Of a stretch of DNA of 64,000 nucleotides, positions 1-64,000 are shown piece by piece. Source of the stretch: Tubulanus polymorphus (taxonomy: Eukaryota; Animalia; Nemertea). Below the pieces are notes generated by a model. That model had not been told where the DNA came from, made no database searches, and worked only from the letters and a program-made list of their open reading frames with translations. A program made the position numbers and the translations under genes. The stretch lies in contig NC_134035.1 in NCBI RefSeq assembly GCF_964204645.1, forward strand, positions 9,766,451 through 9,830,450. The letters run 5' to 3'. Position 1 is the first letter of the stretch, and each line of letters begins with the position of its first letter.

Positions 1-130
1 ATATTGATCTAACAGCACAGATGGCTTATCAAATAGGCCCGATACATGGAAGAGATTTTACCTGAAAACTTTATAATTGGATCTCGTTCGAACATAGGAT
101 AGAATACACTATCATCTAAAGTTAAAAACT

Positions 131-407
131 CAGTGTTCTCCACAACAGGTTTTAGAGGGGCGGCCTCCCCTTTCGTTTTTACATCGACCCCCCCACTTAT
201 GAAATATCTGCTGCCCCTACCAGAGCGGATATCAATATTCTGATAATTGCTTTGAAATATATTCAGCTAACGTGAAAAGTAAAACATTACATCAAAATTA
301 AGCTTAAATTTTCTGCAGTTTTCAGAGGGGATCGAAAGCCTTGCTTCATCAGCAGCCACGATGGCCTAATGCAGCCCCTGTAAAATTCCAGCATATGGAG
401 AACACCG
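131..407. mobile_element. MITE with CAGTGTTCTCCA termini; inverted copy at 41570-41874
   Basis: TIR cagtgttctcca...tggagaacac(c/t)g; internal similarity between the two copies. Confidence 0.7.
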
Positions 408-1005
408 TAACTTCATTCGGAAATTTCGCGATATCGGTTCGCAGGGCGAAAGGGCGAATCTCAGGCGATTATTGTCGCCGATTGCGCGACGCACGCTGCC
501 GCGACCGACCATTTCAGATCATTCGTTTAATTTTCTACGAGTCAATATACGTGCATAAATGATACAGATTCAACTATCAACAAAAACATGTGTGTAAACA
601 TATAAAACTATCGGTAAAATCATATTTATACATATACTATAATATATGTAACATCGTCTATACCATGTCATGTTGTATGTTAGATAATAGTAAAAATAAA
701 ATGGGTTTTTTGTTTGACACAATTTTGACTCTGATTAGTAGTGACTGACCGTCCGGGTCTCGTTAAAACAACGACGACGAAGCCGACAACAAGAGGAGAT
801 ACAGATCATCAATAACAGTATAAACGAAGACGAATGCGAATAGACTAGACTAGACTAAAACATTGACTGGCGAGAAAATAAGCCGTATCGCGGAGCTGCT
901 ATGGCCGCAGCCGCCGCTGCTGCTGCTGCTGGTGGTGTTCACGTTTTTCGTAATATCACAGAGAAAAAACATAAAAGTTCCCGAAAAACTTGGACAAAAC
1001 AACCA

Positions 1006-1054
<49 letters not shown>

Positions 1055-1790
1055 TCCGTATACATAATAACGTCATATGCAGAGATTCTGAACAGAAAGA
1101 AAAAAAAGGCGATCATTTTTTCGCGACGATTTTTTCACAGACTCTGAAATTCATCGTACGAATAACTTAACAATATGAAGCGACAGTTTCAAATTTCGTA
1201 ACAAATAAAACGAAAAATTATTTTTTTTGAACAAAATTTTGGAAAATTTTTTCAACATCTTTAACACGCTCGTGAAAAAACGGCTTACATTTTTTTAACG
1301 AATTGAAATCGTTTTTCCAGATCTCTCGGGTTTAATATTCGCACCCATCGATTTCAATAAATTTTCTATAAATTCAGACCCACTAACAGGATAAGATATT
1401 GAGATTCAAAAAAGAAATTTGAAAATGAGTCGAAAATCTCAGACTCGGAAAGCGTACGCATCTAAAATCCGACGGCAACATATCCTACGTATGCTAGCGG
1501 TACGTATAATTCTAACTATCGTGCGTTTAAAATCATAAGCTTTTCAAATACGAGAACGTAAAACATTTATGGGAGATTGTAAAAAACATCTGGGGTGAGA
1601 ATACTAATCAATTTTTTGTCTGCGGTTATTATTTATTGCCCGCCGTATGTTATTATTATGCGATATATTGAGATACTTTTTTTTTTTAAAGTCGAGTCAA
1701 TAAAATGTTAGTCGAATTTATGCCAGGCGAATGAAATCAGAAATCAGGGTTTGAAATAGAAAACGAGAAAGAGACGGCATCAGCCATAAA

Positions 1791-1823
<33 letters not shown>

Positions 1824-3534
1824 GGCGAGGATCATACGCAACCGAGAATCACTGATCTAGTATTCTTTTCCAAGCACATTCAAAAAGAGGGGGGAGAATC
1901 CATTATTATTTATTATCAATTCGTAAAATAGAAAACTTTCCCGGATTAAAAGCTTAAAATACGCGCGCATCGTACACGCAGGGTCGCGAGCGTACCGAGG
2001 GGTACGCCGGCGCCCTCTCGTGCGACGCGCACAAGCACAAACGCAACAAGAAATATGTACATTATACTCTGTTTTGTAGTTTTGTTTGTTGATTTACTTT
2101 CTATTTAGAGGCAGGATGCTGAATTTACGCCAACAGCCATTCGGGAGATGCCAATCAACAATACAGCTGGTGTTCCACTGGACGAATCAGCGGCAACTGT
2201 TCATCAGTTCGCGTTGCGTAAATTGCGCAACCTGCCCTTAAAATGAAATTTGAGCTTTCATTCATCATTTTTGAAATTTCGTATTACATTAAAGGTACAT
2301 ACTCAGACCTTGAGCTCATAGATAACACATACAAGAACACGGTGGCCTACTCTCAACACATTTGAACAAACGACTTATCGTTTAAAGACTTTCTTCACAA
2401 ACATTTCTTGCAGATCGAGGCGGATATTCTACCAAGCCAAACAAGGGCGGATTTCGGGTGCACTGGGCCAGACCTTCAAAATTCGACTGTGCCCTCCAAA
2501 AAGTCTGGAAAATCTTTTCTAGTAAAGAAAATTTTAAAAAAGACTAAAAACAAATCCAAATTGGCCCCTTTTTATCCTAACTTTTCTCTTGGAGGGCCAC
2601 CAGAACCCCGCAGTGTTTCCCTTGCAGACTTCGCATTGCCAAATCTGCCATTTTTGAATTTAGTCCAATTTTAGGTCCATCCCTTCATTAAATCCTAGAT
2701 CCGCCCTTTCAAAATTCTAATTAACTCAAAGCTAAAGCTGTAGACTTATCAGTCACAATAGAAATTACGTTTCGAAAAATTCGCTGAATTTGGTAAACAG
2801 TTTTCTAAAGATAGGATGGACTTCAGTCTTCAATATCTCTACGCGAATAGACACGGCAGATTTTGTATCGCAATGCTTCCGATGAGTCCAAACAGATGCT
2901 GCCACCGTGTAGCGAATCGCCGAACTACGTAATCATACAAATGTATATACATATATATATATATATACATGGTTACGCATCGACGACGATTTAAAAAAAA
3001 ACAAAAAACATTCATCTCGCTCTCGAATATTTTCGTAATTTAAAATTCCTTCTCGCGCGGCGGAAACAGTGAACTCGATAGTAGCTAGCGCGTAGTCAAC
3101 TGTAAATACCAGCTGACATATCATTAAGAGCGCAGGAGTGGATATTTGAAAATGTTTGCTTTGTAGCCACTCTCACCGCCGTGTATATACCACATACGAG
3201 ATATGTATAAATATGACCGGATTACCGTCGGGAATTATCTCTCGTCGAGAATAGACCGGCGTAGTTAAGTCGACGGAAGTTTTAAACGCCACTTTGCCCG
3301 ATGCGCGCAGCGGTACACGACACACCGAACGATAACAGAGAGAACGATTCCTCGGGGAGTGCCCTGTGATTAGCGAGACTTAACATCGTCGTCTGCTGGG
3401 TCCACCGCAAATCTATATATCATATACATACATATATATATATACATATACAACGCACGAGAGGTTTAATGTATAATTAACATCGCATTATCATACCGAC
3501 ATCAAAGTCAGTACGATACTTTCAGTTATATCGC

Positions 3535-3720
3535 GGCGCTGGCAACCTCTGAAAAGCGCTCCGAGTAACGTATTTTTGTTTTTCAGGAACATTTCATTGA
3601 AATATGAAAGAAAATGTTCGAATTAATCATCAGTAATCAACAGTAAAACCCTCAATATCATTACAAATAAATCGAATCAGTATTTCTCAGGACAAAATAG
3701 GAACAAAATACTCTGCTCTG
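3535..3720. mobile_element. Dispersed ~200 bp repeat (tttcattgaaatatgaaagaaaatgttc core); other copies near 5245-5457, 13240-13350, 13545-13678, 20420-20597
   Basis: Shared core in five places; ctgcca...tggcagct ends in two copies. Confidence 0.65.
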
Positions 3721-6700
3721 CTATCGTTTCGATAGGAATTTTATCATGATAGGCATTTTACAAAGAAAAAAAAAAGACGAACGAAAATATTCGTAATTCC
3801 AATTTTCGGCGTCGCGCTCAAATTCGAACACGGGCGATTCACGATAATCGATAGCTAAAAATAGCACCAGCAAGCGGCACTTCGACCGATGAAGTTGCGG
3901 AGGGTTTTAATGAATTTTTTTTATCTCGTCGACGTCGCACTCGTGTGACGACAAACGCGCGCGCGCGTAGGAGAGGGAGTACGTCGAGGGTTTGCGGATA
4001 ATCCGAATTCAATGACTCTCAACAATCAATGCCTTCTTCGTCGTCGTCGTCGTCGTGCGTTTCATCGTTACGCAGCATCGAAAAGGCCGACGACGACACC
4101 GTTTTTGATGGCCGATAAAACGAGGTTACCATGGTGATCGCGGCTGTTGAACGCGCTATATATGAGCTTAAGACCATTCATACATATATATATATATATA
4201 TATTTATAATATATATCTCTATGTTTTTACTGCTAAGTCAAAAATGTCTTTGTTAAATGCGATCGAAATATCTCGAAGATGATCTACTTACTCCCGAGTT
4301 GGGTTTACGTGTAGAGCAATCGATCAAAGTGTGAATCTTCCTTCGCAAAGCCCCCGCCCTAAACTTCCCTCCCCCAGGGCTGGATCTAGGAAAGTTGGAA
4401 GGGGGCCCCAGAAATGACTGGATAATTTTTCAGATGAAGCAGGGCGTTATAGATTACTAGCGGGGTTCCACCTTCGGTATAAGACATTCTTGAAGAAATA
4501 TGTCCGAAAAATATGCAATTTCCAAGATGAGTGTGAAATTTGTAGGTTTTCAATCTTTACTATAAAGGGCGACCACCTCAATGGAAAGGCAGGGGACCTG
4601 GACCGCGAGACCAACTCCTAAATCCGCCCCTGTCCCCGGTGCCTAGTTTATCTAAATACGCGCAAATTTGATAATTCGATACGACGTACGAGACGTTGAT
4701 TCGTCTTTTATTCCGTGTTCAATTAAATTCGTCGGAAACGTAATCCGATTTTCGGCGGCGGCGGAGAAAAAAAAACTCAATTTACCCCGTCGCGCATTTT
4801 ACACGCGCGCAGAAATGTCACGATTAGAAATGAATTGACGACGTTCGCGCTGCCACGGTGGCCGTTTTTAAAAATACAGAGCGAGATGATGAAGACCGAT
4901 ACGTAATGATTTCGACCGTTTTTACAAAAGATGTTCGACTGAATTTTCTGAGATTGAAAAGTTATCAATCGAATAGCGTATTTGATAAGAAACGATTTCG
5001 CAATAACGCCAACAGTTACGACAGTTGAGTGGAACCTCGTTACGATGAACTTCAGGGACCAGTTCCATAGTGACGGCTTGCCTTAAAACCAGTCTAAGAC
5101 AATATTAGTTCTATAGCCAATCTAATAATTGAAGACCAAATTTAAGCCCACTTTAAGACTTAAATATCGAATGTGGAACTGGCCCCTGGGGACTAGAAAC
5201 TCTTTTTTGTTATACCCAATAATGTTCTATACAGTATGAAGGTTAGGACTGCCAATCTCTAAAAAGCGCTTTCAGTTACATAATTGAATTTTTTTCAGTA
5301 ACATTTCATTGAAATACGAAAGAAAATGTTCAAATCAACAGTAAGGCCATCAGTAACATCTCTCATATTTCTGTACGCATCAAACAAATCCAATCAGTAT
5401 TTCTCATTATAAAATAGTAACAAATACTATCAATAATAATATCAGGAACTGGCAGCTTTGTCTTTATTTGGGACAAAATTCGAAGTTCGTTAATGAGGTT
5501 CCGCTGTTGTACTTTCGATAGTAAGACTACAGCTTTAGCATTGATTGAAAACATTTAGGGGAACAATCTTTCAAGGAATCAAATTAAATTTGACAAAATA
5601 TTCGAACATGATAGGGAATTAATACAAAGGAACCGTGTACGTAAAGTACGTACTGATTTTCGCGAATGCGCGAAAACAACGTAAACAAATCTGCCCGATC
5701 CGCACGAAGATGCTTTACAAATTATTCGAGATCTCCGTCATCTCCGTAAACAGCACGACTCGGTGTGCGCGGCTGTGATGCATACATAAGCCCTTGAACA
5801 TACACGATGAGGAAGCTGTACACGAGGACGTCGTCGTCGTCGATGTCTCTCTCTCCGTGCTGGTGAAACATCGACATATTGCGCAAGCCTCTACAACTCG
5901 ACGTTGTGATAGTCGTTTGAATGCCGCTGCTGCCGCTGCTGCTGCTGCTGCTGCTGGTGCATATTCACACTCTATCGCACTATGAATATCCGCTCCACTC
6001 ATTACCATAACTCCCTACGGTCACAATCAGTGGTCAGACGATTTTCCACCAGTATCGCTTACACTCATGACATATACGCACACACTGCCACCATCGCCGC
6101 TGCTGCTGCTGATGCTGCTGCTGCCGCCGATGCTGCTGCTTATTCGATATATGTATTACGAATATCGGCGTTGATTTATCGTATCGCCTTTTTTTTCGCG
6201 TATGATACGCGCCAAACGCCGACACGAGCGGAATCGCGAACGAACGCGGCGAACATAATTCCGCGCGCTTTCCCGCGAGATATTTCCAGCGGATATCGTC
6301 GTCGTCGTCGTAGATGAATTTATGGCCGTTAACTCCGCGAATAAACGCCGGGGCCGCGTGCTGCACTTTTTTGTAACGATACGAAAAACAGAAAATATAT
6401 TCCCGTCGCCGGGCGCGTGTTTTTTCGCGGCGTTATTATTTCGATGAATTTCTGATTTACGGCGACGGGTGAAGGTATCGTCGGCTGTCGTGTTTGTTCT
6501 CGTGTCGTCGCTGCCTTGTTAAGCGTATCCACCACCGGTGTCTAGGCCACACAGTCTACAAAGAATATTGAAATGAATTGTTATTTTTACGAACATGAAA
6601 ATTTTATAAATTTCCCCGCCAACATAACGATCATCGCCGAATGTCGGACAAACGTTACCCTCGCACGGAGCTTGGATTAGATACTGCTGGACAATGATTT

Positions 6701-6836
6701 CCAACGTACGGCGATTGTTTATGACAATCTGGCAAAGCAATAAAACGTTTACAACTGTCGACACAACTGCGGCGATGGAGGATTCCACACGCTAGATTCC
6801 GACCCCTTACGATCCGGAACCTAGTCTGGTTGTTAG

Positions 6837-7042
6837 CAGGGTGGCCACTTGTCACCCATTTACAAATTCCCTGATTTTTCCATGTGATTACATAAAATCC
6901 CCTGAGGGAATCAGAGAAATTTCTAGGTTTAAAATGTTATAATTGATTCATTTTTCAGTAAATCACGTACTGATTAAAAAAACACGTGGCCAAAAGCATA
7001 ATCCGAATTCCCCGAGTTTTCCCGGTCAGTGGCGCCACCTGT
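6837..7042. mobile_element. Most abundant MITE family (cagggtggccac...gtggc[c]accctg). Copies near 8100-8500, 9340-9520, 15790-16050, 18305-18492, 22870-23070, 24896-25310, 27742-27945, 53170-53337, 58065-58370, 60861-61125, 61654-61877
   Basis: Recurring core aaattccctga...tttctaggtttaaaatgttacaattc...gtggtcaata, with short CAGGG TIRs. Confidence 0.8.
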
Positions 7043-7271
7043 ATAGGTCTCATTGCTTGGTTCATTCTTAGGTTCACAGTATGGATTTATTACAAAGATT
7101 ACATCACATTACTCCTTAATGGTAACCCGTTTATCCCTTTTGCTGCAGTTTCTGTATTCACTGATATCCCACCCTCCTTTCGCGAACCTACTCAAGATTT
7201 TATCAAACGAGAAATCCGATCCTCGAATTTGAATTTTCCTGTCTTACTGATCTTGATAGAACTATGACCTT

Positions 7272-7623
7272 ATGTCTCTTTCAGCTTGACTTGAGAGGAC
7301 GTCTGGTGGCGTAACTCAGTCAGTTTTGGTGGTACATACCAGATATATAGGTCTTTAAAGGACCAGAATGGGCTGGCAGTTGAATTACGCAAAACATCGA
7401 TTTTAAATCCATCCTACAATGTATTGAAGGATTGCCAAAAAGTTAAATTGTTCAACTCGAATTATACAAGAAAATGGTGTCTATTTATTATGACCCAACC
7501 CCTTTCAATGAAGACTTTTTGGCAATCCCATCTAAGCTTGTCCTTGTAAGACCTATATCAGGGTGCCACCAAAACTGACTGAGCTGTACTGGATGTCCTC
7601 TCAAGTCAAGTTGAAATAGACAT
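7272..7623. mobile_element. ~350 bp foldback/palindromic element
   Basis: atgtctctttcagcttgacttgagaggac...ctcagtcagttttggtgg pairs with ccaccaaaactgactgag...gtcctctcaagtcaagttgaaatagacat; inner pair gattgccaaaaagt / actttttggcaatc. Confidence 0.75.
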
Positions 7624-8313
7624 TAGTGCTGTAGTTGTGAGCTAAATCGGACCTACGAGCGATTTATTCGTAGATCGCACTCTATAACAAAGTAAAACTG
7701 AATCGACTGATTTTCAGTTAAGTCTGTGTAACTGGGGCGCAGACGGACGAATTTCTGAATACTGCGCAGCTCAAGCGGAATTCTGCGCGTTCAACATCGA
7801 ATTGAATTTAAACGCAGTTAACGCCGCCGACGATTCTAATCGTCAATAAATTACGTTTCGCATTGTGTGGAATTACTTTCGTCGGTAATTAACACAATTA
7901 CAACTCGAAACTGAATCCACGGATAATGACATCAAAATGTGACAAATAGGTAGCAGCAGCAGCAGCATGTATGAGACGGGAGAGAGAGAGTAGTTCGCTC
8001 GTTTAATGATAGTTCATCTCACAACACGCCCTTCCAGAAATCATAATCATCTCCAACAGGGAGGCCACTCCTCCCTACCACATCTTCCCCCCAATTTAGA
8101 TTCTTCTTTTTTTCTTTTCAATTATTTACAAATCATATATTGATTAAGCAATGCATGGTCAATAGCATAAAATAAACTCAAAATTTCCTGATTGAGGTCG
8201 AATAGAAAAATGTCAGGATTTAAAATGATACAATTTATTCACTATTCGCATGTATTCATATTAATCATGTATCGATTAAGAAACATGTAGTCAATAGAAT
8301 ATCGAAATACCCT

Positions 8314-8423
8314 GGGCCCGGTTTTATAGACTGGTATTACCTTTAACCCGGGGGTTAATTAAAGTGAAAATGAATTAAGTAAGCCCGCGGGTTAAAGGTA
8401 ATACCAGTCTGTAAAACCGGCCA
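8314..8423. mobile_element. ~110 bp palindromic MITE; half copy near 43658-43715
   Basis: ccggttttatagactggtattacctttaacccg / cgggttaaaggtaataccagtctgtaaaaccgg. Confidence 0.75.
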
Positions 8424-8852
8424 CGGTATTTTGCCAGATGTCAAATTCAATGAGTTTTCGCTGATTCATAGATTTTTCCGAGGCCCTGTGTTTTCCAGGT
8501 CACACTGAGCAATAGAGCTGATAGCAAATAAGAAACGTATCTTTTCAGAAAGAAAGATCACTCCCGGTTAGAACCTCGAGGAGGTACGAATCGAACGTAT
8601 CCGCGCTGCGCCTGAAGAAGAGATTGCTCGCGGAGAGAGGAATGGACAAAAACCGGGAATTATGAATACGCGCATTTACTATAAACACATAATGCCACGT
8701 CGTCGTGTATCTCGAAGCAGCCGGAGATGATGCGATGACTAAGACGAACAATAAGACACAAGTCTCAAGTGTCGATGCAGACCTATTACTACAAGAAGAC
8801 AGACGGCATGAAAGTGACTAGCGAGCGATGGAAGGAGGAAGTATCGAAGAAA

Positions 8853-9012
8853 GAGGGAAGGAGGGAGGGAGGGAGGGGGAGAGAGGGAGGGATGGGGAGA
8901 GGGGGAGAGGGATGGGAGGGGGATGGGATGGGATGGGAGGGGAGGGGAGGGGAGAGGGGAGGGGAGAGGGGGAGGGTGAGAGAGGGAGAGAGGGAGAGAG
9001 GGAGAGAGAGAG
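8853..9012 (+). repeat. Polypurine G/A low-complexity tract
   Basis: Runs of ggga, gggagag and gggat. Confidence 0.9.
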
Positions 9013-9590
9013 ATGGAATCGAGGTGGATGGGAATTTTTGCGCGTAGCAGGCAGTGGTGGCGGTGGCGCGCGAGATAAATAAAACTTGTTAAATCATTGT
9101 CACGCTAACTGTGAATTAATACGGCTCACAGTCAATATGATATACGAGCAAATGAATTATTGATGTTTATTCCAGATATTATCTATCGACCGGCGGTCGG
9201 TCGGCTGCCACAGCCTGCCGGGGGTTGTGTATATAGTTGAACCCAGAACACAATCCGACACGAGATATACACAATATCAGATAGTCCTCTCGCACTGGAT
9301 ACATCAAATCCCTCCCATACATTCCATCATACTCATACGCAGTGGACGCTTTCCGGCAATTTACAAATCCCTCGAGTTTTGCCTGATTTTCCATGTGCTT
9401 ACACAAATCTCCCGGAGTGGATCAGAGAAATTTCTAGGTTTAGAATGTAACAATTCCTTTATTTTCTCGTCGAGTCACGAACTGATAAATAAACGCGTAG
9501 TCGATAACATTATCCGAATTCCCATACTCCGATTGTCATACTACGATGTGAAAGGTGTACACCAGGCTTAACATGATCTATCTGTTAACT

Positions 9591-10068
9591 CCCTATAAAG
9601 CGGTACCCCTTCACCCCCTACAAAGCGGTACCCCTTCACCCCCTACAAAGCGGTACCCCTTCACCCCCTACAAAGCAGTACCCCTTCAACCCCCTACAAA
9701 GCGGTACCCCTTCACCCCCTACAAAGCGGTACCCCTTCACCCCCTACAAAGCGGTACCCCTTCACCCCCTACAAAGCGGTACCCCTTCACCCCCTACAAA
9801 GCGGTACCCCTTCAACCCCCTACAAAGCGGTACCCCTTCACCCCCTACAAAGCGGTACCCCTTCAACCCCCTACAAAGCGGTACCCCTTCACCCCCTGTA
9901 CCCCTTCACCCCTACAAAGCGGTACCCCTTCAACCCCCTACAAAGCGGTACCCCTTCACCCCCTGTACCCCTTCACCCCTACAAAGCTGTACCCCTTCAA
10001 CCCCTACAAAGTGGTACCCCTTCACTCCCTGTACCCCTTCACCCCCTGTACCCCTTCACTCCCTCCCT
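9591..10068. repeat. Minisatellite, 25-26 bp unit (cccctacaaagcggtaccccttcac)
   Basis: Directly visible; degenerates at the right end. Confidence 0.95.
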
Positions 10069-10908
10069 GATCTACTTGGATACCTGACTTACATACGTAA
10101 CAATAACATATAGAGTTATCAGAGATCATATTGTAATCAGGTTCTTAGACGGAAATGATTATTTTCTCTCCTCTTTCTCCTCTCTAAGCGTGTGTATATC
10201 GTTCGGTTTTTTCTACCGTGACCGGATCAATCGATAAATAGCAATCAATCGGTCGTCCCTCGCGCGTCATTCCATCTTCAGCGCAGCATTAAACATTAGT
10301 AGTGCCTAATTATACACAAGGTTCAATCACAGATATATATATATATATATATATCGGAGCACTTCCTCAACTTTTGCTTCGGTGCCATCGTTTCTCGCAG
10401 AGCACTTTTTTCCAACCAGGTGCAAGGCGAAAGGGTGCCGAATAATTAATACCCGAAAGTGCTGGAGATAATTTGGAAATTTTTAAGATTCCCCCCCAGT
10501 GTGTTGAATAACAGGCATACCGCTTTATTGCGTCTACACCACGGTGCGGTGTATCGTTAGTTTCACAGTGTTTGGCAGGTGCCACCATCTATTAATAGAT
10601 AAAACTAATTATTAACTATATCAATATATGGTGTACTAGCAAAGTGCATCACCGATAAATACACGGCACTGCGGTGTAGGTGCACTGAAAGGGTTAATGA
10701 GAGCGGAAATTCGTAAACGGGTGCCCACTCCAATATTCAAACATAAATTGAATTTTTATTGTGACTGTTTTCATAAGGTCTCAACAATTCATTGACCCGG
10801 ATCAATTTTCCAATAATTCTAAGTTGAATAAACTGCCTATACACGCCCCACATTTTAATCAAAAAAGTTTGCGTCATCAGAGCAAGAGGACAGATATGCA
10901 GAAGCGGG

Positions 10909-11754
10909 GTCCAGACGACATGCCGTATCAGTGACCAGAGGAAATGCTGTATCGGTGACCAGAGGACATGCTGTATCGGTGACCAGAGGACATGCTGTAT
11001 CAGTGACCAGACGACATGCTGTATCAGTGACCAGATGACATGCTGTATCGGTGACCTGACGACATGTTTTACCAGTGGCCAGAGGACATGCCATGTTAGT
11101 GACCAGAGGACATGCTGTATCGGTGACCAGAGGACATGCTGTATCGGTGACCAGATGACATGCTGTATCGGTGACCAGAGGAAATGCTGTATCGGTGACC
11201 AGAGGACATGCTGTATCGGTGACCAGAGGACATGCTGTATCAGTGACCAGACGACATGCTGTATCAGTGACCAGATGACATGCTGTATCGGTGACCTGAC
11301 GACATGTTTTACCAGTGGCCAGAGGACATGCCATGTAAATGACCAGAGGACATGCTGTATCGGTGACCAGATGACATGCTGTATCAGTGACCAGAGGAAA
11401 TGCTGTATCGGTGACCAGAGGACATGCTGTATCGGTGACCAGAGGACATGCTGTATCAGTGACCAGACGACATGCTGTATCAGTGACCAGATGACATGCT
11501 GTATCGGTGACCTGACGACATGTTTTACCAGTGGCCAGACGACATGCAATGTTAGTGACCAAAGGACATGCTGTATCAGTGACCAGACAACATGCTGTAT
11601 CAGTGACCAGATGACATGCTGTATCGGTGACCTGACGACATGTTTTACCAGTGGCCAGATGACATGCCATGTTAGTGACCAGAGGACATGCTGTATCAGT
11701 GACAAGAGGGAATACTATATTAGTGACCAGACAAAATGCAGTATCAGTGGTCAC
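10909..11754. repeat. Minisatellite, 24 bp unit (gtgaccagaggacatgctgtatc[g/a]), about 35 copies, with higher-order structure
   Basis: Directly visible; variant units recur at 240 and 120 bp. Confidence 0.95.
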
Positions 11755-13063
11755 ATTATTTTTAGAATTTGTTCCCTACTATCGTGCATACTCAATGCAC
11801 TGACGGGACATTTAATTTTAGAAACGCCTCGCTAGTCCATTACGGCATTGTTGTCTTTCGTCGTCGAAAAATAATGAGACCCGATACGATTCGATTTCAT
11901 CGGGTCGTTCGGTCGGCCGGGAGCTAGCTCTACTTCGGCTGGTGCCGTTACAGAAAGCAGCCACTGCGGTGATGCTTGTAGAACTGTTGTAACCCTAGCA
12001 ACGGTAAATGGTGTTCCAACGGAGAGAGAACAAGAGAGAAAGGGAAGAAGAGAACGATGCAGGATGCTCTCTCTCCCTCCCTCTCTCTCTCTCTCTGAAC
12101 TATACTGCCTCCGCTAGTACTAGTGAATTTTTATATCATTTCATCTGCAGCACACATGAGCTTTAATATTGCTTCATTTATTTCGATAAGAATAAAATTC
12201 AAAAATCGTCGAGAAGCGCCTGCATGATTTCCAGCATCTATCTGTAAGACGTGTGTATATAGGATTGCGACAGATTATCGTGAATCCTTGCAGAGCACCT
12301 TACGACGACAAAACATTTCCCCAAAAGCAATTCGCGGAGTCCCTATTTCGAAAAAGAGTGAGGTTACCGTAGATTCTGTCGCGCTCCACGATCTCGAGGG
12401 CGATACGGAAGGGGACGACGGTCGGCAGAGTCGAGGTCGCGGAGAGCGAAAGCGGAAAAGACGACGAATCGGAATCAACGCGGATAAACGGAAAGGTGAG
12501 GCCGAGCGAGGCCGGGAACGAAAGCTGTGACCGACACTCGAATTGATGAACACCAGATCGGATGGGATAAACGTGTATTTCATTTAATAATATAATACTA
12601 CCGACTATAAATTGTCGTGTGCTACGTAGGAGCCCCTCGAGCTAGTGAGTATGTGTATTCACATACTCATATATATATATATATATATAGCAGGGAAATA
12701 TAATTCACTGAAACACAGAGCGCGAACACCGACAATAAAGATATGCCTCGCAGTTGAATGTAACTAAAAACTGGAACGTGAGACCCTGCGACCATTATAA
12801 TAAAATCCCGTCGTTATAAATATAAATACACGGCTCGTTTTAAATGTCACGCATAATAAAACTGCATATTCCACCTAGTACCCTACGCGAGCTCTATCTC
12901 TCTCCCTCTCTCGCGCGCGGTATCGGGGCATAATCCTTACACGCAAATAAATCACCGGGTTATATTTATTTATTCGAATATATTTTTAGCCGACTGCGAG
13001 AATTCGGATTTGGCGACAACTGCGCGCGCGTATACTGTAATACAACAATCCGTATCCACACAC

Positions 13064-13180
13064 ATGTATAATGTATATTATCAAAAATACTTTCTCTTCA
13101 TGTATTTTCCTCTTTATGATATATTATATCAAAAAAAAATACATTAAGAGGAAGTATTTTTGATAATATACATTATGCAT
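13064..13180. repeat. AT-rich inverted repeat/hairpin
   Basis: atgtataatgtatattatcaaaaatactt / aagtatttttgataatatacattatgcat. Confidence 0.8.
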
Positions 13181-13360
13181 ATATATATAGGAAAGACCTA
13201 CAACAAGGTTTATCAAGACCAGTCCAGAAGCTAAGTTTCCACGATGGACATTGCTATCAGTTGAACCTGAATTTCATTTCCATCGATGCGATGAAAGAAA
13301 ATGTTCGTTCGAATGAAGCAGTAATTGTCGTCCGAACTCGGTAACATGTTTCACAATTCT

Positions 13361-13399
<39 letters not shown>

Positions 13400-13681
13400 C
13401 CAAATCAAATCCGTTAATGCAACTATATTCACTGATATATAACATATATTCATACATACACAGGTCTGCAGCAGGGTTCCCTAAGGTGCCATGTTCTTTA
13501 TAGACCATTAGCTATCAGGACATACCAGAAACTACGTTTCCATGGCAGACATTGCCAGCGATACCACGAGCGCTATCGGGAACGCGTTGAATTTTCTTCA
13601 TGAAAATTTCATCGAATTATGAAAGGAAATGTTCGAATTAATCAGTAATCAATGATAAAACCCTCTGTAACATCTTTCGGC

Positions 13682-13853
13682 GGAACCCGTTTTAATTCGG
13701 ATCATTTGGGACCAACTAAATTCATTCTGTATACGGAAAATCTCGATTACAAGTCATTTTATTGTATATCAATTAACAAATGGACTGCGATTATTGTCCG
13801 GATTAGACCAAAATCCGGATCAAGCCGATCCGGATTAAGCGGGTTCGACTGTA
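13682..13853. mobile_element. pogo/Tigger-like MITE, left end truncated; similar small element near 28754-28925
   Basis: Right end reads tacagtcgaacccgcttaatccgg on minus (TA-CAGT terminus); left remnant ggaacccgttttaattcgg. Confidence 0.55.
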
Positions 13854-14253
13854 GAAAAAAATCAAATCAGCCTTTCTTGTTATAGATGGTAACGCGTACT
13901 GAAAATCAGCAACAGCTCTACGTTCCCGTATAATATCAAACACGCGTTTCTTTTGTACGGAGTTTTTGATTTTCGTTCGTTCAATCTATATTCGAATAAA
14001 TAAGCCGCGATGCTTAAACGCGGAAGGCATCCACTAGAGAAAGGGACGGCTCGAAATGTCAATATTTCGATATTCCAAGAGCCACCCTTATTACGGGATA
14101 CACACGTCCCCACGCGCGCGCGCGCACAACCGAGCCACCGACGTCGATCGGTGGGAGGGGCGAAAACTGCTTTCAACTAAATACCGACCGCCAGCCGGCC
14201 GAATACAATTCATAAATCACCATCGATGAAACGCTGTATCTGTGTTGTGACGA

Positions 14254-14880
14254 TAATATAACGAGAATCCTACAGTTAAGACGAAAAAATAATACAGTCC
14301 AAAAAAGTTTCCTCGAGCTGGAGAAGTTCATTCGACATTTCGACTATATCAGTAAGTTCAGTAAGTTATAAATCGTAATACAGGGTTTCCAGTGGTACGG
14401 CCAGGGTAAAAAGAAGTACGAAGAAGGACTTTTTCAGCAATTTTAGACCCAAAAGGACGGACTTTTGACTCGAAAAGAAGTACTTTCCAGTTAAATGAGG
14501 GCCCATAAGGAAGCATTTTCGCAAAGCCTTTGCCGGAATACTAGTCATGTAGACCAATCATGTATACCAGGCTAATTCCATAACACTTTCCTGTATATTC
14601 GATCAAATTTGGAAGGACTTTTTGTTCAAAAGTTAGGACTTAGAGTCAAAAAGAAGGACAAAGATGATGTTTGTCCAAACCTTTTACAAAAGCAGGACAA
14701 ATAAGGACTTGGAAGGACCTCTGGAAACCCTGTAATAGACATCTTCAGAGGAACTGATAATCATCTTCAGAGGATGACTATAAGCATATTCTCGAAATGT
14801 CGAATAAACTACCAGCTCCAGGAAATGTTTTAGGACTTCATTATTTTTTCGTCATTATTGCGGGATTCTCGTTATATCAT
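14254..14880. mobile_element. Inverted pair of Penelope-like repeat ends with degenerate hammerhead motifs; related copies near 36212-36312 and 59973-60010
   Basis: Arms 14254-14350 and 14790-14880 are reverse complements; motif ctgaagatgactat...atagtcgaaa(c/t)gt. Confidence 0.5.
14381..14732. mobile_element. MITE with cagggtttccag TIRs and aaggac subrepeats; second copy 37923-38350
   Basis: TIRs, taata duplicated on both sides, clear similarity to the second copy. Confidence 0.8.
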
Positions 14881-16965
14881 ATGACTACACATTCATAAAT
14901 TTAACAACAGGGGGGCACAATGAAAACCACACGCCGGGGATCGGTTACAAGTGGTTGATCAATATATTCTCTATCATCGGTAACAAGGATATAGGAGATA
15001 CATATAAATCATTGCTATCTCATATTCTATACACTGTATAGATACACGCCGCACGCGTTGTATTGTAATTGAAGAATCGACGATTCTCCGGATTCTCCAG
15101 TTTCCTACGCTGCTCATAATATAATAAAAATAACCCCCGCCGGTTTTACTTTACATACGATTATTAGCGGAGCCCGATCGAAATATATATCTAACGCGAT
15201 TACTGTCGCTCGTCTTTTTTTTCACTCGGTATTTCTATGTTGGCTCTGTTGCGATGTCATGGTCAACGCCGCGGTGAACGCTTCGATGTTTGTATTCGTC
15301 CGAGCGACTAATCAGAAATTGGAACCTCGGCGACGGATGTCCTTGCTCGGTAAGACGTACCCGCAATCGATAGAGAGAGAATAGAGATGGCTATGAGGAT
15401 AAAGCTTCTTTAACAGGGTCCGATCCGTACAGATCGGTCATTCCTCATTGCATCATCCAATTATTGTAGACTCCTCCTAAAATCGGTTCTGTTTACGTCA
15501 GAGAACTGGTTTACCGGTAACTTACTGGTTTCGCGAGCCAACTTTTATCCTTCAGACTTCCGAACTAATTTTTCAATTCAGTAACCGCCTAATAAGGTTT
15601 AAAAAAACCCGGTCCCGACAGAACTGATTCAGCAGAGTAGTTAACTGTACAACTACAAACATTTCTAATTACCCGTTTCTCATATTTGAAGGAATCTTAA
15701 AGGAGTTTCGGGCATTTCGCTCAAATCAAAGGAGTTAAAAGCATTTTCTGTTGAGGAGTTTTTAAGGAAGTAAGCAATCCTAGGGACCATGAGTTTTCCA
15801 TGCGATTACACAAAATTTCCTGAGTGAATCCGCGGAGTGTCTAGGTTTAAAATGTAACAATTCGTTCGTCTTTTCATCGAATCAAGTATTGCGAAAGAAA
15901 CACGTGGTCAATAACATTGGATCCAAATTCCCCAAAAGTTCCAGGTTTTTGGTAAAATTTGTTGGAAACTCCCAGTTTCCCTAATCTTCTTTCTAGATTT
16001 ATCAGATTCCCTTCCAGTTTTCCAGATTTTCCAGGACAACGGCCACTGCGGTTAAGTGCGATAATTCGAAAGTGATCGTTCGTCGTTTTTAGTTTTCTTA
16101 AAAAAAATTTTAAAAAACGACGCGCCAGACGTTGTCGTCGTCGTCGTCAATCGAAAATGATCCCGATTTTGATTTATCGCCGTGGAACGAAACGATCGCC
16201 GAGAGCCGGTGTGTGAGCGAGAGCTGAAATCAGCGGGGACGACAAATTATTAACGAACATCCCATCAGCAGATTACAACCGATCAATCGATAAATGAATT
16301 CATTCTACGGCGACGACGAGAGAAAAGACCCGAGGGCCAGTTTCACAGTACGTAGCTCTCGACTCCAGTCAACAAACTGTAAAAGTGAATGACATCTTAG
16401 CAGTAGAATTCTGTCGAAAAGGTTACGAAATTGAAACCTGCTTTAAATAATTTCAAGAGATTAAAAATTAAATCGGGGTGACCACGACATATGTTACATG
16501 CTTTTCCCGTGACTATTCCCTGACATGTAAGCCGTTTCCTCTGACTTGATCCGTTAAGAATCCAATCGATTAAAACAGTCAAATATGTAAGACATAGACA
16601 GAAACTGAATGATTTTACGTACGATCTAGCAATCCGAACAGATTTCCCTGACTTATCCCTGAATTTTAGCATTTTTACAAAAATCCCCGACTATTTTCCT
16701 CCGACTTATTCAAAGATGACGCAATGTTAAGCACTCGTCTAGAGACCATCTTATGATCGGTTTTTTAAGTAGCCATCGAAAATCTTCGTCTATAGTCTAA
16801 AATCACCTCGGATACGTAATCACGGCCCCGGGGCACAAATTGCTAAGAAAAGATCGCCTTAAATCGTAAAGACCGCTCAGATTGGCTCACTGAGACCGGT
16901 GATAAATCTAAGCGTTAATCGTGCAAATTGCCCCAGTATCGCGGGCTTGAAAAAGGCGTACACGC

Positions 16966-17039
<74 letters not shown>

Positions 17040-17464
17040 CCTCGGGCGCATTCGATATTTGATCCGATTGTGCTTCAATGACACAGACATACACTTATTA
17101 CATTCATTACATCTGAACTGCATTATCGGTGCGACCAGTAGTAATTAAATTGCCAATGTCCACAATCTGTGGGTCATTCTCAACCAGATTCCAGACACGG
17201 CCAGATCCGGCGCTTTAGAAGCAGCCAGACGATACCAGCCTCATCCCCAGCATCATCATCATAGCGGCTGATAGAGTTGGTAAAAACTATTGGACTATTC
17301 GCACATGCGGAAAACGACCACGAATATAAGAACGGACTAAACGGGCTTGACGCCCATCCTCATCCTCATGCTCATCCTCAACGGTGGGTTTGTGAAGGAC
17401 TAACTAAACTAACGAATAACTCAAGTAAACATGAAGGAAAACTCCCTACATACAGATAAGAAAC

Positions 17465-17838
17465 AAATCCCGTTCGAAAGTGGCAATAGAGTCTAAAGGG
17501 TTAATCGTTTTTTTTATAGACGCCAGGGAAACAGATTACATTTATATATACACCAAACAAATCCTGAACAAAAGTGGCAATAGCGTCTAAAGGGTTAATC
17601 GTTTTTTTATAGATGCCAGGGAAACGGATTACATTTATATATACACCAAAGAAATCCCGTTCGAAAGTGGCAATAGCGTCTAAAGGGTTAATCGTTTTTT
17701 TATAGATGCCAGGGAAACGGATTACATTTATATATACACCAAAGAAATCCCGTTCGAAAGTGGCAATAGCGTCTAAAGGGTTAATTGTTTTTTTATAGAC
17801 GCCAGGGAAACGGATTACATTTATATATACCAAATCCC
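17465..17838. repeat. Tandem repeat, 93-94 bp unit x4
   Basis: aaagtggcaatag recurs at 17477, 17571, 17664 and 17757. Confidence 0.95.
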
Positions 17839-18946
17839 GCGCGAAGATCATCCATAAATTATCGGTTATATATATATGCAAGATTTCTGATGGCCGTACG
17901 ATACTGAAATCTCGACCGAAACGTTGTCGTTATCGATTAGAAATATTCCGTCGTCGTCGTCTCTCTCGCGCTCCTACCCGATGTATAAAACAGCCTCTCG
18001 CCGACGGACGAGCAAGATTTGCTATTTAAGTCACATATTCGGTTATACAATACGTCGTAAGCACTCGCGCCCCAACGATGACGACGATGAAGATGATGAT
18101 GATACAATATTCATTATAAACCGCAGCATGTATTCATCAATGAGTTTCTCTCTACACACGAGATATATCTGTACAACACGCATGTATTATATATCCCCTC
18201 ATCCCCCCTCCCCCGCCCACAGCACGGGTAGAAATCGCTGAAACATCTAACGTCGCTCAGGCCGGCAGAGCAGGTCGGACCTCCCTGCGAATGGTTTCCC
18301 AAATAAGGGTGGTCACTTTCCGCCAATTGAAAAATTCCCCGATTTTTCTCGTTATAACAGAAAATTCCCCGACTAATTCCGAGGAATTTCTAGGTTTGAA
18401 ATTCATTCATTTTTCATCGAATCACGTATTGATAAAGAAACACGCGTTCAATAACATCAAAAGAGTTTTCCGGGTATTCCAGGTCAGTGGCGATAGAAGA
18501 GCTTTCCCCGGCAGTTTTAGGGATAGAGGGTGAGGTGCTTGGAACATTAAAAGCTCTGCATCCATAACTTCGTATCAGCACATGTGTGTATACATACATA
18601 CATACATACATACATACATACATACATACATACATACATACATACACGCTCGCGCGATAAGCAAAAAAGCTCCCGTCGCAAATTTTCAGCGATAAAAACT
18701 ATTATAAGATAAATACTGTTTAATTATGTTCGATAGAGCTCGCGCGCAGTTGTCAATAGTGACTACGTTATAAAAATCAAACTTCAATACGTCGTCGTTC
18801 TGTTCGTCGTGTCGTGTCTATACTAGAATCGGTATAATATGACGCTGAGTGAGTCAATATACTACAGGCATCGGGTCCTTCGTATCGTTATTCAACATTC
18901 TAGCATAGAGATGCGTATATAGTCGTTAGATGTAGTCAGACAGGTC

Positions 18947-19215
18947 CGGGGTGGTCACTTACATTTGACTCGCTTTTTGCCCGACTATTTATTCCCTGAC
19001 ATGTTTTCCCCGACTCGATCTGCTAAGAATCCTATCACCCAGTCAAATATGTAAGACATAGACGGAGATTATTTGATTATACGTGCCATCTAGTCTAAAT
19101 TTTCCCTGATTTTCAGCTTTTTCTTTTACAAAATTTCCCGACTATTCCCCGACTTATTTTAAAGAGAAGAAGATTTCCTGACTTTTCTCTGATTTCCAGG
19201 TAAGCGTCCACCCTG
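18947..19215. mobile_element. MITE family (ggggtggtcac...gtccaccctg); copies near 16475-16705, 22485-22730, 23488-24300
   Basis: Shared core gatctgttaagaatcc...cagtcaaatatgtaagacatagac...aaatttccctga. Confidence 0.7.
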
Positions 19216-19511
19216 AAGTTCACTCGAAGCCCAACTCTCCAGGGAGCATCTAGCAAAATTGGAAGGCCTGATCCAGAAGGAAAGAAATGGCATTTCTCGG
19301 ATAAAGCAGATATGTCAAAGGCCACCGGTTAGGTCCCTCGTAAATTTAGCGTGAGATATATTTTTTTAAGAGATCCATCCTGAAAGATGTAATTTCCGAC
19401 TCAGGATGAGTAGTGTCAAATTTGCTTGTTTTAAGTACCACATCTGTATTGACGAAAAGGGCAACCTCCATGGACCTGCTCGGTTCCGTAGCCTAACATG
19501 AGATTTAAGGC

Positions 19512-19558
<47 letters not shown>

Positions 19559-20139
19559 TAATAATAATAATAATAAAATTAAGTTTATAAAGAGCTGTAA
19601 TTCCGCGCCGAGACAAAGTTAAAAAACGCTCTTCTGGAATGCGGAAGCAAGCTCGGAAAAGTACTATTTTGAGGTGAGACTAGAATTGGATGAATGACAT
19701 ATCCAGAACTCGGTTGAATGAATGGAATATCCAACCATATCCCCCCCCCCCCCCCGTTCAGACATCGGATACACAAGAAAATGTCTCGCACAATTTTTAA
19801 ACTAGTGTTTGAATAATTCATTCGAACGCTTCCCGCCGAGTAGAGACTACTTACTTAATATACACACGTACGTATATTTCAATGCGAGTTAAGTCGATGA
19901 ATTATTCAAATTCCGACTATACGCGATTATCGAACGCCATCGATCGGTTACCTGGACACCGATTGTGTTCACGCGAAATCACTGTGTTTTATTCATCGCG
20001 TTTCCGAATGCATGACCCGGTCACCAGGTGGCGCAGCTCGCGCGAGGCGAAGATGCTGTATTCGGATCTAAACCCCGATAAATAATAATCATATGAATAT
20101 TGATCTCATTTGTGTGTGAACTCTTTACACAACGGCCAG

Positions 20140-20176
<37 letters not shown>

Positions 20177-21047
20177 GAAAGTAAACCAATAATGTGAAAC
20201 CGTCAATTCACTGAATACCAGCCTCAAATGAAATTGTATTGTATTAAAGATTCTCATAGCACTCTTAACACCATCGGCAACGGCTGCAACAGCACCGGCA
20301 GCACATCAAATACAGCCTCAGCTGCATCCAGTATATCAGCTGCAGGTGGAATGGAACTAGCACCATCGGCGTCGTATGCACAATGCACGTACAAATGCAG
20401 GTGCTAAGCAGGGCGCCACAACCTGCCGAAGTGCTATCAGTATCAACTTGAACTTTCATTGAAATTTGAAAGAAAACGTTTCAAATTTATTAGTTATCAA
20501 CAGTAAGAACGTCTGTAACATCTTTTGAAGACAGCTATGAAATCAAATCAGTATTTCTCAGGACAATAAACTGAAAATCTGTAACAATTGGCAGCTCTCG
20601 CTACAACACTAGGTTCACAAAATTAAGCCACATCAGCATCGCGTGAAATGTGACGAGGCCCATCAGCTTTTCGCGCAATGGCAATAGCATAATCAGCTAC
20701 AGCGGTATCAGACAAATTAGCAGCATCAAAAAGCGGCACCAGCAGAGCTAACCGGTTCAGTTGTCGCTGCAATATGTGCCTAACACAGCGACCACAAGGT
20801 CAGGTCGACCATCTCTGGATAGACCACAGTTGTGATCATATATCAATTAAATGCAATAAGTTCAACATTCTTTCGTGATGGGTGGCGCGTAACATTATAG
20901 TCAGAGGGTTGAAAATGCCAAATCATCCCGCACCAACACAAGACTTCTGATGAATCACCCTTCATGGCAATAAACCCAAATAAAAACGCATGATACATTG
21001 TATTTCTGATAATAAGCATAGATACCAAAGGGGTAAGGCCAACATGG

Positions 21048-21182
<135 letters not shown>

Positions 21183-23561
21183 ATATATACGGTGCATACC
21201 GGATTGATGGCCACATATCACAGATGTGACACGGCACAATCTGTTGTCACTGCGTTAAACTCGGTCATATAACGACTGAACGTGTATCCGAAATGATGTT
21301 TAAAATACGCGACCTAATTAAAACTCAGACCTAGCGCAGTCGCAGTCGCCATCGCCATCGGGTATGAAATGTCGATTTGATGGCCTTCGAGTCGGAAGCC
21401 CGCGAAGAACGGTTTTAGAATGGCGTATCCGAGACGCGCAAGAGCAGACGGTGCCCGTTTTCGTCGTGTAGAAATATTCCGCCGCGGGAACCTGAACCTC
21501 CTAGAACCCTCGGTTCACTTATATCGCGCCCTCCCCAAAGAAGAGCTAGCTCAAACTATAGCCGGAGAGACGACGACTCACACGGAGAGACGACGTAACC
21601 CGGGCCAAATTGGCACGGTCAGACCCGAGCCAAATAAGGCGCGTACCTAATTAGAGAGCGCATTCCGACAGAAACCTCTCACTTGATACTAAACAATGCT
21701 TAAACAAAGCGAATTGGGTTATTACCGGTTCCAGTTGCAATTCACACTGTGCTAGAATTTGGCTCGGGCCTGGTCCGACGTTTTCGTTCGGGCCAAATTT
21801 GAACCGGGCCAAATATGCTCATATGATTGTGGCTTATGGCGATCTATGTCCAATTGTCATCAGCAATTTTGGAGAATTCATCAAATTAACTCAGTAGAAA
21901 CCGCCAACTTGAACTCGGCCAAAATTTCGATATATCAAATTATTAGTTATCGCGAGGCGAGACGAGCGAGAGACGGGCGAGAAAGCGATTTCGTCGAGGT
22001 CGTCAAACGGCGAGTAATGGGTTAATATTTCACGAGAAACATTCTCGTCGTTTAAGTATTTGAATTGCATCTCTCGTCGAAACCAACGAGGAAATAGAAA
22101 TGTTCGCAGCTTGATTGCCGCAAATCTAATCGGGACGACATCTCGAGAGCCGGCGACCGAGAAGGAGGCAGCTTCGACGACGACGACGCCGCGTCGCTGG
22201 CTGTTTGTCAAATGAAATTATGCGTCTACGAGGATGTCGTCGTCGTATGTCAGCCCCCCTCGCACCCCTCTTCCCCCCTTCCCCCCCCCCCCGGTCGACA
22301 TTCTCAATACACGATACACACATGTATCGACTGATTGTTGATTATTTCAACAACACAATCATAAAGACTAGATACGTATGAAGAAAAACCGTGAACATCG
22401 AAAAGTTACGTGACTAAGAATCCAATCTCAGATCTCACAGATCACGTTTGTTCCAGATAATCGGAATAATGAAGACCCATCTTTAGGGCCCATACTGAGT
22501 ACTTGATTTTCACCCGACTGTTCCCTTACATGCACATCATTGTTTTCACTGAATGGATCTGCTAAAAATCAAATCAATTAACACAGTCAAATACGTAAGA
22601 CACAAACGGAAACTGTTTGATTTTACATCAATCTAGCAATCTCTACAAATTTCCCTGACTTTTACCTGATTTTTTAAAGATAAGAAAATTCCCCGACTTC
22701 TCTCCGATTTCCAGGTAAGTGGCCTCCCTGCCATAGTCGCTGTCATCTCCAAAAGCGATTTCGAATCATAACATTAGTCAGAATTAGTTAAGGTTAGAAC
22801 CAAGATAAGCTTAGTTTGGCCTTAAATCTTAACCTTGAATGCAAATGGCCACGCACGGGACTAGTTTTCGCGAAGTAAATCAAAACGAGTGAATCAGAGT
22901 TTTTTTCTTGGGTTTAGAAATGCTGGTCAATAGCATATCCAAAATTCCCAGACCTTTCCAGCGTTTTTCTTTTTGCAAAATTTCGTCAAAATTTCTCGGG
23001 AGTCTTCTGCGATTTCGTTTCTAGATTTTTCTAGTTCGCCGAGTTTTCAAGGTTTTCCGGGTCAGCGGTCCGTTATCGGTAAGCTTGTACGAATCGCAGT
23101 GCGATGTGTCGGATACAGATAACACATTGTCCGATGACCGCGATGATAACTGGGGACGATGATAACTGCCGTCGTTGTTATCCGGTTACGGGTGTTTATA
23201 CGTCGTCGAGTCGAGTCACACGTGACGCTCCGTTGAAATTTATTTGATGTATTGATCTCTTCGCCCGATGAAGCGAATACATTAATGATTACTTTACTGA
23301 AATCGAATCGAACGAGAAGCCGCCCGCGAACACAGCCATCAATTGCCTGATCACTTGTTTCAACGGTTGCTGGTATTGAACAGATCTTACTCCGATGCCG
23401 TAGCTATGCATTATACATGTATAAGTATATATATATATATATATAGACATGAAGTGCGGGATGGCTAGAATCCCGAAACTAACTCAAGAGTGGCCACTTC
23501 TATTTCACGAGCTTTTCCCCACTATTATATTCACGTTGTTTTCCCTGACTTGATCTGTTAA

Positions 23562-23915
23562 GCCTAGCGCACATCGATACTGCGATTGGAGACAACTAGT
23601 TGCTACCGAACGATTACCCCGCGCATCGAAATCTAATTACAACCGGTCAGTTGCAGCAACTGCATGGCTCGTGTCGATCGTCGAGATCCAGAGCGCGCAC
23701 ATCGACGGATATGACTGCGATTGAGTACAACCAGTTGCTCAAAAGTAGAACATGGGCAACTGGCTGGAACTGGAGATAGATCGACGCTTACCAATCGTAA
23801 GCTCGCTCACATCGACACATTCAAGCAACTGATCGTATCCAGCCAGTTCCTATCTTGCGCCGAAAACTGCGTTGCAACTAGTTGTCTCCAATCGCAGTGT
23901 CGATGTGCGCTAGGC
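23562..23915. mobile_element. MITE with ~42 bp near-perfect TIRs flanked by TTAA; truncated copy near 38930-39135
   Basis: gcctagcgcacatcgatactgcgattggagacaactagttgc / gcaactagttgtctccaatcgcagtgtcgatgtgcgctaggc. Confidence 0.85.
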
Positions 23916-26900
23916 TTAACTATATCCCCATAACATAACCTAACTTAGCTTTAAGAATCCGATCAATTAGCACTGTCAAATACATGAAACATAGACAGAA
24001 ACCATTTGATTTCATGCCTGATCTAACAACCTCAACAAATTTCCCTCACTTTCCCTGATTTTTAGCGCGACAACCGACTGTGGACTGTGGTCGGCCTTGG
24101 GGTTTCGTTGTGTATCGTATCGCTTCACTTAAAGCCAGGTGCACTGGAGTCTGAGGATGTGAAGACCCGACGAGTGAGGTTCTTATTTCTGTGGAGTCGT
24201 ATTTCGTTTTTTTTTCTCTCTAAATTTCCTGACTATTTTTAAGAAAAGAAAATTCCCCGACTTTTCCCCGATGTGCCTGATTTCCCGGTAAGCGCCCGCC
24301 GCGCAACTTTACCGCTTCAGTTAATTCCCGATACGGAACCGACAGAAATCGCGCTAACATCATAAATAGAGTAGTAATATAGACAATCGTGGAACCCGCG
24401 GCTGTATTTAACCTTTATAATAAACTAGATTACCAGTCATATTACCAGTCATATTACTAGTCATATTCAGCCTATTTCGGACTTCATCATCATCGTCTTC
24501 GATCTATATAGAATCGACCACCAACAGCAAGAATACTCGCGACTCAATCAGACTGTGCATGTCCCTGCGCAACCGGTCCAGTCGCGCTTGGGGACGATGC
24601 TCAATTGGAGCAGGTCAGCAGTAAGAATTTACGACTGGTTCTTTTTTCCCGATATAAGGGTCTTTCTCTATTGCTCTCACCGCGACGTCTACAATACGAT
24701 TACTCCAAAATCTGACGACGGAGATGTTTTTATTTGATCGCGTCAGGCCCGAAGGACGGGTGTAATATCTCTCGACGTCTCGTCCCCGCGAGCTTCGTAC
24801 GTAATTAGTACGTTACAAAAAGGCAATGTCATTTGGGAAGGATTTCGGGTAGACCTATGTGTGTCGTTTAATATCAGGGTGGCCATTTACAAATCCCTGC
24901 TTTTTCCATGTGATGACACAAAACTCCCTGAGCGAATCAGAGAAATTTCTAGGTTTATAATTCTACAATTCATTTACTTTTCATTGAATCACGTAGTGAC
25001 AAAGAAACACGAGGTCCATAGCATTATCCGAATTCCAGATTTTTCCCGGTTTTTGGTAAAACTTTTCAAATCCCACGAGTTTGCACTGATTGTTCTATGC
25101 AATAACACATAACCTGAGGAAATCTGAGGTATTTCTAGGTTTAAAATGTTAAAATTCATTCTCATCTTTTTATAAATAAAGAAACCCGTGGTCAATAACA
25201 TTATTTGAATTCCCTGAGTTTTCCAGTTTTTTTTTTATAGAAAAATTTGTAAAATTCATCTGATTTTTCTGATTCCCCAAGTTTTCCTGTTTTTCCAGGT
25301 CAGTGCTAGCCCGGTCCCCACACTAACGGTCCGTTGAACCCATGTCGCGGCCACGCTTCAATTATTCGGCGCCATTCGCGCGCCCGCACCGTCGTATTAA
25401 AACACATTATTGCGTTCGCGCATCAACTCAAATCGTGTCTCGCTCGTCCGACGAAGAATAAAGAAGAGGAAACTGATTGAACGACGAACTTCTCGAGAGA
25501 ATAAAAATTGAACGATTGTCAACGATTGAATGAATCGGTTACCGGTGTTTTGATGTGAATAGCAGCGTGGGCGGACAGAACGAAGCCTCTTCATGTGAAT
25601 TTTTTCCAGAATTCTGATCTGACGGATGTAAATGCAGCAAATGATTCGATACAATGAAGTGACAGTGATAAGAGAAAGAGAGAGTGATAAGAGGGGAGAT
25701 GCAGGGAGAGGGAGGAGTGAATTTATTTGGGAGTGCCCGATTTTCCCATGTTTAGAATTGCTATTTATACAGTAAAGTACAGTACATTACAGGGGCTGCA
25801 GTTGCTCAAAAGTTGGTTAGAGCTACGTGCAATTTTGCTCGTAGGTTACAGTTAACCAGTAGATAGTTGACTTAGTGACAATTGAAAGTCCATAGTTTCT
25901 ATGGTATTACCCAGGCCCGTAGGTGGAGGGGGTTACTGGGGTTACTCGTAACCCCCCATTTGGCTGATAGTGCCCTTTTTCTGAGATGTACTAATCTGAT
26001 TAAAACCTCTTTACTTCTTTACCTTGGGCACACTTTCTACGAAAGGGCACTTTCATTGACGCAAAAGGGCAGTTTCCATGCATAAGATGGAACCAGAAGG
26101 CTTTTATTACAAATAACCCCCACACTTTAAATCCTGCCTACGGGTCTGTTATCCACTGGTTATAAAGTTTAACCAACTCATGACCAACTGACTCCAGGTT
26201 TCTATTGGCTTCTACCGATTCCAGAATTCACTTGTGGCGCGCGTTCGTTTCAACCAGAATACGCTCTGCCCATTACAAGAATAGCTTATAAAACCTGTAA
26301 ACCTGATAGAAGACGGGCCGGTCGAGAGTTTGTTTTAACCCGGACCTTAAACGGGAACGCAACGTTCAATCAAAAACTGCCTTAGTTTCAACATAATGCG
26401 GAACGCTCGCTGTATTTGATATTGATTTCAGCAATAAGACATACGTCCACGATACGCGATCGCATTTCAAAAATCAAATATTTTCCTATAGTTACAAAGT
26501 GGACGGTTACAATAAATAACACAAGTGTCAAACATAATAATAATAATAATAATAATAATAATATTCTAATATTCATCATAAATATATGTATATCATCCGA
26601 TACAGTTACGCGCACGAACGGTGATAAACACCAGCTCAATGCACAAGTAATCATACGCAACAGAACACCCCCAGCTAGCGGTCTAAACTCAAGGTCATAA
26701 TCGCGTGGTACGCAAACAAAACTCAAGGTCGCCATACGCACTAACCTAATGGACGATCGATTGATATATTATATATCTCATATCAAATTATTCTATTAAT
26801 TCAAATACACTCCACTGCATTCGACTATCTATACATATGGTTAGTTATGATTAGTTTTTTCCATCCTCCGAGATTCGCCAGTTGCACAGTCGTGACATTA

Positions 26901-29900
26901 GTCCAAGTGTGGTCTTAAATCTTAAGACCATCTTAAGTTGTTAGATTGGCTATAGAACTAAATTGGTCTTAGACTGGTCTTATGTCTAAGCCATGACTAT
27001 GCAACCGGCCCCAGTAGCTGGTCTCTCTGTTAAATCTGACCATCTCAAATACTCGGCCAATATTTGAACGCTGTAAGGCAGACAGAAGGGCGGATCCAGG
27101 CCAAAAGAAAGGGAGGCGTCCGCTTAAGGAACGTAGGGCCTTTTTCTAAGCGTTGCAGCAATAATTGCGTTGTTCCTACAAACGATGACTTTTCAGATCT
27201 AGTAGAATGGTAAACCAGCTAGTTTCCGAAACAAAATTTATACATTTTTTTCAGTTGTTCAATACTAATATTCACCTTTCTTCAGAAAATATTCAGGGCG
27301 AAATATTTGAGGATATTAAGTAGAGGGCTTAAATAATATCAAAACTACGACGATTAACCTAAATACCCACTCCCCCCCGGACATACGTCAATGTAGCCAG
27401 GCCCCCTCGATGATTAACCTACATACCCACAGCCCGGACACACGTCGATGTAGTCAGGCACCCCTCGATGATGATTAAAATGACGTAGTGTTAATCCGGC
27501 TTATGTTCCACGTCAATGTACGAGCGTCAATCTGTCTGTCTGTGTCATAAAATTATAAATATATATATATATATATACCGGTATATTATATTATTTAGAA
27601 CGGACCAGGGCAAGGCCTTTCACCGGGCCCGCTAGCCCGCTGCAGTTCCAGCCAGTTGCCCATGACTATTGCGCTGTATGCTATATACGCTCGTCTTTTT
27701 GGTCAGTCTTGTCCGGTCCACCAATAGACCAGCTTAATAACGGGGTGGTCACTTTCCGCAAATTCACAAATCCCCTGAATCATGAATGAATGAGTTTCTT
27801 GGTTTAAAATGTTACAATTCAAATGTTACAATTCATTAATTTTGTATATGAATCACATATCCATGGTAAAGAAATGCGTGGTCAATAGCGTCATATCCAA
27901 AATCCCCGAGATTTCAATGTTTTTTTCACCAAAATTTGTCAAATGCGAATCTTGTTTAGCAAAATAGCGCTATATAAAGTCATCTATATATCTACTACTA
28001 TACTACATCGCTGTACAATAGCGGTTTCTCATATCGACGACGAGCGTAAATTGAGTATAAATTGATTATTTCATCATTATACGGACGGCGATGAAAACAC
28101 GTCCACAAATATCCGATAGTTCAAATATAATCACTATATGCGTGCCAGTGCGGAGCTTTTGGTGCACGGTAGAATTAGTTGTCGGTGGTCGCGGTGTTAA
28201 GTACGAAGGCGACGCGCGCATATTTCTGCTCGTCGGTGCCTGTCGCTTTTAATTTGAAGTCGATCGATGTCGCCCGCGAGGCCAACCGACGACTCCATAG
28301 ACTCCGTAGTCGTGCGATGACAATTATACCATATACACATCGACTACATGGGCTGCTGCTGCTGCTGCTGCTGCTGCTGCAACGATGACGGGGATGGATG
28401 GAGAGGTTGGAAGCATATCTCTATGACAATATCATACATTCCAGCATCGGATTCCAACATCACCCGACAAACGCACGCACACAACGACGACGACGAAGAA
28501 CCATGTGTTAAAATACCATTAGCGCAGTCACAACACGGCGTTATCATATACGAATTCAACAACAACGACGACAACAACAACCAGCTCGAATGTCATTCCG
28601 TTTTGCGCTTTGTTGCCGTCGTCAAAAAGAAAAATAATGACGATGAAAATTTCACAGACACAAAGAAAAACTACTGAAGAGCTCGTATTCAATGTCGAGT
28701 AATAAACCGTTACGCAACTGTATAATAACAAGCTGTGTAACCGCAGTGTGGACTACAATGGAAACCCCTGATACACCGCCCCCTGATCACCGCCATACGC
28801 CATGGTTTATCCGAGAACGAGTATCTGAATTCTAACTCGAAACTGGTCAAAATGAATGGCATTACCACCAAAATGCTAAATCAATAATGTAGGCGGTATA
28901 TGCGGGGGGGGGGGGGGTTGACTGCAGTTCTGTTGATCTACTGATTAGCACTATTTCTTCACAATGTACAAGACTCTCAGTAGAGTATCACGGGACATTT
29001 GATCATTCACTAATACCATTTAACAATCAGTGAGCGAATGCTCATATCTATAGCGAACCAGTAAAACAGCATTACGAAGTCTTAACGTTGACCACCACCA
29101 GAGCATTCAACAGATTATCAAGAAGTTTGTTGAACACAAACTTCTGAAAACCCCTACAAGGGTTTTACAAACGGGGTTCGATCCTGGTGGATGCGCATAA
29201 TTTCGCCGTCACTTCCTCGACGTTATGAACGAAAGCGTCGAAGCCATTTCGACGACTTTCATTACCGGACGCAGTCTTTCAGGGACTGACTTAATTTTCT
29301 TCGCAAGACATTCAAAAAGGCATCAAGCGTTCTTGCCGAGCCCAAAAAAGGCGTCGTATAACGTTCATACCATGTGTGTATAGGAATGTTCGAATGGCGC
29401 GGGCTAAAAAATCGCCTCATACCAGAACAACCGCGGCGGTAATAACCTCTCCCCGGAGGGTGTATATCGCATACCCGGTTTTATGCGCTGCGCCGCGCGA
29501 ATTTATTCAGTTTGGTATGTGAGCAATTTGACCAATCTAACTTCGCCGGGGCCGGCAACGGGCGACTCGACTGATCAGCGCCGGGCTAACGCGCCGAGTG
29601 CGGCTAATTAGTATTCCGTATACCATTCTACAACAACAACTACATATACACAACACTACCTCGATTTAGCAGTCAGGGGTAAATGGATATATATATATAT
29701 ATATATATATATTCCCTCGCGCTCTCTCCCTCTTGATGGCAGAGTTTCTCCTACCTGCTTCAACGTGGATTCATAAACACTTGCATAATAATAGCCGTAA
29801 TACATTATATATGAGGATAGCGTGGTATATAGCAGTGATGATACACGGCGTGGTATGGTATACATAGTGAATTAGTACCGTTAAATCCGTATATATACCG

Positions 29901-30328
29901 GCTTGTATTCACTCGATGGCAAACCGATAAATCCGGGCGTTCAATCGAGACTTACTTTAACGTCATGCCCCGTACATATTCTACATTAAAATTGGTTCCA
30001 GCTCGTTTTCAATACGTTCGCTCCATATATTAAGCGAACATATCTTAACTTTTTAAAACGCATTGCAAGCAAACCCTCCGAGTCCAGAATCTGGATGTAC
30101 GTAAGTGCTTAATATCTGCCAACACTGTAGAGATATGAGCTATGACGAACTAAACTGTATCTTGAGCGTTTACATTTTATAGAACGCCACATTTTAGACT
30201 GAAGTAGAGCCTCCTCATCTTCATATTCAAGATGGCTGGACAGCACAACTAGATTTTCAAGGGGATAGATACGAGATAATGGTTGTCAATCCTCCGAGGA
30301 CAAGTGCCAGAAGTGGGAGACCTTCCAA

Positions 30329-31627
30329 AACAGAAGTATGACTGTCCTTAGAAATAGGAACAGAAGTATGAATGTACTTAGAAATAGGATAGTAAGTATG
30401 ACTGTCCTTAAAATAGGAATGTAAGTATGAATGTACTTAGAAATAGGAACAGAAGTATGAATGTACTTAGAAATAGGAACGGAAGTATGTCTGTCCTTAG
30501 AAATAGGAACGGAAGTATGACTGTCCTTAGAAATAGGAACAGAAGTATGAATGTACTTAGAAATAGGAACGGAAGTATGTCTGTCCTTAGAAATAGGAAC
30601 GGAAGTATGACTGTCCTTAGAAATAGGAACAGAAGTATGAATGTACTTAGAAATAGGAACGGAAGTATTTCTGTCCTTAGAAATTGGAACGGAAGTATGA
30701 ATGTACTTAGAAATAGGAACGGAAGTATGACTGTCCTTAGAAATAGGAACAGAAGTATGAATGTACTTAGAAATAGGAACGGAAGTATGTCCGTCCTTAG
30801 AAATAGGAACAGAAGTATGAATGTACTTAGAAATAGGAACGGAAGTAAGTCCGTCCTTAGAAATAGGAACAGAAGTATGAATGTACTTAGAAATAGGAAC
30901 AGAAGTATTTCTGTCCTTAGAAATTGGAACGGAAGTATGAATGTACTTAGAAATAGGAACGGAAGTATGACTGTCCTTAGAAATAGGAACAGAAGTATGA
31001 ATGTACTTAGAAATAGGAACGGAAGTATGTCCGTCCTTAGAAATAGGAACAGAAGTATGAATGTACTTAGAAATAGGAACAGAAGTATTTCTGTCCTTAG
31101 AAATTGGAACGGAAGTATGAATGTACTTAGAAATAGGAACGGAAGTATGACTGTCCTTAGAAATAGGAACAGAAGTATGAATGTACTTAGAAATAGGAAC
31201 GGAAGTATGAATGTACTTAGAAATAGGAACAGAAGTATTTCTGTCCTTAGAAATTGGAACGGAAGTATGAATGTACTTAGAAATAGGAACGGAAGTATGA
31301 CTGTCCTTAGAAATAGGAACAGAAGTATGAATGTACTTAGAAATAGGAACGGAAGTATGTCCGTCCTTAGAAATAGGAACAGAAGTATGAATGTACTTAG
31401 AAATAGGAACGGAAGTATGAATGTACTTAGAAATAGGAACAGAAGTATTTCTGTCCTTAGAAATTGGAACGGAAGTATGAATGTACTTAGAAATAGGAAC
31501 GGAAGTATGACTGTCCTTAGAAATAGGAACAGAAGTATGAATGTACTTAGAAATAGGAACGGAAGTATGTCTGTCCTTAGAAATAGGAATGGAAGTATGA
31601 ATATACTTAGTAATAGGAATGTAAGTA
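30329..31627. repeat. Minisatellite, 30 bp unit ([a/g]gaagtatgaatgtacttagaaataggaac), about 43 copies
   Basis: Directly visible; mostly alternating variants. Confidence 0.97.
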
Positions 31628-33479
31628 AGGAGGTTCTTCAAATAAGGGAAAGTATTACAGTATACTGTATAATCTATATAACGGGCATCAATAACGTGAT
31701 CTCAACCTGAACCTCATCTCAACACTCGTATTATATAAATGAATCATTCTGCCTCAGATCATCGATAAAATTTACAATAGAACTGTTTAAGACTCAGGGT
31801 TTAACTATAGAAAATCTATATCCCGTTCATTGATTATCATTGCATCATACCCTCCAGTGATAAAAATAAACAAAAAATACACAGAGTTGAATGAGTTCAC
31901 GGAAATTTTAGAATGTCTATATATAGGACAGGCGTGGGTTTAGTTTGATACAAGAGCTAATGATCTCATCGACAATTTCTTAAAAATATACAACTCAATG
32001 AATACAGCAAAATCATACATTCCTCATCCAATTTCACACACTGGGATTTACAGCCCAGTTCCATGAATTTGTGGGTTTCATTTCATTCGAGGCCCATTCC
32101 CACAGTTGTGTGACAGTTGTATGGGTTTAATTTCACTCTTGGCCCAGTTCCACAGTTGTGCGGGTTTAATTTGACTGTGGACCCATTTCCACAGTTGTGT
32201 GGCTTTGATCAACTGCAGGTCCAGCACCACAACGGGTTTATTTCAATTTCGGGCCCAGTCCTGGTGAGATTAATCAGCCTCTGGGTGCATTTCATCGGCG
32301 GCTATACTCAATTCAACTCTTCGACCAATCTGACCGAAATGAACTCATCGATCGCACAACTGTAGAACTGCGTCTATAATTCAATCCGGATCGGGAACGT
32401 GATTGGTTAAAATTGAACACTTACCCGCGTGTATGCATCGTACGGAACGTCTTAAGAAGGATCAACACCAGAACGCAGGAGAGTTATATCCCGAGTATGT
32501 TTGCATAGAAGTTTTCAACCATGATATCATGTTTGTATTTTTTAAATATATAATGTGTGTTCAACTGGGAGGTCGGGGTGGGACAAAAAACATCGCGATC
32601 GCACGTCGCGATCCGAAGTCGGTAGTCATCGCGCGCACACACACAGTCCGTCTTTGAGCTTTCACATCAGCAGTAAGACACCTGAAATGTTATTACAACT
32701 AATCAAATAAACTCGATCGGTATACGACGACGACGTGTATACGCCAGGGTAAATATTGATTTCTTAGATCAGTCGTCTGCTGCCCACGCACGCCGCCCGT
32801 CGTCTTCGTCGTCGGGATAGTTCAAATCGGGGGAAGCGACTTCTTTCCTCGACCGACAACGCGGGCGGAAAAAACAGATTATTGCTTTTCGCTCGGTTTC
32901 ATATTTTACGCGAAGAGCAAACAACGACCGAACGTATTACACGACATGTTCCCGTCGGGTAAGTAGACTCTCACCGAACTGACCCGTATCTCGAAAATAT
33001 GAAGAATCCTACTAACTTACGATGGTTTCCATAGACAGGTGACTGTCTGATATCATTTGAAGTAAAAAGCCACAATTTACAGAAAAATAAATTCTCGCAT
33101 TTGACGGTTCGGCCCACTTCTGGGCCATTTACAAAAACTGTTTTTGAAAATTAAAACCTATAGAATTGAGTTGCAACGTCAAAAGCTCATTTGATATTTT
33201 CTCTATATTGTATGTTTCTACTTATTCCTACTTATTCCTAAATAGCAAGATATCAGAAGTGAGTATAGTCGTCGGAATATTTTTGGGTCATTTTGTCTTC
33301 AAATCTTTATCGATGCCTTATAAATAATGATGAGGTTATAGGAAAATTTTACCAAAAGCAACACGCGACAAAGGGCCAGTCATAAACAACATTCCACTAA
33401 TTTTATCTATTTCTAAATCATTCCTACCTATATACGCAATTTTATATAGCATTACATATACGATACGTTATTTATGAAT

Positions 33480-34800
33480 GTGCGGTAAAAATGCCAGTGG
33501 TAAAAATATACCATAGGTAAAAATGCCAGAGTTAGAAATGCCAAAGGGTGATATGCAGATTAGGTGAATATCGGCATCGGACATGGCATTCTTATCTAGA
33601 CTAGATGACGATAAGATTTTGAACATTAAATAACATATTTCTAGATTAATGAAAATAACGAAGTGAATGTACAATCATTTATTCGATTAAGCGCATCGCT
33701 CATTGCGTTTGATGGAAATCGCGAACGACTCCGTTGAAAGAATCAGATAATATCAAACAATATCGGCGTATCGGTTGACAATCAAAATGAAGAGCTTATG
33801 AAAAGACGCACATCTCGTATGAAAGCGTCTAACGCTGTATTTGTATTACGATATATAGTTCTATGAGAAAATTGATCCAATCAAAGATACGCCAGATTTG
33901 AGGATCGTTTGTTTGATTAAACGAATCGAAATTATCGAATAGACAATTTCTTTTTTATTATGGTGAAAAATATCAAATTACACGCGGCCTCGACCACCAG
34001 CTTGCTATCGTTAATTATTTCTAATCAAAAGCTTTTGTTTTGTTTTGTCGTTTGTTCTTCTATGCTTCCTTTTTTATGGTAAACGTATCTATCAAATCAT
34101 ATATTCGCCGATGGCACATTATCAATTATGGCTTTTTTGACGCTGTAAAAACCGTTAAAATAATGTTTATACATATTGATACCTAGTATGTGTTTTATAG
34201 GCCTAAGTGGTTCTGTGTGAGTCGATGTGCCCTGTGTCAACAATATTGATTATTCAAAATAACAATTACAATTGTAAATGTAGTAATTGATTATTTTGTG
34301 ATTCAATTTTTTTCATAACTCTCAGCCTATTTCATCATTAACAAATTTTAATAATTTTTTTGAGAGGATGTGCACTACCTTATCAAAATTTCGGGGCTCG
34401 ACTGGTTGCCAGTTTTATTCAATTCAAGTATCAATATTCAAATCCAAAATAACTTATCGATCCTTGATTTATAGGATATTATAAATGTTCAACAATATCA
34501 AGCTCAGAATCGATAAACTTTCAAAATAGTTTTCTTGTTTACCTCTGGCATTATTGCTGCCTATCTTTATGCATATACACTTCATGAATGACCCCAGAGT
34601 ATATAACTTAAATACATGGCTCCTCGGTAAATTCGACTAGTATCAAAAGTATTCACATTGCAATAAGCAAAATCCGTACCTGAAAGCATTATAGAAGATA
34701 GCAGTGTAGAGATTTCCATCAGTCTTCAGGCTATCCGTTAGCACCACTGCAGTTTTCATTACCTTTACAAAAACGAAAGAAAAAAGACGAGTTCACAACA
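33480..34800 (+). pseudogene. Possible heavily decayed Mutator-like (MULE) transposon remnant
   Basis: ggtaaaaatgcca subrepeats at 33484-33545, then CpG-poor DNA containing HIFADGT at about 34098-34118, resembling the first catalytic D (DGTF) of MULE transposases. No long ORF. Confidence 0.3.
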
Positions 34801-35415
34801 TAGTTAAAATAACATCGAATTCATCGAATAAGCTTCGCGTGGACAATATCTTTGATACAGCTTTGGTCTGCAGAAAGAGGGTCAACTCTCAAGATAAAGT
34901 ATCTAGAAATCTGAAGAAGACGATGATAACAAATCAGGGGTTAGTTGCCATCGGTTGGTTTAAATTATCTAGTGGATAGTTGACACAAGCTGCGTTCACA
35001 CGGCCGTGTTAGGCCCGGGCCAAGTTAGGCCCGCAACAACTCGCACATAGGTGCCAAATGGTCCCGCGCCTGTTTGACCCGACCTTAAACATCAGACCAG
35101 GCCAGAGCCAAGCTTTAGCACGGGACAAATGATTGCATTTGAATTGCAACTGGTTCGGGAAATGATTTGTTAGTGAGCGTCTAATTAGGCACGGGCCAAA
35201 TTTGACTCGGGTCTGATCCGTGCCAATTTGGCCCGGGCCAAATCATCTCCATGTGATCGCGGCTATAGTGACAATTAAAACTGCAAAACTAGACGAAACT
35301 TCACATCAAAGAATGTTAGATAATTCTGACAGATTATATGGGTGTCATCACGTGAATGGGCAACCTAAAGACAAATTGAATTATTAAAAATATTTTTGAA
35401 TCAAGTTCATTCGAC

Positions 35416-35451
<36 letters not shown>

Positions 35452-36800
35452 GCATACATTCATTTAAACAGTATATTATCAAAGTTATACTACCCCGAGA
35501 AGTATTTACAATTGAGGAAAGGTCAAAGTGAAATTCTTAAGGTTTTACAACAACATACGTACTATTTATTCGCATAATTGGCGACCGTTATTAAACTCAG
35601 GGGAACCTCACAACTGTTGGAAGGGAAGGCAGCAGCTCTTACAGCCGGTGGCCTATAAGCACTGCTGAAGCGTGAGCCTTTAATAAAGCCACTATTGAGG
35701 TCGAAAGTGCAGAGAATGGTAACGCAGTTTAGCCAAGGTCATTCCCAAGATGGCCGAAATTTCGCACTGTCCTTCCTACAACTGTTCCATACACGAATAC
35801 ATACTCCGGAATATCTATACATCCTAATACAGTCTAGCGCATAAAGCAAGAAAAACCTTTAAACAAGAAACGTATTTGGTGTTTATGCGTTTCGAAGTTT
35901 GGGTCACCCAATACTGCACAAGGCGAAACAAGAAACACACTGAAAGGCAATGACGATCCCATGGTATCGAAATATTGGCAATTTTCGATAATTCATGAAT
36001 GAGATCTGTTTGTTGTCACTGTATGGGTGTTTCTTGTTTAGATACTGACAAAGCGCACACAGCTCCTTGTTTTGGTAAGCGCAAGCCGTGGTAAAGTCTA
36101 AGACATGACGGTTAGATTATGCAGTCTCGTACATAGACCAGTAGACCAATGGAACTAGAACTAATCCACTTTGGTCAGCGGTTGTACAGTAAATATATAT
36201 GTAAAATGCAGTGAATCCCACAAGAATGACGAAAAAAAGATATGTCCGAAAATGTTTCCATGAGCGAGGAGATTAATCAACGTTTCGACTATATTCTAAT
36301 AGTCATCTTCAGGGAATCTATACGCAGTAAACCTTGCCTTACTTGGACAAAACTGCGACCAAATAACTAATTGACTGTGGTTAAGGCCACAACTTCAGGT
36401 TGTACTTAACATCAAATAAGCATAGGTCTATATCAGTTTCACACTGTATGCACTAGGCTTTAGTCGAACGGTCGCCGCATTAGGAGTTTTAGTAGAAAGC
36501 TCCTTCGTCCATCAATGGATAAATTAATCGTTCGGGGTCGAGCGCGCTTGCGGGGGTCGAGCGCGCTTGCGGGGGCCGCAGATTCGCGCATCACTGCGCG
36601 GCGTACATTCAACGCGTATCCACGTACGCGGCCCGTCGTACATCCGTCGACCTACGACGAATTAAACCTGGCGCCGATCAACGATTATAGATCAGTCATG
36701 TATTAATGGATTTATAGATTATTCGTCATAGCTTTCGTTAAACTGATCATACACACGCGCGCACACACCAACGCTGAATCAATGTTACAAGAGCTAAGAG

Positions 36801-36836
<36 letters not shown>

Positions 36837-39800
36837 TATTCTCGTCCACCTCTCGTGAGCAGGTACAATCTACATCACGTTTATACCCCAATACTATAAA
36901 CTCCTCCTAAGTAACTGTTGATCTCGGTTAACCATTAATTCAGCGGTTAACCTCTTATCCTTTACACTACCGAGCTTGGTTTCAAATTCGGTAACCGCCT
37001 CAACTGGGTAAAAAAGAAATCCTGGTCCCAACTGTATCGATTTAAGGGTACCGGGTAGTTTAATGTACGACAATGTAAAAACTAGACATAAATTCCAAAG
37101 GCGTTTCAAGCACCTTTAAAGTATCATCAACTTTCAACTTTGGAATCGAGGAGTCGTAGGGACAGCGTAAGATGATGAGTGATCATCTGTCAGCCAAGGC
37201 CGACGAAAATCCGCCGAAATAATCGTTAACTTCGAAATCGACGCGGTCGACTCGAGTAATCAAGAAACATTTTCCCGATGACCGCTGGGAAATAGCCGCG
37301 CCGCGTCGAGCCGAGCCTTCGGGTTCATCTCGGTCGCAAGCGAAGACGGAAAGATGTCCGAGTCGCAGCAGCAGCAGCAGCAGCGTTTCACCCCGTGAAC
37401 TACGGCAGACAGTACGACTGACTGACCGCCTGATCGAGACAATTAACTCATCGCCAATCAAAACCACGGTTGAATATCCGTGCGGGCAATCTAAACTCTT
37501 AACTGAAAATCAGCTGCATGTCATAGCTGAATATTTCAACGCGCATTCCTTTGAAAAAGGTTGTCAATACATATAATAGAAATACGCAAAATAGACTCTA
37601 AAAACTTTTCCAAGCTGAATCAACAGCTATAAAGAGTAACCTATTTCAAAGTGCCTTAAACTTTTGATAATTACTAACCTTTCCGAGGCTTAACCAATAA
37701 TCAAATCTCAACTAAATGAACCTAAATTTCAAATCCTGATTAAACTAAATGAACTGTATCCTGTAAGACCATCATGATGAGATATTGATCGCGGACTATC
37801 GACGACTATATAGACAGTTTCCCAAAACCATCTAGAAAACCATCTACACAAATGATCATGAACCTTTGTGCTAGACACTTCCTGGAACAAAGGTCTTCTG
37901 GCTAGGGTTACATCACACGTAGCAGGGTTTCCAGTAGAATGGCCAAGGTAAAAAGAAGTAGGCCTACTAAGAAGGACTTTTTGGCGATATTAGACCCAAA
38001 AGGAAGGTCTTTTGGACTCGGAAAATTATTTCTAGTAAAATGAGGGCCCATAAGGGCGCATTTTGCAATGCCTTCACCGGAATAGTAGTCGAGTAAACCA
38101 GTCATACATTTTTGGGGTAATTCTATAATACTTTCCTGTATATTCAATCTTATTGACAATTGAATTAACAGGCCTGAGTGATGAAATACTACAACAGTTG
38201 AAATCGTAACAAAATTGCGTGTGAAAAATGAATAAAATAATTAAATTTGGAAGGACTTTTTTATCAAAAAGGAGGACAAAGATGATGTTTGTCCAAACTT
38301 TCTCCAAATGAAGGACAAAGAAGGAATTGGAAGGACCGCTGGATACCCTGCATTGTGAATTAGGGCACTAGAACGTTGAGCTTATTTGATCGCGTACTGA
38401 TAACCGACGTTTTCAAAAAATCCATCTATAAACCTTCGCTAGACAGGTTAAATAGTCAAACACAGTAAGGCTCATTTTCTAAAACAAAGGTCTCTAAATC
38501 AACGTTCAGCTTATTGTCCTATATCTTACTGCCGGGATTGTTCTTTGTTTATGATAATTTTGAATTCGGTCCTCAACATTACGACATCGCCCCCAAAACG
38601 ACATCGAAATAACCATCAAAACCAAACACAATTGCTCTAAATGCATTCGGTATCGGAACAGGGCATTGGAACACCCGGTCGAACGAGCAATTACTTCAAC
38701 GAACATAATGCCGGCATTTACGAGGAAGCAATTGTGACATTCATAATAACTAATCATACAGAAAATTACTTCGTTTATTTCAAATGTTGTACAAATTACG
38801 TAGCACAGTATAATTGACTTAATTGCTCTATTTATAATAACACAACAGTACAGTGGCACATAAACAATTTTACTGCAGGGTACTATTCCCTACTGGACTG
38901 ATTGCGAAGTGTCCTGAATTAACCTGTAAGGCCTAGCCTACATCGACACTGCGATTGGAGACAACTAGTTGTCGGGCAGTTTTGGGCGCATGAGAGCAAC
39001 TGGCTGTATACAATCAGTTGCTCGAATTTCTTCGATGTGAGCTAGCTTACGACTGGTTAGCGTCCATCTATCTCCAGTTCCACCCCAGTTGCTCATGTTC
39101 TACTTTTGAGCAACTAGTTGTACTCAGTTGCTGTCAGAAGATTAATTGAATGCGAACTAAATCTCGTAAGACTAAAATGTACTGAATTGACTGCAGTCGC
39201 GGTTCTTCATGCAAAATATATAAACTCATATAAGGCGAAACGGCCGAATGGTGCATAAACCATCCATCACAAGAGCCGTGATCGCACAAGCTTTAAGGCC
39301 CGGAACAACCGTTCAATCGGGCGCCAAATGGGCCCGTGCCTATCTGGCTCGGCCAAAAACGTCCAAATTTTAGCACCAGTCAAATTATCGCATTTGAATT
39401 GCTAGGACTGGCACTGGAATTGCTAGGACTGGCACCGGAAGAGCTCTCACTTATGAGTGTACCTCACTTTGCTTTGCTTAAACATTGTATAGTTCCTCAT
39501 TAGGCACGGGTCAAATTTGACTCGGGCCTGATCCGCGCCAATGTGACCCGGGCAAAATCGATCCGAGCATACGATTGTGGCTGTTCATTCCGTGGTTCAT
39601 ATATATGAATTCTAATACCAGCGGCAGAATTTTCCAAGTCAGTCAGACAAAAAAAGAAGCTCGAACCCACTTATAATAATACTAGAGTGCCGTTTCAGCG
39701 GGTTGAAGAAATATCAAGGGGTACGCGTGTGAATGTATATAAATATTCCGCGCGAGTAGGCGAAGTACGATTGCTTTGTTCTAAAGGTGAAAACAACGAT

Positions 39801-40054
39801 TCTTTCATTATTTCTGTTGTTGCTGTTTAAAGATAAGTCGAGCGTCGTCTGCGATAGATTGAATATCGAGGCACTTCTCTAACGCAAAATGTCACCCAGT
39901 CTTCAAAAGATGAATTAATCGGCGAAGTATTTTTTTTTACCCGCGATGAAAAAACGATTCGGAACTATGCGTTTGCCAGGGTTTCCTACTATGTCGACAC
40001 CCAGCACTCGTTGATCCTTTGATTTCCGCGATCAAGATCTGAACATTCCCTCGA

Positions 40055-40950
40055 ACCAGGCTCAAAGTACAAGACCCTGAAACGTTTTGAGTTGCCCTTT
40101 CTGAATGAACTCATAATTTTTCGCTGCCTTATCACGTGGAGTTTTCATAAACTATTCTTGCATTATTCCATTGGTAGGATAAGCTCTATACTTGGAAATG
40201 CTGTAAAATGCGATACATACATATCCAAGTATTTCCATATACGACGTCCTTATTATATTGCTAATATGCTACAAAATATGCATTTTTAATGATGAAAATA
40301 AGAATCCGAAGTCAGCCATCTTCGATGACATCATAACCTAGTGTGGTCATGTGACAGATCATTTCAGTTAACATATTAAATATGATAGCCAGCTCTGAAC
40401 AAATTTGATGAGTTGATGACCAAAATGAATAATTTCAGAATCAAAGGTGGCCACCAGTCGGCCATAATAGCATAGCTTTGTTTGGCCTATCGATACACCA
40501 TTCCATTTCACATTCTCATGTGAAAAATGAAAGCTCTACATGGTATACTATATCAGCTGATAGCCAAAACATACATTTTCAGAAACCAAGATGGCCACCA
40601 GTCAGCCATGTTACATGACAACATGACCTAGATTGGTCAAATGACTGGTGGCCATTCGATTTTACATTCTCATATGGAAAATTACAGCTTAACACAGAAT
40701 ATTGTGTGAGTTGATAGCCAAAATGTGCATTTTCGGAAACAAAGATGGCTACCAGTCAGCCATCTTAGATGCGATTACCACAAATATATAAATAATATAT
40801 CCCAATTTGAAGATGACTGGCCAAAAGTTGTGAGTTGATTTGTAGAGTGTTCCCAGAAATCTGACGCACGCATGCCAGACCACCACAAACACCAGGGGTA
40901 CAATATAAGGGGCCTAAGCTCAAATGGTCTTCGGCCAAGTGGACTAAAAT
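40055..40950 (-). mobile_element. Non-autonomous element with internal caagatggccaccagtcagccat repeats, possibly Helentron/HINE-like
   Basis: Motif recurs near 40310, 40443, 40587 and 40740. One end reads ttttagtccacttggccgaagacca on minus, with a short hairpin. Confidence 0.45.
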
Positions 40951-41196
40951 CCAGAGGCGAGTTAATAATCCCCTCCCCCGCGGATCATCCCCACCCCCAT
41001 TGTCGTCAGATCCGACGCTGGGATCGTTTATATCCGAAATATAAAATTCCGAATCGTCGCCGACATTCAACACTAGAAAATAGAATGGCGAACCGAAGAG
41101 TGTGGTACAATGGTTACCATAGAAACGACTAGCTACAGGTAGCTCAGTACAGTGAGATCGCAGCCAGCATCAGCTCGCAGCCGAGCGAGAGGAGAG

Positions 41197-41327
<131 letters not shown>

Positions 41328-42444
41328 AAATAGAGGCAAATACATCAGTGATCGAAGAGACTGCCTTCGCATATATACACTGGAAATTGACTTACATATT
41401 CTTGTATCTTTCGAATCAGAGTGAATCGATAACAAAAAGGGCAAAGATCAAAATCAGCGACGACACTAAAAACGACGGAATTGAAGACATGTAATACGCA
41501 TTGTGCCGTATCAGCGGCAGATCTCATTACATTCGTATCTACCTTTTGTAGTAATTCTTACCACAAATTCAGTGTTCTCCATGTACACTGGAATTCAAAA
41601 GGGGCTGCTTTATGACATAGTGGCTGCTGAAGTAGCAAGGCTTTCGATCCATCAAAAAAATAACTAGTGAAAATCTATGCTTAATTTTGGTATAATCTTC
41701 TATTTTTCACATAAGCTCAATATATCTCAAAGCAGTTACCAGCGTTAATACAATATTAACATCCATTCTGGTAGGGGTAGAAGATATTTCATAAGGGATA
41801 GCTGATTTTCAGAGGGTCGGGTGTAAAAATGAAAGCGGTGACCACCTCTCTAAAACCTGTTATGGAGAACACTGTAATTTGACGTCTCAAAAGTAGTTTA
41901 ATTGAAAATGAACAAGGTCGAGCTATTATTTTGATTTTGAGAGTATTTCGATGATTTCAGTAGTAATTGAGCTCTTGAAAACGTATAGTAATACCCTCAA
42001 ACAGTAATGGTAGTGAGGTCTGCAGCGGTGCTGGATATCACAAAGATAGCCGCGAAGTAGGGCAAATAGGCCTAAGTGAAACGTGTAATTGACTACGCTG
42101 ACATCAGTAAAAGTACGGATCACAAAGCCATATCAATCGATATTATATAAATTTGCATCACAAAAAAAAAATGGATGACTGATCAGAACATTGATGAACG
42201 GGGCAAACAAACGAATAGTGTTATCGACCAGCTGGCCTGTTTTATAGACAAGCCATCAGTTTACTCAACTGACTGTCGTTTAGATTACTGACGTTTGTAC
42301 TCATTGAAAAATGAAGTAGATAAATACTTTGAGTTCAATGATTTTTATAATAACTGGATGCACAATTAATTAACGCGGCTAGGTTAATCATATTATAATT
42401 GACGGGCTAACGAAGAAACTTTGTTACGTTACTCAGGTCACCAG

Positions 42445-43040
42445 TAGGGTCCCTACAGATCAGTCATTCCTGGAGAGGCGCAGTGGCCGAGTGGGTCACT
42501 GGTCTCGTCAATCCAGGGTTTATGGGTTCAAACCCTGGTGGCGACAGAGTTTCTCTAGTCGAAAAAGAAACATTGAACCCGCTTATAATGCCCTGTGTGC
42601 TTAGCGGGTGTTAGAAAAAAAAGATTCCTGGATTTGAGTTTTCAAGGAGAAACATTCATATTACAAGGAAGCGTCTGTATCACTTTCAATCCCTATCACA
42701 ATAGACTGCCTCTAAATCAGTACTGTTTATCTCGGTAAACCATTAATTGGGTGTTTTGTAAACAAATAAATTCTTATCCTTAACACTACCTAAACTTTGA
42801 ATTCTTATTCGGTAACTGCCTAATACGGTAAAAAAGAGATCCTGCTTCCAACCATATTGTTTTAGGCGTAGTCTACTGTACAACCCCAAACATTTCCAAT
42901 CGCCTTTTTCTCAAAATCTAAAGAGTTTTAACGGAGTTTCCGACATTTTCCGCAAATCGAAACAGTTTCGAGCACCTTCAAAAGCAATTTCCATCTATAG
43001 ACGGAGTTCTAGAGGAATTTTAAGGAGTCGTAGGGATCCC
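42445..43040. mobile_element. MITE family with gggtccctac...gtagggaccc ends; copies near 15415-15788, 36895-37163, 57000-57535, 62207-62565
   Basis: TIRs and shared internal segments (gtactgtttatctcggtaaac; cctggtcccaactgta). Confidence 0.75.
42475..42623 (+). mobile_element. tRNA-derived SINE
   Basis: A box tggccgagtgg, B box ggttcaaaccc, A-rich tail, attcctgga repeated at 42466-42474 and 42624-42632. Confidence 0.75.
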
Positions 43041-44884
43041 GCAAGCTTCGTGCGACCGGCCCCTGGTTATCAACCGTATAGGTGTAATAACTGAAACCAG
43101 CACCGGGGAATAATGACGGAGAAATAGATTTCGAATTATTCAGTACGCGCCTGTAGGTGCGTATTCAGTCATGCGACGGCGGGTGGAAAACATTGCCTCG
43201 AAAACATTTGGAATTCTGCCATACTATTTATTACTAGCAAATTTTTAATCATCGCCCATCTTAAAGTACATCGACGATAAAACGCGCTTCATCATCGTCG
43301 CAGTCAATGAATATAGGTTTATATCTGATCGATGGCGATTATGATCATCAGGTGAACAGACAAAAACTCTTCAAAGGACAGCCATTCGACGTCGATGATG
43401 ATGATGATGATGATGATGAAAACGACCGAGCCATATGTTTTAAACGATCACTCGTAAAAGAATGCATATAAACGTATACAGGAGAATTCGCTTATTTCGG
43501 ATCATTTCAGGACGGATGAAATGTGATTAAGAGACGACACCCACAATATCAATTTGAACGACCGTTATCATTTTCTCAATATGTTACGGGTGGAATCCAT
43601 GAATCGGGACGTTCCACCGTTTTGAAAGCGTTTTCTAAGGTGTGGCCATATATGCACCTGGACCCGGATTTATAGATTGGTGCTATCTTTAACCTGAGGG
43701 TTAACTCAATTGAAAATAGCATAGGCCTACATGAGGCATATGCACGAAATCGAAAGGTATCGAAAGGTACATGACCAAGAATCTACAATCTCAGGACAGA
43801 ATTCCCGGATTTCCATGAGAAAATGCCCAGATTCCGTGCAGAGAATTTGAAATACTAAATTCCTGATATTCCCCGATCCGCAGACCTGGCCTGATCATTA
43901 TCATGGCCATATAACGGCCCCATCTTCACACAGGACTCGATCCTGGAAGGCAAATGAACCCAGAAATACCCAATCCATGTTCGATACATAAAAAACCGGG
44001 AACCACAGAGTTGGGATTGTATCATATGTTTACCAGTAGCAACCGAGGAGAGGAAAACCTTTGATGTCACGGTATTTTTACTACACCTATCAAATTACGA
44101 TGTCACGTACGACATTTAAACACTACTTCACGATCGTACCTAAACAGTTTAAAACATTTAAATTCGTTCGTTAGTCTTGAAATTGTTTGTTAAAACTTCT
44201 TCTAAGGAATTAAGGCTCGTCGTGCTCCGCAGCGAATCAAGGGTTTATTGGAGCGTAATTTCTCGGGCCGGTTGATCTATAATCGCCTTTTGTCCGGTCG
44301 GTCACGTCACACGGTCTGCGTTCTACTGAAAAATAAATACCGCGGGTAGTCCGCGCGTTATAACCGGCTATAAACCTGGCCGCCATTCATTCGGAATTCT
44401 GACGCCTGAAATAAATGCTGATTAATGTTAAAAGAGCATTAAATCCGCAGTGCAGTTCTCTACACGTAGAAATCGTCCATACATTCTTTCATACCTGCTC
44501 AATTCCTATCATAAACAGGGTCGGATCAAGGTCTGAAGATCTTACCAAATTCTTCGAGGGCAAATCCATTAGAATTTAGGCCATACTGGCAGAAGTGCCA
44601 CTTTGACCACTTTCCAAAATTCCGAAAAAATTGTGCATTTTTTTCACAGAAATTTCCAACTTAAAGAAATTTCTTTTGACTAAATCGTGCTCTTTTGTCG
44701 AAATCTAAGCGCTTTAAATGAATCTTCCATTTTTAAGATACTTTTTTGGACCAAATTGTAACTTTTATGAAGTAACTTTCGCACCAAATTACGCCCTCTT
44801 CGAAAGTGCCTTTTAATGAATGGAATGTTGAATTGTGATGAAGTTACGACCCACTGTATCCGTCCCTGGTAAAACTATGAAACT

Positions 44885-45022
44885 TATAAATCCTTAACAG
44901 AATCACAACTGAAACGTAGTTCATCCTTGAAAATGATATATACATATGATGATCAATTTCACTGATATATCATTTTCAAGGATGAATTTGTTCAAGTTCG
45001 TGATTCTGTTACGGGATTTATC
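44885..45022. repeat. ~140 bp inverted repeat
   Basis: ataaatcc.taacagaatcac...ttcatccttgaaaatgatata / tatatcattttcaaggatgaa...gtgattctgtta.gggatttat. Confidence 0.8.
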
Positions 45023-45046
45023 GGGAGTTCAGTTCATTATCATCAC

Positions 45047-45185
45047 GGGCCAGTTGCACAGTCATGACTTAAGTCCAAAAGTGGTCTTAAATCTTAAGAC
45101 TGGTCTTAAGTCGTTAGATCGGCTATAGAAATAAGTTGGTCTTAGACTGGTCTTAAGTCTAAGCCATGACTATGCAACCGGCCCC
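45047..45185. mobile_element. PIF/Harbinger-like MITE of ~120-140 bp (gggccagttgcacagtc...gactatgcaaccggccc); copies 5055-5186, 26877-27012, 59782-59900
   Basis: GGGCC TIRs; the 59782 copy is flanked by a CTG/CTG 3-bp duplication. Confidence 0.8.
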
Positions 45186-46473
45186 GTGTGTTAACATAAA
45201 AGTTAAAAACAAAGTTTTCCATTTTTTACAAAAGTACTTACCAGAGTCAGGCGTGTCCCGCAAACATCAGTATCCTAACACCGACCCAACTCAGCTGGCC
45301 GTCCCGTCATCCGGTATCGACGAGCTATCCGGCTCCGCAACCCGAGTTATATCCACACGCGCCGACCGGTTTCACCCGGCGTCATCCGGCAACGCGCGGC
45401 CGGGCGCGCGCCCGTCCGCTATCCGAGGCCGCTACCAGCGTCGCGCACACGTTATAAATTTTGGCACTTTTAAGAACAGTACTCGCTACGCGTACGTACG
45501 AAGAATTTACGAGGTTTCGATTCGTTCCCGCGCGTACACCGATATAAAGAAGACGAAGAAGGCATCAGAGTGCGGTCGACGATCATGGACAGAGAGAGAA
45601 ACGCGCGCACACGATTCAGAACTGTGTCAATCGAGAAGACGCCGGGTCCGCGAGAATCCAGCCGGGCTTTTCGTCCGTAAATTCAGTTTAAGTTGCATAT
45701 TATCATCGTCGTCATCATCATCATCACCATAAAATCGGGAGACTCCGCAAGGTTTTTTTTCTTCTCTTTTCGATCTATGTTTTGCTTTACATGATTTTTC
45801 TTCCCCGTAAAAATAAAAAAAAGGCTACCTAACATTTTTAGTAGTAATAGTAATACATAACTCGCGTGATGCTAAGATTTTCAATAGTAGTAACAGTAAT
45901 AAAATGACGACGCTTATTTTCGTTTTCCGTTGATCGTGACTCTCTCTCACTCTAAAAACATTGAATACTCTTAAATTTGTTTTTAATTTCTTCGTTAAAA
46001 CATTTACATAATAGTTTACATCTGTTAATAGCAATACGTAATCGGAACTAATCGTTTTTGTTCATTTCAACTTTTCTGCCTTATGAAAAAAAAAAAAAAA
46101 GAGAAAGACGCAACAACGCGTAGCCGGAAAACTGGTATGGTCATTATATACGTCCGAAAAAGTCCAGCTCGCATTAATGCAATGCCTAATATCTTCTCGC
46201 TATCTATAACTTTCTTAACATTCTCTCTCTCTCTCTCACTCTCTCGATCTCGCGACATTCACTCTCACTCTCTCTCTCTCGAGAAAGTCTTTCTGAGGAA
46301 CATTTGAAAGTAATTACTTGAGCAACGACATTTTTGTAAAAATCACAGTTAGGTTTGTGTGGGTAATTAATTATTCTATAACATCATCATCACCGTTATC
46401 ATCACCATCATTATCATCTCATTAATTAATATAACAATGAGATCTGCAATAGTTAGTAAATTATGCCTCGCGT

Positions 46474-46504
<31 letters not shown>

Positions 46505-47350
46505 GTCTCTCGAGCGATTTCTTCTAAACTCTTTTTTTTCGCGGTTCGTATTTCGAAGGGACGAAGGGAAGAAGAGAACAATCCTGATTTCATCGACGAA
46601 CACGAACGAATTTCGCGATTAAAAAGGGGGGGGGGTGGTAGGTTACTCGAGAAACATGCTTCAAAAAGTGATAAAGGTTGTTTTTTTTTCGTATCGATAA
46701 CACTATAGCAGAAATTGAAGTTAACACTCGATCCATCTTATATATCGACCTCGGGTTTACGTGGTTTTTTTTTGCGGCTCGAAGATTTATCACACACCTA
46801 CGTTTTTCTTTTTTAAATGTAGCAGTAATAGTAGAAGTAGTAGTAGTAGTACTAGTAGTAATAGTAACGACGATAATTCTAAATATGCAAAAATTCTAAA
46901 TACTTGAAATCGAGAGATATTAGTTTTAAGAGTTATCTATGAAGGAGTCAAAGTTCGTCGTTGTTCGCACGCATGCGGTGTGTGTATAAAATGAAAACTA
47001 TCGATTATTCGAGTGAAAAAACCACGTTCGTTTTTGCGGCCAGAGAAATATAAATATACATATATATATATATATAATATATACATATGTATATACATAT
47101 TCAATAATATTCTAGACTATTTTCAGATTCGAAAAGCAAAAGATACACACGCAGCTTACACATCTTAACAATAATAATAATAATAATAATAATAAGATTA
47201 TCATCATAGTTATATTCAATCATATCTATATACATATAGATGTACGGTGTACATGAAGTGATTTTTGCCTGACTACAAGTTCCACACATTCGATAAAACA
47301 CATAATCATCATCATCATCATCATTTAAAAGAGGAGTCGATTTGTTTTGG

Positions 47351-47356
47351 TTTATT
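47351..47356 (-). terminator. Candidate AATAAA poly(A) signal in Kv1 3' UTR
   Basis: tttatt on + strand about 440 nt past the stop. The AT-rich, transposon-free stretch extends to about 45.2 kb, so the UTR may be longer. Confidence 0.3.
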
Positions 47357-47792
47357 TTAGTAGTAAAACGATAAAACAGGTGGGTTCATTCCTTTTTGCA
47401 TCGATATTTAATTATCATAATAATGGTAGTAGTATTAATAATAGTAATCATAATAAGTCTATGGTTCAGAAGCGTTGAGCTTGTTGTAATATATAAAGGC
47501 ATCGTTTGATTGACAGAAATTATTCATATATATCGCAGATACATAATACTCTTTGATTAACCGTACGACTCTTCGGAGGTGTCACTCTTTTTTTTAAAAC
47601 CAAAAAAAAAAAAAAAAAAACGAAATTCGTCATCTTTCAACATGAGAGTGAGTTCGCTTTTTTTTCTTCTTCTTCTAATCGTATTATAGTTAGTAACAAA
47701 ACATATACGCGTATGTGTTATAAAAACCTAAACTGGAAGTCTCCATCGCTGCTATCAAAATGAAAAACCAAATGTCGCTGGTAGTCTTCGTT

Positions 47793-49391
47793 TCACACGT
47801 CCGTCTCGATGCTGACACTGTTCACCGGCGAGTAGTGCACACGCGTGCCCGAGCCCGGGTTGTTCGACTTCGAACTACTCGTGTGGTTCTGCTTCGTTCT
47901 GTCCATGATTATCATGCCCTCCTCCATCTCCATGATGTCCGACACGCTGCCCTGCGACGACTCGGAGCCGCGTTTGCCGCGCGGGAAGTTCGGACACGCC
48001 GTCTGCACGTGCACGTAGTTCTGCTTTTCCTCGTTATCCGTTTCGCGGTGGTAGAAATAGTTGAAATTGGACACAATGACCGGCACGGGCAACGCGATCG
48101 TCAACACGCCGGCTATCGCGCACAACGAGCCGACCAGTTTGCCCCAGACGCCGATCGGGCGCATGTCGCCGTAGCCGACGGTCGTCATCGTCACGACCGC
48201 CCACCAGAACGCGTCCGGTATACTCTTGAAGTGCGAGTTCTGCGAGTCGGCCTCGGCGAAATACACCGCGCTCGAAAACAGTATAACTCCGATGAACAGA
48301 AAGAAAATTAGTAATCCGAGTTCGCGCATGCTCGCCTTCAGAGTCTGACCCAAGATCTGTAATCCTTTCGAATGTCTCGACAATTTGAAAATTCTAAAAA
48401 CGCGCACTAATCTTATAACCCTGAGTATAGCTAACGACATTCCAGGGTTGTTGCTCTTGCTGTCGTCGGCGATGACGGTGCCGAGCGTAATGAAATAGGG
48501 AATGATAGCAACGATGTCGATGAGATTCATTATATTTTTGAAGAAGCCTAATTTTTCGGGACACGACGCGAATCGCACGAGCAACTCGAACGTGAACCAC
48601 ACGATGCACGCGGTCTCGATGACGAAGAACGGCTCGTTGAACTGCGGTATGTCGTCCTCCTCGATCGACTCCTCGCTCTGGCCGATCGTCTCGGTCGAGT
48701 TGATCACGCGGTAGTGTTTGAATTCCGGTAACGTTTCTAAGCAGAATATAACGATGGAGACTAAAATCACCAATACTGAGAATATAGCAATAATACGAGC
48801 GGGCATCGAGCTCTCCGGGTACTCGAACAGTAGCCAGACGCGCCGTTGAAATTCGTTGTCGGGCAACTGTTTCTCGGGCTCTTTGATAAATCCTTCGTCC
48901 TCGCGGTACTTCTCGATCGCCTGGTCGCCGAGTTCGTAGAATTTTATCTCCTCGGAGAAGACGTCCAACGGCACGTTGACGGGTCGCCGTAGACGCCCGC
49001 CGCTCTGGTAGTAATACAGTATCGCGTCGAAGCTCGGCCGGTTGCGATCGAAGAAGTACTCGTTGCGCAACGGGTCGTAATATCGGTTGCGCTTCGTCGG
49101 GTCGCCGAGCAACGTCTCCGGGAACTGGTTCAGCGTTTTTACCTGCGTTTCGAAACGCAGCCCGCTGATGTTGATGACGACCCTCTCGCACGAGTCGTAG
49201 TCGCCGAACGCGGTGCCGCGGTCCACCTGCGCCAGCAACGTCTCCGGTTCATCGCTCAATTTCGGAAACGACCTGGAATTTGGAAGAGTGGACGATTGGT
49301 TACTCCGATCCCGATTCATCATACGCGCCGTATTATAAGTAGGTGGAGGGCCACCGTTGCCCCCCTCTAGCCCAGCCATAGCCACTTCCAT
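47793..49391 (-). CDS. Sh: Shaker-family (Kv1/KCNA) voltage-gated K+ channel alpha subunit, 532 aa, uninterrupted ORF from MEVAMAG
   Basis: T1 domain ([15 protein letters not shown]...[21 protein letters not shown]), S4 ([21 protein letters not shown]), pore TTVGYGD, S6 PVP and C-terminal PDZ ligand ETDV. The ORF track starts at GTG 49586. The first in-frame ATG is 49391 (aagATGG), giving [10 protein letters not shown], which matches the Aplysia AKv1 N-terminus as I recall it. Confidence 0.97.
49273..49292 (-). other. Internal (exonic) 3' splice site in Kv1 CDS
   Basis: Minus strand reads tccactcttccaaattccag|G TCG TTT CCG AAA TTG: pyrimidine tract plus CAG, phase 2, directly before SFPKLS. 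Confidence 0.7.
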
Positions 49392-50112
49392 CTTTTGATT
49401 TTTAAACTGTGGACGAAGAACGGGGGTAAACCCCCACTTCTCAATAAAATCTAATTTCGAAATTTTGATTACGTTTATAACTATACTAGGCAATAGGCGG
49501 CCGAACCCGTCGTTAATAGCAACAACAACGCTTCGAGCGGCCCTACGACGAAAACCATCGAAAGAAGAAACTCTCGACCCATCCACTTTCGAAATCTGTC
49601 ATTCTATAATAATAACATCCAGTGCAATCGTGTTTAAACATCTAAACTCCGGCGGACGAATTTTAGTCCGTATCAATCGAGCGGACATCTTTTTTTTCTC
49701 GTGCTCGTTTCGGAAGAAGCCGTCGTCGCCGTCACACGCCGCCTCGCGATGGTTCCTCGAATCAACCGGTTATATCCCGACGTTACGACAAATACACACA
49801 CTACGTGTTTAAATACGTATTATAGTGATAGCTACGTGAACGAAATCGAACCCCGTCGTCAATAATAATAAGTCGGTATCGTCGCTTATGATTGTAGATT
49901 AGGGGTGTGTGCAGAGCCGTTTTATAAGACAGTACAGAGTAGTGATCGTGACAATTTTGGACGTAGAACGCGCTATATCGACGCAACGTGTGCCTAAATA
50001 AAACTAACGTATCTCTAGGCTACAGCTCTCTCTAGTAATGACAACATCAGTACTATACTAGATATAGTAGTAAAACACCACATCTAATCATAGATCGTAA
50101 TAAATAACTCAC

Positions 50113-50225
50113 ATCCCTGTTGCTGCTGCTGCTGTTGCCGATGAAGCATCATCGTTTATGATATTATTAGTATTAACGTGTCGACAATACGAACATATTA
50201 ATAACTTGAAAGGCGCTTTCACCAT
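50113..50225 (-). CDS. Putative alternative Kv1 5' exon (MVKAPFKLLICSYCRHVNTNNIINDDASSATAAAATG+M), or a non-coding leader exon
   Basis: 37 codons plus AT, donor |GTGAGT, phase 2. Confidence 0.4.
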
Positions 50226-50299
50226 CGAAACAGGTCATCCGATGACACTGACAGCCATTCTAACTCGAGCTATCATCAAATCTTCATGGCTCTAGCTAT

Positions 50300-50891
50300 A
50301 GCTGGAGTGTGTGTACTGTAATGTGTAGTGGTGCCAGTAGAGAAGTAGCGCGTTCATAGCCACCAACACCGCCAGAATAGCGGTGATCAGGCGCTAATCG
50401 GTCGCGATATAAACCGCGTATAAGATTCCCGGTTGCTTTCGAAATTCGCGATAAACGATACCGACGATTATTAATTCGTTAAAAACAGGAAATCTATCGT
50501 AGATTTAACCGGTTGATTTCGAGGAAAAAACAGCGACGCAAATTGTGCGGCGCTTATTGGCGCGCAAGGATACAGTATACTGGCGGTATACTAGCTGAGC
50601 TTACCCGGCTTCATACAGTCCGTCAGCGCGCACCTTGCACGGAATGTACGGAGAGCCGTATGAATTAACGACGGACTGCGGTAAGGGGTGAGCAGTTAAT
50701 TGGTAGTTCAGTTTATAGCGTGTGTTGGCTATGGCTTCTTAGTTTAGAGCTAGTTTTGCGTGGAAAATCGTCGAGAAACAACCGTTCGTGGTCGGACCGT
50801 GATCGCAAACCGACTCGTATCGAACCGTTGAAGTGATTACTGATTAAAATCGTGCACTAACACCTCGTGAAGATACGGCTAGACAATAAAA
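50300..50891. promoter_or_regulatory. Probable divergent promoter/leader region between Kv1 and SNRNP70
   Basis: The two start codons are 1.5 kb apart in head-to-head orientation. The region is CpG-containing and free of the repeat families common elsewhere. TSSs cannot be located. Confidence 0.45.
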
Positions 50892-51029
50892 ATGACACAA
50901 TATCTACCACCCAATCTACTGGCACTGTTCGCGCCTAGAGACCCTATTCCTCACCTACCGCCCATCGAGAAAATTTCGGCGGAATTGCGTCCGTACACCG
51001 GCGTGGCTACTTTCCTGGGACAATTCGAG
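50892..51029 (+). CDS. SNRNP70: U1 snRNP 70 kDa protein, first coding exon ([18 protein letters not shown]...GQFE)
   Basis: Diagnostic U1-70K N-terminus; aaaATG start; phase-0 donor GAG|GTAATG. Confidence 0.96.
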
Positions 51030-51470
51030 GTAATGTCACCCTACTGCTTGTCTTTATTTTATTCGTTTGTAACTTGTCATGCTTTGGGTTGGACGAGAAG
51101 AGAGCCGGAGAAGAAGGGACCTGCTGCCGGGGGCGGTGTGGCGGTGGGGTGTAAAAACGATAGAATATATAAATATCAAGCCATATTAAAGTCCGGTGTT
51201 GTTATATAGATGTAGTAAAAATTAGACGAGAAAATCGATTAAGATTGATTTTGTAAGTAAAGGAAAAAGCGCAACGTTTTTTTCCGATTTCAAAAACATG
51301 GACGGATAATGAAATGAGAAAATGAGAAGCGATTTTTGAAAAGTGCTCGACACGCAAATACGAAATATATATATATGAATATAGGTTTTTATTCCCGGTT
51401 AGAGAGATGTAGATATTATAAAGATATATATAGAGTAAAATTGTAAGATTTTTAGCGGTTGTCAACTTAC

Positions 51471-51511
51471 AAATTATTGTCGAGAATGGTCGATACTATC
51501 GCTGATGCCAT
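51471..51511 (-). CDS. Putative short alternative Kv1 N-terminal exon (MASAIVSTILDNN+L)
   Basis: ataATGG context, 13 codons plus TT, donor |GTAAGT, phase 2. Confidence 0.4.
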
Positions 51512-51537
51512 TATATATCATATACGGGTAGTTCCAG

Positions 51538-51575
<38 letters not shown>

Positions 51576-53473
51576 TGTTAGTAGCTAGATCCGTAAAATT
51601 AGCTTGATTGATTTGCGCGACAAACGATCATCAATTTATTTGCGCGAGGTGAAATTTTGATCAGATAGAATTCTTCTCTCTATGAAATTTTTTTCGTTTT
51701 TTTTACATTTTTGAAATTTCTAAAAAAAAAACTACGCCTACACTAAATGCGGAGCCCTATAGTAGCTGTTTAAATCATTAGCTATATATGTATATTCTCG
51801 GCACTCGAGAGAGAGATATAGTAGTGAAGCCTACAACGCGCGCTCTCTCTCCGCCGCGCAAAACGGTCGTTTGCGCGAAATCAAACGCAAAGACAAGCGC
51901 GCTTAGTCCAGCTGTGTTTCGTGATAGGTTCGGATCAAAAACAGCTGCTCTAAAGGATTAAAATCAATCGCCGGTTCAATGTGTATTGTCTGATTTCAAA
52001 ATGTTTCTCGCGATGACGGCCGGTAGTCTGGCGCGCGAGAGTTTTGGTGTGTGTGACTCGTCGCTGCTAGTCGTGTTGTAGTGTCTATTGTACGTCGCTG
52101 GTGAGTTTCGACTAAGCCGACCTGTTCGTGTGCATTCAGCCAGCAGCTCGTGTCGTCGTAGTCGTCGTGCGTTCGATTGTAGCCTCCAGATGGCGGACTC
52201 GACTTGAGGAATAAATCAATCCGGGGCTGCATGAGACATCGTCAGCGTATTTCACACGGTTACGACGACGACGACAACGTTATTAAACGGCGATCGTTTT
52301 CACCGCGGTCATTTTTAATCCGTGTCATTATTATTATTATGTCGCGCGTCGACGTAAATATCACCAGTTCGTACGAACGGTTAACGTTTTAAAAACTAAA
52401 ACAATTGAATAGACGCGCGCTGGCGCTAAAACGTTCGTACTCGTAGAAATAATCAATGTCCCCCGCGCGTGTTGCGGTTATTAACGATGACAATAGAACC
52501 CGATCGTTCCGATAGTTACATCCAGCGCGCCGATCGATTGTCCCCGAATTCGCGCGTGATTCGGTCGGTCGGTCGGTCGGTCGACAGAGAGAGAGATCGC
52601 TACGCGTTCGTTCGACGGTTTATATTCCGTTCATCGCGAGGATGATCCACGGAATGATGATTGCAGCCAGCCCATCTGCCGCCAGTAGTGCGAGGACAAC
52701 AGTATGTGTGTATATATGTACGCGCGCGAGGAGAGAGAGCTCGGAGTGTGCGTGTGTGTCACAATACACAATATAATAGTGATACTATTTAGTAGATACT
52801 CGATTTGCATATTCAAATTCTATTGGTAATTGCATCAATGCAAGGTGCAACCAATTATGTACTAGCATAAATATTTTATTAGTGTTAATGTAGACTGAAC
52901 AGTGCGCGTATCGGCTCCTAAAACTGTTTAGTTATCCGACATTGCGACGCATTGGTTTTTGCGCGACGGCGCGTGTTTGCGCGATCTGATCCGATTGATT
53001 CCGATTCGGCTGGGATTTTGATTTAAATTTTATCGTCAGTATTTAATAGAAATTGAACGCGTTGAAAATGTCGCGCTGGTTATGAAGATGGGATAAACCC
53101 TAAGGAGATCGGGGAATTTGGCCGTGGGGGTTGGAAAAAATTTCGTACAGACCCTGTGCTGTAATGGATGCCTTAATTTCCACCGCGCTTGCATGAATTT
53201 CAATTTGTGAAGAATGAATTGATTGTTAGATTCAAAACCTTGAAATTTCTCTGATTCACTCGGGGAATTTTGTGTAATCACGTGAAAAGCTCAAAAAGAA
53301 TTTATAATTCTTATATGGGCAGAAAGTCGCCACCCTGATTATGTTTTAGTCATGGACTCTTAAGTTAAGGGAATTTCTGCTTCCCTGATCTATATATAGT
53401 TCCTGTTGAACTTAGTCATTCATTATGTACGATTTATCCCGGTAGCGATTTTATGGGGTAGTTTTACAAAATA

Positions 53474-53754
53474 AGCCGCGATCACATGTAAGCATTTTTG
53501 GCCCAGAACGACTGTTCACATGGCCCGACCGAAAACGTTGGACCAAGTCCGAGCCAAATATTAGCACGGGACAATTGATTGCAACTGGTTCTCGAAATGA
53601 TTCCACTTCACTTTAGTATGAGCATTGTTTAGTTTCGAGTGAGTGGTTTGTTTACGTGTGAACGCGTTCTCTAATTAGGCACAAGCCAAATTTGGCTCGA
53701 GCCTGATCCGTGCCAGTTTGGACGGGGCCGAATCATCTTCGTGTGATTGCGGCT
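53474..53754. mobile_element. Harbinger-like MITE (agccgcgatcaca...tgtgattgcggct); copies near 21559-21834, 34988-35265, 39273-39582
   Basis: TIRs, ata/ata flanks, shared ctaattaggcacgggccaaatttgactcgg core. Confidence 0.75.
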
Positions 53755-54488
53755 ATAGTATGCAGAACCAGACTCTCTCTTTCCCAAGATCTATATTGTG
53801 ATTATCCCAGAAATTTTCATTGAAAAGCGATCATAACGCTGAATTTTAATGGGGATGAACTTTCTCCGTCAGAAATATCAACATCTGTTTTAAAATCCAG
53901 ATCGATATAGTTTTAGAATTAATGTCTATATGTCGAGAGTGTGGGTGTTGTATACTCATTGATCTCCAAACGGGATCAAGTCATGTTTGCATGTGTTCAT
54001 TGGCACGGTGGCCACTGACCTGGAAAACTCAGCATTGATTATGGAATATTGATTTTCAAGATGGGTTAAAGCAATATGAATAGTAGTATCCCGGATAGCA
54101 GGGTTCCACATCGTTCCCCCCTTACATTTGAGATAACATTTTCACTACCTGGCTTCAGTGAGTTATGCATACAGTGGCAAATGATTGCTGGCTGTGTTCT
54201 CTAATCGATCTCTCTAATCACTCTAGGAAGTGATCCATTTAAAAAAAGACCCCGTAAAGAGACTTAACGTCTGCCACGTGTGTCAAATACGTATAGAACT
54301 TGGCCGTTTAGATGTTTTGTCCCCCCCCCCCCCCCCATATTCAAAATTCCCAGATCCATCCCTGCTTAGTGCGAAACACAGATTTAGCTAGTCGTTAACT
54401 AAGTGAAGGTCTCTACGTTGTAATATTTCTAACAGTCTATTCTAGCTGTGTTGATATATTTGTGGTTGTTGTAATCGTTAATTCTTAC

Positions 54489-54787
54489 CTGCGCTGAGAT
54501 TTCGTCGTCGTCGCCGTGGTTTCGTCCGCGTCCGACGTCATTTGCTCGGTCGAACTTTTCGGCGACGTCGATTTCGATTTTCGTTTCGAGTCGCGTTTTA
54601 AAGTATCTCCGTCGTCTGTCGTCGGCGCCGACAGCAGCGGCTCGGACGCGCCGCCGTCGTCGCGTTTCACCGGCGACAGGTCGAACGACTCGGTCGGTTT
54701 GTCGTCTTGCGTCGCGTCGACGCGGTTCGTTTCGCCCTCCTGCGGTGTCGGGCTCTTCGATTTGCGATTCAACAATTTGCGATACAT
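54489..54787 (-). CDS. Putative alternative Kv1 N-terminal coding exon (MYRKLLNRKSKSPTPQ...TTKSQR), antisense in SNRNP70 intron 1
   Basis: 99 stop-free codons plus AG, then strong donor CAG|GTAAGA (phase 2). GC-rich codons like the Kv1 CDS. Phase-compatible with the internal acceptor at 49272. A possible upstream acceptor attctcttttag| lies at 55168. Confidence 0.65.
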
Positions 54788-56402
54788 GTCGCCACCGGGG
54801 GGCGTGTTAGCTCTCTCGGTTCGTACGTTCGTTCGGCGTTCACCGGCCGGCAACTCGCGACATCGAACGTCCCTTCACCCGAATTCGTGGCTACAAATAT
54901 ACGGCATCGTTTGTTTCGTAGCTACGACACCGGCGGCCATCTTGGATGATATGAATCTTCTTATAATCGACCGTGGAACGCGCGCGGAACGGACGACAAC
55001 GTCATCGCCTATAAATCCACGTCGCGCAAAATGGCCGTCGATATATCTCTCCGTTCATTGGATAGTCTTCACTGTCGATAGATCCGCGCGCTCGTGGCGT
55101 TTCCGGTTTTCGAGCACCCGCGGCTGAACGTCGTTCTTCCCGCGGCGAATCGGATTTTCCCGTCCACCTAAAAGAGAATGATCGCTGTTTTATAATATAT
55201 GTATATACGTCGAAGTCTTGGTGGTGGCGTTCCTCGTGCGTTTCGGTTAGTTCGATCGATTTTTGCCCGCGGCGACGGTTATCTTTTTCGAACCTCGAGC
55301 TCTAATCATCGCGCTCGGCGATCCTTCCGTTCTTTACCTATATCTATATCGACTTTTTCGTTTAATAGACTTTTATACTGATGCTAGTAGCACGTTCGGT
55401 CGTCGGTACTGAAACCCTGCGTGTATATTCCTGCGTATTGTGCAACACGCGCGTACGTATGTATCTATGTGTATGTGTGTGTGTGTATTACGAAGGTAGA
55501 ACATTCTTCTTCGGCGAGCGAGAGAGCTGCTCCCCGCTATACCTTCACCAACATGTGTAACTTTAGACGAACTCGGCGATAAAGTGTCGGATCTAAAAAT
55601 GGCTCAATAAACCCCCCGAGAACTAGTTAAAACTCAAACGCAAAACGGCTAGAATAGAATCGGTACGCTCGATTTGTGGCGTGCAGGTAATTATGCTGAA
55701 ACTTTTCCTCCACCGCCTACGAAAACTATTAGTTTTACTATTCTTTATCGGGAATGGCCCCCGATGTCAGGCCGGGGTCATAGGGTATTGCGATGAAAGC
55801 GTTGTTGCATTGCGCGTGGGTTGAATTATATGGTGCAAAGATATTTATACTTGTTTCCCCCTATAGTGGCAGCTGGGGGAGGGGGAGGGGGGGGGGTAAT
55901 GCAGGTGAAGTTGTCCTTAAAGTACATGCTGTCGATGACCGGGTTACCGTGCATCAGGGGATTTTGTATCTAAACTTCCCTGCATCGGGAAATCAGGGAA
56001 TTTATTTTTTAAATTTCCCCGCAAGGAGTTCGGGGGGGGGGATCTGGGTATTTTCTCATCGCGATCTGCAGAATTCTGAGATAGAATCGTCGGGTGATTG
56101 ATACCTACTCGACGACGTCCCGAGAATTACGATTCTAATTATTTATCAACGAATGAATGAGCAAAATCCGAATGATTTATTCTGACGGCTTCACGGTTTT
56201 GAGTAAATTTCATCGTCGGATGAATAGATTCATGAGCGACGATTATGTAGCCGTTTTATTGTCGTGTCAGATAATTTACGGGTTTTTTGCTTAAATTTAA
56301 CTCTTGAGCAAACTGAGATCGACGTCAATCTGCTGCCGGTTGTCGTCGACGGACTTTCCTAAAAAAAAATGATTTTTTACATTTCTGTTTCGCTATTTGC
56401 AG

Positions 56403-56465
56403 GACCCGAAGGACACGCCTCCCCCGACACGCGTCGAAACTAGAGACGAAAGGAAAGAAAGAAAG
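56403..56465 (+). CDS. SNRNP70: SNRNP70 coding exon 2 (DPKDTPPPTRVETRDERKERK)
   Basis: tttgcag acceptor, 63 nt, AAG|GTGACC donor; matches U1-70K DPxDxPPPTRxETR. Confidence 0.94.
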
Positions 56466-57647
56466 GTGACCAAAAAAAAAAATTATACTTCTCTTATCTT
56501 TTTTTTTCGCCGATTTGACGCAATAGATTCGAAAATAGAACTAATCAATAGTTGTCGATAAACGCATACGTTGCACTTCAGCTGTAGTCGTCATGTCTTT
56601 GGGGGGTTTAATTTTTTTTTTTTTAATTATTATTTCGCGGGTAACGTTCTAAGAATCGTCCCGTCGATTGGTGATAAAAATTCTACAGAAGCTGGAAAAA
56701 AGTGTTTTTGATCTTTCCGCCTGGTTGCTGACACCAGCTTGTGTTAATGTATGTTTCCCACTTGTCGCCATTGATTTTTTCTTTTTTTCTGGAAAGGCGG
56801 TTCCTTCTTTAGTGTTTGAAATGAAACATGACGCCGTACGCGTTGTACGGTCGGAGAGAAAAAATTGATAACTAGGTTAATTACAGTCAAACACGCGGCA
56901 ATTGATTTTTGATAAGTCGTATTTAGTTTTGCCTCGAAGAAACGACTTGATTTTCTGACTTGAACCGCGACTAATGGACGAACTGCGCGTTGAAATACGG
57001 GGGTCCCTACGATTCCTTAAATCCTAAAAAAACTTCTAAGCAGAAAGTGCCTTTGAAGGTGCTTGAAACGCCTTTAATTGGAGCCAAAACGTCCTCAAAT
57101 TTGAGAAATAGTCAATTAGAAATTGTCTAGTTTGTAGGCTGTACATTAGACTTCACCTAAATCGGTACAGTTGGGACCAGGATATTTTCTTTACCCAATT
57201 AGGCAGTTATCAAATTAGAAACCTAGTTTAGGTAATATATAGGATAGTCGCTGGGTCACTGAATCAATGGTTTACCGAGATAAACAGTACCGATTCAGGA
57301 GTCTATAATCAGGGATATGAAGTGATGCGGACACTTCCGTGAAATTTGAAATTTTCTCCTTAAAAACTCCTAATATCCAGGAACAGGGTTCATAGCGGTC
57401 ATTGAAAGTCATGAAATGGGAATCGGTCAATTCAAGGCCTTGAAAGTCATTAAATTGCTTCTAAAGTCATTGAATCATGGTCATTAATAGCGATCTACTT
57501 TACTACTGATGAATAACCGGTCCGTATAGGGACCCCGCGGTGGAAACTTTGCGACCCTTTTTTTTTCTTTTTTTTCTAATCGAGAATTCGACTGTTTCTC
57601 GTATGCGTATCGACTTAATGAACCTCTCTCGTTGTTTATTTTCGCAG

Positions 57648-57702
57648 CGTCGAGAACGAGCGGAACAAATCGCGTATAAACTAGAGCAAGACTTAGCGTT
57701 AT
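57648..57702 (+). CDS. SNRNP70: SNRNP70 coding exon 3 (RRERAEQIAYKLEQDLAL + T of split Trp)
   Basis: ttttcgcag acceptor, 55 nt, phase-1 GTAAGT donor. Confidence 0.94.
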
Positions 57703-58649
57703 GTAAGTATAGTATATTCTGTTTGGAAGACGCTGGAGCGTTCGTTCGTTCGTTCGTTCGAGCCTCGGTTCACTCTCTTGTTGCTCTGTTTATTAATAAT
57801 CTATTTTGTTTATTCTAACGTCGAACAGGTGTCATTTTCTTCTCGTTGCGAACATACTTCGATGTTCGCTCCTCCTCGTTCGAATTCGAAGGGTAGATGA
57901 TGATGATGATGATGATGATGCAGCGAGTGAGAGGAAGAGAGGCTGAGCTATGAACGTGTAACACTTGTTGCATCATCATCTATCGTGTCCGGTTTGAATT
58001 TCGTCGATTCTAAGTCTGGGGGTGGGAAAGCAGTCAGCTAGCTATTCGGAAACTGCCTGTTATACAAGGTGGCCGCCGTCGACCTGAAAAACTCAGGCAA
58101 TTTGACAAATTTTGGGGGAAAAACCTGGAAACTCAAAGAATTTGACAAATTTTGCATCAAAAAATCTGGAAAACTCAGGAATTTGATAAATTTTCTATTG
58201 AAAAAACATGGAAACTCAAGAAATTTGACAAATCTTTCACGAAAAACCTGAAAAACCCGGGGAATTTTGATAATGTTTTCGACATGATTCATGAAATATG
58301 AATAGATTGTAGCCTAGAAATTTCTATGATTCTCTCAGGGAATTTTGTGTTATAACAATGGAAAACATGTTTGTTATGTTGGCTTGTCCTGTTTGTTATA
58401 TTAATCTGAACATATTGCGTATCGTCAGAATTTCAAGCATTGCGTGCGAATGATTCCCTTTCTAAATATTTCGAATTGCAAAACGCAGACAAAATGTTAT
58501 CTTAAAACATGCGATTCTTTTCTCAATAGTCTGGCGCATCTTTTCGTCAAAATTTATTACCTTTTTACGCGGCTTATTAATCCGATTTCCTTCTCTTCTA
58601 ATAACCGTCGACCTTGAAGTCGTCGTAGTAATACTTTGGTTCGAAATAT

Positions 58650-59215
58650 CAGATAAAAGTTCCTAGCTGCCTGGTTGCCATATTTGTTTCAATAGTCGTT
58701 GCGGAGATTTCGTTATCAGGCGAAGAACGAAGATAGCGTTTCACTTGCACTCTAAACAACAGACAAACAGCAGAAAAAATTTCGTAGCTGCCTGGTTGCC
58801 ATATTTGTTTTAGCGGTCTTATGTCAACACCCAGTTATGATCATTCCAAAGAATCATTGTCGGGTGAAGAACGAAGATATCGTTTCGGTTGCACTGCAAA
58901 GGAAATGACGCAAAAACAACAGAAAAAAGTCCATAGCTGCCTGGTTGCCATATTTGTTACGAAAGTCAAATATCAACCACTGTTAATGATCATTCCAAAC
59001 AATCGGAAGAACTAAGATAAACATTTCACTTCCTTTCGAAACGACAGAAAAAAGTCCATAGCTGCCTGGTTGCCATATTTGTTTCACTGGTTGAATATTA
59101 ACACGCGTTTGCGATCATTCCAAAAGATTCATCCGGTGATGACCTGAAATAACGTTTCAATTGCACGGAAAACAACGCGAAAAAGTCCTTAGCCGCCTGG
59201 TGGCCGTATTTGTTA
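58650..59215. repeat. Diverged ~120-150 bp tandem array x5 with a conserved 25 bp core
   Basis: tagctgcctggttgccatatttgtt at 58664, 58785, 58934, 59059 and a variant at 59190. Confidence 0.85.
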
Positions 59216-60766
59216 TGGCGGTTAAACGTTTAACGTTCGGCGGTGGTCGAAAAATAATCGCGTTCCGTCTTCAGAAATCGACGCTAGTTGACGCGATACA
59301 CCGGCGGACGAGGATGAGTTACAGGTATATATCTAGGTGTACATCATCGTCGTCGTCATCATCATCATCGCATCCATCCTATTGATCACCGTTTACAATG
59401 GGTGTCTTCTCGATCGTATCTGTGTATCTCCCTCTTCCGTATGTGTGTTCATATGTAAACCCTTAATCAATAGAGCTTCAACCAATATTGATATATATAT
59501 ATATATATATATGTATTTATAGATTTTAAAGGATGGATTCATCGTTATTATCCATACTACATTTTACATACTCGACGCGCATATATGTATCGGGACTGGG
59601 TTAGTCACGATAACGCGCGCTCGCCTTTTTTTTCGATCGAATACAAAGGAGTTTTGTTTAACGACGGTGGCGATGACATTTCGAGAAATCGAGCTCGAAA
59701 TTTCGTCGTGTAACTCTATTTGAGAAACTTAAAACAGAAATGCTCCCAATTCACACTATTAAGCCTGATTCTAAGTATCTGGGGCCAGTTCCATAGTCGA
59801 GACTTATAACCAAAAGTGGTCTTAAGTTGTTAGATTGGCTTCAGAACTAAGATTGGCTTAGATTGGTCTTAAGTCTAAGCCCTCTCTACGGAACCGGCCC
59901 CTGAACTACCTCAAAACCTCTTACTGTTCGTCACTATTCTACACAGTTTAAATTTCTACAAAATTCAGATCACTCAAAAATGACTATAAATGCGTGTCGA
60001 AACGTCGTGTGTGGATATATTTGGTGGTTCGCACGTGATGCAAAACTTAATTAAGTATTTAAAATGATATTTTGTGATGTTCTGGTACGGTAGAACTGAC
60101 ACAAAATAAAGCAGGTTTTATCGTACAAGTTTTGTGTTGATAAGTCGCGCGTTTTAGTCAAATTTTGTATCGATTTGAAGATTCTTCATCGAGATCGAGT
60201 TAAAGATATAAACGTTTTGATATAACAGTTGTGTGACGAAAAAGTGAGGCGATATTGTCACATGTATCCAATTGGCGGTGGCATATTGAAATCATGGCAT
60301 TCGGAGCCATCCCTTTTTTTTAGTTCGATGGCTCCAGGTGGAGTTCGATATATTTTTAACGTCGCCTTTAAAGATTTATTTTTGCAAAAATATCGACGTC
60401 GCGAAAACTCGCTTTTTCAGTTCGGGAAATTTCTCGTTCATATCGTACGCGGTGTTTAGAGAAAATGATGCTTTCCTCGTCGCTCTATGCAGCAGATACA
60501 TTGCCCGGTCTACATCGAGATAATACAAAACTGTTAAAAGCTTTAACCCGTATATGCGTTAGCCCGACGAGGCCTTATTGCGACGATGGCTGCGTGTTAG
60601 AAGCAATTAATAGCTGAAATATTTGCGAATAATAGCTTTTATCGGATTCCGTTGCGGATATATTTAATTGTATGGCCGCGCATGTCTATAATCCGCTGTA
60701 TGTATCAGTTATCTGTTAATTTCCGTATACGTATATATATTGTTTTTTTTCTCTCGATATTTTCAG

Positions 60767-60831
60767 GGGACCCGGCGACCGATATAAATGCGACATCCGA
60801 CCCGTACAAGACTCTTTTCATCGCGAGAATC
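60767..60831 (+). CDS. SNRNP70: SNRNP70 coding exon 4 ((W)DPATDINATSDPYKTLFIARI), start of RRM (RNP2)
   Basis: ttttcag acceptor, GG completes TGG, 65 nt, GTAAGT donor. Confidence 0.95.
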
Positions 60832-61987
60832 GTAAGTCGATGGCCCGCGGGATTCTTATACAGGGTGGCCACTGACCTGAACAACTCGGGGAACCGGGGA
60901 AAATCTAGAAAAAGTCAGTGAAAACTCGGGGAATTTTACGAATCTTGATAAAAACCTGTAAAAATTGTGGAATTTGGATGATGTTTTTGACCACATGTTT
61001 CTTAACACTACATGGTTCATGAAAAAATGTATAGATTGTAACATTTTAAACCGAGAAATTTCTCCGATTGGGGAAGTTTTTGTAAACACAAATCAGGGAA
61101 AGCTATGAAAGATTTGTAAATTGGTGGAGGGGGCTGCCAGCCTACATCGGATGAAAATCAAATCTTTCTTCAATTATATGCACTGAGTTTGGTACCTGAA
61201 ATCTTTGAAATGTCATATTCGGTCGTTCTTTTCGTGATGATTTCGATGAACGCCTAATTCGTTCGTTAATCGTTATAAAAGCCTGGATTTTTCGCATGCT
61301 CGAGTCTCGATAATGATCTTGTTTGTAGTAAACCCCAGGCAGAGTAGATACTCGATCGGAGAGCTAAAAAACGAAGATGTGATATGTTGAATAAAATCTG
61401 TTCAACTCGTCGTCACTTCTTCTCAGTTCTCCATCGTACATAACTTATATTTTTAGAATCTAATTCGAATAGTTCAAAGTCAGTTTATTCGAGAGACGAG
61501 TTTCCGAGTTCGGATTCGAGTTTTTCATGTGATTTTAGTTGTACAGTCAAACACCACTCCGATAAACCTCGCCTAACGCCCAATTATTTTCTGGCGACGG
61601 AATGTTTGTATTTGGTCTTGGAACAAGTAGAGATTAAAGCACCCTTTGTATACCAGGGTGGCGCCACTGACCTGGAAAACTCAGGGAATTCGAATAATAT
61701 TATTGACCACGTGTTTCTTATCTTGATCAGTACGTGATTCAATGAAAAATGAACGAATTGTAAAATTTAAGACTTAGAAACTTAAAAATTTCTTTTGATA
61801 CATCCAGGAATTTTGTGTAATAAAATCAGGGAAATCTCAATTGATGTGTAAATTGGCAGAAAGTGGCGGCACCCTGTATACGGCCAATCCTGTACTTCTT
61901 ATACCGCCCAAATCCTAAATCACGGGTTGTCAGTTTATCGGATGAAAAAAATGTACAATTTACATTCGATTTTTTTTTTTTTTTCAG

Positions 61988-62050
61988 AATTTTGACACGA
62001 GCGAATCGAAGCTTCGTCGAGAATTCGAAGTCTACGGCCCGATACGCATG
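61988..62050 (+). CDS. SNRNP70: SNRNP70 coding exon 5 (NFDTSESKLRREFEVYGPIRM); gene continues beyond window
   Basis: Long T tract plus cag acceptor, 63 nt, ATG|GTAAGA donor; conserved ESKLRREFEVYGPI. Confidence 0.95.
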
Positions 62051-63484
62051 GTAAGAGGGGAATATTCGGAGATAGATCGCCGACACGAGTCTGTGCGCGT
62101 TATTTATTACTGAACGGCGTTTTCATCGCTGAACTTAACATACTTTATTTCTACGCGGAATTATCTTTAGTTCCGCTTCACATATATATATATATATATA
62201 TATATCAGGGTCGGTACAATTCCTTGATTCGTTAAAAACGTCTTCTGAACAGAGAGTGCTTTTTAAGATTCTTGAAACTCCTTTAATTTGAGCAAAGTCT
62301 TCAAAGAAAACTACAGTAGACTAACGTCTAAATCGGTACAGTTGGGACCAGGATATTTTCTTTACCCAATTAGGGGGTTATGGAATTAGAAACCTAGTTC
62401 AGGTTATTCAACGGCTGAAAATTTGCTTACAAAACCAGTACCGAGATAAACAGTACCGGTTTAGTTTGAGTCTACTGTAATCGGGATGTGAAAGCGATGC
62501 TGAAATTCGAAAAAACTTTTTCCTCGAAATTCCTTCTATCCGGGAATGACTGATCTGTAGGGACGGTGTATATGTATGAATACGGTTAACGTAGGAAAGA
62601 TTTAATACGTATTTGATTGGAAACCGCCTCTGTATCTTACAGCGAGGTTCTCTCAATGGCAGTAGTTGCAGCAGCGATAACGCCGCGAACCCTGGCTTTT
62701 TCACATACTCGTATTCAACGCGATGATCTTGTATGTAGTAAACTCCAGGCACAGTAAACCACTTGATAAACCGCTAATAGTTGATACGCGCGCGGTCGGC
62801 GCTATCAATCGGCAAATCAAGAAACACTTCAATCATTATTAAACTCCTCCTTCAACTGATTTAAGTTTGTTTGATCTGGATTAATCGATATCGTGGTTTC
62901 ATTTTTTTATGCATGTGTGCGCGTATGGTTTTTCCCTATAAGGCTATAATGAAAATTGATACCTCGTTAAAGAAAATTACTATGACTACGAACCAGGTAT
63001 TTTTAAAAGTTGAAAAAAACTTGCATTAACAAATCCAGGATAGAACTAATGTTTACATCAGTATCCACTTTAGTCAGTGAACTGTTTTTAGGACAAGGAT
63101 ATATTTTTTCTGTTTTCTCCTGGTATATTACTATTACTTATAAATGTAAACAGCCTTCACTTAGACTTGTAGTTATTAGTAACAATGTTTGAAACGTGGG
63201 TTTTCTTTTGATTATTCGTATTTTATAATCAGAAATGACAGAAATCACATTGATTATGATTCTCATCATTTGATGAGATAAATTGGGAATGCTATAAATT
63301 AGTTAAAAACTATAGAATTTCTGATATTTAGCCATTTAAGCAATTGAACTTAGATCCTTTATTTACGGGAGGATATAGATTTGATAGTTGATTCTCTGTT
63401 CCCTGGACTGGGTGGTAGAATCCTGATACTTGTTAGAAGTCCGATTCGGTATATTAGAGCTTTATATATTTAGTAGTACTGATA

Positions 63485-64000
63485 GATACAGTAGATACTC
63501 TGTATGCAATTTGATAAAACCCTGATACAGCAGATACTCTGCAGTTTGATAAAACCGTGATACAGCAGATACTCTGCAGTTTGATAAAGCCCTGATACAG
63601 TAGATACTCTGTATGTTGGGTGATAAAACCCTGATACAGTAGATACTCTGTATGTGGGGTGATAAAGCCCTGATACAGTAGATACTCTGTATGCAGTTTG
63701 ATAAAGCCCTGATACAGTAGATACTCTGTATGTTGGGTGATAAAACCCTGATACAGAAGATACTCAGTATGCGGCGTGATAAAGCCCTGATACAGTAGAT
63801 ACTCTGTATGCAGTTTGATAAAGCCCTGATACAGTAGACACTCTGTATGCAGTTTGATAAAGCCCTGATACAGTAGATATTCTGTATGTGGGGTGATAAA
63901 GCCCTGATACAGTAGATACTCTGTATGTGTGGTGATAAAGCCCTGATACAGTAGATACTCTGTATGCAGTTTGATAAAGCCCTGATACAGTAGATACTCT
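63485..64000. repeat. Minisatellite, ~39 bp unit (gataaagccctgatacagtagatactctgtatgcagttt), running off the window end inside an SNRNP70 intron
   Basis: Directly visible. Confidence 0.95.

Follow-up and report, generated by a model that had tools for sequence, protein, structure and literature searches.

The closest described system is the Drosophila Shaker gene, whose alternative 5′ exons enter here as they are cited in PMC3634772 and PMC3519636 (Schwarz et al. 1988; Kamb et al. 1988). There, several N-terminal exons are placed onto a constant core at one position, (R/G)|S-L/F-P-K-L, and the insect Shaker isoforms that we compared (P0064-P0073) all diverge exactly at this point. A second reference is the ancestral N-type inactivation domain of Kv1 channels (Kv1AnID), as defined in PMC3634772 and present in Aplysia AKv1 and vertebrate Kv1.4, a MEVAMAG-type ball that was reportedly lost in Ecdysozoa (PMC3634772). 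According to the same paper, Kv1AnID genes are simple and often consist of a single exon, and complex alternative splicing is placed in Ecdysozoa. Finally, some mollusc and brachiopod Kv1 isoforms in NCBI, which are automatic models without published analysis (Haliotis rufescens X1, P0023; Pomacea X1, P0039; Crassostrea X5, P0048; Lingula X2, P0059), have N-termini that are long and disordered, contain basic R-R/K-x-S clusters and are joined at (R)SFPKL.

We have analysed a Kv1 locus of the nemertean Tubulanus polymorphus in a window of 64,000 nucleotides (assembly GCF_964204645.1, contig NC_134035.1, positions 9,766,451 to 9,830,450). Like Drosophila Shaker, this gene would receive several N-terminal exons on a constant core at the same position. 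Unlike it, the proximal N-terminus is contiguous with the core instead of forming a separate exon, and therefore the acceptor lies inside the coding sequence. The MEVAMAG ball is retained as well, and the putative distal exons of the gene lie inside another gene. In contrast to the picture drawn in PMC3634772, Kv1AnID genes here and in relatives appear to carry conserved alternative N-terminal exons as well. Compared with the long N-termini of molluscs and Lingula, the long exon proposed in the window is much shorter and of no detectable sequence likeness, and the short MATIV-type exon described below is absent from those four models (P0023, P0039, P0048 and P0059).

The Kv1 core and its internal acceptor

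The main exon of Kv1 (47793-49391, minus strand) is an open reading frame that holds the whole 532-aa coding sequence of the proximal isoform together with its stop codon. The product matches the Pfam families BTB_2 (1.9e-27), Ion_trans (1.8e-53) and Ion_trans_2 (5.8e-15), that is, a T1 tetramerisation domain and, behind it, a six-transmembrane ion transport domain containing a K+ pore. Its identity to named Kv1/Shaker proteins is 74-83%, and the genome has no other close Shaker orthologue, the next paralogue being 53% identical. Its N-terminus, MEVAMAGLE, which shares E2 and E9 with AKv1 and with annelid and mollusc sequences (PMC3634772), conforms to the published definition of Kv1AnID, and N-termini of this type are also kept in Capitella, Elysia and others.

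The sole RNA-like run of T. polymorphus (X2) consists of contigs only, from an unspecified tissue, and such contigs drop rare isoforms. Record 9 of this run is colinear with the genome over 49168-49506 and ends at 49506 without a splice, which delimits a 5′ leader of the proximal transcript (49392-49506, minus strand) that contains a GGGGG-N4-CCCCC hairpin and is conserved in two related genomes (L004 and L006). The proximal promoter is likely to be placed just upstream of 49506.

Within the coding sequence there is a 3′ splice site, ctcttccaaattccag|G (49273-49291, minus strand), which reads ...ttccag|G TCG TTT CCG AAA, with the phase-2 G at 49272, and which falls on the S-L/F-P-K-L junction (ttccag|G, 49273/49272). 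An earlier note on this DNA had proposed it as the equivalent of the SLPKLS junction of Shaker, an assignment that the comparative data bear out: the codons AAT TCC AG|G are identical in 7/7 genomes, whereas the codons that follow differ at their third positions; AGG accounts for only 17% of the Arg codons in these genes; and the cDNA L002, from another species, is joined exactly at this point. The second exon of a distal isoform would begin at 49272. In the X2 contigs no joint to 49272 was found, and the Kv1 mRNA reads through.

Candidate distal exons inside the U1-70K gene

Upstream of Kv1, and on the opposite strand, lies the gene for the U1 snRNP 70K protein (SNRNP70). Its first exon (50711-51029, plus strand, ATG at 50892) encodes PF12220 (3.2e-12), and in the orthologous models of Capitella, Owenia and Haliotis this domain occurs together with RRM_1. 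Record 11 of X2 covers 50711-51030 and is spliced to the second exon (DPKDTPPPTRVETRDERKERK, 56403-56466, plus strand), its loose-end text corresponding exactly to 56404-56433, and therefore intron 1 spans 51030-56402 (5.4 kb). Exon 2 is conserved in L003, L004, L006, L008 (Capitella) and L009 (Haliotis), where the homologous intron measures 3.1-8.8 kb, and exons 2-4 are conserved with relatives. The earlier note had listed four frames on the Kv1 strand as N-terminal exons, and their coordinates, ATG starts, open frames and phase-2 donors (4/4), as well as the acceptor at 49272, are all exact; three of the four lie inside intron 1, only 50225-50113 falling outside, as it had also stated. The claim of one Kv1 core with several N-termini is supported for two of these frames on comparative grounds and not for the other two.

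The first of the two is a short exon (51471-51511, minus strand), encoding MASAIVSTILDNN plus TT. This frame of 41 nt is open from its ATG to a phase-2 donor, TT|GTAAGT, where two bases are left over, and TTG (Leu) is the junction codon. Orthologues of 12-14 codons with the pattern MAT-IV-S/T-x-I-L/M-D/E-N, each beginning with ATG and followed by a GTRAGT donor in phase 2, are found within SNRNP70, on the strand of Kv1, in Capitella (L008, 5684-5724), L004 (8621-8655), Haliotis (L009, 53338-53372) and Owenia (L010, 3472-3506), and their codons differ at synonymous sites. The cDNA L002, which is 5′-complete in that it begins with template-switch oligo text, reads MATIVSAILDNL|SFPRI, a short exon directly joined to the Kv1 core in that other species; with its short-exon peptide as query, 51511-51471 was the best tblastn match of the whole window (E 8e-5). 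The exon was not found in L006 and L007, the L003 version is without an ATG, and X2 coverage is zero over 51168-51967. Taken from these comparisons, 51511-51471 is very probably a genuine alternative first coding exon of Kv1. This frame of 41 nt, one of the short candidates that the earlier note trusted least, turns out to be the best supported of all.

The second is a long exon (54489-54787, minus strand) of 299 nt, comprising 99 codons (MYRKLLNRKSKS...TTKSQR) plus AG. From its ATG it is likewise open up to a phase-2 donor, CAG|GTAAGA, with two bases left over, and its junction codon would be AGG (Arg), the same as in the proximal isoform. This donor is the only AGGTRAG site on the minus strand of SNRNP70 intron 1 (P about 0.0005, Markov simulation). 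The GC3 of the exon is 0.74 versus 0.75 in the Kv1 coding sequence, the proposed frame has a codon log-likelihood of +36, versus -57 and -23 for the other two, and the coding signal is limited to about 54817-54503 and stops at the donor. The block is single copy, and its position matches that of the AG|GT-terminated long exons of L003, L004, L006, L008 and L009. BLAST, profile HMM and a HMMER search of 1.84 billion proteins all failed to reveal significant similarity to those long exons; the encoded peptide is disordered and basic. Relatives have about 60 codons more in this exon, and its ancestral start, MP.YD..AREQF, seems to be cut off here by a TGA. X2 shows zero coverage over 54568-54767, within the exon, and its only 5 SNPs (3 synonymous, 2 not) are too few to show constraint. 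Of the two upstream exons, the short one is conserved, and the long one shares position, phase and junction codon with relatives without detectable conservation of sequence; by its features, 54787-54489 is probably a genuine alternative Kv1 exon.

With extra 5′ exons of Kv1 lying antisense in intron 1 of SNRNP70, exon 1 of SNRNP70 would therefore be contained in a Kv1 intron. The coordinates fit such a nested antisense pair if the short and long exons are used, and the relatives lend weight to this part of the earlier proposal. Exon 1 of SNRNP70 is head-to-head with the Kv1 ATG, 1.0-1.2 kb apart, in L003, L004, L006, Capitella and Owenia, and Haliotis has the same head-to-head order; four relatives carry a short exon inside SNRNP70. 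In Haliotis, the annotated Kv1 and SNRNP70 models overlap antisense by >43 kb, intron 1 of SNRNP70 harbours the long exon, and isoform X1 (P0023) contains such an exon. Judged by these gene structures, the interlocked arrangement recurs in annelids and an abalone. We infer that the pair is still head-to-head in six genomes because its exons are interleaved, and not because of regulatory coupling.

Proposed arrangement and competing readings

The reading that we favour, and hold to be likely, is a Kv1 gene with a proximal start plus short and long distal exons in SNRNP70 intron 1, spliced to 49272. Kv1 would then be read from at least three start points. From a promoter near 49506, an unspliced mRNA would give a protein starting with MEVAMAGLE, the ancestral N-type inactivation ball. 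The two distal first coding exons, 51511-51471 and 54787-54489, both in the first intron of U1-70K, which runs the opposite way, would each end two bases into a codon and be spliced to the AG|G at 49273/49272 within the proximal coding sequence, replacing the first 40 residues and leaving the T1 domain and the pore unchanged. The intron removed from the distal transcripts would contain U1-70K exon 1, the shared promoter region and the MEVAMAG segment. Such use of 49272 in T. polymorphus is a prediction from comparative data, and the resulting N-termini may change inactivation or trafficking of the channel.

A less extensive version, in which the short exon alone works and 54787-54489 is a decaying ancestral long exon or an exon of some unrelated antisense transcript, would account for its missing similarity to the relatives' long exons, its truncated start and reduced length, and the zero RNA coverage. 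Nevertheless, a decaying exon is hard to reconcile with 99 open codons whose GC3 and codon usage resemble those of Kv1 in a single frame, closing precisely at the donor, and with retention of the AG|GTAAG phase-2 junction of the family, so we regard this version as unlikely. Another view would make Kv1 a simple single-exon gene, as PMC3634772 describes for Kv1AnID genes, with the upstream frames as unused relics or chance; the X2 contig that passes the acceptor from 49506, and the lack of any alternative junction in that run, agree with it. However, the short exon has retained its ATG, open frame and consensus donor after long divergence, the synonymous sites of the acceptor are frozen, and both the cDNA of another species and the Haliotis gene model show such exons in use, which leaves a single-exon gene quite improbable.

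At the other extreme, all four frames would be alternative N-terminal exons of Kv1, each being ATG-initiated with a phase-2 donor, and the donor at 50113 is demonstrably used in RNA. Yet in RNA the partner of this donor is not 49272 but an exon at a distance of 53.6 kb, and the frame 50225-50113 (113 nt, open from its ATG and leaving two bases, donor GAT|GTGAGT) has a codon log-likelihood ratio of -18 and no homologue found in relatives, so that it was rejected as a Kv1 coding exon. The frame 54940-54879 (MAAGVVATKQTMPYICSHEF, 62 nt, minus strand, also open from an ATG and leaving two bases) has a weak donor, CGG|GTGAAG, no coding signal, and an X2 contig (54862-55078) that crosses the donor, and it was discarded as an independent exon; it may belong to the 5′ leader that precedes the long exon, or be what is left of the MP.YD..AREQF start of relatives. 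The four-exon reading, in which these two frames were counted, is accordingly the least credible, and we give it hardly any weight.

Going back to the favoured arrangement, the comparison points to a common internal acceptor at the Shaker junction in annelid and mollusc Kv1 genes, with the short exon in several and the long one in most, and therefore N-terminal swapping at this site may be older than the divergence of the protostome lineages. A concrete new candidate isoform of Kv1 is the one with the short MATIV-type N-terminus, and the Kv1-U1-70K pair offers a natural case in which antisense transcription of a housekeeping gene may restrict the use of the distal promoters of a neuronal gene. 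A bolder idea, to which we assign a low probability, is that the interlock is ancient (spiralian or older) and was kept for its function, antisense U1-70K transcription gating the choice of the Kv1 N-terminus. If so, the heavy and ubiquitous transcription of U1-70K across the distal promoters and exons of Kv1 would influence which N-terminus is chosen, and with it whether the Shaker current inactivates, and the MATIV N-terminus would be a second ancestral N-terminal domain of Kv1, so far undescribed.

A separate transcript diverging from the SNRNP70 promoter

The frame 50225-50113 is contained in exon 1 (50113-50502, minus strand) of a two-exon transcript. Record 10 of X2 (1574 nt, depth 137) lies on 50113-50502 with a loose end exactly at 50113, and the text of this end maps to 9762975-9763004 of the same contig (G000:C11; L001:1501-1530), behind a ttcag acceptor. 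The partner exon is thus 53.6 kb downstream, outside the window, and the intron contains the entire Kv1 gene. The transcript starts ~210 bp from the 5′ end of the SNRNP70 transcript, on the opposite strand, and is well expressed with only a 62-codon ORF. The exon therefore belongs to a separate transcript that diverges from the SNRNP70 promoter and is probably non-coding. In placement, strand, good expression and short ORF, it resembles the promoter-divergent long non-coding transcripts of housekeeping genes; unlike them, it has an intron of 53.6 kb that holds the whole of Kv1.

Kv1 core, internal acceptor and proximal N-terminus

The Kv1/Shaker open reading frame lies on the minus strand of the window (ATG at 49391, stop at 47793-47795), looks intronless and carries BTB_2 and Ion_trans domains. 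The SNRNP70 (U1-70K) gene occupies the plus strand, and its exon 1 (ATG at 50892, end at 51029) matches PF12220; since an RNA contig connects the end of this exon with exon 2 at 56403, intron 1 corresponds to 51030-56402. An earlier note proposed that four upstream frames on the Kv1 strand, three of them inside SNRNP70 intron 1, serve as alternative N-terminal exons of a single Kv1 core. The listed features were all found in the sequence, namely the acceptor ttccag|G at 49273/49272, within the Kv1 coding sequence, and four ATG-initiated open frames (50225-50113, 51511-51471, 54787-54489 and 54940-54879), all of which stop two bases into a codon and are followed by GT. The principle of alternative N-termini held up, with 51511-51471 and 54787-54489 as its candidate exons (hereafter the short and the long exon), whereas 50225-50113 proved to be wrong and 54940-54879 found no support.

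In seven genomes, the codons preceding the junction read (CTT/ATT) CCN AAT TCC AG|G, with ACT for AAT in one of them. TCC and AGG are invariant, and each makes up about 17% of its own synonymous family in these genes, while the codons after the junction vary (three or four kinds for Ser, two for Phe and three for Pro). This pattern fits a YAG|G splice site preserved within the coding sequence, the acceptor thus being under constraint at the nucleotide level.

Alternative N-termini are joined at this same junction in Drosophila Shaker, and automatic NCBI models of molluscs and Lingula show long N-terminal isoforms as well. Many of these mollusc and Lingula models, and all the insect Shaker isoforms, part ways exactly at (R/G)|S-L/F-P-K-L. 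A further type of short N-terminus occurs at the junction in database proteins P0094 and P0096 (MGSSLSCFR|SFPKL and, in a louse, MSCFR|SLPKL), a type whose Gly2 and Cys residues are suggestive of lipidation. No counterpart of the MGSSLSCFR, MLWPHYKNLLLCFR or insect MQMILVAGG N-termini occurs in the window.

The proximal N-terminus, MEVAMAG(L/I)EGNGGP..., is conserved and contiguous with the main exon in Capitella, Owenia, Elysia, Bradybaena and many other spiralian sequences recovered by protein search. With its E2 and E9, this is the ancestral N-type inactivation domain that Prince and Pfaffinger defined; in their account, Kv1 genes bearing the ancestral ball are simple and frequently consist of one exon, and complex splicing is a development of Ecdysozoa (PMC3634772). 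Splicing in protostomes has also been contrasted with the intronless genes of cnidarians and mammals (PMC3519636). No paper on a short MATIV N-terminus or on a Kv1/SNRNP70 overlap was found in the literature searched.

Directly upstream of the Kv1 ATG, a leader at 49392-49506 (-) has in-frame counterparts in two other Kv1 loci (L004 9884-9988 and L006 9899-9970). The frame KISKL-D/E-F-I/L-E-K/R-WGFTP-V/I-LRP is kept in the three sequences, with changes falling mostly at third positions; gene callers have extended a number of database proteins across it (P0008, P0015 and P0038), and RWGLTPVLRP occurs in a Drosophila subpalustris model (P0067). Evidence against a coding N-terminal extension is that the frame is shifted in a third locus (L003) and interrupted by stops in Capitella and Haliotis, and that a GGGGG-N4-CCCCC hairpin is retained with a variable loop. 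A 5′ UTR or a promoter element is the likelier role of the leader. The motifs CCGCCATATTG and TGACGTCA are common to the relatives just upstream of it.

A very probable short first exon inside SNRNP70 intron 1

The start of database protein P0032, ...MATIVSAILDNL|SFPRI, resembles the frame at 51511-51471 (-), where MASAIVSTILDNN is followed by a junction codon for Leu. P0032 is encoded on contig L002, a cDNA of another species that starts with tatcaacgcagagtacggg, which we take to be the SMART template-switch oligo, and it was therefore treated as 5′-complete; the MSNPTEG prefix of P0032 reflects the caller's start at a GTG upstream of the true ATG. The window Kv1 is the sole close Shaker orthologue in the T. 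polymorphus genome, and as the next paralogue there reaches only 53% identity versus 78% for L002, the latter represents an orthologue's transcript.

The short exon also occurs upstream on the Kv1 strand in orthologue loci, where every copy comes with an ATG and with a consensus donor in phase 2: Capitella (L008 5684-5724, MATIVTSILDNMS TT|GTGAGT), an ENA assembly (L004/L005 8621-8655, MATIVTAIMDS GT|GTAAGT), Haliotis rufescens (L009 53338-53372, MATLVSAILET CT|GTAAGT) and Owenia (L010 3472-3506, MATIVTAMMNT AT|GTAAGT). Its codons differ between species at synonymous sites. When exons were searched singly, with one added letter for the first base of the acceptor exon completing the junction codon, the L002 peptide had its top match in the whole window, on both strands, at 51511-51476 (E 8e-5), and the Capitella peptide recovered the same segment of the whole window at E 7e-4. 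Residues 1-45 of P0032 matched only themselves in a word-based search. In these regions, short frames that begin with ATG and end at a GTRAG donor in phase 2 number only 1-4 per 10 kb, and apart from the short exon none is common to the genomes in the regions compared. The exon was not found in L006/L007, where intron 1 is completely covered, and L003 holds a similar stretch at the homologous place without an ATG. As far as comparison of sequences can tell, the short exon is real.

An in-frame TGA three codons ahead of the ATG means that, in the window, the short exon would be usable only as a start exon. Roughly 55 nt of (GA)n tract (51529-51583) lie directly upstream of this ATG. At L004 8590-8660 (+), a perfect TACTAAC branch-point motif is followed by a cag|G acceptor directly before the short-exon ATG, which would make the copy in this locus a 36-nt phase-symmetric exon; this copy might additionally be spliced in frame behind the long exon as a cassette, and the homologous stretch without ATG at L003 8625-8680 (+) could similarly be a symmetric cassette of 48 nt.

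A candidate long exon

The Kv1 strand of the 5.4-kb SNRNP70 intron contains exactly one AGGTRAG site, and this site closes a 99-codon ATG frame, the long exon at 54787-54489. A frame of at least 99 codons ending at AGGTRAG arose in 0.05% of 2000 Markov shuffles of the intron and in 0.04% of 5000 shuffles with the local GC-rich composition. GC at third codon positions is 0.74, versus 0.75 in the Kv1 coding sequence, and 0.51-0.52 at positions 1 and 2. The codon-usage log-likelihood, trained on the Kv1 coding sequence, is +36 in the proposed frame versus -57 and -23 in the other frames, and the positive signal extends from about 54817 to 54503, collapsing at the donor. The block is single copy. 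Five SNPs separate it from X1, a sequencing run examined as contigs, and three of the five are synonymous, which is too few to carry weight.

Long open frames also occur in relatives at the corresponding location, bounded by the short exon and by SNRNP70 exon 2 and ending in AG|GTAAGG (L003), AG|GTAGGT (L004), AG|GTGAAC (L006) and AG|GTAAGC (Capitella), all four in phase 2 and restoring an Arg junction codon. The L003, L006 and Capitella frames are homologous to one another (E 1e-7 to 1e-12), and the long exon of Haliotis isoform X1 (P0023 residues 8-137, L009 49959-50348) falls within SNRNP70 intron 1. Pairwise BLASTP between the window exon and the long N-termini of relatives gave a best, non-significant E of 0.46, and profile HMMs of annelid and/or mollusc long N-termini did not single out the window frame among six-frame segments. 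Its homology is therefore argued from position, phase and coding statistics only, and on these grounds we regard the long exon as quite likely real. Only short motifs recur, such as GDMYRKL versus SDMYEKV and basic R/K-x-S clusters. A HMMER search of the long exon against 1.84 billion representatives returned two matches, TSP1 and RCC1 repeat proteins, which were judged compositional and set aside.

The neighbouring frame at 54940-54879, also put forward as an exon, lacks a coding signal, its donor is weak, and a low-depth contig of the RNA-like run X2 (54862-55078) crosses the supposed donor at 54879. This frame could be leader sequence belonging to the long exon, or what is left of the MP.YD..AREQF start of the relatives' exon. 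Antisense to the long exon runs a 203-codon open frame (54516-55127, +) in a region with GC of 0.57-0.59 and a CpG observed/expected ratio of about 2.0-2.2; because its codon usage is neutral (log-likelihood ratio +1.7), it is probably a by-product of this GC- and CpG-rich composition. It also contains ATTPAAILDDMNL, a wrong-strand sequence with a weak, chance-level likeness to the short exon.

Elsewhere in SNRNP70 intron 1, positions 53168-53767 form a high-copy repeat with numerous loose contig ends, where summed contig depth in a DNA run reaches 1100-4600 versus about 30 elsewhere. The DNA run X1 shows no difference from the window in the 2361 bases of 49168-51528, which hold the 5′ region of Kv1, SNRNP70 exon 1 and the promoter shared by the two genes; over the remaining intron 1 (51584-55158) it differs by about 1%, in SNPs and small indels.

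The SNRNP70 pair and its transcripts

The synteny proposed as a check is present in related genomes. In L003, L004/L005, L006/L007, Capitella and Owenia, the two genes are arranged head-to-head, with 1.0-1.2 kb between SNRNP70 exon 1 and the Kv1 ATG, and SNRNP70 intron 1 measures 3.1-8.8 kb in the five genomes with exon 2 located. The order is likewise head-to-head in Haliotis, where the annotated models of Kv1 (10001-56195, +) and SNRNP70 (1-53613, -) overlap by more than 43 kb, and the succession of exons agrees with that of the window, running from SNRNP70 exon 2 through the long exon, the short exon and SNRNP70 exon 1 to the Kv1 main exon. The simplest reason for the persistence of the pair would be mechanical, as a rearrangement that split the interleaved exons would break a gene. 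Human KCNA7 and SNRNP70 are presumably neighbours on 19q13.33, which carries no weight as evidence. Nothing relevant to a Kv1/KCNA7-SNRNP70 overlap or microsynteny was found in the literature searched.

On the best reading, three promoters would provide three N-termini to one Kv1 core, which directly continues the proximal first exon. We infer that the distal isoforms are made in T. polymorphus; they may differ in inactivation or trafficking, and transcription of U1-70K might influence their use.

Four runs were examined as assembled contigs rather than raw reads; one of them, X5, presumed to be RNA, yielded nothing that maps to this region. X1 and X3 are DNA-like, the former with long uninterrupted contigs and the latter with one contig spanning the SNRNP70 exon 1/intron boundary. 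X2 is RNA-like: its SNRNP70 exon 1 contig continues into exon 2, and much intergenic and intronic sequence is without coverage. Its Kv1 contig (1831 nt) follows the genome without a break from below 49168 to 49506, and the abundant mRNA therefore begins near 49506 and is unspliced at 49272. In this one run, whose contigs drop rare isoforms, there was no joint at 49272 and zero coverage over 51168-51967 and 54568-54767; the gap over the short and long exons is absence of evidence only.

The donor at 50113, which had been assigned to a Kv1 exon, is used by a separate transcript. An X2 contig of 1574 nt and depth 137 lies on 50113-50502, departs from the genome exactly at 50113 and continues in G000:C11:9762975-9763004, directly after a ttcag acceptor 3.4 kb before the window, so that the donor is real and belongs to a well expressed two-exon transcript on the minus strand (window 50113-50502 plus positions 347-1530 of L001, the preceding stretch of the contig, G000:C11 ~9761821-9763004). 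Its intron of 53.6 kb encloses the whole Kv1 gene and all of window 1-50112. The 50225-50113 frame has non-coding codon usage (log-likelihood ratio -18), and the longest open frame across the junction is 62 codons. The 5′ ends of this transcript and SNRNP70 are about 210 bp apart on opposite strands, and the transcript probably diverges from the SNRNP70 promoter as a non-coding RNA. An AATAAA lies about 20 nt ahead of its end as inferred from the length of the contig, in keeping with a polyadenylated terminus.
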